DNA from: an uncultured Acidimicrobiia bacterium
Lineage (GTDB): Bacteria; Acidobacteriota; Terriglobia; Versatilivoradales; Versatilivoraceae
Direction of reading: 5' to 3'
DNA length: 64,000 nucleotides
Assembly (NCBI GenBank): GCA_963786955.1
Contig: CAWBAT010000004.1
Span: 736,001 to 800,000 of the forward strand
In this document: positions 1 to 64,000 of the stretch, piece after piece
Layout of the letters: every line of letters starts with the position of its first letter
Numbering within the stretch: the first letter of the stretch is position 1
Translations under genes and position numbers: made by a program
Notes under the pieces: model-generated
The model's input: only the letters and a program-made list of their open reading frames with translations
The model's database searches: none
What the model was told of the DNA's origin: nothing

Positions 1-3000
1 ATGTGGGCCGGTTAGACAGCCGGTAGTACTGGCGACGGACGAAGATTTCATTTCCTGCCGGAGAAATGGGGTCCTCAAGGCTGAAGAACTGCGCCTGCAC
101 GGCAAAATAGAGCGGGCTTTTGCCGCTTCTGCGCATAATCTTGATGTCATTCGCTCCATCGCGAATGAATTGGCGGTCAATGAGAAATTGACTGGGGGCC
201 GCGAAGGCATCCGCAGGTGTGATTCTCTTAACCACAACAGTTCGGTTGTTCACCGATAGCTCGTACTCAGCGTCGGGCGTCAACTCACCGCTCTGCTTGA
301 GATAACTGTTCAATGCCAGGATCGTAATCGCTGTGTCTCTCGTGTTACTCCATTGTGCTCCTCGTCGATTCTTGATCAACCAGTTGACGACCGGCTCGAC
401 CAGTTGATTCTTCGGATCAATGGTGAGCAGAGCACGCAATGCAAACGATGTGGCCTCGACGCCACCTTCCGACCAACGCCAGTAGATCCCGTCTTCCCCC
501 CAGTGGGCGGTACTCATGACAGCATCATGTGATGACTGATTACCCCGCTGGACGATGGAAGTGTCGGGTTTCGAGTCGATTTTCACCCCGTTCTCCAGGT
601 TCTGAACCAGGGTCCTCGCTTTGTCGGCATTCCCATAAGAATGCGCGGAAAGCGCCAATAGCGCTCGCGTATAGGCATTCAATTGGTCACGATTCTTCCA
701 CAGGTTATCATAGGCCGCAGACTGAAACTTTGAGATCGTCTCGTGCTTCGAAGAAACGTGTTGAGCAGATAAGGCGTGCAGCATCCACGCCTGCATATCG
801 GGGTTCGTTTCTTCTTCCACAATCTCTTTGTCGAGAAAATTAGCTCCTCTGTCCAACACATCGGCTTTGATGTCAACACCTGCTTCGCGAGCCAACGTGA
901 GTCCCCAAACAACGTACGCCGTCATGAAGTGATCGCTTTCTCCCTCCTTCCACCAACCCCAACCTCCGTCGCTATGCTGGAAGTCATAGAGTCGATTGAG
1001 ACCTTTCTTTACCATGTCATTGAGCTCGGCCAGGTTCTTCTTCCCCTTGGAGTGCGTCTTGTCCACATGCTCCTGGACGATGCCTCCAAAGACCCGGCTC
1101 ATTACAGTCTCGGGTTGTAGTCCCAAGCCTCCCAGAGTTTTGGCCGTGATGGCCGCCGGGAGAAATCGACTCATTGTCTGTTCCGTGCACCCATAAGGAT
1201 AATCAATGAGATAAGGAAGTGCGTCGAGCATCGTCACTGCCAGGCTGGGAGTGATCTGAACCATCATTTGGGTGGAATCCAGTTTGCGTTGACTGGGTAG
1301 ATCCAGTTTCACCGTCAGCTCATCTCCGCGCATTTTGCCGGACTTGGAAATAAACTTTTCGATACCGTGTTCATAGACGGTAAATTCATTCTCCATGGCA
1401 TCCGCATACTTGTCGCTACGAGCCGTGACCTTGAGTTTGGCTTGGCCCGGCTTTTGAACCAAAACATTCCAATCGACACGCGCTTCCCCATTGGCTTTGA
1501 CAAGGGTCGCAGCGGCAGGGTTCTCTCCCAAGGCCTGACTCGCGTCTCCCTTGGCAAGGACAAGACCCTGCAAAGCCAAAGCAGGCACAACGGTCATTGG
1601 TTTTTCGGTATTATTGTTGATGACAGCTGAAACCGTTACCGTGTCGCCCACAACAAAGAATCGCGGCGCTTGCAGACGAACGATTAGCGGTTGTTGGGTC
1701 CGTGTGGAAGCAGAGCCCATACCGAACTGATTGGTTTCGGAAGCCACCCGTGCGACAGCCTTCCAGCTCGTTAGAGCGTCTGGATATTTCACCTTAACGA
1801 CAGCTTTGCCGTTTTTATCCGTGACAATATCCGGCTGCCAGATCACCGTGGAACGGAAATCGCTGCGAACTTGCACGGCAGGCTCTTGTCCGGGTTTAGC
1901 CATCAAAGCGGCCTTTTGATCCATGCCGACGAGAGAGTCCTTCATCGCAACCTGGCGATTGCTCGCCATCTCGGAAGCAGGGGCGGCAAGTGCAAGCGAT
2001 TTTGCCATCGGACCGTCCATTCGCCCACCGATAGCACCACCGACAACGCCCGCGGTCCTCTGGGCTGCTGTGTAGACTTTACCTTCCTCCCGCGCACCGA
2101 ATCCCCCACTCTTTTCTTTCTTCAGTCTGTCGAGATCTCGTTCATCAACCAACTTCTTTTCGGCATCCTCAACCAGCTTGGAGTAGGACTTCATGTTTAG
2201 TGTGCTTTGCGTCTGAATTTGATTCGAGCGTTTGGAGCCGAAATAGAACTGGCGCGGATCACCGGCATAATCTTGCTGGATGTAATAGACAGATTCGTCC
2301 ACCATTCCCAGGGCGACTTCCGCAGACACCGGCTTGCCCTCCTGGTCTGTGCTGGTGATGGTTAGCCGTCCCTCTTCACGTGGCTGGTACTGTGGCCTGT
2401 CGGAGCTGACGTCTACCTTAAGAAAATGTTGAATCGGTGGAACGATCACCTGCTTGGTGTCGACGAACAATTGACGGTCACTGAACATTGCCGCACTGAG
2501 GAAGATGTTGGGCACATGTTTTTCCTGAATCTCCAGTTCGAGCAACTTCACGGTTCCGGTCACGTGAACGAGTTGAGTGCTATAAAGATCGTCCCCTTCA
2601 ATATTGAACAGGACATATCGGTCGGCAGTGGGCACGGCTAGCATCACCGGCGCTTTTTGACCGGCGCGAAACGTGTCTTTGTCTAGGATAATCTCGAGCC
2701 CACCGTGGCGGTAACCAAGATCTGAGCTGGTACTTCGGGCTACCCAGACAACTGTTTCAGCCTTAATGGGCGCTCTCCCTTTATCCTGGCTGACCCAGGA
2801 GATGCGGTAGTAACCTTCCCGCTCCGGGGTAAAGGCAAATTCGGTTTCCCCATCCGTCCCGGTTTTGATCAGGCGTGTCATAATCTCATCCTGCTGATAT
2901 CCACGAAACTTCAGTTGCCAGGGTCTTCCACCGGCTGGAGGCAGCGGAGGGAAAACAGATCCTTTCCCGCGGAATGATTCCAAGTCTGCCCCTTTGAGTT

Positions 3001-5476
3001 CATGTCCGTCAGAATCCAGCCAGATTTCGTACCAGTAGTTTCGGGTGAGCTTGATTCGTCCTTCCACCGCCAATGGCTGGCTGTTGGCGTCCAACGTTTT
3101 GATGTTGATGTTCACCTTGTCCTGCGGCCGGTAGAGATTGTGCTCGGGGCGGGGATAAACATAATAGCGTTGACGTGTGACGCGCACGGTCTCACTCCCA
3201 AGAATCTCGCGCCGGGAAGCATCGGTCACCCGGGCTTCGATGCGATATTCGAAATCCTGTTGAGCGTTCCGGGGCGTGTCAAAGGAAAGATTCACCTTCC
3301 CCGTGGCGTCCGTTCTCAGGCTCTCCCGCTTGATCACCTGGCCTTCACCCCAGTAATTTCGATAGGAGGAAGACATATCCTCATAGAACCAGGGATAATC
3401 GCGCTGCGGCTGCCAGGTATGATAAAACGGTTTTTGGTAAACCAGTACCTCCACGGTTGCGTTTGAGACTGCCCCACCGAAGTAATAGTCCGCTTGAACA
3501 GTGACTTCAACCGGATCACCCAGGCGAAAAGCTTTCTTTATTCCAGCTTCTTCCGGTGTCTGGATGTTTACCTTAAATTCAGGGAGCTTGTATTCTTCCA
3601 GACGGAACAAAGTCGCATTGCCAATATGCTGATGACGGCCTTCGTCCCAGAAGTTGACTTGATATTCGCCCAGAGGCATCGACTCGGTGAGATCGAGTGA
3701 TCCCCAGGCACTGCCAAAATCGTTGAGTGTCGCCGTCCCTTCCTTTACTTTGGCACCGCGTGGGTCGTGAATCTCAAATTCAATATTCTGGTGAGCGGGA
3801 GTAGAATATAGGGCGCCATTATATCTTCTGGCCAAAAATTTCCACTGCACCGATTCCATTGGCCGGTAAGCCGGCCGGTCCGTAAAAGCATAGATTCGCC
3901 AAGGCGGGTTATTTTGAGCGTTGGAGTAACTCTGCCCCGTGCTAAAGGCCTGACGGGCGTTAAGAGTGGCCCCGACAAACAACCTCATATATTGGGCCTT
4001 GTCGGGCAGATCAAAAACAGCGAACCCGTCCTGGTTTGTGCTCTTGACAGTCTCTTGCCAAATCCATTTCCGTTGATTGGTGCTTCCCTGCCATAATTGG
4101 ATTCGGGCGCCCGAAAGAGGGGCACCATTGAGGGCACTGCCAAAATAGACCAAGGCCTGCTTTCCACTGGTTTTAAAAACCAGCGCAGCGTCGGTAACGA
4201 GGACTAGATCACGCGTCTTTGTGCCCTGACTCTTAGCCTCAAGCACATAAGCACCGACGGGCAACTTCGCTCCTAGACGAATAGTCTCTTCTCCCGGTTT
4301 ATAGTCTCCTTTGTTCTCGATTTCCTTGGACCAAGCCTTGACCAGCGCGGATTCAATTAAGGCGATGGATTGGATCCAGGATGATTCAGAGGAATCCTTT
4401 TCCGAAAACCGCACATCATGGGTGAGATCCACTTTGAATAGGGCCAGCTCAATTCTCTGAATATTGCGCCAGTTCAGGTGGAATTGAATTTCGGAATCGG
4501 GCAGAAAGATATTGGGAACCATGACTCCCAGGGCGGGTGAAGTAATGGTTTTAATCTGTTGCTGGGCCTGGTCGTAATAACGGGTCTCCCCTTTGCGATA
4601 CTCATTTACGAGACGCTGAAACAGTTCGAGCCCTTTGACATAATCGGGTTCCTGGCGCCACTGGCCGTCTTCGAGGGGAACAATGCGTCCTTGGCCGGCC
4701 ATCCATTCCGCATAATGGTAAAGGGCGTCATCGTACCATTCGCTGGTTTTCCCTGGTTTAATCGCGGCTTCAAACTCTTCCGGTACACGCTGCCGCTGTT
4801 CCCACTCACCGCCCCGTTGCAGGATGGTCATAGCAATCAGATAGTGAGCATGAGCCTTGTCATTGTCGCTCGAAGAAATTTTGAGAGCGTTTTCGAGGAT
4901 CTCGAGAGGAATCGTATTACCGTAGTAACCGTAATAGTAGTAAGGCTCGACCCAGGGAGGCCTCGCCATGCTCCAGACCATCTTAAGATAGCGCGCGCGC
5001 GCCATTTCCAAATTCGAGGCACCTGCCCACCAATCGAGTGCCAGTTGGTAATGGGTCCAGGACTGACTCCAGTCCGGGGAATTCCGTCGTATCCAATAAA
5101 AGTCACCCAGGGATTCCTGCACTTCGGCCCAGACGCGGTCTCGGTCTTCGGCCCGATGGATATCTCGGACCAGAGTCTCCAGTTGCAGCCGCGCGCTGTC
5201 CAGCTTTGTCAAATCCGCTGTTTGAGTGGAGGCCTGGGAGCGCCAAAGGCAGTCGGCTATTCGAAAATCGACCCAACGTAATTCGGCAGTAGAAAGGTTC
5301 TGTTGCTTCGCTTTCAGGTAAATTTCGTAGGCGCGCGCATAAGAAGACTCAGCATGAAAGCGCTCGGCCTCTGTTTTGAGTTGATCGTAATCCAATTGTT
5401 GGGTTTGATTGGCGCGCCCAGTCAACAGGCACAAAGAAAGGGCAGCCAGAAAGCCTAATATCTTCAATGATTTCAT
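1..5476 (-). CDS. Bacterial alpha-2-macroglobulin family protein, 3'-truncated by the window edge (>1825 aa)
   Basis: Manual translation of the minus strand. ATG at 5476 gives MKSLKILGFLAALSLCLLTG (signal-like). The same frame contains MLDALPYLIDYPYGCTEQTMSRF with the thioester motif CTEQ at 1178-1189, and VRSDFRSTVIWQPDIVTD and FPDALTSWKAVAR, typical of A2M domains. Missing from the ORF track because no stop lies inside the window. Confidence 0.92.
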   Translation of the reverse strand, partial: MKSLKILGFLAALSLCLLTGRANQTQQLDYDQLKTEAERFHAESSYARAYEIYLKAKQQNLSTAELRWVDFRIADCLWRSQASTQTADLTKLDSARLQLETLVRDIHRAEDRDRVWAEVQESLGDFYWIRRNSPDWSQSWTHYQLALDWWAGASNLEMARARYLKMVWSMARPPWVEPYYYYGYYGNTIPLEILENALKISSSDNDKAHAHYLIAMTILQRGGEWEQRQRVPEEFEAAIKPGKTSEWYDDALYHYAEWMAGQGRIVPLEDGQWRQEPDYVKGLELFQRLVNEYRKGETRYYDQAQQQIKTITSPALGVMVPNIFLPDSEIQFHLNWRNIQRIELALFKVDLTHDVRFSEKDSSESSWIQSIALIESALVKAWSKEIENKGDYKPGEETIRLGAKLPVGAYVLEAKSQGTKTRDLVLVTDAALVFKTSGKQALVYFGSALNGAPLSGARIQLWQGSTNQRKWIWQETVKSTNQDGFAVFDLPDKAQYMRLFVGATLNARQAFSTGQSYSNAQNNPPWRIYAFTDRPAYRPMESVQWKFLARRYNGALYSTPAHQNIEFEIHDPRGAKVKEGTATLNDFGSAWGSLDLTESMPLGEYQVNFWDEGRHQHIGNATLFRLEEYKLPEFKVNIQTPEEAGIKKAFRLGDPVEVTVQADYYFGGAVSNATVEVLVYQKPFYHTWQPQRDYPWFYEDMSSSYRNYWGEGQVIKRESLRTDATGKVNLSFDTPRNAQQDFEYRIEARVTDASRREILGSETVRVTRQRYYVYPRPEHNLYRPQDKVNINIKTLDANSQPLAVEGRIKLTRNYWYEIWLDSDGHELKGADLESFRGKGSVFPPLPPAGGRPWQLKFRGYQQDEIMTRLIKTGTDGETEFAFTPEREGYYRISWVSQDKGRAPIKAETVVWVARSTSSDLGYRHGGLEIILDKDTFRAGQKAPVMLAVPTADRYVLFNIEGDDLYSTQLVHVTGTVKLLELEIQEKHVPNIFLSAAMFSDRQLFVDTKQVIVPPIQHFLKVDVSSDRPQYQPREEGRLTITSTDQEGKPVSAEVALGMVDESVYYIQQDYAGDPRQFYFGSKRSNQIQTQSTLNMKSYSKLVEDAEKKLVDERDLDRLKKEKSGGFGAREEGKVYTAAQRTAGVVGGAIGGRMDGPMAKSLALAAPASEMASNRQVAMKDSLVGMDQKAALMAKPGQEPAVQVRSDFRSTVIWQPDIVTDKNGKAVVKVKYPDALTSWKAVARVASETNQFGMGSASTRTQQPLIVRLQAPRFFVVGDTVTVSAVINNNTEKPMTVVPALALQGLVLAKGDASQALGENPAAATLVKANGEARVDWNVLVQKPGQAKLKVTARSDKYADAMENEFTVYEHGIEKFISKSGKMRGDELTVKLDLPSQRKLDSTQMMVQITPSLAVTMLDALPYLIDYPYGCTEQTMSRFLPAAITAKTLGGLGLQPETVMSRVFGGIVQEHVDKTHSKGKKNLAELNDMVKKGLNRLYDFQHSDGGWGWWKEGESDHFMTAYVVWGLTLAREAGVDIKADVLDRGANFLDKEIVEEETNPDMQAWMLHALSAQHVSSKHETISKFQSAAYDNLWKNRDQLNAYTRALLALSAHSYGNADKARTLVQNLENGVKIDSKPDTSIVQRGNQSSHDAVMSTAHWGEDGIYWRWSEGGVEATSFALRALLTIDPKNQLVEPVVNWLIKNRRGAQWSNTRDTAITILALNSYLKQSGELTPDAEYELSVNNRTVVVKRITPADAFAAPSQFLIDRQFIRDGANDIKIMRRSGKSPLYFAVQAQFFSLEDPISPAGNEIFVRRQYYRLSNRPT

Positions 5477-5650
5477 GGGTCACATCCAAAGGTTTGGGTT
5501 GTTCTGGCACACCAGAATTACCCTGGAATCGATGTCACGCAGCGTGATTGGCGAATGCAACGACTCACTCCACGTAACCCTTACAATCCTATAGACGGAA
5601 TTTACTCCACCTCTTGCATCATTTATTCTGAATTCCGAAGTTGCATGAGC

Positions 5651-5870
5651 GTCGCTAGGTGGAGCGGGCGCGTGGGACCGCTCGTTGGGTGGCGACATGT
5701 GTTTTTGGCATGTCTGCGTGAAACAGCAGCATCAAAGAAGACTGTCCAAAACTAAATGACCCCTATCCTGTAGATGGCTGAATCTCGAGCTTAACCATTT
5801 GAAGGCCCCCGAACTCAAGACTAGCTAGGCCTGTTCGCAGACATGCCAACGACGCATGTCTGCGCCGCCC
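5651..5870. repeat. Cluster of REP-like palindromes (family A half element plus inverted pair of family B)
   Basis: GTCGCTAGGTGGAGCGGGCGCGTGGGACCGC (5651-5681) matches elements at 10359-10448 and 34960-35025. GGGTGGCGACATG..GCATGTCTGCG (5687-5718) and CGCAGACATGC..GCATGTCTGCGCCGCCC (5836-5870) form an inverted doublet. Confidence 0.65.
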
Positions 5871-6091
5871 ATGAAGAACTGCCCAGCTTGACATCCCACC
5901 GCAGGAAGCCTCAAATTCGAGGATGGCCCAAAGTGTAACGTTACTTCGTGCATTTGTATTAGACTCAGCTTCAATGAACGAATAGCAGCGCTGACAAATT
6001 CAAGACTCATCATCACAAGACCAAAGAAACCAAAACAAATAAAATCGATGTTCCATAACTCTCGGCCTATCGCGGGATAACGATAGGTACT

Positions 6092-7906
6092 CTAAGGCTC
6101 CGAGGCGAACTTTTTCTTCTCAAGTTCAGCCCAGCGAGCATAGAGCCTACTGACCAGTTCCTGGGCTTCTTCCAGAGCCTGGTGGCGCTCCAGCAGCTTG
6201 GCAGAATCCGACGCAATCGCCGGGTCTTCGGCTTCCCGACGGCGCTGATCGAGAGCGGTTTCGGCCTCCAGAATCTTCCTTTCCATTTGGTCCCATTCGA
6301 TCTGATCGAGGTAAGATAGCCGTTTAGTGCGGTCTGAGGCCGTGATTCCCTTGGTCCGTGCTGCCTTCGCTTTGGCAGTCTCGTCCGATTTGGGCAAGCT
6401 GCAAGCCTCCTCCCATTGCAGGTAATCGGCGAAAACACCGGAACCTCCCTCACCATCCAAGCCCAGGGCCACTGTACAGATGCGGTCAAGCATGAACCGG
6501 TCATGGGTTACTAGTACTAAAGCTCCCGGAAACTCCGACAGGCTCTCTTCAAGGATTTCGAGCGTAGGAATATCCAGGTCGTTGGTGGGTTCGTCAAGCA
6601 GCAGGAGGTCCGCCGGCTGCAGCATGAGCCGTGCGATCAGTGCCCGGGCTTGCTCGCCTCCGGAAAGCCTCCCCACTGGCATGTCCAATTGTTCCGGTCG
6701 AAAAAGGAAACGTCGGGCATATCCGGCAATGTGAACGGATTGGTCGCGATAGATGACTGAATCTCCGTCCGGAGCCAGCGTTCGTCTGAGCGAGAGATCT
6801 TTCTCCAGTTGTGCACGGCTCTGATCAAAGACTACGAGACGCAGTCCATCGGCCCGTTCCACGCGGCCCGAGTCAGGAGTGACCTCTCCGGTTAGTAGTT
6901 TCAATAGAGTGGTCTTGCCGCTGCCGTTCGCTCCAAGAAGACCGAGTTTGACGCCAGGGGAAAGGATAAAGCTCAGATCTGAAAAGAGTGTCTGATTCCC
7001 CATCTGTTTGCCGAGTTTCTCAACTCGAATGAGTTGCTTGCTCTTGCGATGGGAGCTGGTGAAATCAATGAGCGTGGCGGCTTGAGAATTCCTGGCTCGC
7101 ACCTCCGCAAGTTCGCTCATCAGCCCTTCCGCGGCTTTAATCCGGGAGCGGGACTTTCCCCTTCTTGCTTTGGGTCCCCGGCGCAGCCATTCTGCCTCCC
7201 GGCGCACCTTGTTCGCGAGTGATTCCTCCTGCTTGGATTGCGCCGCTAGAAATTCTTCCTTTTTGACCAGGAATTCGGTGTAGCTACCCTCAATATTGAA
7301 CAGGCCGGGGGGATAGAGCCTGTTCAACTCGATCATGTGGGTCACCACGTTGTCCAGGAAGTAACGATCATGGCTGACGATCAAGCTGGCAAAAGGGGCT
7401 GAGACCAGCAACGTTTCCAGCCATTCGATGCCTTGCAAGTCGAGGTGATTGGTCGGTTCGTCGAGCAGCAGCAGGTCCGGGGCTCTCACGAGCTCGCAGG
7501 CTATGGCCAGGCGCTTCTTCCAACCGCCCGACAAATTGCCGGCTATCTCGTGGTCGTCGTCGAACCCCGACTTCCCCATGACCGTACGCAGGCGGGCAGT
7601 CTTTTCACCTTCTTCGATCAACGCAGGGGCGAGGCAAGCCTCTAGGATTTGGTGGACGGAACGATCTGACGGAAAATCAGATTCCTGAGGAACATAGCCG
7701 ACGCTTAGTTTCTTTCGGCTGGAAACTGTGCCGGTATCCGGCACTTCAAGACCGGCCAGGATTTTCAGCAAGGTAGATTTACCGGAACCGTTGGGTCCGA
7801 TCAGTCCGGAACGTTCTCCTTCTGAAAGGCCGAATGAAATATCTTCAAAGAGGTGCTGGGCACCGTAAGACTTACTTATGGATTGGCAACTCAGCAACAG
7901 CGGCAT
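6092..7906 (-). CDS. uup: ABC-F family ATP-binding protein (Uup-like)
   Basis: Two ABC domains (GPNGSGKST, LSGG, LLLDEPTNHLD; GANGSGKTT, LSGGE, LLLDEPTNDLD), no transmembrane segments, and a C-terminal coiled-coil ending LYARWAELE as in Uup. Confidence 0.88.
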   Translation of the reverse strand: MPLLLSCQSISKSYGAQHLFEDISFGLSEGERSGLIGPNGSGKSTLLKILAGLEVPDTGTVSSRKKLSVGYVPQESDFPSDRSVHQILEACLAPALIEEGEKTARLRTVMGKSGFDDDHEIAGNLSGGWKKRLAIACELVRAPDLLLLDEPTNHLDLQGIEWLETLLVSAPFASLIVSHDRYFLDNVVTHMIELNRLYPPGLFNIEGSYTEFLVKKEEFLAAQSKQEESLANKVRREAEWLRRGPKARRGKSRSRIKAAEGLMSELAEVRARNSQAATLIDFTSSHRKSKQLIRVEKLGKQMGNQTLFSDLSFILSPGVKLGLLGANGSGKTTLLKLLTGEVTPDSGRVERADGLRLVVFDQSRAQLEKDLSLRRTLAPDGDSVIYRDQSVHIAGYARRFLFRPEQLDMPVGRLSGGEQARALIARLMLQPADLLLLDEPTNDLDIPTLEILEESLSEFPGALVLVTHDRFMLDRICTVALGLDGEGGSGVFADYLQWEEACSLPKSDETAKAKAARTKGITASDRTKRLSYLDQIEWDQMERKILEAETALDQRRREAEDPAIASDSAKLLERHQALEEAQELVSRLYARWAELEKKKFASEP

Positions 7907-8003
7907 GAAAAAATGTAGAGCTCTCCAAATCGTTTATAACATGCTTCACAGAGCTCATAAACATGAATCAAATGTAGAACCTGCGGGTACGGGTCAGTCG
8001 TCC

Positions 8004-8050
8004 GCGGGTTGGCGCAGACATGCGACTTGCGCATGTCTGCGCCAGTCCGC
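8004..8050. repeat. REP-like long hairpin (family B)
   Basis: GCGGGTTGGCGCAGACATGCG-ACTTG-CGCATGTCTGCGCCAGTCCGC is a near-perfect inverted repeat with the same core as 5687-5870 and 48749-48781. Confidence 0.7.
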
Positions 8051-8065
8051 GATAGGCAGAAGCAC

Positions 8066-9340
8066 TCACCATTGGCCGGAGCGGTGACCTCCCACGAAGC
8101 CTGGCCCTCTCGGCTCGCTGCGATCCTGTTCAATTAAGGGACGATTGCCCTTGGCGGTCACGATATAAGACCGCTCCATGTGGATCGCTCCCACTGTGGG
8201 CATGAAAACACAAGCCTCGAGATTGATGACCATGCCTTCTTCGATTGGGAGATCGGATGATACATCGAGACACTCATCGCGGATTCGCAAGCCATTCTTG
8301 GATACGAGGATTGGATAATCTCTAATCTCGAGGCCCAGTCCATGGCCGTGGGGAAACGAGGCGGTGATCCCGTTCATCTTGAGATTTTCCTGCATCACAG
8401 CCTGAACCTCTGACGACTTGACTCCTGGGCGCAGGATTTCCACCCCAGCCTTAAGACAAGCTGTTAACGCCTGATACCGCTCGCGCATGTCTCGTGTAGG
8501 AACCGCCATGGCCAAGGTTGTGCCACTATCTGAGAAATAATTAGCGTGGATACACCCGAAGTCGACAAAAAGAATATCGTCGGAAGTCAAAATATAGTTC
8601 GGTTCCGTGCAGACCCCCATGCCTCTTATGCTGAACGCATAGTGCTCGAAGTTTGCCCCCATCTCTGCGGACCGCAAGCGATAGTGTTGCACAACATCCG
8701 CCATCGGCTTTCCAGGGCGGGCCAGCGCAAGGCTTTCCATGGCTGCTTGTTCGTTGATTTCGGCCGAACGCGCGAGCCGCTTAATCTCCTCCTCGGTTTT
8801 CACCGCTCTAATCAAGCGGATGAGGTTGGTTGAATCCTTAATCAATGCCTGAGGCAACGCATGCCTGAGCGCCTCGCAAGCGGCAGGCAGAAGACCTTCC
8901 ATTTCCAGACCAATGCGGGCATCGACCAGGCCTCGACTCTTCAAAACATGGATCAATGCTTCGGTCGCATTGGCATGGCGCGGCTTCTCTCGAAGAAGAT
9001 GAATGAAACGCTTTTCCAGCTCAGTAGGGGACTGGTACGGTAAAGAGTAATCGAGACCAGGGTCACCATAAACCTGGAGGTCGTTGACCCGCAAGTCAGC
9101 AGCATTTATGACCGACAGAGCCCCCAGAACTAGTGCCGGTTCTCCTGCTATTGGAACAACTGCATAGGACTGCGCCCGGTTCGAAGAGCCCCCCGGGTTA
9201 CTCATGTACTCTTTAAATGCAGAGTCGAGCCAAAAATAATAGTCCGTGAAATAAGTGATGTTGACAGGCGAGGTCGCCACCAGAACATCGAGGTTGTATT
9301 CCTTCATGAATTGAATTGCGCGGGCTTGATTGAAAATCAT
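8066..9340 (-). CDS. Xaa-Pro peptidase (M24 family) with creatinase-like N-terminal domain
   Basis: Metal ligands VDFG, SDSG, HGHGLG, NLEA, HMER, plus IRAVKTEEEI. The likely start is MIFNQARA at 9340 rather than the ORF-track start at 9466. Confidence 0.85.
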   Translation of the reverse strand: MIFNQARAIQFMKEYNLDVLVATSPVNITYFTDYYFWLDSAFKEYMSNPGGSSNRAQSYAVVPIAGEPALVLGALSVINAADLRVNDLQVYGDPGLDYSLPYQSPTELEKRFIHLLREKPRHANATEALIHVLKSRGLVDARIGLEMEGLLPAACEALRHALPQALIKDSTNLIRLIRAVKTEEEIKRLARSAEINEQAAMESLALARPGKPMADVVQHYRLRSAEMGANFEHYAFSIRGMGVCTEPNYILTSDDILFVDFGCIHANYFSDSGTTLAMAVPTRDMRERYQALTACLKAGVEILRPGVKSSEVQAVMQENLKMNGITASFPHGHGLGLEIRDYPILVSKNGLRIRDECLDVSSDLPIEEGMVINLEACVFMPTVGAIHMERSYIVTAKGNRPLIEQDRSEPRGPGFVGGHRSGQW

Positions 9341-9462
9341 TCTTATTCGGAGGATCCTTACCAATCGTTGATCTGCGAGCCGGTCTTCCGAACTGCGACG
9401 ACCGGCACATTCACGGACCCTCTTTCTCCTTTCCTCACAAGATTTGAATAAGCCCTCTGAGC

Positions 9463-10224
9463 TCACTTCTGTGTGGGGACCTGGATGATAGACGTTAGGC
9501 CCCCATCGACAATCAGATACGTGCCAGTCATGTAAGAGGACATATCGGATGCCAAAAACAGGGCAGGTTGGGCAATGTCCTCAGGTTGACCGTTACGCCG
9601 CAATGGACACATCTCTGCAATTCTTCCACGCTCCTCTTCCGAAACCTTATCCCAAAGGCCTGTCACCACAGCCCCGGGCAGAATCGTGTTGACCCGAACG
9701 GTGGGTGCGTAGTCCGCGGCTAGTGATCGTGTCAGAGCCAGCAATCCGCCCTTGGCTGCTTGGTAGGCGGCGTACCCCGCATAACCACGAAGAGCGTGAA
9801 CCGAGCCCGTAATAATAAAGACTCCGCCGCCCTGGGCCACGATTCTTGGGAGAGTGCAATGAGCTAACATCCAAGTTGCCTTCAAACATACATCCAGAGT
9901 TCGGTCCCAGTCGTGTTCATTGATTTCTGTAGCCGAGCCCATCACGTGAGCAGCAGCATTGCTGAGCACAATATCTAATTTTCCGAACTGCTTGAAAGCG
10001 GTTTCTACCATTGCTTGGACTTGGTTCATGCTGCCTACATCGGCCGTAATGGCAATGGCTTCGCCATGAGCAGCGCGAATACTCTCAGCCGTCTCTTGAC
10101 AGCCATGGGAATGAATATCGGCCACTGCCACCTTCGCGCCTTCCCGCGCGAAAAGCTTTGCTGTAGCGCGTCCGATGCCTGATGCAGCCCCCGTGATCAA
10201 GGCAACCTTCCCTTCGAGTAACAT
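9463..10224 (-). CDS. Short-chain dehydrogenase/reductase (SDR)
   Basis: TGAASGIG Rossmann motif, catalytic YQAAK (YxxxK), VRVNTILPG, and C-terminal VDGG. Confidence 0.92.
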   Translation of the reverse strand: MLLEGKVALITGAASGIGRATAKLFAREGAKVAVADIHSHGCQETAESIRAAHGEAIAITADVGSMNQVQAMVETAFKQFGKLDIVLSNAAAHVMGSATEINEHDWDRTLDVCLKATWMLAHCTLPRIVAQGGGVFIITGSVHALRGYAGYAAYQAAKGGLLALTRSLAADYAPTVRVNTILPGAVVTGLWDKVSEEERGRIAEMCPLRRNGQPEDIAQPALFLASDMSSYMTGTYLIVDGGLTSIIQVPTQK

Positions 10225-10358
10225 GGGTCCTTGCCTCCTTATTATTCTCAGTCACTCATTCCAGCTGTCGTGGGATGGATAACAAAAATTTGAAATCTGT
10301 CTAAGACTTGAAAGGCATCCACGGTAGAGAAAGAGGCTATCAGCGATCTGCCCATTCC

Positions 10359-10448
10359 GGTGGAACGCGCGCGTGGGACCACTGCCCCCCGCATGCGCGT
10401 TCATCGAGCGTGCGCCGGGGGACGGCGGTCCCACGCGCCCGCTCCACC
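10359..10448. repeat. REPIN-like inverted repeat element (family A)
   Basis: GGTGGAACGCGCGCGTGGGACC...GGTCCCACGCGCCCGCTCCACC terminal inverted repeats. The internal GCGCGTTCATCGAGCGTGCGC is shared with 34960-35025. Confidence 0.7.
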
Positions 10449-10479
10449 TGGCTAGGATCACACCAATTCGAATTTCGGC

Positions 10480-11631
10480 TCAATACCGGCCGTTCTCACG
10501 CCCCGTTTCCGCAAAAACTTCAATGTTGCCCGGAGCAGCGTTCAAAATCTGTCCGCAAGTCCTGAGTATGTAACGCCCTCCGCTTCCTGCCGCATCCAGG
10601 CAGCGCATTGCTTCGTCACGCACTTCATCGGGCTGACCTGAGGCCAGAACCCGTTCATTGAAGCCCCCGTTGAGAGTAACTTCGCCACCCACGCGGCGTT
10701 TGACATCGGACAGATCGAAATCCCCAGATCTCTCCTTTGGGGTCAAGGTTTCTAGAGCTTCCGCCCCGGTGGAGACCATATCTTCAAGGAAAAGGCTCCC
10801 ACTGCCACAATTGTGGTAGCTGACGAGAAGTCCCGCCTCTCTGGCAGCCTTCACGACCTTCCGGTCGTAGGGGAGCATGAATTTGCGGTACGTCGAAGCG
10901 GAAAAACCAATTCCCACCCAACTCTGATCGTAGACAATCGAGTGAATCCCGGTCTTGGCCAAATGTCTGACGCGCCGAATCGCTCGTTCCATCAGGAATT
11001 CAGACACGCGCTCCACGAATCTTGGACTTTCGTAAAGGTCAGTGATGAGCTTTTCCAGGCCGCGCATATTGGCGGCTTCGCTCCAAACCCCGATGAAATT
11101 AAAAGTGTGAAAGGCCCGGTCCCCAACTCGATTGACCAGCGCAATAAGCTTGTCTTGATTGATCGATTCTGGCTCGGGCATATACTTGATGAGCAAGTCC
11201 AGGTCGCGTTCCTCTTTGAGAGGCCGCTCTAGATGAGACACTTGTGAGTCCCCCACCCGATAGCTCCATACAATGGGACCTTGAGGGGTAGAGGCCGTGA
11301 ATCGGTAAACCACAAATTCTTTTTCTTTTTCAACGGGCTCCTGACTGACACGCCAATTCTCCAGCGCCTCAGCGGGCCAGCTGTAAAGCAAGCGCCAGTA
11401 TTTATGTACCGAAAACCAGCGATCATCGATCGTAATGATGATGGGGTCGAGGCCGAGTTGCTCTTGAATTTGAACGATCTCAAGTGGGTCAGAAACTATT
11501 GTTTGTAACACCTCTGAAGTGCTCTTTCCCATCAAAGATTTCAATAGCGGCAAACCAAGCCAAGCGCACACCGGCGCTCGGTCAACGGGTTTTCCTTGCA
11601 AAACTGCTTTGAAGCGTTCGACCGTGTTCAT
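10480..11631 (-). CDS. Uroporphyrinogen decarboxylase / MtaA-CmuA-like family protein
   Basis: N-terminal ERFKAVLQGKPVDRAPV, Zn motif YHNCG, DLSDVKRRVGGEVTLNGG, and C-terminal GGRYILRTCG. Confidence 0.82.
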   Translation of the reverse strand: MNTVERFKAVLQGKPVDRAPVCAWLGLPLLKSLMGKSTSEVLQTIVSDPLEIVQIQEQLGLDPIIITIDDRWFSVHKYWRLLYSWPAEALENWRVSQEPVEKEKEFVVYRFTASTPQGPIVWSYRVGDSQVSHLERPLKEERDLDLLIKYMPEPESINQDKLIALVNRVGDRAFHTFNFIGVWSEAANMRGLEKLITDLYESPRFVERVSEFLMERAIRRVRHLAKTGIHSIVYDQSWVGIGFSASTYRKFMLPYDRKVVKAAREAGLLVSYHNCGSGSLFLEDMVSTGAEALETLTPKERSGDFDLSDVKRRVGGEVTLNGGFNERVLASGQPDEVRDEAMRCLDAAGSGGRYILRTCGQILNAAPGNIEVFAETGRENGRY

Positions 11632-11727
11632 AAGAGTTCGCCCCTCTGGATTAAAAAATTATTTTCAACGGTGACTCAAAGACCTCAAACAGTGCGTGTT
11701 GCGAGTCTTGACCCTAACTCGGACAGC

Positions 11728-13188
11728 TTATACCAAATTCCAGGACCTGCCAATTTCCTCAAGCGACTTCCCTTTTGTTTCCGGTAATACCTTCATTAGG
11801 AAGAAAAAGGAAATAAAACTTACAAAGGCACAGAGGAAAAAGACTCCGGAGGGTACGTTAAAGAGTCTCTGCGAGAGATCAAAGAGAACGGGCGTAAAGT
11901 AGGTTACCAGAAAGCAGGCAATCCAGACCATCGCGGTACATAAACTCATGGCCCTTGCGCGAATTCGCGTCGGGAAGATCTCAGCGAGAACAAGCCAGCA
12001 AAGGGCACCGAACCCAATTGCGTGCGGCGCTGCCGTCAGAGAGAGAATGGCCACCACGGGCCAGCCATTCATTTGGAGCACAAAGACAAGACCGAGCATG
12101 CTCATGGTGACAGTCATCGCCAAGGAACACAAAAGATAGAGACGTCTCCTGCCGACAAGGTCAACCAGATAAATTGCGATGAATGTGTAAAACAGGTTGG
12201 CTATATTGGGAATGATGGTGAGCAATATAGCGTGGGCCTTATCTTCGATACCTGCTTGTCTGTAGATTGTGGGCATATAAAAAGCAGTCATGGACCAACC
12301 CGTCCACTGAGACATCAGGGCGAGTACGAACCCGACCATGAGTGCGATCCTGACGCCGGGTACGAATAATTCAGTTAACGAGATTTTTGGAGTATGCGTT
12401 TCTTTTTCGATCTCTTCGCGGATCCCATTAAATTCATTTTGTCCTTCGTGGGCACCATTGATCTTGACAAGAATCTGTATTGCCTCGTCGAACCGATTTC
12501 TCTGAGAGAGCCAACGCGGGGTCTCAGGCATCTTCCACAAGAGGACGGCAAAGACACCCACGGGTAAAAGCATTGAGGCAAACATGTATCGCCAACTGAC
12601 TGAAGCAGGGAGGTATTGGGCGAGGAAGTACGAGATAATGATCGCGGTGAGGCTGCCGACAACGATCGCAAGCTGGTTCATCGTGACTAGCATTCCTCGT
12701 ATTCCCTTTGGGGAGATCTCAGCGATATACATTGGCGAGGCAAGAGATGCCAAACCGACACCAATCCCGCCTACGATTCTGAAAACGTTAAACATGAGTA
12801 TATCCTGCGGCAAAGTTGTGCCGATTGCACCCGCTCCGAAAAAAAAGCAGGCAATGATAAGAGATTTTCGTCTTCCAAATCGATCGCAAGTCCATGCACC
12901 CACAAAGGGACCTGCGAGACATCCAAGCAGCGCACTGGCCATGGCGCGCCCAAATTGCGCGGAATCGAGTGCAAAATAATCCTTCAGAAATTGCTGGGCG
13001 CCCGCCACGATGTTCAAGTCGTACCCGAAGAGGAAGCCCCCAACCGCCGCGACAAATGCGGTCAGAAAGACATAGGATTTAGATCCCTGGTCAGTTTGTG
13101 GAGAGGGGATCGATAAATGCGCAGATGTTTCTTGCAAGAGAATGGATTCATTCTGTGGGTCCTCAGATTGCATGTTTGATGGTTTCAT
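11728..13188 (-). CDS. MFS sugar porter (XylE/AraE-like)
   Basis: AAVGGFLFGYD, DRFGRR, PMYIAEISP..RG, PETPRWL, AEIFP..IR, PETKGKSLEEI. The start is probably at 13188 or 13173. Confidence 0.92.
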   Translation of the reverse strand: MKPSNMQSEDPQNESILLQETSAHLSIPSPQTDQGSKSYVFLTAFVAAVGGFLFGYDLNIVAGAQQFLKDYFALDSAQFGRAMASALLGCLAGPFVGAWTCDRFGRRKSLIIACFFFGAGAIGTTLPQDILMFNVFRIVGGIGVGLASLASPMYIAEISPKGIRGMLVTMNQLAIVVGSLTAIIISYFLAQYLPASVSWRYMFASMLLPVGVFAVLLWKMPETPRWLSQRNRFDEAIQILVKINGAHEGQNEFNGIREEIEKETHTPKISLTELFVPGVRIALMVGFVLALMSQWTGWSMTAFYMPTIYRQAGIEDKAHAILLTIIPNIANLFYTFIAIYLVDLVGRRRLYLLCSLAMTVTMSMLGLVFVLQMNGWPVVAILSLTAAPHAIGFGALCWLVLAEIFPTRIRARAMSLCTAMVWIACFLVTYFTPVLFDLSQRLFNVPSGVFFLCAFVSFISFFFLMKVLPETKGKSLEEIGRSWNLV

Positions 13189-13359
13189 GCCGTCTTGCCT
13201 TTCGCGTGAGGTTGATATCCAAAAGCAAGTAATCAGCCCTGGGAACTGCTTTTGGTACTGAGCGTCCTGGCACAGAACACGGCGGCCTGGCGGATATGTT
13301 CTCCATAGCCTGGAGCTGTTTAGTCCGAGGTCCATAGCCAGCGCCTACTGGCCGGCCTT

Positions 13360-14844
13360 TCAGTCGACTGAGGGGGGACTTACCACGCCAGACATTCGGG
13401 AAACGGCCCCCCATCCGGCGACCAAGAGGAGCAGCACCATGCAGGTGAAGACGAACACATCCCCGGCGACTGCGTAGACTGTTTTCAGGTGATGTCGCGG
13501 AACCTCGGCGACGAGCAGGGGGGGCCCGCCCTCGAAGCTCGAGTGCCATCCGCGCATTCGCCCGAGCGGATCGACGACGGCTGACAAGCCGAAGCGCGTG
13601 GAGCGGACGAGTGAAAATCCACCCGCGATGGCGCCCAGCGCAGCCATCTGGGTGTGGAGCGGATCGATCCCCCGCCAATCGGAGGATGGCAGCGCGACGA
13701 CGTCCACTCCAAGTCGAGCGTGCTCCAGAGCCACCTCGGGGTAGTCGTAGTCGTAGCAGATGGCGCCACCCGCTCGACCAAACGGCGCATCGACCGCGGC
13801 CAGGGGACCGTGCCCGACCACTGCAGGCTCGCCAGGCGCGGGATGATGCTTCCAATAGGCCTGGCGCTCCACGCCATCGGGACCGAACCAGCGGAACATA
13901 TTCTGGTATGGCAGAATCTGTCCTTGCGACGCCGGGACGACGTAGGCCGCTACGATGTCCACGCTGTGGACCCGAGCCAGTTCGGCAACGCGCTGAAGAA
14001 AGCCTGTTTCTTCTTCCCCAGGCATGACCAGTGCGGCGGCTTCTGTCCAGACCACGAGCCGCGCCCCGGCTGTCGCGGCCCGGGCGGAGTCACCTAGAAG
14101 CTTATCCACGACTGCGTTCCGAGCAGGTGCATCCGGCAGGGGAATCGTACCGCCAAACGTCGCCGGCGTGCCGACGGCCGCCACGCGGACCGATACGTCG
14201 TCGAGCGGAGCGTTCAACCGGATCGCTCCCCATGCGTGAGTCCCGAGGAAGACCGCGGCTACAGCGATACCCTGCCAGAGGCTCCGGGGAGAGGTGCCGC
14301 CGAGTGCAACGGAAAGAGCCAATTCCAGCCACGCCGCCACCCACGCCACGACGAAACTGACCGCTGCGATTCCGCCCAAGGACGCGAGTTGCAGGAGCGG
14401 CAGGTCGTCGACCTGCGTGTACGCCATCGCGCCCCATGACGCGATGAGGGTGAAATGTTGCAGCCACTCCGCGACGACAACTGCAGCCGGGAAGGCCAAC
14501 AGTGCAGCGCCCTGCGTTGCGTGGCTACGTATGCAATCCCACGTAAAGTACGCTGCCAGGCTGAAGATGGCCGCCACCAGCCCAGTGGGTAGGGCGGCCA
14601 CAGCCGGAAGAGGAGCTGTGACAATCTTGAGTGTCGTGGCGATCCACGCGGCACAGAGTGCTGCCCCGAATGCAAGGCGAGAGCGCCAACCGCGAGTGAG
14701 CCGCAGATACCGAAGGAGCGGCACCGGGGCGACCCACGCAACCACCCCCACCCCCCAACGGAAGTTCGCGGCGAAAATAATGGCGCAACCCAAACCCAAC
14801 AAGAATGCAGGCCGTTCAAGCAGACGCTTCATCTTTGCCACCAT
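13360..14844 (-). CDS. Membrane-anchored carbon-nitrogen hydrolase (apolipoprotein N-acyltransferase-like)
   Basis: Several N-terminal TM helices, then a nitrilase domain with the E-K-C triad (VVWTEAA, YWKHHP, ICYDYDYP) and GLSAVVDPLGR. Start uncertain (14844 or 14832). Confidence 0.8.
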   Translation of the reverse strand: MVAKMKRLLERPAFLLGLGCAIIFAANFRWGVGVVAWVAPVPLLRYLRLTRGWRSRLAFGAALCAAWIATTLKIVTAPLPAVAALPTGLVAAIFSLAAYFTWDCIRSHATQGAALLAFPAAVVVAEWLQHFTLIASWGAMAYTQVDDLPLLQLASLGGIAAVSFVVAWVAAWLELALSVALGGTSPRSLWQGIAVAAVFLGTHAWGAIRLNAPLDDVSVRVAAVGTPATFGGTIPLPDAPARNAVVDKLLGDSARAATAGARLVVWTEAAALVMPGEEETGFLQRVAELARVHSVDIVAAYVVPASQGQILPYQNMFRWFGPDGVERQAYWKHHPAPGEPAVVGHGPLAAVDAPFGRAGGAICYDYDYPEVALEHARLGVDVVALPSSDWRGIDPLHTQMAALGAIAGGFSLVRSTRFGLSAVVDPLGRMRGWHSSFEGGPPLLVAEVPRHHLKTVYAVAGDVFVFTCMVLLLLVAGWGAVSRMSGVVSPPSVD

Positions 14845-15289
14845 CGCCTGTAAGTGCCAAGCACCTAACCGAACGGATTCTAGCACTTCCGGCACTCGCA
14901 TCTCAAATGAGGGCTTTTCCGAATTAGCCGTTAGTCGCTTGTCAACCTTGAATAACTTCCCCCTTGGGCAGATTGTCGATGGGACACCGGTAAGTTGCGG
15001 TTTGAAGCTGGATATTGGCCGCGTCAGGGAGCCAATGCTGGGCATGTAGATTTAGATCGTAAAGACCGGAATCAAGCGTTGAGGTGGGTCAGTTTTACAT
15101 GATTAATTACAACTACCCAGGGCATCGATCTTTGAATTACGTCTAAAAGCTCGTTTGGATGAAATAGAACTGTAGAATGCCAAGACTTGACCCCATTCCT
15201 TTTCTCTCAATGTTCGCCAGTTCAGGCAGCTCTGGTCTGATTTAAGTTAGCTATTGTTTTGGAAGCTTGTATGGTTGTTTCAGGCAGGT

Positions 15290-16819
15290 CTAATGTTGAG
15301 GCTGAGGTTGAGTGGTCTTCCTCTCCAACTGCCAAAACACCCGGCACTCGTCGAAGTCAGCTTTCTGGGAATAGACTTTCCACTCTTCCAGTTCGCTGAC
15401 CGCAGCATCGTCGTCGCAGACGATGGTAGTGAGAAAAACGCCCGACTTGAGCCGCCGGTCCACCTCGGCCTTTGGCAGGATATGAAGGGCCGCGTTTTCG
15501 GCCGGAGAAAGCTGGAGTTTTCTCATATCTTCGTATTCTAACCCGGAGGGTACTGGCCCGCGCAATAGAAAGTAGATGTGCTCGGGTGCAAGTAACTGAG
15601 CGTCCTTCGGCGTCACCTCTTTCACTTTATTCACCACACGCTCGAGCTGATGCCACGTGTAGGAGTCCCGCTCGCCGTAAAGGCTGTTACCTAGGCAAAG
15701 GGTTGTCACGCACAGCAGGACCAGCACCAGGCGCTGCGGGCGGTCGGAATTCTCAAAGCGTGCAGCCATAGCATAAAACCCCATGACCCCCAATACCGTG
15801 AGAAAAGGGATTAGGAAAACGAAGTATTGCGGGAAAGTCGGACGTGCAAAGATATTCTGCGCGCCAACTGCAATAATCAGCCAAAGGCAAAGACGAAATT
15901 CCGCCCGTCGCTCAGGGTCGCCCTCACTCTTCTTGATGAAGAACAGACCGGCGACAGCCAGTAGAACGAGTAACAGGCTAGGTGAGCTGTTGACCCAGTC
16001 GGTGACAATGCCGATGTCATGGCTGGTAGATCCTTCCCAATTCACCCGGCGGTAGATGGAGTGGTATTTGAGAATATCGAATATTACCTGGTACGGTTTC
16101 CGTGCAAACAAGACCAGTAGCGGTATGCAGGAAGCTGTAGCGCCGGCCACAAAAGCGGTGGCTTTGACCCATCGGTTCCCCAGCCGATTATAGAGCCATA
16201 TCCAGATCAGCAATACAGCGGCAGCTGGTGCTGTGAGTAGGGAAGATGCCGCTCCCGCACCGGCCAAGAAACCGGCCAGCGCGCTCATCATGAACCGGGT
16301 CCGCGCCACTGCCACATTGGCCGCACGAAATGCCGCCACGACCAGCAACAGGCAAAGCGGGTAGGCCTGCGCAATGGTCCCGTAATCCCACACTAGGGGG
16401 TGCAGCCCGAACAAAGCCAATGCGGCCCACGCTGCAGCCGTCCGCCAGCGGCGATCATGAAAGAGCGTAAACACATACTGTACAATTAATAGGACCGAGC
16501 CAATGGTTGCTAGTGCCGCGACCATGTGGACCACGCGCCAATTGGCCCCGAACAATCTCATCCAGCCCGCATTCCAATAGGCATTCAAGGGAGTCTGCGC
16601 AAAGAAAAAGTCGAGGTAGGGTTGCTTGCCGGAATTGATTAGGTCTGCGGCCAGAATGTGGAAACCTTCGTCCCAATGGAAGGCTAGGGTCTGAGAGTAC
16701 ACCAAGATTCCCGCAGCCCAAAGTGTGAAAACGGTGTACAGAAGGCGCATTTCCTGCTTTGCGCTGCGCTCGCCGAAAACGCCTGACATGGCTCGATGGA
16801 ATAAGGAGACGAGTTTCAT
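15290..16819 (-). CDS. Polytopic membrane protein, GT-C / ArnT-like glycosyltransferase family
   Basis: DEGFH after the first TM, then PYLDFF..QTPL and about 11 hydrophobic segments. Confidence 0.65.
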   Translation of the reverse strand: MKLVSLFHRAMSGVFGERSAKQEMRLLYTVFTLWAAGILVYSQTLAFHWDEGFHILAADLINSGKQPYLDFFFAQTPLNAYWNAGWMRLFGANWRVVHMVAALATIGSVLLIVQYVFTLFHDRRWRTAAAWAALALFGLHPLVWDYGTIAQAYPLCLLLVVAAFRAANVAVARTRFMMSALAGFLAGAGAASSLLTAPAAAVLLIWIWLYNRLGNRWVKATAFVAGATASCIPLLVLFARKPYQVIFDILKYHSIYRRVNWEGSTSHDIGIVTDWVNSSPSLLLVLLAVAGLFFIKKSEGDPERRAEFRLCLWLIIAVGAQNIFARPTFPQYFVFLIPFLTVLGVMGFYAMAARFENSDRPQRLVLVLLCVTTLCLGNSLYGERDSYTWHQLERVVNKVKEVTPKDAQLLAPEHIYFLLRGPVPSGLEYEDMRKLQLSPAENAALHILPKAEVDRRLKSGVFLTTIVCDDDAAVSELEEWKVYSQKADFDECRVFWQLERKTTQPQPQH

Positions 16820-16874
16820 CCGGAGGATATGAAGAATAGTTTCACCGCTGCTTCCCGTAAGCTATTGAAAGGAA

Positions 16875-16951
16875 TGGTACGCCCGGCAGGAGTCGAACCT
16901 GCGACCTCTTGCTCCGGAGGCAAGCGCTCTATCCAGCTGAGCTACGGGCGC
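16875..16951 (-). tRNA. tRNA-Arg (anticodon CCG)
   Basis: The reverse complement GCGCCCGTAGCTCAGCTGGATAGAGCGCTTGCCTCCGGAGCAAGAGGTCGCAGGTTCGACTCCTGCCGGGCGTACCA folds as a cloverleaf with anticodon loop CT-CCG-GA, a GTTCGA T-loop and encoded CCA. Confidence 0.97.
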
Positions 16952-17179
16952 ATAAGTGCGTGAGGAACCAATTGATTAACTGGGGTCTTTTACCCAGTCC
17001 ACATTGAAATTCCTCAAGAATTTTGAGAGTCTATCAAATCTGGAACGATTTTAACAGGTTCCTGGAAGCCGTCAGGTTGGCTCGTGGACACAAATGGATT
17101 GCCTGCAGGTTGATTGTCAGAATATTTAAGTTGCATTATTCTTCCGGCACGATATTAGAAATCGAAAGGATTGCGAATC

Positions 17180-18376
17180 ATGAAAAGACTTTCTCTGATG
17201 TGTCTCCTCGGATTCCTGGCTGCTGCCTGCCTGCTCCTGGCGGTTCAAGTTGAACATCCGAAACTTCCCGAACCTTATTCCACGCCGTCTGTAAACAACC
17301 ACTCTCGCGTGATCCCGCGCCCGGAAGGCGCAACACTCAATCTCCCCAAAGGCTTTCAAATCGAGCTTTACGCCGAAGGATTTGAACGTCCCCGATTCAT
17401 GCTGGAGGGCCCTAATCATGAAATCCTCCTCACGGACAGCATTGAATCCGGCAGCGTTTTTCTCCTAAAGGATGAAAACAAGGATTTCAAAGTCGATTCC
17501 AAACAGAAGATTCTGACCGGTCTTGACCGCCCTTATGGGTTGGCTTTCTGGAAAGGCTATCTGTATGTCGCTGAAGCCACTTCGCTGAAGCGGTACCAGT
17601 ATGATTCGAAGGGGTTGAAGGTGGAGAGCAAGGGGGAAGAGGTTGTCTCACTCAAGCCTTTCGGGAAAGGTCACTGGACCCGGACGGTGCTCTTTGATCC
17701 AAAAGGTGAAAAGATGTATCTCACCGTTGGATCAGCCTCGAATGTGGATGCCGGCGAAGATGCCATGCGGGCGGCCATTCATCGATTTAATCCCGACGGC
17801 ACCGCCCCTGAAATCGTTGCCGCGGGAGTGAGGAATGTGATCGGGCTGCGTTGGTATCCGGAGACAGAAACGCTTTGGGCAGCTGTCCAGGAGAGAGATG
17901 GGCTTGGAGATGACCTGGTACCCGATTATTTCACGGCAATCCGCTTCGGAGGATTCTACGGGTGGCCTTATGCCTATCTAGGAGCTCACGAAGATCCACG
18001 ACGAAAAGGGGAAAGGCCCGATCTGGTGGCCAAAACCCTCGTGCCTGATGTTTGGCTGGGCGCGCATGTGGCTGTTCTCGACGCCCTTTTTTATACAGGA
18101 AATCAATTTCCGAAGGAATACAAGGGGGGGGCGTTTCTGGCGTTCCACGGATCATGGAATCGCTCCACACGGGTCGGCTACTCCGTCAATTTCATACCCT
18201 TCAAGGATGGCAGGCCCGCAGAGGGCCCAAGAGATTTTCTGACCGGGTTCCTTTTGGACTCGGGGAAACGTGAGGTCTGGGGCAGACCCGTGGGGCTCTT
18301 GCAGCTCTGGGATGGATCGCTGCTCGTTTCGGATGACGGTGGGAACAAGATCTGGAGAATCTCTTATAAGAATTAA
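17180..18376 (+). CDS. Secreted glucose/sorbosone dehydrogenase family beta-propeller (PQQ-dependent sugar dehydrogenase-like)
   Basis: Signal peptide MKRLSLMCLLG..., then GHWTR, GVRN, ERDGLGDDLVPD, FYGWPY, HGSWNR, GRPVG, and VSDDGGNKIWRI. Confidence 0.88.
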   Translation: MKRLSLMCLLGFLAAACLLLAVQVEHPKLPEPYSTPSVNNHSRVIPRPEGATLNLPKGFQIELYAEGFERPRFMLEGPNHEILLTDSIESGSVFLLKDENKDFKVDSKQKILTGLDRPYGLAFWKGYLYVAEATSLKRYQYDSKGLKVESKGEEVVSLKPFGKGHWTRTVLFDPKGEKMYLTVGSASNVDAGEDAMRAAIHRFNPDGTAPEIVAAGVRNVIGLRWYPETETLWAAVQERDGLGDDLVPDYFTAIRFGGFYGWPYAYLGAHEDPRRKGERPDLVAKTLVPDVWLGAHVAVLDALFYTGNQFPKEYKGGAFLAFHGSWNRSTRVGYSVNFIPFKDGRPAEGPRDFLTGFLLDSGKREVWGRPVGLLQLWDGSLLVSDDGGNKIWRISYKN

Positions 18377-18407
18377 GTACTGCTTTTCATAAATACGATG
18401 ATGTTAA

Positions 18408-18462
18408 CGCCGGGTCGGTGACGCGGCCTACAACTTTGTAGGCCGCGTCACCCCACGCGGCG
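18408..18462. repeat. REP-like inverted doublet (family C)
   Basis: GGTGACGCGGCCTACAA-C-TTTGTAGGCCGCGTCACC palindrome with a GTAG foot. A related pair lies at 19567-19640. Confidence 0.7.
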
Positions 18463-18599
18463 CCCATCCTAAGATACGTCGCCGTAATTACAAACAGCAG
18501 TACTAAGCAGGATGTTTATGCCTGTGGATGTTTCATTGGTACCCGCTCATCTGAAGTTCGCAAGATGAAACGAAGACTCCGGGCTACGCGCATCCGAAG

Positions 18600-19349
18600 A
18601 TGGCAACTTGGTGGAGAACTCGTTCCAACTTAGGTTTTGAACACTTGATTCGAATATTCAAACACTCATTTTTCTGCCTTATATTTCTGCTCCCGGAGGC
18701 CATTTCCCCCGCGCCTTCCTTACTCAGCTTGAGAGGGGAAGTGATGGCAGAATCTACGCGATTTCTTCATCGCGGCCATCTCCGTCTGACGAACGTGACC
18801 TGTGTGAGTTGCCACACACAAACCCGCGAGAGTCTTGAGCCAACTGATTTTTCCGTCCCTTCAAGCGCCCTCTGCGCAAGCTGCCACGACGGACAGAAAA
18901 CAAATAAGCTGAAGATGCCAGTGAGTTTTTCTTCCAGACGTGACTCGCCAACGAAGCTCCGCTTTAGTCACAAGCTACATCTGGCACTCGGGAACATAGC
19001 CCCGGCTATCCAGGCGGCTGTGGAAAGTAATCAATATCTTGGTCCTGTTGACGGCCTGAAAGAGTCATTATCCGCAGCCAATGAATGTCTAGCCTGCCAC
19101 CGGGGCTTGTCGGAGATTGACGAGAAAAATACCGCCCCTCAGCCACAGATGGCGGACTGCCTTGTGTGCCACGCCGCGATTGAACCTCCGTTCAGTTGCG
19201 AACTTTGCCATCCAAACGATGCGACACTCAAACCAGCCACCCATAACACCGACTTTATGGACACTCATTCCAGCCAGATTGCCACTCTGGATCGCTCAAC
19301 CTGCAAAGTGTGTCATGGAGTGAAATTCCGCTGCAAAGGTTGTCATTAG
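18600..19349 (+). CDS. Multiheme c-type cytochrome (7 CxxCH motifs, cytochrome c3-like)
   Basis: CVSCH, CASCH, CLACH, CLVCH, CELCH, CKVCH and CKGCH, plus the c3-like F-x-H-x-x-H motifs FLHRGH and FSHKLH. Confidence 0.85.
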   Translation: MATWWRTRSNLGFEHLIRIFKHSFFCLIFLLPEAISPAPSLLSLRGEVMAESTRFLHRGHLRLTNVTCVSCHTQTRESLEPTDFSVPSSALCASCHDGQKTNKLKMPVSFSSRRDSPTKLRFSHKLHLALGNIAPAIQAAVESNQYLGPVDGLKESLSAANECLACHRGLSEIDEKNTAPQPQMADCLVCHAAIEPPFSCELCHPNDATLKPATHNTDFMDTHSSQIATLDRSTCKVCHGVKFRCKGCH

Positions 19350-19427
19350 TGGTTGACTCCGGGCTGCAAAAAGGTGGTAGGAGGATGTCCCGGGTGTATG
19401 CGAGGCTGTGTTTCCTACGGCGGGATA

Positions 19428-19640
19428 CCCCCCTGCGCCTTCGGCGCTCTCCCCCCTTGATAAGGGGGAATTTTAGAGTCACTGCCTACCTCACCCGCAG
19501 CCCCTCTTCACACGTTAGGGAGAGGGGAGCCGAAGGCGCGCAAGGTCCTCAGCAAATCCCCACTCGGTAGGCTGGGTCACCCTACATGGCGTCCAATTCA
19601 TAGATAACCAAGAGCGCCGCGTGTGGGCACGCGGCCTACA
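19428..19640. repeat. Intergenic palindrome cluster (CCCCCTT..AAGGGGG type and family C REP pair)
   Basis: CCCCCCTTGATAAGGGGG and CCCCTC..GAGGGG hairpins nested in GCGCCTTCGGC..GCCGAAGGCGC. GTAGGCTGGGTCACC..GCACGCGGCCTACA lies at 19567-19640. Confidence 0.6.
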
Positions 19641-19742
19641 ATAGAGTCTGACACACAGACCCACCCCTGCAACCCGTCGGAGGAGCTGACGTCTTGCAAC
19701 AAAGCGAAACCGGCCAATGAACGATCTAACTATGGCTTTAGC

Positions 19743-20363
19743 TTATCTGGAAGGAGCCAGGTCGAGGTACTGCTGGATGCGGGACTTTACATTGTCCGAC
19801 AAAAGGATGTCGCGGATCACCGCCAACGAATCGATTCCCAGTTCGTATAGCCCGGCAGCATTTTCGATAGTAATTCCCCCAATGGCAACGAGGGGCTTGG
19901 TAACTTGGGATCGGATAGCTTTTAATTCCTCTCGAGAAACAATCGGATCGGGGTTTTGCTTGCTTGTGGTTGGATAGACCGGACCAATAGCCACATAGTC
20001 TGCTGTGCTCCGTTGAGCCTCCAGCGCTTGTTTCAGGTTATGCGTTGACACTCCGACAACCTTGTTACGACCCAGCAATTTTCTAGCTTCTTCGACCGGG
20101 AGGTCGTTCTGCCCGACATGAACGCCATCCGCGTCGGTCAACAGTGCAATATCTACCCGGTCATTGATGATGGAAGTTAGTCGATATTGACGACAGAGGG
20201 ATACCAAAGACTGAGCGGTCTCGAAGAAAGCCTTGGAGCTGGCTGTTTTTTCACGCAGCTGTACCCAACCTACGCCGGCTTTGGCAAAAATTTCGAGAAG
20301 AGGTTCCACTGGCTTCGAAGCGAAGGGTGAATCCAGGATGATGTACAGGGGAGGAGGAGACAC
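19743..20363 (-). CDS. thiE: Thiamine-phosphate synthase
   Basis: VQLREK, IINDRVDIA, DGVHVGQ, GVSTH, GPVYPTTSK and VAIGGI. Confidence 0.95.
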   Translation of the reverse strand: MSPPPLYIILDSPFASKPVEPLLEIFAKAGVGWVQLREKTASSKAFFETAQSLVSLCRQYRLTSIINDRVDIALLTDADGVHVGQNDLPVEEARKLLGRNKVVGVSTHNLKQALEAQRSTADYVAIGPVYPTTSKQNPDPIVSREELKAIRSQVTKPLVAIGGITIENAAGLYELGIDSLAVIRDILLSDNVKSRIQQYLDLAPSR

Positions 20364-20561
20364 AAAGGCTCTCCAATCGACCTAAATTGAATACTTTGGA
20401 GGATCTCGTCAGCGCTCGGAAAGCAGCTGACCCTCGGGAAAACCCCAGGCGTTAAAGTCTCTTACACCTGCTCGGAAATAATATGCAGACCAGAGGCAGC
20501 CAAAGCCTGCGATTCCACTCTTAGTTTGCCTCTCCCAAGAGCAGAATGGAAAGTCGAGCCC

Positions 20562-21896
20562 TTATTTGAGAAATCGTTCCATGAAGTGCGTATCGATCTT
20601 TCCTTCCTGAAAATCGAGGTCTTGAATGATCCGCTGGTGGAGAGGAATGGTGGTTTGTATCCCTTCAATGATAAACATTTCCAAAGCACGTTCCATTTTT
20701 CGGATGGCCTCGGCCCGCGTATGGTCATGGACGACCAGCTTGGCAATGAGCGAATCATAATAAGGAGGGATTGTGCATTCTGCATAGGCCGCCGTTTCCA
20801 CCCGAACTCCAGTGCCACCGGGGACATGGAATGAGGTGATCTTCCCTGGTGAAGGCACCATCGTGAACGGATTTTCCGCGTTGATGCGGCATTCGATGCT
20901 ATGGCCGCGCAACTTGAGGTTTCCTTCATACCGCAAGGGCTCTCCGGCAGCCACCAGAATTTGGAGCTTAACAAGATCGATGCCAGTGACCATTTCCGTG
21001 ACGGGATGCTCTACCTGGATGCGGGTATTCATCTCCATAAAATAGAAATGGCCCTTCTCATCCATTAGAAATTCCATGGTTCCAGCGTTGGAATACCCGA
21101 TGTAGGAGAGCGCTTTTTCGATCCGGTCGCCCATTTCATGACGGACCGTCTCACTGATCGCCAGCGAAGGGGACTCTTCCAATAGTTTCTGATGGCGCCG
21201 TTGAATCGTGCATTCCCGTTCGCCAAAATGGATTACCCTGCCGTAATTGTCGCCGACCACCTGGAATTCGATATGACGGGGCCGCTCGAGATATTTTTCC
21301 AGATAGAGGTCCGGAACGCTAAAGGCAGACTGAGCCTCCTGTTGCGCCGTTGAAAAAGCCTTTTCCAATTCTTGCAGGCTTCTCACAATGCGCATTCCTC
21401 GCCCCCCTCCTCCGGCAGACGCTTTCAGAATGACAGGATACCCCACTTCATCCGCAAACTTCTCGGCTTGCTGGATGGAATGGATGACCCCATTGCTGCC
21501 AGGAAGAATCGCCAGCCCAGCCTTCTCCATGGTCGCCAACGCCCTCGACTTATCTCCCATCAGCCGAATGACATTGGAGGAAGGTCCGATAAACTTAATA
21601 TGGCAGGTTTCACAAACTTCAGCGAAATAGGCATTCTCGGAGAGAAAGCCGTAGCCCGGATGTATGGCATCGACATTCGTGATCTCAGCGGCGCTGATGA
21701 CACTGGGTATCTTAAGGTAGCTCTCCCGGCTTCTAGGCGGGCCAATACAGACAGCCTCGTCAGCAAAGCGGACGTGTAAAGAGTTCCGATCCGCCTCGGA
21801 GAATACGGCCACCGTCTTGATGCCGAGTTCCTTACAGGCGCAAATGATCCGCAGAGCGATCTCGCCCCGATTTGCGACAAGGATTTTTTTGAACAT
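20562..21896 (-). CDS. accC: Acetyl-CoA carboxylase biotin carboxylase subunit
   Basis: [38 protein letters not shown] and YYDSLIAK. Confidence 0.97.
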
Positions 21897-21923
21897 GGAT
21901 GAAGAGAAATAATCCGTTAAAGG

Positions 21924-22409
21924 TCAGCTTTTTCTTGAAGCGCGAATCCCGAACATTGCTTGACCGAACTCGACTGATTCGGCATTTTCGACGTAGATCT
22001 TGACAATTTCTCCAGAAACTTCCGCTTCGATCTCATTCATCAACTTCATCGCCTCAATAATGCAGAGAACGCGGCCAGGTTCAACGGAGTCCCCTATTTT
22101 CACGAAAACGTCTGAATCCGGTTTGGGAGCGCGATAAAAAGTGCCAACGATCGGAGATCGGACGATGGTCAAATCCTCTTCCCCGCTTCCTGGAGGCGCA
22201 ACTGGAGGAAGGATTTCGGTTTGGACGGATGGCGCCGCGGCCACAACCGGAGCAATGGGCTGCGAACTGGCTGGAGGATAAGTATGGCCAACGACCGGGT
22301 TGGAATCCTTTCGGATTCTCACTCTTACGCCTGCCCGCTCAATCTCCAATTCGTTGATTCCAGATTGTGAGAAAGCATCAATGAGTTCTTTAATCTCTTT
22401 TATGTTCAT
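21924..22409 (-). CDS. accB: Biotin carboxyl carrier protein
   Basis: SPIVGTFY and the biotinylation motif [10 protein letters not shown]. Confidence 0.97.
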
Positions 22410-22507
22410 GAGTTCTCAAATCCCTTTTGACACTCACAAACCAAAGCAGTTCTGGTGTCGGTTCGACTTGAGGTAGGCTTCCGTTCAGGGGGCCACAACA
22501 AGGCGCC

Positions 22508-22536
22508 AGTATAGACATTCCAGGGGGAAATTACAA
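22508..22536 (-). promoter_or_regulatory. Putative sigma-70 promoter upstream of accB
   Basis: Minus strand TTGTAA-N17-TATACT. Confidence 0.45.
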
Positions 22537-22568
22537 ACTCTTTGCTGAACAGGGGGGTCTGGGTGTCT

Positions 22569-22928
22569 CTAGAAGACAAACTCTTTGGCGAGTAAATACT
22601 TGGCTTTCTTGAGTTCGAAGCGGGCTCTGCCGATGTTGCCGTCTCTGGCAAGTAGCAGGAGCAGGAAGTAGTCAGGGGTGATCATTCGAATGGTGATGAC
22701 CCGATCTTCTGTCGTTAGAATGTATTCCTCAAGCATTCCCAGGCCGACTTCCTGCGCTGAGGAAGAGGAGAGACGAAGCGCGGAAGTGTATTCGGCAGCC
22801 AGCGATTCCACATTGATGGTCTCATCCAAAATCCGCTTCTCAATGGCAATGCCATCCATCCCCATGATGACGGCAGCCAGTGTCCCTTCAACCTTATTCA
22901 CAATCGAATCCAGCAGTTCGGAAAACAT
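22569..22928 (-). CDS. Roadblock/LC7 (MglB-like) domain protein
   Basis: 119 aa with AAVIMGMDGIAI and GNIGRARFELKK, typical of roadblock proteins. Confidence 0.85.
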   Translation of the reverse strand: MFSELLDSIVNKVEGTLAAVIMGMDGIAIEKRILDETINVESLAAEYTSALRLSSSSAQEVGLGMLEEYILTTEDRVITIRMITPDYFLLLLLARDGNIGRARFELKKAKYLLAKEFVF

Positions 22929-22949
22929 TGCCCTTTGGTTCCTCGGCGT

Positions 22950-25900
22950 CTAGAGAATTTTGGGTGACAGGAAGAAGATGAGTTCTTGCGTCTGCTTGTT
23001 CACAGACTTTTCCTTGAATAGGTATCCAATCACAGGAAGGCTACCAAAGCCAGGAACTTGTCTTACATTGGTTTGCTCGTTATCGATCATAACGCCGCCA
23101 ACAACCACAGTTCCTCCATTTGAAACGAGAACGGTGGTCTTAGTCTGCTGCGTGTTGACCGTTGGTACCCCTTGGACTTGTCGCGAGAAGTCTGGTGTGG
23201 AGTTTTCGATGTCCACCTTCATAATAATGGTCCCCTCATCGGTGATCTGGGGGGTCACTGTCAGTTTGAGGGCAAAATCAAAAAACTGCACGGACACCGT
23301 GTTATTGATGGTGGTCTGAACGGGGATTTTCACGCCCTGCTGGACAGAACCTTCGATGTTATCCTGGGTGATGATTTTGGGTTTTGAGAGTAATTTGGCG
23401 GAACCGTGTCGTTCGGCCGCTGTAATAATCGTATCGAGCAAGAATTTGTCCGTAATCCCGGCAAAGAAGGCCACCCCGCTAGTCGCGGCAACAGCTCCAA
23501 GATTGCTGAGCAATGGGATGGAATTCTGGGCACCGCCCGATTGACCTTGGCCAATCGATACACTTGGGGGAGGTTCGCGCCGGAAAGGGTTTCCGGGTAC
23601 TGCACCAGAAACGACATTTTTATCCCCATTCCCATAGATGGCTCCAATCTGAACACCAATATCACGCAAAAAATCACGCGTAGTGGCGATTACCCTGGCT
23701 TCAATTTCGACTTGCTTGATTTTCCTGTCCAGCTGTTTAATCAGGCTATCGACTCTTGGAAACGTCTGAGGGATGTCCGTTATGATCATGGAGTTCGTTC
23801 GGGGATCCACAATGATATCGCCGCGAGCTGACAACACCTTCTTGATAATGGCACTCAAATCGGCGGCTTTTGCATAACTCAGGATACGGGTCTCCGTCTG
23901 TAGCTCAGCAGCCACAACTCTTGCATCGGACAATCTTTTGCGCTGTGTTTCTTCCAGCTCAAGTGAATTATTGGCTGCGATTCGGAGCACATTCCCATCC
24001 AGTTGTTTTCCCAGGCCGTTATTCTTTAAGACCACGTCAAGTGCCTGATCCCACGGGACATCATTGAGGAAGATGGTAAGGGATCCTTTGACATCCGGAT
24101 CCAGAACAATATTCAGACCACTGATTTCGCCAATTAAGCGGAAAAAGTCCTTCAGATCCGCATCCTTCAACTCCAAAGAAATTAAGTCACCGGAATACTT
24201 TGGAACAACGGTCGGGGTCGGTGCTGAGATGACTTGGCCTGTCACTGTCTGTACAGGAAGAGGCATGGGACCGACGGGATTCGCGACAGGCGCCTGCACG
24301 GCTGCCGGAGTCGGCGCAGGGGTTGTCACGGGCACAGGAGGCTCCGCGTTCTGAAGCATAGCAACCGTTTGTGGTTGAATCGTGGAGGCGGGAAGATCCT
24401 GTTTCACGGTTACGGGGCGTACAACTTCAGGCTGCTTTTCCACAACTGGGGCGGATTGGAGGTTCGCGACAACCACAAGATCTTGCTTTGACGGGGCGGG
24501 CTGTCTATTTTCCGCATGTTGCTCCACGACCGGTTCGGACTGAGGTTTCGCAGAGTGCGTGTTTTGCTCCAGGTTTGTTTTAATAACGCTCTCCTCCGGC
24601 TTCAACGCAGCAACTTCCGACGCCTGAGTGTTGTTCACAGCCGGTGTCCGATCGTTACTCGCTGGTGTGGGATCTGCCACTGCCGCTAATTGGAGAGGGG
24701 AGGGAGGAGAAACCGGCTCAGCGACTTGTGTTTGAGCCTGCGCGAGCTCTGGAGTTTTAAACACCGAAGAGGCTTTAGCTTCATCGGATAACCCGGTCGT
24801 AGCGACCATCGTCGTGAGAGGGACTGGAGCGGATCCGTGGTTCCCGCTTCCTTGCACTGATTCGGGTGAAGGCGTTACGGCCGGAAGCAAGGGTGCAGGA
24901 TCGGGCTCGCGAGGCGGCACTGCTTCGATGATTTGTGGCTGAGAATCCAGAAGAGCCAAATCTGTTTTCAGGTTTCTGGGCTCAATTTCCGCTAGGCTAA
25001 TAGGTCCTTCCAGCACCGCAGCCGGTGACGCTAAAGGCTCCGGCAAGACGACTTTCTGTACTCCTACAAAATGCATTGTGTCAATCGCCTTGCTACTGTC
25101 AGCCCATTGCCCGTTCGGCACGAGAATTCCAGTGTCCGGGAGCTGAGTTTCCAGGCTTGCCAGTGCTTCGCTCTCAGATTGTTTCGTACCAGGCGCAGAA
25201 GGCTGTCCTGCCGAGGCCACCGTTGCCTGTTTATGAAATCGAATAACGAGGCCGCTGTCGGACGCTTCAATCGTATAAGGGTTCTTTCGAGAGACATCAA
25301 ATACGCAACGCACCAATTTGCCCTGTTGGGACTCGCCGTAGCCGAATCGGATCTTCTGAATGAGATCCGTTCGCAGCCGAAGAGATTGATGAGACACTTT
25401 AAATTCTGACCCTTCCACATCCACGACGATCCGATTGGGAGAATCGAGTTCGAAGTACTTGAACTCCGGTTTGGTTGTTGTTCGAAGGCTCAACGTCAAT
25501 TCCTGGTCATCTTCCAAAATACTCACATCCCGGGCCACGGCCTTCAGATCCTGGGAGGGAGAAGAATTTTCTTTGCTGGACTTAGCGGAAACCGATCCCG
25601 CTAATGGCGTCGCGGGGAGAGACGGTCGTAGAGAAGTCAGCACGAGACGAAGTTTCCCACGGTCAGCTTGGAGCGAGTATTGGATCGCGCGGGCCAGGTT
25701 AAATTCGATTCTCACCATCGGCTTCTGCCCTTCGCCGATCAGTGTCACGTTGGCAAAATCCACTTGTGCGGTCTTGAAATCGACAAAATTCCTTTCCAGC
25801 GAAGACTCCGCACTCAAGACATCCAGGATGAATAATCGTGGATTCGGGTAGTAGGAAGTATAGTCAAAAGCACGATCGGCAAGGATTTCGATGGTGGTCT

Positions 25901-26045
25901 GGTTGGTGTTTTCGGAAAATGTCAGGGCCTTTAAATGAGCAACCGCGCGTTCGCTACCGGCAGACTGCCCCCAAAAGGGTTGTGAACGAAAACCCAACAA
26001 TAACAATATGAGTAATAGCTGTCTAGGCAGTGATTTACTTCGCAT
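22950..26045 (-). CDS. pilQ: Type IV pilus secretin PilQ with N-terminal AMIN domains
   Basis: AMIN motifs NPRLFILDV and SPNRIVVDV; YSGDLISL..DADLKDFFR; VPWDQALD; QVEIEAR; secretin C-terminus VPGFGSLPVIGYLF..ELIFFLSPKI. The likely start is MRSKSL at 26045. Confidence 0.93.
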   Translation of the reverse strand: MRSKSLPRQLLLILLLLGFRSQPFWGQSAGSERAVAHLKALTFSENTNQTTIEILADRAFDYTSYYPNPRLFILDVLSAESSLERNFVDFKTAQVDFANVTLIGEGQKPMVRIEFNLARAIQYSLQADRGKLRLVLTSLRPSLPATPLAGSVSAKSSKENSSPSQDLKAVARDVSILEDDQELTLSLRTTTKPEFKYFELDSPNRIVVDVEGSEFKVSHQSLRLRTDLIQKIRFGYGESQQGKLVRCVFDVSRKNPYTIEASDSGLVIRFHKQATVASAGQPSAPGTKQSESEALASLETQLPDTGILVPNGQWADSSKAIDTMHFVGVQKVVLPEPLASPAAVLEGPISLAEIEPRNLKTDLALLDSQPQIIEAVPPREPDPAPLLPAVTPSPESVQGSGNHGSAPVPLTTMVATTGLSDEAKASSVFKTPELAQAQTQVAEPVSPPSPLQLAAVADPTPASNDRTPAVNNTQASEVAALKPEESVIKTNLEQNTHSAKPQSEPVVEQHAENRQPAPSKQDLVVVANLQSAPVVEKQPEVVRPVTVKQDLPASTIQPQTVAMLQNAEPPVPVTTPAPTPAAVQAPVANPVGPMPLPVQTVTGQVISAPTPTVVPKYSGDLISLELKDADLKDFFRLIGEISGLNIVLDPDVKGSLTIFLNDVPWDQALDVVLKNNGLGKQLDGNVLRIAANNSLELEETQRKRLSDARVVAAELQTETRILSYAKAADLSAIIKKVLSARGDIIVDPRTNSMIITDIPQTFPRVDSLIKQLDRKIKQVEIEARVIATTRDFLRDIGVQIGAIYGNGDKNVVSGAVPGNPFRREPPPSVSIGQGQSGGAQNSIPLLSNLGAVAATSGVAFFAGITDKFLLDTIITAAERHGSAKLLSKPKIITQDNIEGSVQQGVKIPVQTTINNTVSVQFFDFALKLTVTPQITDEGTIIMKVDIENSTPDFSRQVQGVPTVNTQQTKTTVLVSNGGTVVVGGVMIDNEQTNVRQVPGFGSLPVIGYLFKEKSVNKQTQELIFFLSPKIL

Positions 26046-26580
26046 CTGTTCCTTCTCCTCGAGTCGGGTATAGCTTTTTGACGATCTGCTGGGTGACCTT
26101 CTTGCCATGGCTGTCCGTAAGATATTGGTTCATAATCACCGTATCATTTCGGATTTCGACCACCTTGCCGTCATAGAGATCATCGTTAAGATGGATGAAA
26201 AAGGTCTTGCCATGAAAGCCGGTGGACAGGGCCGTATAGACGCCTTTTTTTTTCACAATACCGACCAGGGTAATTTCCGAAACCAGCTGCCCCTTAAGCC
26301 CGGGTGGACGAACAATGGGAACACTGGCTGCTTGCACCGACGCCACTACATCCAAATTCCGAAAAGGATCACGTCTCCCTTTTGCTTCATATTTGTAATT
26401 CATTGAAGGGGCTTCTTGTGCCGCAGGAGCCGGGACTGGCGCTGCGGAGACAGCCGGTGAAGGGCCGGCTTCCTTGACACTTTTAGACGACGGTTCAGAG
26501 TGTTGGGCCTGGGCGAACGGGCTGATCCAGAGGAAAACCACCCATACCATCAGACTGAGACGTAAATTCTTTCCGTTCAT
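26035..26580 (-). CDS. pilP: PilP-like pilus assembly protein
   Basis: Position between pilO and pilQ, YEAKGRRDPF motif, and a LVGIV..DGKVVEI beta domain. Confidence 0.75.
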   Translation of the reverse strand: MNGKNLRLSLMVWVVFLWISPFAQAQHSEPSSKSVKEAGPSPAVSAAPVPAPAAQEAPSMNYKYEAKGRRDPFRNLDVVASVQAASVPIVRPPGLKGQLVSEITLVGIVKKKGVYTALSTGFHGKTFFIHLNDDLYDGKVVEIRNDTVIMNQYLTDSHGKKVTQQIVKKLYPTRGEGTDAK

Positions 26581-27194
26581 TTCTTCACTTTGGGAGCCAA
26601 CTTTTGAGCCCCGTCTCCAATATCTCTTTCTTCGTTGTAAACAAACGTTGTCGCTAAGCAGGTTGCCGTAATCGTTTGATTCGGCAGCTGTTTTTTGTTT
26701 TCATTGATCTTCACATCGGAAACATTCACGATTCGCGAAAACTTGCTTAACTTGTCAAAAAATACGCCCAGGCTGTGATAACTCCCTTCCACCTCAATGT
26801 TAATGGGCCACTCTGAAAAAAAATCTTTCTGCGCCACTGGAAGCGGTTGGAATTTCTTGATCACGAGATTCGATGCAACCGCACTTTCTTGAACTTGCCG
26901 GAGTAACTGGTCCGTCTGCTTGGCTTCGGGCAAGATGATTTTGAGAGTAGAGAGCTTGTTGAGCAGTTGTTTGTTCTGGGTCAAAAACTCCTGGTGTTTC
27001 TGCTCTACCGCCTGACCCTTCTGTATATCTACTTTCAGACCATCCAGCTGTCCCTCTTTAATCTTGATTTGCTGGTCGAGCCCCGAGATAAAGAAATACC
27101 AACCCATGCCCGCAATGATAATCCCAAAGATCGAGAATATGCCGAGTTGGGTATACCAGGGAATGTTGTTAAATCTTTTAAGGTCGAAGTCCAT
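26577..27194 (-). CDS. pilO: Type IV pilus assembly protein PilO
   Basis: N-terminal TM, coiled coil, ILP...LL, and EWPINIEVEGSYHSLGVFFD..SRIVNV. Confidence 0.9.
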   Translation of the reverse strand: MDFDLKRFNNIPWYTQLGIFSIFGIIIAGMGWYFFISGLDQQIKIKEGQLDGLKVDIQKGQAVEQKHQEFLTQNKQLLNKLSTLKIILPEAKQTDQLLRQVQESAVASNLVIKKFQPLPVAQKDFFSEWPINIEVEGSYHSLGVFFDKLSKFSRIVNVSDVKINENKKQLPNQTITATCLATTFVYNEERDIGDGAQKLAPKVKK

Positions 27195-27221
27195 GATGCC
27201 CCAAATTCATGAGTTCAGAAT

Positions 27222-27809
27222 TCAAGAAGTGGCTGGCAAGCTTCCGGCCATCAAGTCGCCTTCAAACGTAATCGAAAAAGTATAATGGCGATTGTCTTCC
27301 AAGAGGTTAACCAAGTTCACATTTCTAAAATTACCTACCCGGACCAAGTTAGTCATGAAGTCCGCGATGTTATCCGGAGACCCTACGGCCGTGCCATTGA
27401 TCGTAATCGTGTTGTCTTTCTGAGTTAATTCTCTTAACCAGACTCCCTCCGATTGCTGGATACAATCGCTGAGGACATCCAGCACCCGAACGGGCCCGGA
27501 CTGATTTTTTTTCAAAGATTCGATCACATTGATGCGGGTTTCCAATAATTTGCGGCGTTTTTCGAAGGCTTCATTTTCCTTCAGCAACCCTTCCTGGCGA
27601 ACTTTTTCCTTTTTCGCCTGGACGATTTGCCGGCTAACGTCTTCTTCCTGTTTGACCAATGCCCGCTCCCAGAAAAAGACAATCCCGACGGAAATCACCA
27701 CCACGGATATAGCCATGATCAACTGAATGGCCTGGTTGGAAGCCGAGCGAATCTTTTTCGCTTTAACGGCTTTGACTTTTCCCCTGCCCAACAAGTTGAT
27801 GCGAATCAT
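27222..27809 (-). CDS. pilN: Type IV pilus assembly protein PilN
   Basis: The MIRINLL N-terminal motif, a TM helix, a coiled coil and GVWL. Confidence 0.92.
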   Translation of the reverse strand: MIRINLLGRGKVKAVKAKKIRSASNQAIQLIMAISVVVISVGIVFFWERALVKQEEDVSRQIVQAKKEKVRQEGLLKENEAFEKRRKLLETRINVIESLKKNQSGPVRVLDVLSDCIQQSEGVWLRELTQKDNTITINGTAVGSPDNIADFMTNLVRVGNFRNVNLVNLLEDNRHYTFSITFEGDLMAGSLPATS

Positions 27810-28861
27810 TAGTGAACAAAGCTCCTTAGCGCAAGTCCAACAGCCACCGCCATACTGGGAGAAATCTCATCGAGATAACTCATATCGATTCCCTTGCCGA
27901 TGGCAATATTTTTGAACGGATCGAGCAATTCGACTGGCACGTTGAGCCGGCTTTGAACCATTTCCACAAAGCCGGAAACCTTGGCGCAGCCTCCGCTGAG
28001 ATAGACCCGCTGTAGTTGTTCCCCCACGGTTGTCGCCCGAAAGAAATCAAAGGTCTTTTGAATCTCGAGGAGAAGGACCTCCGAGACCGACTCAATCATC
28101 AAGGCGACGTTCGCACTCAGAACTCCCTCAATGGATTTTCCCTTCTTGACCTCCTCAGCCTCTTCAAAACTCAAGTTCATTTCTTTTTGGAGGGCGTCGG
28201 TGAATTGATTTCCACCCACTGAAACATCTCGAGAGAACAGCGGCGTGCCCCCTTTTGTGACCACGATGTTCATAATGCTGGCGCCGATATTCAGTAACGC
28301 AATCGTCGCATTGGGCGCCGGGTGGTAATTCGCTTCAAAGGCATTTTGAACTGCAAAAGCATCGATGTCGACCACGAGCGGAACCTTCCCGGCCTGCGTG
28401 ATGACGTTGGTGTGGTTGAGAATCTTGTCCTTCTTGACAGCGACAAGCAAAACGTCCGTTGTGGATGAGGAACCCTGTGCATCCATCACTTGGTAATCCA
28501 GATTGACGTCGGCAATGTCAAATGGAATGTGCTGCTCCGCTTCCCATTGGATGGACTCTTCCATCTCCTCTTCCGTCATGGCGGGCAGAGAGATCTTCTT
28601 GACAATCACCGAGTGGCCTGAAACCGAAGTGGCTACAGTCCTGGTTTTGATTTTCTTATCCACGAAAATTTTGGTGATGGAGTCCGAAACCGATAGGGCA
28701 TCCATGATCGCACCATCGACAACCGTATCCGATGCCAGTGGCTCAAGCCCCGCATGCAGCAGTTCGTAACCGCTTTTCACCTTGCGCAGTTCAACCGCTT
28801 TCACTGAACTCGACCCGATGTCCAACCCTACGAGTGGTTTCTGTCTGGAAAAAAGTTGCAC
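27809..28861 (-). CDS. pilM: Type IV pilus assembly protein PilM
   Basis: Actin-like VGLDIGSSSVKAVEL, YLSGGCAK and AVAVGLALR. Confidence 0.95.
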   Translation of the reverse strand: MQLFSRQKPLVGLDIGSSSVKAVELRKVKSGYELLHAGLEPLASDTVVDGAIMDALSVSDSITKIFVDKKIKTRTVATSVSGHSVIVKKISLPAMTEEEMEESIQWEAEQHIPFDIADVNLDYQVMDAQGSSSTTDVLLVAVKKDKILNHTNVITQAGKVPLVVDIDAFAVQNAFEANYHPAPNATIALLNIGASIMNIVVTKGGTPLFSRDVSVGGNQFTDALQKEMNLSFEEAEEVKKGKSIEGVLSANVALMIESVSEVLLLEIQKTFDFFRATTVGEQLQRVYLSGGCAKVSGFVEMVQSRLNVPVELLDPFKNIAIGKGIDMSYLDEISPSMAVAVGLALRSFVH

Positions 28862-28914
28862 GCGCTTACACCTAACACCTTGAGATCAAAACTACTTTAT
28901 CGAAACTCGTGGCC

Positions 28915-29118
28915 TCAAACTTTACTCCGCTCAAAAGTGAATTTCTTGCTTTTGAGTTCCATCCATTCGTCGAGAACTGTTTTCTTAAAACGCCAGCGAT
29001 TTCCTAGCTTGAAAGCAGGTATTCGATCCATGGATACATATTTGTAAAGAGTGTCCGGGGTAATACCTAAATACTGGGAGGCCTCCCGGACGTTCATGAC
29101 TTCTTTATGTTGGGCCAT
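28915..29118 (-). CDS. Small excisionase-type (HTH_17) DNA-binding protein
   Basis: VMNVREASQYLGITPDTLYKYV..IPAFKLGNRWRFKK. An AAGGA RBS precedes the ATG at 29118. Confidence 0.88.
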   Translation of the reverse strand: MAQHKEVMNVREASQYLGITPDTLYKYVSMDRIPAFKLGNRWRFKKTVLDEWMELKSKKFTFERSKV

Positions 29119-29449
29119 ATCCTTATCCCCAAACTCCGGATTTGTCCCCTTTATCGGCAAACTTTTTCAGGACATTAGTATACATATATTAGATTGTCAA
29201 CCCACTTATTTGGGGTATCTTACCGTTTTCTTGGATCAAGCTCCCGTGCACTGGATCTGCAACCAGTGACTGATTTGCTGCAAATCATTTCAAGGAAAGC
29301 TGCGGGATGCGGTTCCCCGGATGGGCCTCGCGATGACCTTTTCACAGCCCGATAGAATGCTCTGTGGTATCCGATGGAGAAGGTTTTTCTGTTTGACAGA
29401 TGCTACGGGTGGATTGTAAGTTCACTTTTCCTTCTTTGAGGATTTTAAA

Positions 29450-30862
29450 ATGCGAAAAAAATCAGTACCGAGCGGAAACACCCAGATCAAGTTATCCCCT
29501 GGCAGATTTCAGGCGGCGAATCACGCAAGCTCGCCCCTCGTCATTTTTCGGGGGGTCCTTGAAGACCCAATCGTGGCTCACTTTTTAGAGTTACTGAGGT
29601 TGCTCGAAAAGGATGGGAAATGGAGCCCGAAGAGAATCAGGAAGATTGGGGAATCTTACGCTGGATTCTTCTCTGGACTCGCACGCTTGTCACAGGACAG
29701 CCTAGAACCAACCATGGGAACAGTCTGGCAAGATCATCTGCTCAATCTGATCCTGGACAATGAGAACCCATTCAGCCAATCAGCCGCCAAAAATTGTAAA
29801 CTCGAAGAGCAGGGCTCTTTAACGCAGCAGGTTAGATTGGACTTGCGAAAACTCCGGGAGCTTTATCAGCTTAATTCGGAACAACTCTTGAGCCATCTTC
29901 GTGCGATGCCCGCCAAAATGGAATGGGTTCAATGGGACAAGTTCTCAGCGGTCGAGGGAAAGGGAGCCTCAGACGCTTCGCGACAGTTCATTAAAAAGGA
30001 ATTCCATACCCATGAGGATTGGGAAAGTCTCGTGGAACCGCTCCGAGATTATTACCTTCACTCAGGCGTCGGGATTTTTGGCCGATTTCGGGCATTTCAC
30101 TGGAAGCGAACTCCCAAGGGTGGAGTCATCCTTCCCATCCCAGAGCCGGATCCTATTTGCTTTGCGGATCTCATTGGATATGATGATCAGAAGCAACTGC
30201 TCCTTCAGAACACTGCCTTCTTCCTATCCGGCTACCCCGCCAATAATGTCTTCATTTACGGGGATCGCGGGACAGGGAAATCCTCTGCGATCAAAGCTCT
30301 TCTGCACCAATACCCGGACCGACCGTTGAGAATGCTGGAGATTTCCCGCGAGGATCTCTTCGACCTTCCGGACGTCATGAACACCTTGCGAGCCAGACCT
30401 GAGTTTTTCGTGGTCTTCATTGACGACCTGTCTTTTGAAGAAGGAGAGACCCAATATAAGACCTTAAAGGCTGTCCTCGAAGGCGGTCTCGAAGCCCGCC
30501 CTAGAAATGTTGTTGTCTATGCCACTTCAAATCGGCGACATTTGATCAAGGAGAGCTTCTCCGACCGGAGACTGGAAAGCGATGGGGAAATCCGATCTCA
30601 AGACACGCTGCAAGAAAAAGTGTCTCTGTCCGATCGTTTTGGAATCCAATTGGTTTTTGTCGCGCCGGACCAGGATGAGTTTCTGCACATTGTTCGATCC
30701 ATGGCTCAGCGCCGACAGCTTCCTATTGCCGAAGATGTTCTAAAGCGTAAAGCTCTCCTCTGGGTGCAGCGCCATAATACACGCTGTGGGCGAACAGCCC
30801 GGCAGTTTGTGGACTACTTGGAAGGGGAGATGGGAACGGCGACAATTCAGGGAAATCCCTGA
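29450..30862 (+). CDS. DUF815 family AAA+ ATPase
   Basis: PANNVFIYGDRGTGKSS, FIDDLSFEE, YATSNRRHL and EKVSLSDRFG. Confidence 0.9.
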   Translation: MRKKSVPSGNTQIKLSPGRFQAANHASSPLVIFRGVLEDPIVAHFLELLRLLEKDGKWSPKRIRKIGESYAGFFSGLARLSQDSLEPTMGTVWQDHLLNLILDNENPFSQSAAKNCKLEEQGSLTQQVRLDLRKLRELYQLNSEQLLSHLRAMPAKMEWVQWDKFSAVEGKGASDASRQFIKKEFHTHEDWESLVEPLRDYYLHSGVGIFGRFRAFHWKRTPKGGVILPIPEPDPICFADLIGYDDQKQLLLQNTAFFLSGYPANNVFIYGDRGTGKSSAIKALLHQYPDRPLRMLEISREDLFDLPDVMNTLRARPEFFVVFIDDLSFEEGETQYKTLKAVLEGGLEARPRNVVVYATSNRRHLIKESFSDRRLESDGEIRSQDTLQEKVSLSDRFGIQLVFVAPDQDEFLHIVRSMAQRRQLPIAEDVLKRKALLWVQRHNTRCGRTARQFVDYLEGEMGTATIQGNP

Positions 30863-30900
30863 TTGCAGCAGCCGGTTTTTGGCGAGGCGGTTCCCCCGAC

Positions 30901-33051
30901 TTAGCTCTTGAGGACCAGTTTCTTGCTGAGATAATACTTGGTCACGTACTCCGCCACCATCCGATCGGTGTTATAGATGGGAATAAGTGTCTGCATGCTT
31001 CGGCGAACCTTTTCAATCCACCCGCGCGGAATGCCCTGATCGTCGCGATTGAAGAAAAGTGGAATAACATGGTCGAACAATGCTTGATAAAGCCAATCGG
31101 CGTCTGCCACATCCTGAGCCTCTGGATCGTCGGCTGAGGCATCCTCCCCAATCGCCCACCCATTGGAACCGTCGAATCCTTCCCGCCACCACCCATCCAA
31201 CACGCTCAAATTCAAGCCGCCATGAACCGCCACTTTCTGACCGCTGGTCCCGCTGGCTTCCAGCGGCCGACGTGGCGTGTTGAGCCAAACATCGGCTCCT
31301 GAGATCAGATAGCGAGCCACGTGAATGTCATAATTCTCCAGGAACACGACTTTCCCGAAAAAATCATTGCGCTTGGTCATTTCCTGAATTTGCTGGAGGA
31401 ACTCTTTTCCTTTGTCGTCGCGAGGGTGCGCCTTACCGGAAAACAGCAACTGGACAGGCTTTTCGTGGTCGTTAAAAAGGGCAACCGCCTTGGCCATATC
31501 TCGAAAAATGAGGGGAGCGCGCTTATAAGATGCAAACCTTCGAGCAAAACCAATCGTGAGCGCATCTGGAGAAAGGATCCTTTCAAAGATACGAGCCCCA
31601 TCCCCGCCCACCCGGAGATATTGGTCTCGTAACCGTTTTCTGGCAAATTCCACGAGCTCCCTCCGCAAGGTATAACGAAGGGACCAGATTTCTTCGTCTG
31701 AAATCATTTCCCGGTCTGAAACAATCTTCCAAAGATCTGGATACATCAGACGCGTTTCCCAATCGGGACCGAGGTGTGTCTTCCAGAATCGCCGAGTCGG
31801 GCGAGTCATCCAACCTCGCACATGCACCCCGTTGGTAATATGGCCGATCGGGGCCGCCCGAGAGGTCTTACTGTTACGCAGATCCTTCCACATCTCCCGG
31901 CTGACTTCACCGTGGAGTTCACTGACCGCATTAGCGGCGCGGGACATTCGCAACGCCAAGACAGTCATGCAGAAACTTTCCAACGAATCTTCGGGATTGA
32001 TCCTCCCGTAGCTCAGAAAGGTTTGCGAATCAAATCCCAGGGAGTGGGCATACTGCCCCAGAACGTATTCCATGAGCTCAGGTGTAAAGCGGTCATGTCC
32101 CGCAGGAACCGGTGTATGCGTTGTAAAAACACAGTGATCGCGCACCCAGTCTTCCGCTTCGCGCAAGGGTAATCCCTGTTCCAGCCGGTGGCGCAGTAAC
32201 TCAAATGTGAGAAACGCTGAATGTCCTTCGTTCATATGATAAACGGCCGGATCAATACGAAGCGCCCGTAGGAGCCGGACCCCGCCGATTCCCATGATGA
32301 CTTCCTGTCCAATACGAGTTGCCATTTCCCCGCCATAGACGCGTCCGGTCAGGGCCCGATAGTGATCTTCATTTTGGGGAAGTTGAGTATCCAGTAGGTA
32401 GATCGTGGTACAACCCACATTCAGTTTCCAAGCCTGAAACTTCACCTGGCTGTGTTGCATGTCGATTGAGATCACCAGGGGCAAACCATCTTCTCCCAGC
32501 ACTAAATCCAAGGGCAGGTCGTTCTTATCAATCAGTGGATAATGCTCTTCCTGCCAGCCATGCGGCGCGATATGTTGATGAAAATATCCCTGACGGTAAA
32601 ATAGACTGATCCCCACAAGTGGGACACCCAGGTCGCTGGCCGATTTAGCGTGATCTCCCGCAAGCACCCCCAGTCCACCCGAATAGATAGGGAGACTCTC
32701 GTGGATAGCAAATTCAGCGCTGAAATAAGCAATGGGCTTCTTTAGAAAAGGGGCTGCATGTGCGGAGCACCAGCTCCTGTCCCGATTGAGATATTCGCGG
32801 AATTCCACCAATACTTCCGACACCCGGGCGGCGAATTCCTTTTCCATCAATCTGGCTTTGAGTTCCCCGAGAGACAGGGAGTTTAAGACGACAACGGCAC
32901 TATGATTCGAATAACTCCAGGTGAGCGGGGATAATTCAGCGAAAATCTCCTGAGCTTCAGGATTCCATGTCCACCATAGGTTACGACTTAACTTGCGGAG
33001 TTCCTCCGTCATGATGTTCAAATCTTTGATCTTTTCGCGATAGACCGCCAT
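30901..33051 (-). CDS. glgP: Alpha-glucan (glycogen/starch) phosphorylase
   Basis: NLWWTW, YSGGLGVLAGDH, HMNEGH, GFARRFASYKR and the PLP motif EASGTSGQK. The start is 33051 or 33066. Confidence 0.95.
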   Translation of the reverse strand: MAVYREKIKDLNIMTEELRKLSRNLWWTWNPEAQEIFAELSPLTWSYSNHSAVVVLNSLSLGELKARLMEKEFAARVSEVLVEFREYLNRDRSWCSAHAAPFLKKPIAYFSAEFAIHESLPIYSGGLGVLAGDHAKSASDLGVPLVGISLFYRQGYFHQHIAPHGWQEEHYPLIDKNDLPLDLVLGEDGLPLVISIDMQHSQVKFQAWKLNVGCTTIYLLDTQLPQNEDHYRALTGRVYGGEMATRIGQEVIMGIGGVRLLRALRIDPAVYHMNEGHSAFLTFELLRHRLEQGLPLREAEDWVRDHCVFTTHTPVPAGHDRFTPELMEYVLGQYAHSLGFDSQTFLSYGRINPEDSLESFCMTVLALRMSRAANAVSELHGEVSREMWKDLRNSKTSRAAPIGHITNGVHVRGWMTRPTRRFWKTHLGPDWETRLMYPDLWKIVSDREMISDEEIWSLRYTLRRELVEFARKRLRDQYLRVGGDGARIFERILSPDALTIGFARRFASYKRAPLIFRDMAKAVALFNDHEKPVQLLFSGKAHPRDDKGKEFLQQIQEMTKRNDFFGKVVFLENYDIHVARYLISGADVWLNTPRRPLEASGTSGQKVAVHGGLNLSVLDGWWREGFDGSNGWAIGEDASADDPEAQDVADADWLYQALFDHVIPLFFNRDDQGIPRGWIEKVRRSMQTLIPIYNTDRMVAEYVTKYYLSKKLVLKS

Positions 33052-33423
33052 TTCCTCAGCGCGCAATATCCCCCCCTATCAATATTTCCCCACTAAACTG
33101 AATCCACCTGCTTGATCTACCCGGGCACCACGAATGAATATTCCCCACAAAGCTTGTTTAAGCGAAACGAAAGCAAGGGATCGATCGATGGGTAGGGGGC
33201 AGACTCGTTTAGAAGCTTCTTGCCAATCAAAAAATTGGTTCCAGAATTCAGAACCCAAGTTCATTTTGCCTTCGCCATCGGTGAGGGCTCGGATAGTATG
33301 CAAAAAAAACAGCAAAAACCCAAATACAATGAATCGAGAAACTCCCAATCTCAGCTAAAATAAAAGAGACGGAATCGTCATGTTGATACTGCTTTTGTCT
33401 TGTCGTTCATCCGAGGTGTAAAG

Positions 33424-34137
33424 ATGAGTTTAAAAAGGATTCGCATCACTTGGTTAGGTCATTCTACCTTCAAAGTCGTCTCTCCAGAAGGAACCGTGAT
33501 TCTTATTGATCCCTGGGTCCGGGGGAATCCTGCCTGCCCGGAAGCCGCCCGTAAGTTGGAGCGACTGGATATCATGTTATTGACTCATGGCCATTTCGAC
33601 CATATTGGCGATGCCGTTGAGTTAGGCAAACAATATTCTCCTGAGGTAGTCGGGATCTATGAACTTGGACATTGGTTAGAAGGAAAAGGGGTCGGAAATA
33701 TCCGCCCGATGAACAAAGGAGGATCCCAACGGGTTAAAGATTTGGTAATCACCATGGTTCACGCCGATCATAGTTGTGGAATCCTGGATGACGGGAAGAT
33801 CATCTATGGGGGTGAAGCGGTCGGTTACATCATTGAATTCACCACCGGCTTTAAGATATACCATGCCGGCGACACCAATCTTTTCGGAGATATGAAGCTC
33901 ATCGGTCAACTCTATTCCCCCGACCTGGCCATGCTTCCCATTGGCGATCTGTTCACGATGAGCCCACGGGAAGCAGCCCATGCTTGCGCCTTTGTAGGTG
34001 CCAGAACAGTCATTCCGATGCATTTTGGGACCTTCCCTCCATTAACGGGCACGCCCCAAAAACTAAGGGAATTGACGCGTCATTTGCCAGAACTGGAAGT
34101 CGTCCATCTCGAACCCGGTGATTATATGGACATCTGA
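33424..34137 (+). CDS. Metal-dependent hydrolase, metallo-beta-lactamase fold (UlaG/UPF0173-like)
   Basis: WLGHS, THGHFDH, YHAGDT, LPIGD and IPMHFGTFP. Confidence 0.9.
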   Translation: MSLKRIRITWLGHSTFKVVSPEGTVILIDPWVRGNPACPEAARKLERLDIMLLTHGHFDHIGDAVELGKQYSPEVVGIYELGHWLEGKGVGNIRPMNKGGSQRVKDLVITMVHADHSCGILDDGKIIYGGEAVGYIIEFTTGFKIYHAGDTNLFGDMKLIGQLYSPDLAMLPIGDLFTMSPREAAHACAFVGARTVIPMHFGTFPPLTGTPQKLRELTRHLPELEVVHLEPGDYMDI

Positions 34138-34405
34138 GCCTTCGAGATGGAACCTTTTATGGAAGATCAAAGAAATCCTTTTCCCTTTTCCCTCTCTTAT
34201 TGGGCCCCATGGAAAAACAACAAAGATTGGACCATGTGCTTCTCTTCCGAACTATTCATTACAGCTCCTCTTTGAATCAGTAGTTTACAGTCCGATTGTC
34301 ACCGGTGGGCTCACCAGCCTCATGGATCCGCATTCCCTTCATGGAACATTCCAGGGCTCTGGAATTCAGTTTGCACCCTATTCGTCAAGGCAGTAGAGAG
34401 GGAAT

Positions 34406-34720
34406 ATGCGCGGACGCCACTTCATCGGAGATTTCATCGTAGTCTGTTTCATTCTTGTTCAGTTACTAGACTGGCTGGCCACGCTTCATGGAGTCACCCT
34501 TTTTGGAACTTCCATCGAGGCAAATCCGATGCTCCGATTTCTGATGGAAAAGTATGACATCATCCTGGTATTGACTGCCGCAAAACTGGGTGCCACCCTG
34601 GCAGCCTCCTTTCTCCACTATTTCGAACGCCATCTCCTGGTGGCCGCCTTGACTCTCTTCTATGCATTGTTTGCACTGATCCCCTGGATTCAGGTTTTTG
34701 GAAACTACCCGGGATTTTAG
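34406..34720 (+). CDS. Small membrane protein (DUF5658-like)
   Basis: QLLDWLAT..G....EANPMLR pattern with 3 TM helices and a GAGGG RBS. Confidence 0.7.
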   Translation: MRGRHFIGDFIVVCFILVQLLDWLATLHGVTLFGTSIEANPMLRFLMEKYDIILVLTAAKLGATLAASFLHYFERHLLVAALTLFYALFALIPWIQVFGNYPGF

Positions 34721-34959
34721 GGTCACTTTCAAAGTAATCCCCCTTCTCTTGACTCATATTTTCCACAGAAACAATCTTCCCCGCAGATTGATGCGTCAAC
34801 TCCGGCCATGAAATGGGCGGATGCCTTTGAAAACAGGACGGAGTATTAAACCCAAATTCCGAAGTTGGGTGGGCGGGATTTTTATCTATTTGTTGATTTG
34901 TCTGAGATTTGCAAGACGCTCAGGAAAGGGAAAAAGTATACCGATGATCTGCGGATTCA

Positions 34960-35025
34960 GGTGGAATGCGCACTCCGCCGCGCGTTCATTGAGCGTGCGC
35001 AGGAGCGCTCGCTCCACCTAGCGAC
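34960..35025. repeat. REPIN-like element (family A)
   Basis: GGTGGAATGCGC..GCGCGTTCATTGAGCGTGCGC..CGCTCGCTCCACCTAGCGAC. The end matches the reverse complement of 5651-5670 with one mismatch. Confidence 0.7.
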
Positions 35026-35462
35026 GTTCACGCAACTTCGGAATTCGGGTTAAAGGGATATTCGTTGAAGGTCTCTAGAACGGGCCCCATTCCACTCTCA
35101 TTTTTCATGCGAAGAATACGGCTGGTAATTCGGTGGATCTGCCGCTCTTCCCAGGCCTTTTCCTCATCTATAGCCAAGAAACGGTGCGGCGAGTTTGGGA
35201 AACGGAACACATGAACCACTTCATGGGTCAAAATTCAAGGCAGCAAGGACTCAAAAGAGATCCGCCCTCCCTGTCGAAAGGGACCAACAAAATGTGATGA
35301 GCTTCAAGCCTGATTTCATCTTAATTTAGTCGAATCCAATTCAGGTCACTCGAGCGGACACTAGCATGGATCCCTCAGCCTGAATCTTGATAAAAGCATC
35401 CATTTGCGGTATTCTACCGATGAATATCTCCAAAGGTTCAGTAAAGAGGAGGATCTTGCAGG

Positions 35463-35795
35463 ATGCCAATTTATGAATATGTATGCAGTAAGTGCGCCCG
35501 ACAATTCGAGGTCATTCAAAAATTTTCTGATAATCCTTTAAAAACCTGCTCCGAATGCAAAGGAAAACTAAACAAAATCATTTCGCAGTCTTCTTTTCAG
35601 CTCAAGGGAGCTGGTTGGTACGTGACTGACTACGCAGGTAAATCCAAGAGCACTAAAAAAGAGGATTCGAAGTCAGGAACCGATACAACTGTCAAGAGTG
35701 ATACAAGTTCAAAGAAAGAGGATTCGAAGTCAGGAACCGATTCAGCCGTCAAGAGCGAAACAAAACCAAAAGCAGAAGAAAAAAGCTCCAGCTAA
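35463..35795 (+). CDS. FmdB family zinc-ribbon protein with Lys/Ser-rich tail
   Basis: MPIYEYVCSKC...CSECKG..FQLKGAGWYVTDY, preceded by a GAGGAGG RBS. Confidence 0.92.
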   Translation: MPIYEYVCSKCARQFEVIQKFSDNPLKTCSECKGKLNKIISQSSFQLKGAGWYVTDYAGKSKSTKKEDSKSGTDTTVKSDTSSKKEDSKSGTDSAVKSETKPKAEEKSSS

Positions 35796-35824
35796 ATTGC
35801 ACTGGGGTACGCGGTCGTTAGCGA

Positions 35825-35854
35825 AGAGCCAGCCTACGGGCTGGCTTTTTTTTT
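35825..35854 (+). terminator. Rho-independent terminator downstream of the FmdB-type gene
   Basis: AGCCAGCC-TACG-GGCTGGCT stem-loop followed by a T run. Confidence 0.85.
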
Positions 35855-35921
35855 GAGCCTGAAACCGTGAATTAATCACGCTGGAAGTGCGGGCATCGTT
35901 CTTGCTTGCTATCCTGGGCCG

Positions 35922-36025
35922 TCCCCCCTTGAACAAGGGGGTGTTTGGTTCGGGGGGACATAGCTGACAGTGTTCGGAGACTCTCAAACCTCCCCCTGAC
36001 CCCCTCCTTGGTGCAAAGAGGGGGA
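35922..36025. repeat. CCCCCTT..AAGGGGG-type palindromes
   Basis: TCCCCCCTTGAACAAGGGGG and CCCCCTCCTTGGTGCAAAGAGGGGG, the same style as 19428-19546. Confidence 0.5.
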
Positions 36026-36371
36026 ACGTCATGTCTTTGACCAATTCCCCTGTCGGTTGGGCACGACGCCAAATCGGCGGTCTCGGCGATACCAACCTAC
36101 ATCTATTTGGCATCAATCCCTAAATCTGCTCTTTTCCTCGCCTGTCCACATGTTTGGAAATCACTCCCGTCCGATGTAGAAAGGAGCGGAAATCCTTTCT
36201 TGCCAAATTACAGACACCGTAACATGATAGTTACGTTTTTGTAAGTTGCCAACCCCTTCCGGCACGATCGCGGAAGTGCAACTTGTTTCGTTCTCGATAT
36301 CTGCCGGAATTCGCGAAATCCTTCTCCGAGTAAAGTGGGCAAGAGGAGGGCCAAAAGGGGAAAGCGGGTGT

Positions 36372-36881
36372 GAGTCTGAAGTTCAAGGTCCGGAGTTCAG
36401 AGTCCGGAGTCCGGAGTCCAAAAAGAAGTGCAAGGTCGAAGCCCGGTAAAAATAGTCCAAAGTCTAAGGTCGGTAAAAATAGTCCAGAGTCAAAGGTCGA
36501 ACGTCAAAGGTCAAAAGCTTAAAGACCGAGGTTAGCCGCAAAAAAGCGCAAAAACCGCAAAACAAAAATCCGAGTCCGAAAAAAGTCCGAGGGCCAAAGG
36601 CAAAGGCCGGTAAAAATAGTCCAGAGTCAAAGGTCGAACGTCAAAGGTCAAAAGCTTAAAGACCGAGGTTTGCCGCAAAAAAAGCGCAAAAACCGCAAAA
36701 CAAAAATCCGAGTCCGAAAAATAGTCAAAGGTCGACAAGAGAGTCCAAAGTCTAAGGTCCAAGGTCGAAGGCCGGAAAAAAAAGTCCAGAGTCAAAGGCC
36801 GGTAAAAATAGTCCAAAGTCAAAGGTCGAACGTCAAAGGTCAAAAGCTTAAAGACCGAGGTTAGCCGCAAAAAAGCGCAAA
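36372..36881 (+). repeat. Left arm of modular A-rich tandem array (3 core copies, last truncated)
   Basis: Core CGAACGTCAAAGGTCAAAAGCTTAAAGACCGAGGTTWGCCGCAAAAAAAGCGCAAAAACCGCAAAACAAAAATCCGAG, with AAGCTT landmarks at 36515, 36652 and 36844. Preceded by tandem heptamers AGTCTGA AGTTCAA GGTCCGG AGTTCAG AGTCCGG AGTCCGG AGTCCAA. Confidence 0.93.
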
Positions 36882-37006
36882 CCAATTTCAAAGTCAGCCG
36901 CGAATGGACTCCAATCAATGAATTACTGATGGGCCCAGGGCGATTGACAACACACTGGTTCAAGCCAGAGGGGCTTGAGGAAAATAATTTGGCTGCCTGG
37001 CATTGA

Positions 37007-37396
37007 CTACCACATCACTGTTGTCAGGGCTTCAACCTCCTGGAAATGAGAGTCTTGGGTTGCCAGAGTCCAGCCGTAGCGCAAGGCAGTGGCGGCGATC
37101 CAGATATCATTCTCTGGGATCGGACGCCCCTTGGTTCTTAGCTTTTCCTTGATTTCCCCGTAATGCAGCGCTGTGTCGGCGTCGCAGTCCAGGACTGCGA
37201 TTTCTCGGGTCAGTTGTTTGATTTTTTCACAATTGGCTTGGACTTGTCCGGACCTGCAGGCACCATAGTACAGTTCTCCGATCACGATGGCCGGGATTCC
37301 CACACGCTCTGAAGCTTCCAGTTGGGCCTTGACCCCCGGATCGTTGCCTAGCAGAGAGATCACCACATTGGTATCCAGTACATAGCTACCAGCCAT
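37007..37396 (-). CDS. vapC: PIN-domain toxin (VapC family)
   Basis: YVLDTNVV, VIGELYYGA, GRPIPENDIWIAATA and ATQDSHF carry the PIN acidic residues. Confidence 0.93.
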   Translation of the reverse strand: MAGSYVLDTNVVISLLGNDPGVKAQLEASERVGIPAIVIGELYYGACRSGQVQANCEKIKQLTREIAVLDCDADTALHYGEIKEKLRTKGRPIPENDIWIAATALRYGWTLATQDSHFQEVEALTTVMW

Positions 37397-37610
37397 GGGG
37401 TTCCACCTGCTCGCAACCCTTTTCTATGGCTTGGCGCATTGTTTCCAACTCTGTCAGCGGAATCGTTCCGGCAAAGTGGAGCAGCCTAACCCCGGGGGTT
37501 CCTGTTTGGGCTTCGTCGACGATGGCTTGGACGTAGTCCAATACCTTTTGTTGGAGATTCCCTGGAAGGGGCGCTAGTCGTTGCACAACTTCTTCAATAA
37601 TCGGATTCAT
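37386..37610 (-). CDS. Putative antitoxin (DUF2281-like) upstream of vapC
   Basis: 74 aa, MNPIIEEVVQRLAPLPGNLQQKVLDYV...LLHFAGTI. It has a GGAGG RBS and overlaps vapC by 11 bp. Confidence 0.8.
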   Translation of the reverse strand: MNPIIEEVVQRLAPLPGNLQQKVLDYVQAIVDEAQTGTPGVRLLHFAGTIPLTELETMRQAIEKGCEQVEPHGW

Positions 37611-37676
37611 TCTGGCCTCCTGCGTCTGCATCATATCATGACTTCGAATTTCGCGGTTGAAGGTCATAGATCAGGG

Positions 37677-38810
37677 GCGAGTGATAAGTGACGAGTATAA
37701 AGTCCAAAGTCTAAGGCCGAACGTCAAAGGTCAAAAGCTTAAAGACCGAGGTTTGCCGCAAAAAAAGCGCAAAAACCGCAAAACAAAAATCCGAGGCCGA
37801 AAAATAGTCAAAGGTCGACAAGAGAGTCCAAAGTCAAAGGCCGGTAAAAATAGTCCAGAGTAAAGGTCGAAAGTCAAAGGTCAAAAGCTTAAAGACCGAG
37901 GTTTGCCGCAAAAAAAGCGCAAAAACCGCAAAACAAAAATCCGAGGCCGAAAAATAGTCAAAGGTCGACAAGAGAGTCCAAAGTCAAAGGCCGGTAAAAA
38001 TAGTCCAGAGTCAAAGGTCGAACGTCAAAGGTCAAAAGCTTAAAGACCGAGGTTTGCCGCAAAAAAAGCGCAAAAACCGCAAAACAAAAATCCGAGGCCG
38101 AAAAATAGTCAAAGGTCGACAAGAGAGTCCAAAGTCAAAGGCCGGTAAAAATAGTCCAGAGTCAAAGGTCGAACGTCAAAGGTCAAAAGCTTAAAGACCG
38201 AGGTTTGCCGCAAAAAAGCGCAAAAACCGCAAAACAAAAATCCGAGGCCGAAAAAAAGGCCGGAAAAAAAAGTCCAGAGTCAAAGGTCGAACGTCAAAGG
38301 TCAAAAGCTTAAAGACCAAGGTTTGCCGCAAAAAAGCGCAAAAACCGCAAAACAAAAATCCGAGGCCGAAAAATAGTCAAAGGTTCAAGGTCAAAGGCCG
38401 GAAAAAAAAGTCCAAAGTCTAAGGTCGAACGTCAAAGGTCAAAAGCTTAAAGACCGAGGTTAGCCGCAAAAAAAGCGCAAAAACCGCAAAACAAAAATCC
38501 GAGGCCGAAAAATAGTCAAAGGTCGACAAGAGAGTCCAAAGTCTAAGGTCCAAGGTCGAAGGCCGGAAAAAAAAGTCCAGAGTCAAAGGTCCAAGGTGAA
38601 GCCCGGTAAAAATAGTCCAGAGTCAAAGGTCGAGCGTCAAAGGTCAAAAGCTTAAAGACCGAGGTTTGCCGCAAAAAAAGCGCAAAAACCGCAAAACAAA
38701 AATCCGAGTCCGAAAAAAGTCTGAGAGCCAAAGGCAGAAAGGCAGTGGTTAGTGATACGGGGTTGGGGGGGAAAGTCCGAAGTTCATTGTTCGAAGTCCG
38801 AGGTTCAATG
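37677..38810 (+). repeat. Right arm of modular A-rich tandem array (7 core copies)
   Basis: Same core as the left arm, with AAGCTT at 37735, 37885, 38036, 38187, 38305, 38443 and 38648 (spacings 150, 151, 151, 118, 138, 205). It ends with heptamers AGTCCGA AGTTCAT TGTTCGA AGTCCGA GGTTCAA. Confidence 0.95.
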
Positions 38811-38970
38811 ACTGAAAGTGCTTGAAAAAATCGGGAGGATGCCAAAGAATCGCTGTTGCCTGGTTTGAGATCCGTCCCCTGGGCGCGACAACATGCCTCG
38901 CTCGGTGAATTCGCCTGATCGGAGGTTTCGCTCATCCCTCTCACTCCCCTGAACTCCTTTGGAGATTCTC

Positions 38971-40014
38971 ATGCAAAAAATGAAGGCCCTGGTTAAAAAG
39001 AAATCAGAGCCCGGACTCTGGCTTGAAGAAGTTCCGGTTCCCGGTATCGGGATGAATGATGTCCTGATCAAGATTCTGAAGACTTCTATTTGCGGAACAG
39101 ACGTCCATATTTACAACTGGGATAGCTGGGCCCAGAAAACGATTAAGGTCCCCATGGTGATTGGCCACGAGTTTGTCGGCAGAGTCGCCGAGGTTGGAGC
39201 CAATGTCACCGGCTTTAAACCCGGCGATCTGGTTTCCGGCGAAGGCCATCTCGTCTGCGGCTTATGCAGGAATTGCCTGGCGGGCCGGCGACATCTTTGC
39301 CCGCACACCAGTGGGATCGGCGTCAATCGGGATGGGGTGTTCGCCGAATACCTGCAGATTCCGATGACGAATGTGTGGTATGCCGACGCGAGACTCCCCA
39401 CCGATATTCTCAGTTGCTTCGATCCACTTGGAAACGCGGTCCATACGGCTCTTTCCTTTGATGTGCTCGGGGAAGATGTTTTGATCACCGGCGCCGGCCC
39501 TATCGGTTGTATGGCGACAGCCATTGTCAAGCACGCAGGGGCACGCTTTGTGGTCGTGTCTGACGTCAACCCCTACCGCCTGGAACTGGCTCGCCGAATG
39601 GGAGCCACCCTGGCCGTGGATGCCCGAGAGGAAACAATTGAAGATGCCCAGAAACGGCTCGGGATGAAAGAGGGGTTTGATGTTGGATTAGAAATGTCCG
39701 GGAATGGTTCAGCTTTTCGAAGTATGCTCGCCAACATGTGCCACGGCGGCAAGATTGCCATGCTGGGCATTCCCGATCCCAATATGCAGGTAGACTGGAA
39801 TCTGGTCGTCTTCAATGGATTGACCGTCAAAGGAATTTATGGCCGCGAAATGTATGAGACGTGGTACAAGATGACTGTGATGATTCAAAGCGGGTTGGAC
39901 ATCACTCCCATTATCACGCACCGATTTCATTATAGTGACTTTGAGGAGGCCTTTGCTGTGATGCGTTCCGGGCAATCCGGAAAAGTCATTATGACATGGA
40001 TGGAAGAAAACTGA
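38971..40014 (+). CDS. tdh: L-threonine 3-dehydrogenase
   Basis: [41 protein letters not shown] and [14 protein letters not shown]. Confidence 0.95.
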
Positions 40015-40083
40015 CCGTGTCCGCCATGTTCCCGAGATTGGGTCACGATGGAGAAGCATACTCGATTTCATGGAGAAATATCG

Positions 40084-40740
40084 ATGATGAAAAAGTCCAG
40101 TTTAATGATTCTTCTGCTTTCATTGGTTGCGTTTGCCCTGATGTTTGCGCAGACGTCCCCTTCACAAACGGGTGAATCCAAGGAGAGCAAGCCAGCCAGT
40201 CCGGCGCAAAAGCCTGCCACAAAGACCGGTCAAACTAGTGAGGATTCCGCCAAAACCACGGCGAAGTCTACGGGTAAGTCCGGGACGAGTGCCTCCAAAA
40301 AGACGGAAGAAAAGCCAACAGAGGACATCAAGGAAGGGGGCAAGACTATCGGAGCGGGCGCAGCCGAAGGTTCCAAAGACTTGGGAAAGGGATCTGCTGA
40401 ATTTGGGAAGAAAATATCCAAAGGCAATGTTGTCGGTGCTGGTCAATCCATGGGAGAGGGAGCCGGAGACTTCGGCAAAAAGGTTGGCAAAGGAACAGGG
40501 AGCGGCGCCAAGGACATAGGAAAGGGAACGGCTGAGGGCAGCAAAGAAATAGGGAAAGGAACAGTCGAAGGGACCAAGAAGGTTGGAGAAGGAATAGCCG
40601 ACGGCACCAAGAAGGTTGGAAAAGCAACAGCCGAGGGAACTAAGAAAGTTGGCGAGGGTATTGGCAGTGTTGGGAAGAAGACTGCGGACGTGGTAACAGG
40701 CAAGGACGAGGAAAAGAAGGAAACGAAAACCTCAAAGTAA
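40084..40740 (+). CDS. Secreted low-complexity protein with 11-residue Gly/Lys/Glu repeats
   Basis: Signal peptide MMKKSSLMILLLSLVAFALMFA, then repeats KGTGSGAKDIG KGTAEGSKEIG KGTVEGTKKVG EGIADGTKKVG KATAEGTKKVG. Confidence 0.75.
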   Translation: MMKKSSLMILLLSLVAFALMFAQTSPSQTGESKESKPASPAQKPATKTGQTSEDSAKTTAKSTGKSGTSASKKTEEKPTEDIKEGGKTIGAGAAEGSKDLGKGSAEFGKKISKGNVVGAGQSMGEGAGDFGKKVGKGTGSGAKDIGKGTAEGSKEIGKGTVEGTKKVGEGIADGTKKVGKATAEGTKKVGEGIGSVGKKTADVVTGKDEEKKETKTSK

Positions 40741-40748
40741 TCCCCGCC

Positions 40749-41994
40749 TTACTCATGATAGCGTTTCAAAAGAAGCGCGGCATTGGTTCCTCCGAATCCA
40801 AAAGAATTCGAGAGGACGTATTCGAGATGCGGCTTTCCGCGCGACGTTGGGAACATAGTCCAAATCACAATCCGGGTCAGGATTTTCGTAGTTGATCGTC
40901 GGTGGGATTTGCTGGTGATATAGGGCTAGCGCGGAAATTCCACCTTCCAGACCGCCCGGCCGCGCCAAGCAGATGACCCGGTCATCGATTTTGTCGAGCT
41001 GATCGCCATCTTGTATGCCTGGTCGCCGAATGCCCGCTTGATCGCCATCGTTTCAAACCGGTCGTTATAAGGTGTCGAGGTTCCATGGGCATTAATGTAA
41101 TCGACCTGCTCCGGGCGAATCCCGGCATCCGTAACAGCGTTGAGCATGACCCGGTAAGCGCCATCTCCGTCCTCAGAGGGCTGGGTAATATGAAAGGCGT
41201 CTCCTGACATTCCGTACCCGGCCATCTCAGCGTAAATGGTGGCTCCCCGCTTCTTTGCCATTTCCAATTCTTCCAGAATCAGAATTCCGGCTCCCTCCCC
41301 GATGACAAATCCGTTCCGATCCAAATCAAATGGCCTGAGAGGCCCGACTGGGGCTCGTCATTGCGTGCGGATAGCGCTCGCATGGAAGCGAATCCTCCGA
41401 CGCTCATGGGTGTGATCGCAGCTTCCGAGCCGCCACAGATCATGGCATCGGCTTCGCCGCGGGCGATAATTCGAAATGAATCGCCAATCGCGTGAGAACC
41501 TGAGGAGCAAGCCGTACAGGTTGAGGTGTTGGGCCCTTTTGCTCCGAAGCGAATCGAAACCTGGCCGGCAGCCAAATTCACAATCGATGATGGGATAAAG
41601 AATGGTGAAATTCGTCCGAGGTCCTCCATTCATCAGTTCAGTGTGTTCGCGTTCAATGGTCGAGAACCCCCGATTCCGGAACCGATATGGACGCCAACCC
41701 GGGTCGCGATCGCGGGCGTGATTTTAATCCTGAGAGGTCGATCGCATATTGCGAGGCCGCAATCGCATAGTGGATGAAAGGATCCATCTTCTTGACTTCT
41801 TTTTTCTCAATCCAGTTCAAGGGGTCAAACCCCTTGACTTCCGCCGCAATTCGGACCGAAAACTTTGAAACATCGAATCGAGTGATGGTGTCGACCCCGC
41901 TCTTGCCCGCGATGAGCCCTTGCCAGGTTTCTTCGGTGCCAATTCCGAGGGCGGAGACAATACCAATGCCCGTAACGACGACTCTCCTACTCAA
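40749..41994 (-). CDS. fabF: Beta-ketoacyl-ACP synthase II, split by several single-base frameshifts
   Basis: Fragments [46 protein letters not shown] and [12 protein letters not shown] lie in different frames. Confidence 0.9.
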
Positions 41995-42117
41995 AAGAAG
42001 AACCTCCTCTTGTCCATTAAGAGATTATGTTGATCAGCAGGTCTCGGAGTGGACCGGGCTTCTCAGTAAGTCTGAATTCTCCAAGGAACAGCCGCGGCCC
42101 AATTTACGGCATTGCAA

Positions 42118-42360
42118 TTATGCCTTGGAGTGACTTTGAATGTAGCTCATCGCATCGTGAACGGTTTGGATTTTTTCTGCATCTTCATCTGGAATTTCAA
42201 TCCCAAAGCCTTCCTCGAATGCCATTACCAATTCTACGGTATCGAGTGAGTCTGCTCCAAGATCGTCAACAAAAGATGCGGTCGGAGTAACTTCCGATTC
42301 ATCAACTCCCAACTGTTCTACAATAATCTGCTTGACCTTATCTTCAAGTGAAGAAGCCAT
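42118..42360 (-). CDS. acpP: Acyl carrier protein
   Basis: [18 protein letters not shown]. Confidence 0.97.
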
Positions 42361-42547
42361 CCCCTAATCCTCCTGTAGTATATAGAATGTAAGCATCACT
42401 GGCGGGTGATCAAATTATAACAAAACCGGAATTTAGGCAAAAAAAACGCATTCCGTCGAGTAAACTGCATGGCAAATTTCCACGGTGATGAAAGAATTGC
42501 CGGCAATAGGTGCTCGCCATATTCGTTCTCGTTTGAGAACGTGGACA

Positions 42548-43288
42548 CTACATATACATCCCGCCATTAATATTTAAGACATGACCCGTGATGTAGGCCG
42601 CTTCATCTGAGGCCAGGAATTTCACCCCGTATGCGACCTCGCGGTCCAGTCCCATTCGCCCCAGCGGTATTTTTTCCAAAATCTTTGCCCTGACGGCATC
42701 GGAAAGAGCCTGCGTCATGGCCGTATCAATGAATCCCGGTGCAATTGAATTAACCGTGATATTGCGAGAAGCCACTTCCTGTGCAATCGATCGAGTAAAT
42801 CCGTCGATTCCAGCTTTGGAAGCCGCATAGTTGGCCTGGCCAGGATTTCCGGTCTGCCCAACCACAGAAGAGATATTAATGATCCGTCCATATCGCTGGC
42901 GCAGCATGATTTTGATAGCTTCCTGGGTGCACAAAAAAACCCCTTTCAGATTGCTTTCGATAACGAATCCCAGTCTTCAGCCTTCATCCTTAAGAGCAGT
43001 CCGTCTTTGGTTGACCCCAGCATTATTCACTAGAATATCGAGCCTAGCAAATTCACTGCTCACTCGCGAGAATGCATCCCGGACGTTATCGGCTTGGGTA
43101 ATATCCACCTGGATTGGCAGGATCTGGCGACCCGTGCTCCGAAGCTCTTCGGCAACAAGGTTCAGTTTTTCTAGATTTCTTCCCCCGATGGCCACTTCGG
43201 CACCGGCTTCGGCCAGCACCAAAGCAATGGCTTTGCCAATGCCCTGAGAGCCGCCAGTAATAAAGGCCTTCTTGTCCTTAAGAAGCAT
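42548..43288 (-). CDS. fabG: 3-oxoacyl-ACP reductase, frameshifted near 42970-43010
   Basis: TGGSQGIG and NNAGV in one frame; [29 protein letters not shown] in another. Confidence 0.9.
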
Positions 43289-43463
43289 GATTCCGCAATG
43301 ACTCCAAAATCTGTTTCAATCTATTAACTTCTGCTCCCTGGGAAGGAACTCAATCTGGTCTCACAAGGAGTTTCAACCCAGCTCAGGAGCATCAACTCGC
43401 TTCTCATCCATGCCGTCAGGCCAGAGGGACTTCCTCAAAGAACATCCCTGAGATCCATAATTT

Positions 43464-44501
43464 TTAGTTGATGAGGATATTTTCTGATGATGGCCGTTGC
43501 AGAAACTGAAGGGGTTTCACTCCTTGTTCTATGCGTTCGTTCATACGACTGAAGCAACACTCACTGGCAACTCGAATGGCGTTCTTGATGGCTTTTGCAT
43601 TAGAGCTGCCGTGACAAATAATGACAACTCCCTGAACGCCCAGCAACGGAGCACCACCTGTTTCAGAATAATCAATCTTTGCCTTGAAGCTCTGAAATGC
43701 CTGTCTGGAAAGCAACGCCCCAATCTTTGAGGTGAGATGTTTCGACAAGTCCTTCTTCAAAAGAACGGTGAACATCTCCGTTAATCCCTCACCCAGTTTC
43801 AATGCCACATTTCCAACAAAACCATCGCAAACAATGACGTCCACATCGCCCCGAAAGACATCGCGTCCTTCAATATTTCCCACAAAGTTGACTGGAGCCG
43901 CCTTCAGTAGAGGGAAAACCTCTTTGGTGAGCTCGTTCCCTTTACATTCTTCTTCTCCGATCGACAAAAGCCCCACTTTGGGGTGGTTAATCCCCAAAAT
44001 CGAGCGCGAAAAAATTTCCCCCATGATAGCAAACTGCAGCAAGTGAGTCGGCTTACAATCGACATTCGCTCCAACATCCAGTAACAAAGCAGGGCGCCCC
44101 TTGGAAGTTGGGATCACGGCTGCCAGTGCCGGGCGATCGACCATAGGCAATGTTCCCACGACTCGCTTGGCCACCGCCATGGTGGCGCCAGTGTTGCCCG
44201 CGCTCACTACCCCGGCGGCTTTGCCGTCCCGCACAAGTTTAGCAGCAACCCGAATCGAGGAATCCTTCTTCTTGCGAAGGGCAGTCGCAACCGCTTCTTC
44301 CATGGTGATGACTTCGCTAGCTTGTACGATTTCAATCGGCAGGCCTTCCACGTCGTGTTTCTTGAGCTCTTCACGCAGGCGAAGTTCAGGCCCCACGAGA
44401 ATGACGCCGACCTGATATTCCCGAGCGGCCTGGATCGCGCCCAGCACCTCAACGTGTGGAGCACTATCTCCACCCATGGCATCGACGGCTATTTTGATCA
44501 T
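43464..44501 (-). CDS. plsX: Phosphate acyltransferase PlsX
   Basis: IAVDAMGGD, SAGNTGA, LDVGANVD, GNIEGRD and HGSS. Confidence 0.96.
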   Translation of the reverse strand: MIKIAVDAMGGDSAPHVEVLGAIQAAREYQVGVILVGPELRLREELKKHDVEGLPIEIVQASEVITMEEAVATALRKKKDSSIRVAAKLVRDGKAAGVVSAGNTGATMAVAKRVVGTLPMVDRPALAAVIPTSKGRPALLLDVGANVDCKPTHLLQFAIMGEIFSRSILGINHPKVGLLSIGEEECKGNELTKEVFPLLKAAPVNFVGNIEGRDVFRGDVDVIVCDGFVGNVALKLGEGLTEMFTVLLKKDLSKHLTSKIGALLSRQAFQSFKAKIDYSETGGAPLLGVQGVVIICHGSSNAKAIKNAIRVASECCFSRMNERIEQGVKPLQFLQRPSSENILIN

Positions 44502-44528
44502 GTTGGGAGCAGATGAAATCGTGTACCG

Positions 44529-44714
44529 CTAATCTTCTTCGCGAACTTCGACGACCTCTCGCCCTGCATAGAAGCCGCAATGAGGACAAGCCCTGTGTGG
44601 CATCTTCAGTTCATGACAGTTCGGACACTCCGATGACGAGGGGGCCTGAAGAAAATCATGGGCACGCCGTTTGTTTCGGCGGGATTTTGAATGACGTCTT
44701 TTCGGATTCGGCAT
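44529..44714 (-). CDS. rpmF: 50S ribosomal protein L32
   Basis: PKRRHSKSRRNKRR..CPNC..HRACPHCGFY. Confidence 0.96.
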   Translation of the reverse strand: MPNPKRRHSKSRRNKRRAHDFLQAPSSSECPNCHELKMPHRACPHCGFYAGREVVEVREED

Positions 44715-44784
44715 GATGAATTCTTACCTCAAACAATGACAATGCGATGCGTCCCTCAGGTCAAAGCGGCAAACTCCAACCCAT

Positions 44785-45312
44785 TCAGGAACGAATTCGG
44801 TTTCTAATTTTCGAAAGTTCTGCCAGGCGTGGATCAGAAAGCAGTGTTTCACAGCCACAGGCCTCGGCGTTCAGGTTCTTCCCACAATGAGGGCACAATC
44901 CTTTACAGTCTGCCCGGCAAATCGGCTTCATGGGCAGCGCCAGCAGAATCTGCTCTCGAATAATATCGTTAATCTCAATCGTATCTCCTGAGAAAAATCC
45001 GATATCCGTGTCCTTCTCCTGGAGAGCAATTTCGCCGGAGAGGGGATGAATGGCGTTGGACTCATAAAGCTGGTCAAAATCAGACGCAATAGGGAAGATT
45101 GCAGGTTCCAAACACCTGGAACAGGTCAGCTCTGCCTCCGCCCTCAGCGTTCCCCGCACACGGACATCAAACCCACTCCTCTCCACCAATAGGTTAATTC
45201 CGACTTTCCCTTTGATTTGAATATCGCGGGGGTCGAAATCAAGCTCTTCCTGGCTCAGCGCCGCGGCATAGCGAAGGGGTTTTAGCTCCAAATCTCGAAC
45301 ATCAATACGCAT
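44785..45312 (-). CDS. yceD: YceD/DUF177 family protein
   Basis: CSRCL, IREQILLALPMKPICRADCKGLCPHCG..DPRL, located upstream of rpmF. Confidence 0.92.
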   Translation of the reverse strand: MRIDVRDLELKPLRYAAALSQEELDFDPRDIQIKGKVGINLLVERSGFDVRVRGTLRAEAELTCSRCLEPAIFPIASDFDQLYESNAIHPLSGEIALQEKDTDIGFFSGDTIEINDIIREQILLALPMKPICRADCKGLCPHCGKNLNAEACGCETLLSDPRLAELSKIRNRIRS

Positions 45313-45347
45313 AAAGGCGACCTAACTGCCTAAAATGCAAAACGTTT

Positions 45348-45375
45348 ATTATATAGGCCACGACAACCTTGTCAA
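45348..45375 (-). promoter_or_regulatory. Sigma-70 promoter of the yceD-rpmF-plsX-fab operon
   Basis: Minus strand TTGACA-N16-TATAAT, both hexamers consensus. Confidence 0.75.
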
Positions 45376-45382
45376 CTCTAAA

Positions 45383-45940
45383 TCACCTCTCGTACATCCC
45401 CTCCAGTCTGGCCGAAGCCAACACCTTTCCTTCGATGGCCTTGCTAAAGGCCGCCGAACCGGCATCAGAAGGCAGATCCAGCTTTTCAACGTTGAGGCAA
45501 TAAAGAAGAAATTCGTATTGGTGAACTCCGGAACCCTTGGGCGGCTGTGGTCCTCCCCATCCCAACGAGCCAAAGGAATTTCTCAGCTCGATACTCCCGG
45601 CCGGCATCTTGTTTGTGCGAGAAGCTCCTTCAGATATGCTGTTTACAGGGTACGGGATATTCACGACAAGCCAGTGCAGCCAGTTGGCGGCGATGGGATG
45701 CCGGTCGATACAGACGAGTGCAAAGGATTTGGTTTCCGCAGGAGGATTGGCCCATTTTAAGGCCGGGGAAATATTCCGGGCCCCTGGAACCCCTGTGTAC
45801 GCATGAAAAGTCGGAATTGTTTTGCCTTCTCCAAAATTAGTCGACGTCAGCTGGAACTTGTCCACGGCGGTGGACAGCAGGAAGAATCCCCCACACGTCA
45901 CGGTTAGCAAGGTGGACGCGAGACAGTTATCGAGTATCAT
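45383..45940 (-). CDS. YbhB/YbcL (PEBP/Raf kinase inhibitor-like) protein
   Basis: NISPALKW, WLHWLVVNIP, and NSFG..GWGGPQPP.GSGVHQY. Confidence 0.9.
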   Translation of the reverse strand: MILDNCLASTLLTVTCGGFFLLSTAVDKFQLTSTNFGEGKTIPTFHAYTGVPGARNISPALKWANPPAETKSFALVCIDRHPIAANWLHWLVVNIPYPVNSISEGASRTNKMPAGSIELRNSFGSLGWGGPQPPKGSGVHQYEFLLYCLNVEKLDLPSDAGSAAFSKAIEGKVLASARLEGMYER

Positions 45941-46165
45941 GTTGAGCCTCCTTGATCCGCCATTGTGGATCTCTTAGCATTCATTAGGCCGATGAAGCAC
46001 TCATTGCTTCATCATAATACGATTCCAAAATGCGAGCCATCGTAACAAAATGTTTGAAAACCGATTGCGACGCGAAGACAGGACTTCGGTTAGAATAAGG
46101 CTGCTGACAATGATTCAAATCATTGATCAGACTGCCGAAAGCCGCGGGCATTCGAGGAAAATCAC

Positions 46166-47147
46166 ATGGACGCAATAAGAGATTCCTACCTGAAGGAACA
46201 GTTACAGAAACGACGTGCAAAACTTCTCGTGAGTACATCTCAAAATAAGGAGAATTCCGGTGTCCTTCGTCTATTGAAAGAGGTCGATGACGCCCTGCAA
46301 AGAATGGAGGATGGGACCTATGGACTTTGTGAAACGCTGCCATGATTGTGTTGAAAAAGACCGGTTACTGGTCAATCCTCTCTTGAAGTATTGCCTCGAT
46401 CATTTATCGTCCGAGGAGCAGCGGGCTCTTGAGCAGGACCTGGAACTCGCCTCCAAAGTTCAGGGACAGCTCCTTCCAGAACAAAATGTCACGTATAATG
46501 GTTGGGAAATCTCTTATTATTACGAGCCTGCAGGCCCTGTGAGCGGGGACTATTGTGACTTGATCAAATCGGACGAGGGAAACTTATACTTTCTGTTGGG
46601 AGATGTAGCGGGCAAGGGGATTTCCGCTTCCATGCTGATGGCTCACTTACACGCCACCTTCCGGACCCTCATCGCCCTGAACTTGAGTTTGCCCGAGATG
46701 GTGAGCAAAGCGAATCGACTTTTTTCTCAGACTACGATGGCCGATTCCTATGCTACGCTGATCTGCGGCCGGGCCAGCCAAAGAGGGGAAGTTGAGTTGA
46801 GTAATGCTGGCCACTGTCCTCCCCTAGTCAGCCAGTCTGGTCGAGTTACGAGCATTGAAGCCACCGGGCTTCCGGTTGGCATATTTCCAGACGGACAATT
46901 CGGAACGAAGACTTTTCGGCTGCAGCCTGGAGAAAGCGTAGTTATTTATTCGGACGGATTCTCTGAAGCACGCGACCTTTCAAATCGCGAGTATGGAACC
47001 GAACGAATGTCTTCTTTGCTTATCAAAAACTTCGGATTGTCAGCAGAGGAATTGATAGGAGTATGCGCCGCAGACCTTCTGGAATTCCGGCAGGGGAACC
47101 AGCAGGCCGATGATCTTTCGATGATGGTCATGCGCCGGATGGAGTAA
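46166..47147 (+). CDS. SpoIIE/PP2C phosphatase with N-terminal DksA/TraR-like zinc finger, frameshifted at ~46336
   Basis: ATG at 46166 (GAGGA RBS) reads [36 protein letters not shown]. After one extra base it continues [22 protein letters not shown], then VSGDYCD, GDVAGKG, YSDGFSEA and DDLS. Confidence 0.85.
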
Positions 47148-47190
47148 CCCCAATTCTTGTAGTGGTATTTGATATTCGACAGGAGAATCC

Positions 47191-48648
47191 ATGCAGAAAG
47201 AGAGTAGCGATATCGGCCTTATTGGGCTTGCGGTGATGGGGCAAAATCTTGTTCTGAACATGAATGACCACGGGTACAAAGTGGCTGTTTTTAATCGTAC
47301 CGTATCGAAGGTGGACGATTTCATCAAGAATGAGGCTGCAGGAACCAAAGTTGTGGGAACTTATTCCATTGAGGAGTTGGTCAGCACACTCAAGCGCCCC
47401 CGTCGGGTCATGTTAATGGTCAAGGCCGGTGACACAGTGGACCAATTTATCAACCAATTAACATTGTACCTTGAACCGGGTGACATCATCATCGACGGTG
47501 GAAACTCGCATTACCCCGACACTAACCGTCGGACCCAATCGCTTGCTGATAAAGGTATTCTTTTTATCGGGACGGGGGTTTCCGGGGGAGAGGAGGGAGC
47601 AAGACATGGACCGTCCATCATGCCAGGAGGGAATTCGGAAGCCTGGCCTCATGTCAAAGATATCTTCCAATCCATCGCAGCAAAGGTTGAGGATGGAACG
47701 CCTTGCTGTGATTGGGTGGGTGAGGCCGGCGCTGGCCACTACGTCAAAATGGTGCATAACGGAATCGAATATGGCGACATGCAGCTGATTTGCGAAGCGT
47801 ACCACCTTTTGAAAGCCACATTGGGATTGGACGCGGACTATCTCCATGACGTATTTGCGGACTGGAACGCCGGGGAATTGGACAGTTATCTGATCGAGAT
47901 TACCAGCCATATTTTTTCTATGAAGGATGAAGATGGAACCCCGCTTGTCGAGAAAATTCTGGATGCTGCTGGTCAAAAGGGGACCGGGAAATGGACCGTG
48001 GTCAATGCGCTGGAACTCGGAACCCCGGTAACCTTGATCGGGGAAGCTGTCTTTTCACGTTGCCTATCCGCTCTCAAGGGAGAGCGGGTGGCCTCTTCGA
48101 AGGTCCTTTCAGGCCCTATCATCTCATTCAAAGGGGATAAAGGGGCATTCATTGAAGATGTTCGTCGCGCCCTATACTGCTCCAAGCTCATCTCTTATGC
48201 GCAAGGGTTCATGCTCATGCGTGAAGCTGCCCGGGACCAGGGTTGGAAACTGAATTTCGGCGGCGTTGCACTGATGTGGCGCGGAGGCTGTATTATCCGT
48301 AGCCGCTTCCTCGGCAAAATCAAAGAGGCCTTCGATAAGAATCCGCATTTGGAGAATTTACTCTTAGACGATTTCTTCAGCCAAGTCCTGAGCCGTTACC
48401 AGCTTTCATGGCGAAATGCCATTATTCAAGCAGTTCTGTCGGGTGTTCCCACTCCCGCCTTTTCCACCGCACTCGCATTTTTTGACGGTTACCGAACAGA
48501 AAGACTACCAGCTAACTTATTGCAGGCACAGCGTGACTACTTTGGGGCACACACCTATGAGCGAGTGGATTCTCCTCGCGGGAAATTCTTCCATACAAAC
48601 TGGACGGGTAAGGGGGGAAGGGTCGCTTCGGGATCGTATACCGTTTAG
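47191..48648 (+). CDS. gnd: 6-phosphogluconate dehydrogenase (NADP-dependent, decarboxylating)
   Basis: GLAVMGQNL, VSGGEEGAR, KMVHNGIEY and QAQRDYFGAHTYER. Confidence 0.97.
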   Translation: MQKESSDIGLIGLAVMGQNLVLNMNDHGYKVAVFNRTVSKVDDFIKNEAAGTKVVGTYSIEELVSTLKRPRRVMLMVKAGDTVDQFINQLTLYLEPGDIIIDGGNSHYPDTNRRTQSLADKGILFIGTGVSGGEEGARHGPSIMPGGNSEAWPHVKDIFQSIAAKVEDGTPCCDWVGEAGAGHYVKMVHNGIEYGDMQLICEAYHLLKATLGLDADYLHDVFADWNAGELDSYLIEITSHIFSMKDEDGTPLVEKILDAAGQKGTGKWTVVNALELGTPVTLIGEAVFSRCLSALKGERVASSKVLSGPIISFKGDKGAFIEDVRRALYCSKLISYAQGFMLMREAARDQGWKLNFGGVALMWRGGCIIRSRFLGKIKEAFDKNPHLENLLLDDFFSQVLSRYQLSWRNAIIQAVLSGVPTPAFSTALAFFDGYRTERLPANLLQAQRDYFGAHTYERVDSPRGKFFHTNWTGKGGRVASGSYTV

Positions 48649-48748
48649 GCATTCGGGTCCCAGAACACGGTGAAATATGTTGTTATAGGGGAACTTGGGA
48701 AACTTCGGGTCACATCTCGTTATTCAAGAAATTAGGGGCAAAATGGGC

Positions 48749-48781
48749 GGGTGGCGCACATGCGTCCTTTGCATGTCTTCG
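48749..48781. repeat. REP-like element (family B)
   Basis: GGGTGGCGCACATGCGTCCTTTGCATGTCTTCG resembles 5687-5718 and 8004-8050. Confidence 0.55.
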
Positions 48782-49030
48782 AAGAAGCTATCTCTTGAAA
48801 GACCGATGAGGAAGAAGAGATTGCTGTCGCACTTATTAAATGACTGAATCTTTGCGGTAAGTCTTTTGATCTACATATAGCTGTAGAATGGTCTCCCGTT
48901 AATTTCCTTTTGCCCTTCCTTTAGGCCCCCCTCTCGAATGGTTCCTCCAGAGCTTGGTAGAGAACCCAAGCGGGATCAGTAATTAACAGGTCGCTCCTGA
49001 CGGCAGCTTTCTTCTTTAACGAACAGCAGA

Positions 49031-49312
49031 TTCTATACACAGATCGCTGCTCTGCGGCTTTGCGAGAATGTAGCGCGGACCCGATTTCCGGGTCCGCGGC
49101 CTTTCTCCTTAACGGTTTCAAAAAAACCGCAGAGTCAAAAATCGACTGCGCTACGGGCTAACATCAGGTTCTATACACAGATCGCTGCTTGCTCATGCGG
49201 CTATGAGAGAATGCAGCGCGGACCTCATCTCCGGGACGGCGGCCTTCTCCCTAACGGCTTCAAGCCTCACTCACACCTGCAAGAGGGAAAGATCGACTAC
49301 TTTCCGCGCTAC
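49031..49312. repeat. Degenerate tandem duplication (~138 bp period) of a GTAGCGCG..CGCGCTAC REPIN-like unit
   Basis: TTCTATACACAGATCGCTGC occurs at 49031 and 49169. Each copy is followed by GAGAATGYAGCGCGGAC..GCGGCCTT..TAACGG and ATCGACT..GCGCTAC. Confidence 0.75.
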
Positions 49313-49537
49313 TGGCTTATCCCCGTAAGAGGATTCGATAGACATCGCAAAACGATGTATTCGCCACCGCGTAAGTACCAAGGTTCATCAATAAGGCATT
49401 CAGTTCTAGGGTTAATTCACACACCCGTTTGGGTGAAATCAGCTAATCCGTCCTGGTTCCCTCCCTTTTCACCGCTCAATCTGACCCTCCTTGGTGTTAC
49501 TGGAATAGTTTGGGTTTTTCCTTCTCTTCGTCTCATT

Positions 49538-49553
49538 TGGCTTATGGTTTGCA
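49538..49553 (+). promoter_or_regulatory. Sigma-54-type promoter upstream of the USP gene
   Basis: TGGCTTATGGTTTGCA, with GG-N10-GC spacing. Confidence 0.6.
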
Positions 49554-49631
49554 GTGCTGTATCTAGAGTGGGGCCTTGGTTTGCCCCTATCATTTGTGGA
49601 ACGTATATTCATGAAACAAGGAGAGAGGCAT

Positions 49632-50639
49632 ATGAAACTTAAAACAGTTCTTTGCCCTGTTGATTTCTCCAAAGTGTCCTCAAAGGAAATCGGATTGGCT
49701 TCACAAATCTGTGAGCGCTTTGCTGCCCGACTTGTACTCCAGCACAACATCGATTACATTCCCCCGATTTATTTGGCTAATGCGTGGATGTATTCTGAAA
49801 CTCATATGGCCCCAGAAGAGGAGAAAGAGTCTCAGGCAGAAAGGCTGTTGCAGGAATTGCTCGCAAAATTGCCATCCACTCTCCAATTTGAAGGGAAGAT
49901 CACCTTTGGTCGCCTGGATGAGTCGATCTTACATTTAGCCCGGAAATTACCTGCAGACCTTATTGTCATGGGAACACATGGCGCTAGCAGCCCTGAGCAT
50001 GCCTCGCACACCGACCGGGTATTGGCACAAGCTCCCTGCCCTATTCTCACAATTCGTGATGAAGTTCCCGAGTCACGACTTCCTTCTTTTAAGTCAGCAG
50101 GTGAGCCGACTCAGCTCGCTGTCATGCTGCCGATGGACTTTTCGACGCATTCCTTGCATGCGCTGGAGTTTGCCTTTGGATTGATGGAAGACCTGCCGGT
50201 ACGACTCCATCTCCTCCATATAGAAGGTCCAATCGCTTGGGATGATATAGGAGGGATCGCCCACTTGAATCTGCATGAGAAAAAACAGCAGCGGCTAGCT
50301 CATTCCCTGGAAAGGCTAAAAGCATTAATACCTGAAGATTTTTCCGCCCGAGTCAATTGTGTCGTAAGGATGGGATCGGTAGTCGAGGAGATTGTGACTT
50401 ATGCCAATAACATCGCGGCTTCCTTTGTAATTATGGGTGCCCATCCGAAAAACATTTTTGACAAACTGTTGTTTGGGGTAACGTCTAAAGGCGTGCTGCA
50501 TCAAAGCCCTTGTCCAGTGTGGCTTGTCCCGACGGGAAAGAGCAGCGGGAGCGTAGGGCATTGGACCTCGATCAATTCAGAAGCGAATCCCATTCAGCGC
50601 AAGGACCTGGACCTGAACACTTCATTGGTTGAAAAGTAG
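49632..50639 (+). CDS. Tandem-domain universal stress protein
   Basis: LCPVDFS..DLIVMGTHG..APCPIL and MLPMDFS..VIMGAH..FGVTSKGVLHQSPCPVW. Confidence 0.9.
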   Translation: MKLKTVLCPVDFSKVSSKEIGLASQICERFAARLVLQHNIDYIPPIYLANAWMYSETHMAPEEEKESQAERLLQELLAKLPSTLQFEGKITFGRLDESILHLARKLPADLIVMGTHGASSPEHASHTDRVLAQAPCPILTIRDEVPESRLPSFKSAGEPTQLAVMLPMDFSTHSLHALEFAFGLMEDLPVRLHLLHIEGPIAWDDIGGIAHLNLHEKKQQRLAHSLERLKALIPEDFSARVNCVVRMGSVVEEIVTYANNIAASFVIMGAHPKNIFDKLLFGVTSKGVLHQSPCPVWLVPTGKSSGSVGHWTSINSEANPIQRKDLDLNTSLVEK

Positions 50640-50640
50640 G

Positions 50641-51634
50641 CTAAACATAGCTTTTGAGGGCCTTCATGTAATTGGCACGTTCAAAGGCAGAGGGGTGTGG
50701 GCAGGATTTGTGGCTCATACTGCCTTTCATTTGTTCGACCGACTCATATTCGTGTTGTTCCATCCACTGGACCATTTCCAGTTCTACTTCTCTTATCCGC
50801 CGCAGTCCATTCTTTAGTAGCGCCGAGCACATCATCGTCACGTCCGCTCCTACCATGAGCATCTTGAGGACATCCGGGGCAGAGTGAATCCCCCCCGTGG
50901 CCGCAAGACTGGAATTGACCTTCCCGTAGAGGATTGCAATCCAACGCAAGGGCAATCGGAGCGCCTGCGGGTGTACTGAGAATGACATTCGGGACGACTT
51001 CAAGCAGCTCCAGGTCAATATCCGGCTGGTAGAATCGATTGAAGAGCACGAGACCATTGGCTCCTGCATAGGAAAGCCGTTTGGCCATCGAGGCCATGTT
51101 GCTGAAAAACGGGCTCATTTTGATCGCCACTGGAATCTTGATCGTCCGTCTCACATCTGCCAGCACGTTGACATACATTTGTTCCACTTCGACGCCGGGC
51201 AAATCGGGATCCGTGGGAATGTAATAGATATTCAATTCAAGAGCATCCACTCCGGTCTCTTCAATCAATTTCGCGTACTTGATCCATCCTCCCGTGGAAA
51301 CCCCATTCAAGGAGCCAATGACCGGAATTTGAACCACTTCTTTGGCCTTATGAAGGTGTTCCAAATATTCGTCCGGTCCCAATTCGTATTCGTTGGCTTC
51401 AGGGAAGTAATTCAAAGCCTCCGCATAACTGTAGGAACCATAGGTGAGGTAATGATCCAACTCGTGGGCCTCGTGGAGGATTTCCTCTTCGAACAACGAG
51501 TGAACCACGATCGCAGCCACCCCGGCGTCTTCCAGCGCACGAATCTTGCTGATGGTGTTGGTCAATGCACCGCAGGCTGAGGAAACCAGCGGAGTCCGGA
51601 GCTTCAAACCGATATAAGTGGTGCTTAGGTCCAT
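50641..51634 (-). CDS. Dihydroorotate dehydrogenase-like protein (nifJ-associated type), frameshifted at ~50970
   Basis: [44 protein letters not shown], then [22 protein letters not shown] in the adjacent frame. Confidence 0.88.
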
Positions 51635-51765
51635 GGGATTTATCCTTCCGTCTCGAATCGAACAAATTAATTGAAAAACAAGTTCTTCCGGCGGTCCTTG
51701 ACCGCCTGCATATTCATTCTTTTCCCAAACGGGACTTTCCGATGCAGTGGATTCAGTCCCGCCGT

Positions 51766-54700
51766 TTAGTGTTGTTCAAGGACCGGCGGGCTGAAATCCA
51801 GGGCAGCTAATTCTTCATAAATCCGCCAACGATTGTCCGCATCCTGCTGGGCTCGCCTCAGGAGTTCTTTCGCTTCTTCCGGTCGGGTCTTGGTTAACAT
51901 CTTGTAACGGTTTTCAAGATAAGAATACTCTTCAAACCGGATCTTAGGCTTTTTGTAATCTAACTGGAGCGGGTTCTTCCCCTCTTTGACGAGATCGGGA
52001 TTGTACCGGTACATCGGCCAATGTCCCGAAAGTACGGCTGCCTTTTGATTGTCCATAGCGGTTCGCATATTGATGCCATGGGCAATGCAATGACTATAAG
52101 CGATGATAAGGGAGGGACCATTGAAAGCCTCTGCTTCGGCAATGGCTTTGACCGTCTGGACATCACTCGCTCCCATGGCCACCTGTGCCACATAGATGGT
52201 TCCATATCCCATCATGATCTTTCCCAAATCCTTCTTGCCGACTGTCTTGCCTCCCGCCGCAAACTTGGCGACGGCACCCAGCGGAGTCGCTTTTGACATT
52301 TGCCCGCCGGTATTCGAATAAACTTCAGTATCGAGGACCATGACGTTGACGTTCCGGCCCGAAGCCAGCACATGATCAAGTCCACCAAACCCGATGTCGT
52401 AGGCCCAACCATCCCCGCCAATGATCCAAACCGATTTCTTCACCAGGTAATCTGCCAGAGAAAGGAGGTTGCGGGCGTCAGGGGTATTGATCTGAAGCAA
52501 AATTTTCTTCAGCTGGTCAACTTTGAGCCGCTGTTCATGAATTTCCGCTTCGTCGTTTTGCGGAGCTTGAATCAATTCACGGGCCAGTTCTTCACCAATC
52601 TGACTCGCCATTTTTTCGACAAGTCCTTTGGCCTGTTGTGTCTGCAAGTCAAGGGTTAGCCGGAATCCCAGCCCGAATTCCGCATTATCCTCAAACAATG
52701 AATTGGCCCAAGCAGGACCTCGCCCTTCTTTAGTCTGGGCCCAAGGGGTGGTGGGAAGATTCCCCCCATAAATCGAGGAACAGCCCGTTGCATTGGCGAC
52801 AATCAACCGGTCCCCATACATTTGCGTCAGCAACTTTAAGTAGGGGGTTTCTCCACACCCGGAACAAGCGCCGGAATACTCGAAAAGGGGTTGCAAGACT
52901 TGCGATCCTTTGATACTGGCAACCTTGACTCGTCGGCGATCGTACTCCGGCAGGTCGAGGAAGAAGGCGTAATTTTCCTTTTCCTGCTCGCGAATCGGAA
53001 GCTGCGGGGCCATGTTGAGCGCCTTGATCCTGACTTCCTTCTTGCTCTTGGCTGGGCAGACGTGAACACAAATCCCGCAACCCGTGCAGTCTTCAGGAGC
53101 TGTCTGGATTGACATCTTCATCCCTTCAAATTCCTGACCTTTGTAGTCCATGGATTTGAAAGTCGCGGGGGCATCCGCTCAGGAGCTGTGGATCATAAAC
53201 CTTAATTCGAATGGCTGCGTGCGGGCATACCAGCGCACACTTGGCGCATTGAATGCAGATCTCCTCTTCCCAGACTGGAATCTCCAAGGCTATGTTCCTC
53301 TTCTCCCATTGGGCTGTCGCCGTCGGGAATGTACCGTCCACAGGCAATGCGCTGACCGGGAGAGAATCTCCCAGCCCGGAGATGATGGTGGCCGTCACAG
53401 ATTGAACAAAATCCGGGGCTTCCTTCGCAACCATGGGGGGACGAGAGACCTTGCTTGTGACCTGCTCTGGAATCTTGACTTCAAACAAATTGGCCAGGGT
53501 CTTGTCAATCGCGTCAAAGTTCTTTTGGACGATCACTTCCCCTTTGCTCCCGTAAGTCTTACGGATGGAGCTCTTGATCTTTTCGATGGCTTCAGCTTGT
53601 GGCAGGATGCCGCAGATGGCAAAGAAACAGGTCTGCATGACCGTGTTAATTCGACCGCCCATCCCCGTTTCCGCCGCCACCTTAATGGCATCGATAACAA
53701 AAAAGCGCAACCGTTTCTCAAGGATGTCTCGCTGAACTTCGCGCGGCAGATAATCCCAAACTTCATTCGGCCCATAAGGGCTATTCAGTAAGAAAGTCGC
53801 TCCGGGAATGGCACTGGACGAGGACATCGTAGCGCTCCAGAAACTGAAACTGATGGCAAGCTACGAAATTGGCCGCTGTAATGAGATAGGTCGAATGGAT
53901 AGGGTTGGGGCCGAATCGTAAGTGGGAAACTGTGACGGAACCGGCTTTCTTGGAATCGTAGACAAAATATCCCTGTGCGTAATTGTCCGTATCTTCTCCG
54001 ATGATTTTGATGGAGTTCTTGTTGGCGCTGACGGTTCCATCAGATCCCAGACCGTAAAAAATTCCCCGAAAAACGTTGTCCGGCTCAATGGAAAAGGCAT
54101 GGTCGTAATCCAGATGCGTGTCCGAGATGTCATCGACGATCCCCACCGTGAAATGGTTCTTGGGGATCTCCTTCTTCAGTTCCCGGAAGATGCCCTCAAT
54201 CATGGCGGGTGTAAATTCTTTGGAGGAAAGTCCGTAACGTCCTCCCACGACTCGTGGCAACTGTCGCCAAGGCAATTTGCCATCCGCCTGTACTTCGCTA
54301 ATAGCCGTTACGAGGTCCTGGTAGAGCGGCTCCCCTATAGTACCGGGCTCCTTGGTGCGATCTAAAACTGCAATGGCTCGGACCGTAGCAGGCATCGTTT
54401 TCACAAACTGCTCAAGGGAGAACGGCCGGAACAACCGTACTTTGAGAACACCGACCTTTTCACCCTTGCCCGCAAGAAATTCCACGGTCTCATGGACTGC
54501 CTCGGCTCCCGAGCCCATCAGCACCAACACGCGCTCGGCATCGGGGGCTCCCACATAATCGAATAGATGGTATTGCCGTCCTGTCAGGGCCGCAAACCGA
54601 TCCATCGTCTTTTGCACGATTTCCGGACAAACCTGGTAGAAAGGATTGCACCCTTCACGGGCTTGGAAGAAGACATCGGGGTTTTGGGCAGAGCCCCGCA

Positions 54701-55343
54701 AAACGGGGTGATCCGGAGTGAGTGCCCGGGCACGATGGGCATGAACCCATTCATCATCAATCATCGCGCGAATATCCTCGAGGGCCAGCTCTTCAATCTT
54801 CATCACCTCATGAGAAGAACGGAACCCATCAAAAAAATGCAGAAACGGAACTCGCGCTTGCAGCGTGGCCGATTGGGCAATGAGCGCAAAGTCCATGACC
54901 TCTTGGACGGAGTTTGAGGCCAACATGGCAAATCCGGTGGCACGGGCTGCCATCACGTCACTATGATCTCCGAAAATGGAGAGCGCATGCGTGGCTACGG
55001 TTCGGGCTGCAATATGGAAAACGGCGGGAGTCAATTCTCCGGCAATCTTGTACATATTCGGGATCATGAGCAGGAGTCCCTGAGAAGCGGTAAACGTCGT
55101 CGCGAGAGCTCCGGTCTGCAATGCTCCGTGGATCGCTCCGGCGGCGCCCCCTTCACTCTGCATTTCTTGCACGATGGGAACTGTCCCCCACAAGTTCTTC
55201 CTGCCTTCGGCAGCCCAGGCATCCGACAATTCTCCCATCGGTGAGGAGGGGGTGATCGGGTAGATGGCGATCACTTCGTTTGTCAAGTAAGCCACATAGG
55301 CAGCGGCTTCGTTTCCATCTATGGTAACCAAACAGCGATTCAT
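51766..55343 (-). CDS. nifJ: Pyruvate:ferredoxin (flavodoxin) oxidoreductase, frameshifted at ~53820 and ~53170
   Basis: [71 protein letters not shown] and YSNTGGQ across three ORF fragments. Confidence 0.93.
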
Positions 55344-55833
55344 GAAATCCCTCCACTCGGATTCTGGCTTCAGCGTATGGTTCTTGTATCAAGTACTCAT
55401 GGATCGCTTAAGCGACCCTCTTCCCTTGCGTTGGGTCCGTGGCTTTTTCACAACAATTCCGCGGAGTTTAGGATCTAGTACTCATTTCCCCTGTTCATTG
55501 GTGCACTCGGTTTTCCAAAAGACTCAATATAGCTCTAACACCATGTAGATCATGAAGTTCCCCAGTCGATAACCCAACAATGGACTAACTCAGCAAGCTA
55601 CTATTTGAGCAAAATTGGGGCATATCCCGCAGAGCTAAGCCCAAATCAGGTTTCAAATGTGGGTGAAACTGGACTGTCTCTAGAGCCTTGAGCTAATCAA
55701 CGGATCTCCCGGTTCTTTGGTCTTTTTGTTGCTCATATAATTTACACTTCGGTTCAACGGCATTTGTAAAATCGATCGAAGCAGAAATACCTCATTCCGA
55801 TTGGGCTAAAGGCAACTCAAAAGAGGAATCATT

Positions 55834-57141
55834 ATGGAAAAATCCATTAAGCGTCTTCGAAAGAAAGAAGAATATCGGATGCGCACCCATCTCATTCATG
55901 GAAATTACGAGAGCCGGCGCTGGGATTATGACCACCATGTCATCCCACCAATTTCTTCCTCAACCACATACCGCCTGAGCTCGTCCCAGCGCGGGGCTCA
56001 GGGCTTCCTGGATTTCGCGTCGTCTGAGCCAAATGAGAAGAAGGTTCCGATCTATATTTATGACCGCCTCGACGAACCGACCAGAGGGATGCTTGAGGAA
56101 AACCTGGCCTATGCGGAAGGGGGAGGCGTGGCAGTAACCTTCTCGACAGGAATGGCCGCCGTCTCTGCCGCCCTAGGGGTTATCGTTGGCGCAGGGGACG
56201 AAATTATTGCTCACCATGCGATGTATGGCTGCACTTACAGTCTTCTGTCCAATTGGTACCCCCGCTACAAAATACCAACCCATTTCTGTGATCTCTCTCA
56301 TCCAAAAAACTTCAAGAGCCTGATCAATCCCAAGACTCGAGTGGTTTATTTCGAGACTCCCGTTAACCCCAATCTCGATTTGATTGACATTCAAGCCATC
56401 CGAACTGTCATCGAGCGCGCCAATCACGATCGGCCCTCCGGGAAGAAGATTCTGATGGTCATCGACAACACTTTTTCAACATTCTATTGCCAACGTCCCC
56501 TGCAGATGGGCGCAGACATGGTTGTCTATAGTTTGACGAAAAACATTGGAGGCTTCGGAACCGACATGGGCGGCGCCGTCATCGCTGCTGAAGAGTATCG
56601 AAATCACCTGATGCTTTACCGGAAAGATTTTGGTGGGGTCTTGTCTTCAAAGAGCGCCTGGGCAATTCTCGTTTATGGCTTGCCAACTTTGGCCACTCGC
56701 ATGACAAACCAACAAAAGACGGCCTTGAAAGTTTCTGAGTTCCTCGAGGGTCATCCCAAAGTGGCGTATGTCCGGTATCCGGGCCTGGAAAGTTTTCCCC
56801 AGGCAGAATTAGCACGACGCCAAATGACCAGTTACGATGGCAAGTTTGCACCGGGGAGCCTTATTTACTTTGTGCTCAAAGAAAGCGGGAAGAATGAAAA
56901 CCAGGTCGGAGAGAAGTTTATCGATTATTTAGCGGACCACTCCTATACCATCACGCTGGCTGTGAGTCTAGGCCAGATTAAAACCTTGATCGAAAACCCT
57001 TATTCGATGACACATGCGGCCTTGCCACCGGAGATGAAGAAAGAGAAAGGGATCGAACCTGGCGGAATACGACTCTCCGTGGGTCTGGAAGACTGGCACG
57101 ACATCATTGAAGATTTGGCTAAGGCACTGGAGAAGATTTAG
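55834..57141 (+). CDS. PLP-dependent Cys/Met metabolism enzyme (methionine gamma-lyase-like)
   Basis: PPISSSTTY, FSTGMAAV, YGCTY, YFETPVNP, IDNTF, PLP Lys in SLTKNIGG, AVSLG and IRLSVGLED. Confidence 0.85.
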   Translation: MEKSIKRLRKKEEYRMRTHLIHGNYESRRWDYDHHVIPPISSSTTYRLSSSQRGAQGFLDFASSEPNEKKVPIYIYDRLDEPTRGMLEENLAYAEGGGVAVTFSTGMAAVSAALGVIVGAGDEIIAHHAMYGCTYSLLSNWYPRYKIPTHFCDLSHPKNFKSLINPKTRVVYFETPVNPNLDLIDIQAIRTVIERANHDRPSGKKILMVIDNTFSTFYCQRPLQMGADMVVYSLTKNIGGFGTDMGGAVIAAEEYRNHLMLYRKDFGGVLSSKSAWAILVYGLPTLATRMTNQQKTALKVSEFLEGHPKVAYVRYPGLESFPQAELARRQMTSYDGKFAPGSLIYFVLKESGKNENQVGEKFIDYLADHSYTITLAVSLGQIKTLIENPYSMTHAALPPEMKKEKGIEPGGIRLSVGLEDWHDIIEDLAKALEKI

Positions 57142-57279
57142 GAGTTGCGGAATTCTACCGGAACCGGCACTTATTCTCGTCGTTGTCCGCGGTTATTGCC
57201 AAGACCGAAGAATACTCCGAAAATGAGTACCAATACCTTCAACTTCTTTCCGAATCGACCGGTTGGTGAAAAGCTTACT

Positions 57280-58986
57280 TTAAGCCGGTAGATAAGAGAT
57301 ATATTCCGGGTACCACATCTCCTCATCCACCTTCGTTTCGATTAAGTCATCCCGATAGGCTCTCCCGATACCACAATCTCGCGCTTCACGAACAACGGCG
57401 ATTGCGACATGACGCGTCACCTGACGAAGATCTGAACCTCTGGGATAGAGTGAACCCTTCGCCAGCCTTTCGTCGGAAATAATTTCTCCCAAGGCACGCG
57501 CCGCAACCAGGAACATTTCTTCGGTGATTTCATGAGCTACGCTTACGATCGCCCCGAGTCCTACCCCTGGAAATACGAACACATTGTTGGCCTGGCCGAT
57601 AACATGGACCCTGCCCTGATACTCCACAGGCGGAAATGGGCTCCCGGTGGCGACCAATGCTTTCCCCTCGGTCCACCGCAAGATATCGGCTGGAGCCGCT
57701 TCGGTCTTCGAGGTGGGATTGGAAAGCGGGAAAATCATGGGTACCGGAACGTGCTTCGCCATCTCCCGGATGACCCCTTCGGTGAATGCCCCGGGGACAC
57801 CGCTGGTCCCAATCAGGATCGTGGGCTTGAAGTGACGCACAACAGTTTCAAGATCATAGCGGTCTGAAGGGGGAAATCCATACAAGCTCATTTCCGAGGA
57901 GTGGAGTGCGAATGGTTTCTTGTCTTCATCGATTGAGGCTCTTTCGTCGAAAATAAGTCCCTGGGTATCCACCATGGCAATGGCTTCTTGAATAGTCTTT
58001 TCACTGGTTCCTTCCTGGCGCATCGCGAAGCGGACGAGACGGGCAATGCCAATTCCTGCGGCTCCTGCCCCCAGAAAAACAAACCTTTGCTGACACAGTG
58101 GCTGACCCAGTTTCCTCAAACCTGCGAAGATGCCGCCCATGATAACAGCCCCGGTGCCTTGAATATCATCGTTGAAGCAGGTGATACGATGACGGTATCG
58201 ATCCAAAATGACGGATGGCATTGTGCTGCTTAAAGTCTTCCCATTGCAGCACAACATGGGGAAAGACCGTGGAAACCCCTTCCACAAAAGCTTCAATGAA
58301 CTCATCATAGGCACTCCCACGGATCCGCGGATGACGATATCCCAGATAAAATGGGTCATCCAGGAGCTCCTGGCGGTCTGTCCCCACATCGAGGGAAATC
58401 GGTAAGGTCTTGGAAGGATGAATACCGGCCCCTGCCGTGTAGAGGGCCAGCTTCCCTACGGGGATTCCCATTCCTCCGGCACCCTGGTCGCCGAGTCCAA
58501 GAATCCGTTCGTTATCCGTGACTACGATCAACTTAACTTCTTCCTGCCGGGCATTATGGAGCAGGGTTGGAATTCTGCCGATGTCATCGGGGGTGATCCA
58601 CAATCCACGGGCCCGCCGAAAATGTGACTGAACCGCTGGCAGGCTCTACCCACCGTCGGTGTATAGACAATCGGCATGAATTCATCCAGGTTCTCCACCA
58701 GGACGCGGTAGAAAAGGACCTCATTGCGATCATGAAGCGCCGCCAATCCAATGTATTTCTCCAGATCATCACTCTTGCAACGCACATGCTCGATCTCTAA
58801 AGCAACCTGCTCTTCGATCGTCGTCATTCTCGGAGGTAGCAACCCCCTTAGCCCAAACAGGTCACGCTCTTCTTCGGTGAAGGCCGTATCTTTGTTCAGG
58901 GATGGATATTCCAGCAAATCTACCCCACGGAATGGAACTTCCGGGACGACGGAGTGGCTTGCATGCTCAGTTTTGACTGTATTCAT
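57280..58986 (-). CDS. maeA: NAD-dependent malic enzyme, frameshifted at ~58615 and ~58215
   Basis: [65 protein letters not shown] and [14 protein letters not shown]. Confidence 0.9.
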
Positions 58987-59112
58987 GAATTCTCTCTCCT
59001 TCCTGAAATCTGTCATGAAGTGGCCCTCGCACTCGAGACTTCAGGCAATAACGGATTGTGAGTCCTCAACGGTTCACTATCAATGACATCTCGTTGAACT
59101 GCCAAAAATAGC

Positions 59113-59490
59113 CTACTTCTCCCGGTTTTCTCGTGATTCGAGTTGTCCAATGGTTTGATCCAACCACCGGAGGAGTTGTTCTTCCAGACGTTGCTTGTCC
59201 CCGGCTCGTAGCAATGAGTCAATGGTCTCTCCTTGAGGATTCAGAGGAATAAACTGACAAGGGATCAACTCATTGTAATGTGAAGGACTTACGAACTCGG
59301 TCAGGAAGCACTCGGTACAAGGATGGAGCTTTTCAACTTCCCCTAGGTTGAGACAGGTAATTGAGTCACGAAAATACTCCAACTCTCGCCGAGGTGCACG
59401 AACCGAACATCCGTAACCACCATCAGCCAGAATGCTTCTCTCCAACTTCAGTTTCGCAACAATCTCAGACGTAGGAGCTTTCATCTTCAT
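59113..59490 (-). CDS. Hypothetical 125-aa protein with four spaced cysteines
   Basis: Clean ORF with a GAGGGGGG RBS and an upstream sigma-54-like motif. Pattern GGYG..FRDSITCLN..HPCTECFL..IPCQFIPLN. Confidence 0.7.
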   Translation of the reverse strand: MKMKAPTSEIVAKLKLERSILADGGYGCSVRAPRRELEYFRDSITCLNLGEVEKLHPCTECFLTEFVSPSHYNELIPCQFIPLNPQGETIDSLLRAGDKQRLEEQLLRWLDQTIGQLESRENREK

Positions 59491-59520
59491 CCCCCCTCGA
59501 TATAGTAATCATTTTCAAAG

Positions 59521-59537
59521 AGCATCTGCTTTGCCAA
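59521..59537 (-). promoter_or_regulatory. Sigma-54-type promoter
   Basis: Minus strand TTGGCAAAGCAGATGCT, with GG-N10-GC spacing, about 30 bp before the ATG at 59490. Confidence 0.55.
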
Positions 59538-59872
59538 GACAGAAGTCGAAATCCAGAGGGAAGTTGGAGCTGTCAGGTTTCAGCCGAATATAGCTGAAAT
59601 GCCCCATCCGCGAGTCAAACCACGCGTATTTTCAAGGGCAAAGGAAGGCCAGTTAAAGTGGCAAATCCCGTTGCCGCAACCAGAACTCTGAGAAGTCTCC
59701 GCTGAATCAGATTCAGGAAGAGCTCGTGGTATCGGGGATGCTGCTAATCGGTTGGGCAACAAACCCTTTATCGTAGCTTCTTTCCTGGAACCGAAGGACC
59801 AAGGGTCCACAAATATGACCCACAGGAGAATTTGACCCGCAGGCTTGATTCAATCTCTAGAAAATTTGAATT

Positions 59873-59888
59873 TGGCCCCCGTATTGCG
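59873..59888 (+). promoter_or_regulatory. Sigma-54-type promoter
   Basis: TGGCCCCCGTATTGCG, with GG-N10-GC spacing. Confidence 0.6.
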
Positions 59889-59997
59889 AGTTGATCGGGA
59901 AGAGACGGTGTGCCTGCACACAAGTACGAGGGATCAAGCTGACCTCCATCTGCTCACCGGCAATGTCTCCCCTAATCTCTTAGGTAGGAGGACCGCC

Positions 59998-60132
59998 ATG
60001 TTTGAAGGAATGGAAGAACTCACAGGGCAAAAGAATAAGAATAAAAAAGAGCAAATTGTGGAATGCTCGCTCATTTGCGTAGGAATCGCCGTATTTCTTG
60101 GAATCATGGTCTTGGCTTTGCTCTTTCTCTGA
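59998..60132 (+). CDS. Small single-TM protein (44 aa)
   Basis: Strong AGGAGG RBS before the ATG at 59998. Sequence MFEGMEELTGQKNKNKKEQIVECSLICVGIAVFLGIMVLALLFL. Confidence 0.6.
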   Translation: MFEGMEELTGQKNKNKKEQIVECSLICVGIAVFLGIMVLALLFL

Positions 60133-60387
60133 TCCAAAGAGAGTGGAGAGCTGCAGTTTCTGTCCTGTCGGCCGAACCCATGCATTTTGCGATTTTCGAT
60201 CCTTTTGACTCCATCTTCCCCAAACCATTTATCCCTTTCAAAATATTCTAGGTTTTTCTCTGCCTGGATGGGGAATTTGACCTTTGTCTGGAAATTTCAC
60301 CCAAGGATAACTTGAGCAGATTCAACCCGTTAAATATATTTCTTATTGAAAAAAAACACTTAGATTTTGCGAGCCACGAATTCAACA

Positions 60388-60403
60388 TGGCGACTCAAAT
60401 GCT
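60388..60403 (+). promoter_or_regulatory. Sigma-54-type promoter upstream of the response regulator
   Basis: TGGCGACTCAAATGCT, with GG-N10-GC spacing. Confidence 0.5.
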
Positions 60404-60423
60404 TTTTGTGCGTTGAGGAATTC

Positions 60424-60786
60424 ATGAAAAGCGGAAAAGCACGAGTCCTGGTGGTTGAGGACGACAATTTGTTTTTGTGGACACTTATTCATTTTCTGGA
60501 AAAGGAAGGGTATGAAGTCGTTTCTGCAGCTTCAGGCGAGAAAGGCTATGAAATAGCCCAGAAAGGCGTATTTCGATATCGTGATATCCGATTTTCATCT
60601 TCCAGGCCTCAATGGGAAAGAGCTCATCAGGAGAATCAAGTCCATTCAACCCACCACTAAAACGGTTTTGATTACTGCCTACCAACCTGAGGAGATGACA
60701 AGGAAGAAGGTTTCCTGAATGCTTATTTAAACAAGCCCATCGAACTCAAAAATTTGCGAAAAGTTCTGCAAGAGCTGATGACTTGA
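60424..60786 (+). CDS. Single-domain response regulator receiver, frameshifted
   Basis: RVLVVEDD, then in shifted frames FDIVISDFHLPGLNGKELI..VLITAY and YLNKPIELKNLRKVL. Confidence 0.82.
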
Positions 60787-61235
60787 GTTGATATGCGACC
60801 GATCCAGGCGTCTCTAACACGAGTTGATTTCTCTCACATCTCACTCCATTCGAATCACAATTGGCTTAACAGGATAGCCGTTAACCAATGATCTATCAGG
60901 ACACCAGGCTCTTGCTCGCACCCGCCAGAATTGGGGGATTTAGCCAACCCTTCTCGCGAGAAGCAGGCTTTTCCACCCATGCGGATTTGATTACTCCCCC
61001 GTACAACTGTGCAATAACCATGAAAAAGAATGAGTTATTGCCTTGGTATAAAGATTGAATGTTTTGCATTTGAGTGCGCGGCTTCAAGTGATCGTTTGAA
61101 ATTCAAAGGATGTGGAAGGGTAAAAAGTCTTGGAATTCTTTCCCCGTCGACCCGACTCGAGTACCCAATTTTTCTGAAGTAGTTCGAGATATGAATTCTG
61201 CTCAAGGGCAGTTTATTCATCCTAATCCACAAGAC

Positions 61236-62367
61236 ATGTCGAAAAGCCACTCGCATGGACACCCGGCGGGAAGAAACGACTTGCGACTGGTGTTTTGGGA
61301 AACCACTTCAGCCTGCAATCTCGAATGCATCCATTGCCGCCGGACGGACGTTGCCTAGGAATTGGCCAAGACTGACCTGAATACCGAAATGGGCAAGAAG
61401 TTCATTGATTCGCTGAGCGATTTCTCCAAGCCGATCCTGGTGTTCAGCGGAGGAGAACCTCTCTTCCGGAAAGACATTTTCGAACTGGCAAGCTATGCAA
61501 AGGCAAAAGGTCTGACAACAGTCCTTGCGACGAACGGGACGCTTGATCAACGAGGAGATGGCGAATCGGATCGTAGCGGCTGGTTTCGAAAGGGTCGCCA
61601 TCAGTATTGATGGGAGCGAATCCCGCCACGCATGATCAATTTCGCGGTATCCCGGGCTCATTCTCGCGTGCGATCGAAGGCTTCAGGCGACTGCGCCGAG
61701 AGAGGCATGAGCATGCAAATCAATTGCGCTCTCGCCCGTCACAATGCGGAGGAAAAAGAAAGACTTTATGATCTGGCTCTTGCGCTGGGCGCTACTGCTC
61801 TGCACATCTTCATGCTGGTACCCGTCGGCTGTGGGATGGAGATTTCAGAACAAAATCAGCTTCCAGCCGAAGAGTACGGAGCCATCTTGAATTGGCTTTA
61901 CGAAAGATCGAGAGAAAAGAAACTTCAAATCAAGGCCACTTGTGCCCCGCATTATTATCGAATCATGCGGCAGCGGGCTAAACAAGAAGGAATCAAATTA
62001 TCCCATGCGACTCACGGACTCGATGCGGTCACTCGAGGATGCCTGGCGGGTTCGGCGGTCTGCTTTGTCTCGCACAAAGGAGAAGTCTACCCGCGTGGCG
62101 TACCTTCCCGTTACAGCCGGGAACGTCCTGACGCAAACTTTCTCGGAGATATGGGAGCGCTCTCCCATATTCTTGCAGCTTCGCGATACAGGCAATCTCG
62201 GGGGGAAATGCGGAATCTGCGAGTATCGAAACGTGTGTGAAGGCTGTCGCGCCCGAGCGTTTGGAGAAACCGGAGACTTTTTGGCCGAAGAACCCTATTG
62301 CAATTACTCTCCTCAGAGCTCGAAAGCAGTGACACCGCAGTCAAACTTTCTGACTCCAGCACGATAA
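61236..62367 (+). CDS. Radical SAM/SPASM protein, AhbD/NirJ-like (heme biosynthesis), several frameshifts
   Basis: LRLVFWETTSACNLECIHCR (CxxxCxxC), FSGGEPL, FMLVPVGCG, KATCAPHYYR, GCLAG..CFVSH.GEV, and GKCGICEYRNVCEGCRARA..EEPYC. Confidence 0.82.
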
Positions 62368-62468
62368 CATTAGACACAGAACTTCATGCTCTGACCGGAT
62401 TCTTTGAGTCCGGCTTCAAACGCCGAGTAATGAATTTTCACCCGGTTAGAGCAAGTGGATGGTGATCG

Positions 62469-62549
62469 ATACGCGCTCACTTTTTTCAGCACGTCCCGTT
62501 CGAGGGCCTGGGCAGCATTGAACCCTGGCTGCGGTCGGTTCGGGCTGCG
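62469..62549 (+). pseudogene. 5' remnant of a class I glutamine amidotransferase gene
   Basis: Translation (ATA)RAHFFQHVPFEGLGSIEPWLRS resembles the GATase1 N-terminus MRAHxLQHVPFEGLGSIEPWL. The similarity stops at the convergent gene. Confidence 0.6.
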
Positions 62550-63617
62550 TCACCATCGCTCAAGTCTCTTGAGAATGTCGGGTTGTATTTCTTCGGAGGC
62601 GGCGATACACAGGTATAGGCCATTGGGGTTCATGGCGTTGATAAAGGGTTCCAACTCGGACAATTGTAGGTCAACGAGGACCGATTTGCCGGCGGCCTGA
62701 ATGCGTTTGATCAGAGGCAACCATTGCAGGATGGGCAAGTCATCGCCGACACCCTGTGCCCATTGAATCGCATGAATTTCCGGGACCGCCAGAATACGGT
62801 CGAGGTGGCGGATCATTCCCTTGCCATCGACATGAAAGACAATGTGAGTCATCGCCCGAACTTCTGCCAGCAGGCATGGGAGATAGAATTCGTCGAAGCC
62901 TCTGGTCGATATGAGTGAAGTGAAATCACAACTGGGGATATGCATTTTGCCTCGAGAGGGTATGCCCATCCAGGTGGCGGACAGCTGGCCGTGAGCCTTA
63001 AGTACAGCGTCATAATGGTCAAAGAGTGGAAGGAAATTCTCGTTGGCTAGGCGGACAAGCTCGTGGACCTTTTCAGGACAATCAACCAGATCGAGGCATA
63101 ATCTTTCCGGGTCTCGCCAGTCGGCTGCACAGTCGAGGCTGCCATGGAGGTCGGTGTAACCCACCATGAATCGGCCCTCGCTTTTCTGGAGGGCAACGTC
63201 AGTCAGTTCCTCGATCTTCTTGAAATACAGATTCTCGCGGTTGAATTTCAGTTTCGCCAAGTCAGACCACTCATGGATGCAGTGACGAATCCACGAGGTG
63301 ACCTCGCCAAACTCCAGGTCGACATCATGAAAAGCGGCATAAACGTTAGGGCCGAGATTTGGCCAAAACACGGGAAAAGTCTCCCCCAGAAAAGTCCGTC
63401 CACGAATAGACTCAATAAAAGAATCAACTTGAAACTCGGCGTCGAACCAGCGGGATTTCAGATCCGGCCAGGTTTTCCCGGCCATTGTGCGTGATCCGGC
63501 GAAATCCACGTTGTGCTCCGAAAAACGAACGCAGGGACGATCGATCATTTCGTTAGCAAACCATGCCTCCACCCGTTTCATCGCCATATCGAAATCTGGC
63601 TTGCACTCAAGTTCCAT
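62550..63617 (-). CDS. URO-D/methyltransferase-like family hypothetical protein
   Basis: FWPNLGP, ERLCLDL, SCDFTSLIS..FDEFYLP, FHVDGKG and IQWAQG suggest a URO-D-like TIM barrel. Confidence 0.65.
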   Translation of the reverse strand: MELECKPDFDMAMKRVEAWFANEMIDRPCVRFSEHNVDFAGSRTMAGKTWPDLKSRWFDAEFQVDSFIESIRGRTFLGETFPVFWPNLGPNVYAAFHDVDLEFGEVTSWIRHCIHEWSDLAKLKFNRENLYFKKIEELTDVALQKSEGRFMVGYTDLHGSLDCAADWRDPERLCLDLVDCPEKVHELVRLANENFLPLFDHYDAVLKAHGQLSATWMGIPSRGKMHIPSCDFTSLISTRGFDEFYLPCLLAEVRAMTHIVFHVDGKGMIRHLDRILAVPEIHAIQWAQGVGDDLPILQWLPLIKRIQAAGKSVLVDLQLSELEPFINAMNPNGLYLCIAASEEIQPDILKRLERW

Positions 63618-63773
63618 CTTGACCCTCACTTGTTTCAACCTGTGATCTTCCTGAGCTTTTAAATAATCTCTGAGTATCCGTCCATTTCTTTTCTATGAAA
63701 TTTTTCCTCAATTCTGCTGCAATCGACTTGAGTTCTATCAAGTCCCTTTGCGTTTCTCTTCAATGGAGGATTG

Positions 63774-64000
63774 CTAGGAAATAGCCGCAAGCGGCAGAAA
63801 GACCAGGAAAGTCGATCCCTTTCCCAACTCCGATTTCACCTGGATCGACCCGCCCAGTTCCTCCATATATTTCTTACACAGGGCCAGCCCGAGTCCCGAA
63901 CCCTTCGAACGAGTCGTAAAGAAGGGATTGAAAATCTGGTCTAAATGTTCTGCCTGGATCCCGGGACCCCTGTCAGTAAAAGCAATCGAGGCGCGCTCGT
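63774..64000 (-). CDS. Histidine kinase C-terminal HATPase domain (5' part outside the window)
   Basis: Manual translation: FTDRGPGI..IFNPFFTTRSKGSGLGLALCKKYMEELGGSIQVKSELGKGSTFLVFLP, with a TAG stop at 63774. Confidence 0.9.
   Translation of the reverse strand, partial: ERASIAFTDRGPGIQAEHLDQIFNPFFTTRSKGSGLGLALCKKYMEELGGSIQVKSELGKGSTFLVFLPLAAIS

Follow-up and report, generated by a model that had tools for sequence, protein, structure and literature searches.

The locus lies between two housekeeping genes, fmdB and tdh, in the genome of an uncultured soil or sediment acidobacterium, within a window that comprises the whole 64,000-nt stretch of DNA analysed here (Table 1). The intergenic block between the two genes carries ten A-rich core repeats that are all located on the same (+) strand, three of them to the left and seven to the right of a vapBC insert that is encoded on the opposite (-) strand. 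The cores are 78-79 nt long and diverge from one another by no more than two substitutions and one A in a homopolymer run, while the third left core is incomplete, as it is cut after GCGCAAA. Successive cores start 137, 192, 891, 150, 151, 151, 118, 138 and 205 nt apart, and the spacers between them (40-126 nt) are made of GTCNAAG-type heptamers, such that the composite units of core plus spacer measure 118-205 nt. Tandem Repeats Finder (TRF) returns periods of 118-151 with scores of 494-1068, the top score belonging to period 151 (3.7 copies, 98% matches), which indicates a head-to-tail array of a longer non-coding unit.

Table 1. Features of the fmdB-tdh interval and its flanks in window coordinates (G001, sister species; L125 and L126, metagenome contigs).
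Feature	Position	Strand	Evidence or remark
fmdB-family zinc-ribbon gene, left core-genome flank	35463..35795	+	PF09723 E 6.9e-16; TIGR02605 E 1.6e-19
fmdB terminator hairpin and T-run, last sequence common to the empty allele	35828..35854	+	read directly
Non-repeat leader of inserted block with two CCCCC..GGGGG hairpins, common to L125 allele	35860..36221	.	absent from G001
Strain-specific part of leader	36222..36371	.	without counterpart in L125; single copy in genome
Heptamer tracts opening the array, GAGTCCG and GTCNAAG types	36372..36496	+	TRF period 7 and 27; period-7 scan
Left array: cores 1-2 complete, core 3 cut; 59- and 113-nt heptamer spacers	36497..36883	+	cores at 36497-36574, 36634-36712, 36826-36883
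Junction and 3' flank of TA cassette	36884..37006	.	opens with GCCGCGAATGGAC module of the genome's repeat family
vapC, PIN-domain toxin, 129 aa	37007..37396	-	PF01850 E 1.1e-23, 84.5 bits (cut-off 23.6), positions 1-118 of 120
Putative vapB antitoxin, 74 aa from ATG behind GGAGG	37386..37610	-	11-nt overlap with vapC; role assigned from position
TA operon upstream region and right junction	37611..37716	.	common to L126 up to ~37685, then divergence
Right array: cores 4-10; spacers of 71, 72, 72, 40, 60 and 126 nt	37717..38708	+	cores at 37717-37795, 37867-37945, 38018-38096, 38169-38246, 38287-38364, 38425-38503, 38630-38708
Right tail of inserted block	38709..38810	.	absent from G001
tdh upstream region kept from the empty allele	38811..38970	+	similarity to G001
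tdh (threonine 3-dehydrogenase-like), right core-genome flank	38971..40014	+	87% protein identity to G001 orthologue

The core is confined to this locus. The 14-mer CAAAGGTCAAAAGC occurs ten times in the 5.65-Mb genome, always on the + strand and always within the array, and CCGCAAAACAAAAATCCGAG occurs nine times, again only there. No exact match to the core was found elsewhere in the genome-contig collection, only weak module matches of 24-36 nt were recovered from two of 40 relatives, and the two metagenome contigs that contain the core both derive from the fmdB-tdh locus. An earlier note on this DNA had proposed such a search of the genome and its relatives; it had also counted ten same-strand copies, three left and seven right, of an almost invariant core of ~85 bp, and the k-mer counts and core coordinates bear out the number, strand and near-identity of the copies, whereas the length is revised to 78-79 nt. 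The array contains stops in all frames and only short, repeat-derived ORFs of 50-143 aa. A lysine-/arginine-rich repeat protein broken by homopolymer errors was considered and set aside, as every frame of each unit contains stops, a start context is lacking and the sister species has nothing at this site. The A6/A7 differences among cores may themselves be sequencing errors, because frameshifts interrupt several genes of the window.

The toxin encoded in the insert has the PIN domain and the size (about 130 aa) of a type II toxin-antitoxin (TA) toxin. NCBIfam VapC models match it, yet below their equivalog cut-offs, and its 1805 homologues are named tRNA(fMet)-specific endonuclease VapC by their sources. 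The adjacent ORF at 37386..37610 is a putative antitoxin by its position; it matches no Pfam family and only weakly resembles VapB (E 0.0021, 18.5 bits against a cut-off of 60). The insert had been described as ~800 bp holding only an antitoxin-vapC pair on the opposite strand, a description that stands as regards vapC and its orientation, with the antitoxin remaining a positional assignment backed by this weak match. No consensus sigma-70 site was found in the region upstream of the operon. The vapBC operon is foreign and ordinary, and was probably acquired horizontally: vapC is present in a single copy in the genome, no match to the vapBC DNA was found in 30 other genomes of the family, and its nearest proteins outside a cluster of 88-94% are at most 59% identical. 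A transposon or MITE carrying the TA pair was also considered and rejected; the sole candidate pair of inverted repeats is 13 nt long and 85%-complementary (36884-36896 and 37639-37651), its right arm is internal to the cassette rather than terminal, and no transposase was found among the scanned window ORFs.

Comparison with relatives revealed several alleles of the interval. In the sister species (G001), it is empty and measures about 300 bp, the empty site being flanked by a conserved fmdB terminator on one side and a conserved tdh upstream region on the other; these are ~58 nt apart, whereas in this genome an inserted block of ~2.95 kb separates the terminator from the tdh promoter. The fmdB gene is conserved in G001, both genomes contain the same hairpin (gccagcc-tacg-ggctggc, then T9), which the terminator/promoter scan does not list as terminator-like, and homology ends after ...ttttgagcc (window 35859). 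On the other side, the tdh upstream region contains a promoter-like site (38822-38850) scoring 9/12, and tdh itself has 596 relatives in the genome-contig collection. Metagenome contig L125, from a near-identical strain whose left flank, including fmdB, is 98.2% identical, contains one unit between two DUF433/DUF5615 pairs (E 1.8e-25, 3.2e-31, 2e-19 and 3.4e-13), these two cassettes being in opposite orientation around the single unit. L125 aligns with window 34883-35930 (98.2%) and with 36010-36222 (95.8%), the two segments being separated by an additional element of 139 nt, and diverges from the leader after ...cagacaccgtaa; the 620-nt leader is single copy in this genome apart from short module matches. 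A second metagenome contig, L126, likewise from a near-identical strain, contains vapBC as in this genome at 97.9% and the identical cut point in core 3, followed on the right by a different flank; at the 3' flank of the cassette, which opens with a module (GCCGCGAATGGAC) that is also present in the arrays on contig C5, it has ~100 extra nt between AGCCGCGAATG direct repeats. Fragmentary contigs from four public runs contain pieces of the unit with 0-3 differences, and none of them spans the array. The match to one contig (run X2) stops at 35855, beside the insertion boundary, and another (run X1) passes from unlike sequence into the cassette at 36896, both of which hint at other alleles. The locus is a strain-variable, fast-changing intergenic hot spot rather than a proven new capture machine. 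The inspection of this interval in relatives that had been suggested earlier has thus yielded empty as well as occupied alleles, and simple local slippage, for which a unique core with constant cargo and copy number had been named as the mark, agrees with the uniqueness of the core but not with the cargo and copy number, both of which vary.

The spacer heptamers belong to a lineage-wide intergenic repeat family. A fourfold GTCNRRR pattern is present in 6 of the 31 genomes of the family, this one included, whereas the reversed control gave 0-1. This genome contains 46 tracts of at least four GTCNNNN(N) units, in 22 clusters, and 128 period-7 tracts (contig C7 has 10 of these, its shuffled version 0), and the inserted block is itself composed of related motifs, namely 7-nt GTCNAAG and GAGTCCG runs and 9-10-nt GCGCAAA-type runs. 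Heptamer tracts occupy orthologous intergenic positions, in the same orientation, in this genome, G001 and G008, which points to some function or an active generating process and not to neutral slippage alone. Related modules also form cargo-free, non-coding higher-order arrays in this genome, at C5:254865 (204 nt x 2.8) and C2:131348 (119 nt x 4.1). Six of its eight loci with a gene for an IVS-like four-helix-bundle protein (PF05635) have period-7 arms on both sides, and GTCNAAG tracts bracket the PF05635 gene at 452 kb on contig C8. These cassettes have heptamer families in common with the array spacers, but their arms are inverted, whereas the fmdB-tdh locus has direct repeats, TA cargo, an amplified non-heptamer core and no PF05635 gene in inverted heptamer arms.

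A second slot, at 201 kb on contig C5, contains a ParE-like pair between same-strand tracts, and the syntenic slot in a relative (G002) contains a YafQ/RelE-like pair. BLASTP does not align the two toxins. The flanks of the two slots share 86-89% identity, and the intervening modules are scrambled between the species. TA pairs adjoin tracts or modules at two of 12 sampled 3-kb loci in relatives (HigBA in G016 and HicAB in G002), and at least seven such pairs, of six families, were found in this genome, the L125 strain, G002 and G016. Two of the nine TA toxin genes of this genome lie inside tract clusters, which together with 500 bp on either side cover 1.7% of the genome, and four of the nine lie within 3 kb of tracts, in a small sample in which both of the enclosed genes were found through the repeats (an ascertainment bias) and for which the genome-wide search covered only some toxin families, with ParE_like, YafQ and several others outside it. 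The enrichment of TA genes near tracts is suggestive only, and as five of the nine are more than 60 kb from any period-7 tract, the link between TA genes and repeats is partial.

We favor, with modest confidence, an explanation in which this hot spot has been filled by a hierarchical non-coding satellite that expanded by unequal recombination, and in which TA cargo survives between the direct repeats. The block would have been built from the lineage's own short tandem motifs, the 7-nt and 9-10-nt runs, and one composite unit of core and heptamer spacer would then have been amplified to ten by unequal homologous recombination or replication slippage. This history is suggested by the near-identity of the cores, by spacers that are built in blocks, and by paired likenesses, as the spacers after cores 2 and 9 are alike and so are the tails of cores 1 and 10. 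Counting against it, no recombination event was seen, and neighboring heptamers show a systematic difference at one position, which recent slippage would not usually leave. A self-contained vapBC operon would have replaced the end of core 3, and established TA biology suggests survivorship as the most likely reason that TA pairs are the cargo. DNA between direct repeats is readily deleted by recombination, and loss of an addiction module exposes the cell to poisoning by the longer-lived toxin; addiction modules would therefore persist where other inserts do not and, as a side effect, would hold the two halves of the array apart. The dispersed repeat modules would in addition provide portable homology, so that cassettes could be exchanged by ordinary recombination with no need for a dedicated enzyme. 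The L125 allele, with its two cassettes around one unit in place of a cassette between two arrays, counts against survivorship.

Several other explanations were weighed. The heptamer tracts could be functional components of a system that exchanges small selfish genes as cassettes in this acidobacterial lineage, an idea that we consider unlikely. Tract-bounded slots would take up, swap and lose TA pairs (direct arms) or four-helix-bundle genes (inverted arms), and the fmdB-tdh array would be an expanded slot; if this were true, heptamer repeats would be portable recombination sites, acting via an enzyme or through homology alone.

We regard as rather improbable the proposal that the repeats are recognition sites of an integron-like system that captures or exchanges TA cassettes with a recombinase encoded elsewhere. 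The strain-variable cargo and the empty G001 allele are as such a system would predict, and so are the unrelated toxins of the second slot, the diverse TA families next to tracts or modules and the two toxin genes within so small a fraction of the genome. Its junctions, however, fall at differing positions of the unit: vapBC cuts a core after GCGCAAA, the second DUF433 pair of L125 lies in a spacer after ...AAAGGTTCAAGG, and the first directly adjoins the leader. The scrambled second-slot modules do not behave as conserved sites, and neither a palindrome nor an inverted repeat was found within the units, whose predicted RNA folds, calculated on both strands, are no better than those of shuffled sequences (z -0.76 to +0.35). 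A Pfam scan of 45 window ORFs (minimum length 100 aa), 31 of which matched a family, identified no integrase, transposase or other recombinase and no reverse transcriptase or Cas family, in agreement with what had been read from the sequence alone. A search of the whole genome with the IntI model TIGR02249 gave no match over the cut-off; the best is a truncated IntI-like ORF of 167 aa (190 bits, profile positions 1-146) at 289.9-290.3 kb on contig C4, which is 483 kb from the array and is accompanied by attC-like repeats (GGCTSGCCGCTTAATT...) that do not resemble the core. Sedentary chromosomal integrons consist of small cassettes separated by repeats, and their TA cassettes, which have their own expression signals and occur in either orientation, stabilise the arrays. 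In both cases TA pairs could, in principle, guard a repeat-rich array against deletion, but the fmdB-tdh array has no adjacent IntI and its units lack the imperfect palindromes (R''-L''...L'-R' hairpins) of attC sites; eight of the nine gaps between cores are ORF-free heptamer spacers of 40-126 nt in place of one cassette between successive repeats. The repeat-bounded cassette landing pad suggested in the earlier note is thus upheld in its variable cargo and empty allele, but not as a dedicated mechanism, for which neither fixed junctions nor palindromes nor a nearby recombinase were found.

A binding function is more doubtful. The tracts and array could bind a lineage-specific DNA-binding or nucleoid-associated protein and serve as an insulator, a silencer of acquired DNA or a boundary element, with the array as an expanded site. 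This would account for the presence of tracts at orthologous intergenic sites in three genera, with their orientation conserved and their exact sequence drifting within the GTCNAAG pattern, and for their concentration in flexible regions such as a polysaccharide gene cluster and the TA slots. We nevertheless consider it distinctly improbable, as no candidate protein was identified, a period of 7 bp does not keep phase with the DNA helix, and the amplified part is the species-specific 78-79-nt core.

Transcription of the array into a repetitive A-rich RNA, acting as a sponge for an RNA-binding protein (e.g. Hfq) or as an antisense regulator of vapBC, seems very improbable. In its favor, all ten units are on one strand, which is antisense to vapBC and has an extreme A bias (AT skew of about 0.5-0.6 over the array), and other bacteria are known to produce A-rich sponge RNAs with multiple sites. 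Neither array, however, yielded a sigma-70-like site, and the three promoter-like sites of the whole region (1.6 expected) all lie outside the units, while the fmdB terminator is located upstream of the array. Rfam (E <= 1, window 34000-41000) returned three chance-level matches, all outside the units, and four single units folded with z-scores of -0.76, +0.35, -0.54 and +0.16 relative to shuffles. Confinement of the core to one species would be odd for a regulator, and sister strains contain one unit as compared to ten here. The repetitive or antisense transcript that had been offered as an alternative has no support, as the units have no promoter-like site and fold no better than shuffles. 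Type III TA systems (ToxIN) also have a tandem nucleotide repeat array adjoining a toxin gene, but their repeats are short, on the toxin's strand and directly upstream of a ToxN/AbiQ-type toxin, whereas the PIN-domain VapC of this locus is paired with a putative protein antitoxin, and the array units (118-205 nt) flank the pair on both sides, on the opposite strand. CRISPR arrays have repeats of 24-48 nt and unique spacers of similar length, usually with cas genes; a CRISPR array was rejected, as the repeat is 78-79 nt, the spacers are a few recurring heptamer modules, and no Cas family was found in the scanned window ORFs. That the array is an assembly artefact of wrongly expanded or joined repeats is scarcely credible, for although the genome has frameshift-type errors (the fabF, PFOR and malic-enzyme genes are split in the window), homopolymer lengths vary among cores, and no read or contig spans the array, two independent metagenome contigs contain core-spacer-core and core-cassette junctions identical in kind, contigs of the four public runs hold near-identical unit pieces, and six spacer lengths and compositions could not be created by collapse or expansion error.

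The satellite explanation that we favor places the locus among known repeat classes. STRR heptamers are found in heterocystous cyanobacteria, and heptameric repeats are reportedly enriched in Xanthomonas and Nostoc. Heptanucleotide TAACTGA direct repeats are described as intergenic in Beggiatoaceae, Cyanobacteria and Bacteroidetes (MacGregor 2015, PMC4679880), and the likeness lies in lineage-specific 7-nt units that form short tandem intergenic tracts at many loci. The tracts of this genome have these features, being 7-nt tandem, mostly intergenic, lineage-specific and present at many loci; in contrast to the known repeats, one position is degenerate, the tracts combine with further short-period motifs to form units of 118-205 nt, the units are amplified ten-fold, and the array holds a TA cassette. 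Prokaryotic satellites are rare, and families of transposed non-coding satellites rarer still, according to Subirana and Messeguer (2019, PMC6749651). The array is likewise a non-coding, long-unit tandem array in a bacterial chromosome, but it is hierarchical (repeats of repeats), strain-variable and interleaved with selfish gene cassettes. In Photorhabdus, different TA systems have been acquired repeatedly and independently in one interval between core genes, which is empty in other genomes; some have short flanking repeats, and the flanks are palindromic res-like sites or IS/ICE elements, indicative of known mobile elements (PMC13617665). The fmdB-tdh flanks, by contrast, are same-strand, non-palindromic satellite units with no mobile-element gene. 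No description of a repeat array of such build enclosing TA cassettes, nor of GTCNAAG repeats in Acidobacteria, was found in the literature searched, which covered few subscription journals.

The locus ties heptamer repeats to satellites, as lineage heptamers have been assembled into a higher-order satellite at a site that varies in both its units and its TA cargo. It may serve as a test bed for two questions: whether direct repeats select addiction modules as the only cargo able to persist between them, and whether small selfish cassettes recombine by way of heptamer tracts. Should both answers be negative, it would still be a well-documented hypervariable intergenic hot spot in a little-studied phylum.

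The interval between fmdB and tdh holds ten in-register copies of an A-rich core, all on one strand, around a vapBC cassette on the opposite strand, an arrangement described in the earlier note and confirmed by both the repeat finder and whole-genome counts. The start-to-start spacings are 137, 192, 891, 151, 150, 151, 118, 138 and 205 nt, and Tandem Repeats Finder resolves three arrays in the window (see table). Across the whole 5.65-Mb assembly of the window's own genome (G000), CAAAGGTCAAAAGC occurs 10 times, always on the plus strand, and CCGCAAAACAAAAATCCGAG 9 times, every occurrence of either lying at this array. The invariant core measures 78-79 nt rather than the ~85 bp first proposed, with at most two substitutions plus one homopolymer A between copies, and the third copy on the left is cut short, ending after GCGCAAA at window position 36883. 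The homopolymer differences among cores may be sequencing errors. Several genes elsewhere in the window are split (see table), which is the pattern expected of homopolymer errors in a long-read assembly. Of 45 ORFs scanned in the window, each 100 aa or longer, 31 have a Pfam family and none of these is a recombinase, reverse transcriptase or Cas protein, as had been claimed. Genes that fall outside the standard ORF lists were called simply as longest ORFs. Since the repeat counts, the genes of the insert and the ORF scan agree, the earlier description is correct except for the core length and the truncation of copy 3.

Short-period runs make up the core itself (GTCAAAG-GTCAAAA-GCTTAAA..., then GCAAAAAAAGC-GCAAAAACC-GCAAAAC...), and the spacers of 40-126 nt between cores draw on a small number of GTCNAAG-type heptamer blocks that recur, so the array, with units of core plus spacer, is a repeat of repeats. 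A coding reading of the units was rejected, as every frame has stops and the sole ORFs are short, repeat-derived frames of 50-143 aa. The array has no credible Rfam match, and on both strands the folds of single units are no more stable than those of dinucleotide shuffles (z = -0.76, +0.35, -0.54 and +0.16). The repeat finder detected no inverted repeats within or between units, the only inverted pair around the cassette (13 nt, 85% complementary) has its right arm inside the cassette, and a consensus scan found no sigma-70-like site in the left or right array.

Features of the fmdB-tdh region and of related loci in G000 and its relatives
Feature	Location	Strand	Description
Dispersed element, ~200 nt	window 34845-35055		between DUF5658 gene and fmdB
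Two tandem 57-nt copies	window 35655-35768		84% identical; 3' part of fmdB
Period-137 array	window 36457-36726		score 494
Period-151 array	window 37701-38255		3.7 copies, 98% matches, score 1068
Period-138 array	window 38255-38523		score 501
VapC-type toxin		minus	129 aa; PIN domain PF01850, E 1.1e-23
Putative antitoxin ORF		minus	74 aa; upstream of and overlapping toxin ORF; GGAGG in front
Split beta-ketoacyl synthase gene (fabF)	window 40929-41994		two or three ORFs
Split pyruvate:ferredoxin oxidoreductase gene (PFOR)	window 51769-55343		two or three ORFs
Split malic-enzyme gene	window 57283-59016		two or three ORFs
139-nt element of L125	L125 1048-1186 (minus-strand reading)		inside first CCCCC..GGGGG hairpin of leader
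ftsK-cutA PF05635 locus	G000 C8:452.2-454.3 kb (L106 7150-9480); G001 C72 (L120 1700-3720); G008 (L111)		inverted GTCNAAG/CTTNGAC tracts on both sides
Four tandem 119-nt units	G000 C2:131348-131837		non-coding, with GCCGCAAAGAAGCGCAAAAGTCGCAA module; beside putative tRNA gene
Polysaccharide biosynthesis/export cluster	G000 C5:195-265 kb (L102-L105)		many intergenic gaps filled by modular repeats
Integron-like locus	G000 C4:289.8-298 kb (L131 9835-18000)		outside window; attC-like repeats such as GGCTSGCCGCTTAATT...

The vapBC cassette is ordinary and foreign. The vapC gene is single-copy in G000, and a DNA search of the 30 other family genomes with the 817-bp cassette found no match; among 1805 VapC homologues, those with 88-94% identity come from contigs no longer than 1.8 kb, and the remainder, from several phyla, reach 59% identity at most. 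The putative antitoxin has no Pfam family and only a weak VapB match.

In the comparison of empty and occupied intervals suggested in the earlier note, the interval is empty in the sister species (G001) and occupied in the window and in two metagenome contigs from near-identical strains (L125 and L126). In G001, the flanking genes are ~75% identical at the nucleotide level and fmdB, the terminator hairpin and tdh are all kept; the gap between fmdB and tdh is only ~300 bp and is without a heptamer tract. Relative to G001, the window block from 35860 to ~38810 (2.95 kb) is an insertion, and it sits exactly between the fmdB terminator and the retained tdh upstream region. L125 is 98.2% identical to the window over 1048 nt of left flank and shares its leader up to window position 36221; beyond the leader, a single repeat unit separates a minus-strand DUF433 + DUF5615 (PIN-like) pair from a plus-strand pair of the same families that follows it, and G000 has neither pair. 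L126 has at least two units, the second with its core cut at the same point as the window's truncated core and followed by ~100 extra nt between AGCCGCGAATG direct repeats and then by the window's vapBC at 97.9%, and its right flank is unlike that of the window and without a unit. As the alleles differ in both units and cargo, the locus is strain-variable in unit number and cargo, a result based on three non-reference alleles (one empty and two partial contigs). The cassette junctions of these alleles differ in position: one cuts the core, another falls within a spacer and another meets the leader.

Other repeats occur near the locus. The 139-nt element in the L125 leader is a small mobile or palindromic element that matches C5:1624512-1624650 of G000 at 93.5%, and four or more further contigs have weaker copies. 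The ~200-nt element gave 53 blastn matches, its own place included, of which 19 are at least 140 nt and ~30 are partial; the 18 long copies elsewhere are 70-89% identical, and a 62-aa ORF without an NCBIfam family overlaps the element. Through the 57-nt copies in fmdB, a KKEDSKSGTD... segment appears twice in the low-complexity tail of its product; this tail is shorter in G001.

In the search for the core in the genome and its relatives, also proposed in the earlier note, the 151-nt unit is confined within G000 to the fmdB-tdh array, and fragments of its modules are found elsewhere, as 7 weak matches of 30-60 nt in G000 and, among 40 relatives, weak matches of 24-36 nt in the two congeners only. 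Exact searches with a 23-mer of the core found nothing among 185,579 species (one genome each) and two matches in JGI metagenome contigs. The integron-integrase model returned nothing over its cut-off in G000, the one strong partial match being to TIGR02249 (190 bits, positions 1-146) in a truncated 167-aa ORF at C4:289.9-290.3 kb. Small unrelated ORFs (Mrr-like, SnoaL-like and others) follow this integrase-like ORF on the other strand. A distance of 483 kb separates the integron-like locus from the array, and the repeats of the locus do not resemble the A-rich core.

The fmdB-tdh array has the highest copy number in a family of non-coding arrays, most of them without cargo. G000 contains 46 tracts of at least four GTCNNNN(N) units, in 22 clusters, and a general scan finds 128 period-7 tracts (on one contig, 10 in the real sequence vs 0 when shuffled). 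Accompanying short-period modules (CACGGGGAA x2, GCGAAT, GCNCAAAG, AATG runs and G5/C5 palindromes) have their main concentration in a polysaccharide-type gene cluster, at C5:160-265 kb, and the core resembles the matching part of a 204-nt unit present in 2.8 copies (C5:254865) and of a 119-nt unit present in 4.1 copies (C2:131348). GTCNRRR x4 is found in 6 of 31 family genomes (G000 included) and 3 of 11 genera, the reversed control giving 0-1. In the region of ftsK, a four-helix-bundle gene, cutA, ftsB and a tRNA gene, G000 and G001 agree in where the tracts lie and how they are oriented, and a further relative (G008) agrees with them for the first part of it. The PF05635 gene between ftsK and cutA has its inverted tracts in all three genera, and further tracts lie upstream of a tRNA gene adjoining an integrase gene. 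Of the 8 PF05635 loci of G000, 6 are bracketed by a pair of period-7 arms in which the downstream arm reads as the reverse complement of the upstream arm. The heptamer type differs from locus to locus, and the GTCNAAG, GAGTCCG and AATG types recur in the modular repeats. The C5 polysaccharide cluster encodes glycosyltransferases, a flippase, a Wzz-type kinase, an export protein and a NusG-like protein, together with three genes (PqqD, transglutaminase-like and asparagine-synthase) that hint at a lasso-peptide set; contig C20 of another relative, G002 (L121, L122), is its syntenic counterpart, with equal gene families and modules.

Toxin-antitoxin (TA) pairs recur among these repeats. One such pair, made up of an antitoxin-like ORF and a ParE-like toxin (PF24732, E 1.7e-09), is flanked by same-strand tracts at C5:201 kb; as with vapBC, its sense strand is the T-rich one. 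In G002, the slot syntenic with this one precedes the same TPR gene and has flanks 86-89% identical, but the pair in it is YafQ/RelE-like. BLASTP finds no alignment between the two toxins, and between the flanks the modules have been rearranged. Two of 12 sampled 3-kb tract or module loci in relatives carry TA pairs, HigB-HigA (G016) and HicA-HicB-like (G002). Nine toxin genes were located in G000 (PIN 4, ParE-like 1, HigB-like 2, PemK 1, DUF5615 1; searches for ParE_toxin and HicA found none), of which 2 fall within period-7 clusters, another 2 at a distance of up to 3 kb and 5 at over 60 kb, where the clusters plus 500 bp on each side make up 1.7% of the genome; since the repeats themselves led to two of the cases, the sample is biased. 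The association of TA pairs with repeats recurs and is real in that sense, but it is partial.

On the best-supported reading, the locus is an intergenic hot spot occupied by a hierarchical satellite in which horizontally acquired addiction modules are lodged. Unequal recombination or slippage would have expanded the satellite. The simplest account of the TA cargo is survivorship: such pairs would persist between direct repeats and would also keep the two half-arrays from collapsing into one. The heptamers themselves may be more than products of slippage, as argued by tract positions that are kept in three genera and by a heptamer that is degenerate yet constrained. On these same two grounds, a protein-binding role and a cassette-exchange role for the heptamers are both retained as live rivals.

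Type III TA loci likewise combine a repeat array with a toxin (PMC3401426), but they differ from this locus in every defining feature. Heptamer repeats between genes have been described in Beggiatoaceae, cyanobacteria and Bacteroidetes (PMC4679880) and in Xanthomonas and Nostoc (PMC4692102), and long-unit satellites are reported as rare in bacteria (PMC6749651). Photorhabdus is described as having repeatedly acquired different TA systems at a single chromosomal position, in some cases with short palindromic sites on either side (PMC13617665). The literature searched, which leaves most subscription journals outside it, contained no satellite array of such build enclosing TA cassettes. What is new here is the higher-order amplification together with the strain-variable TA cargo.
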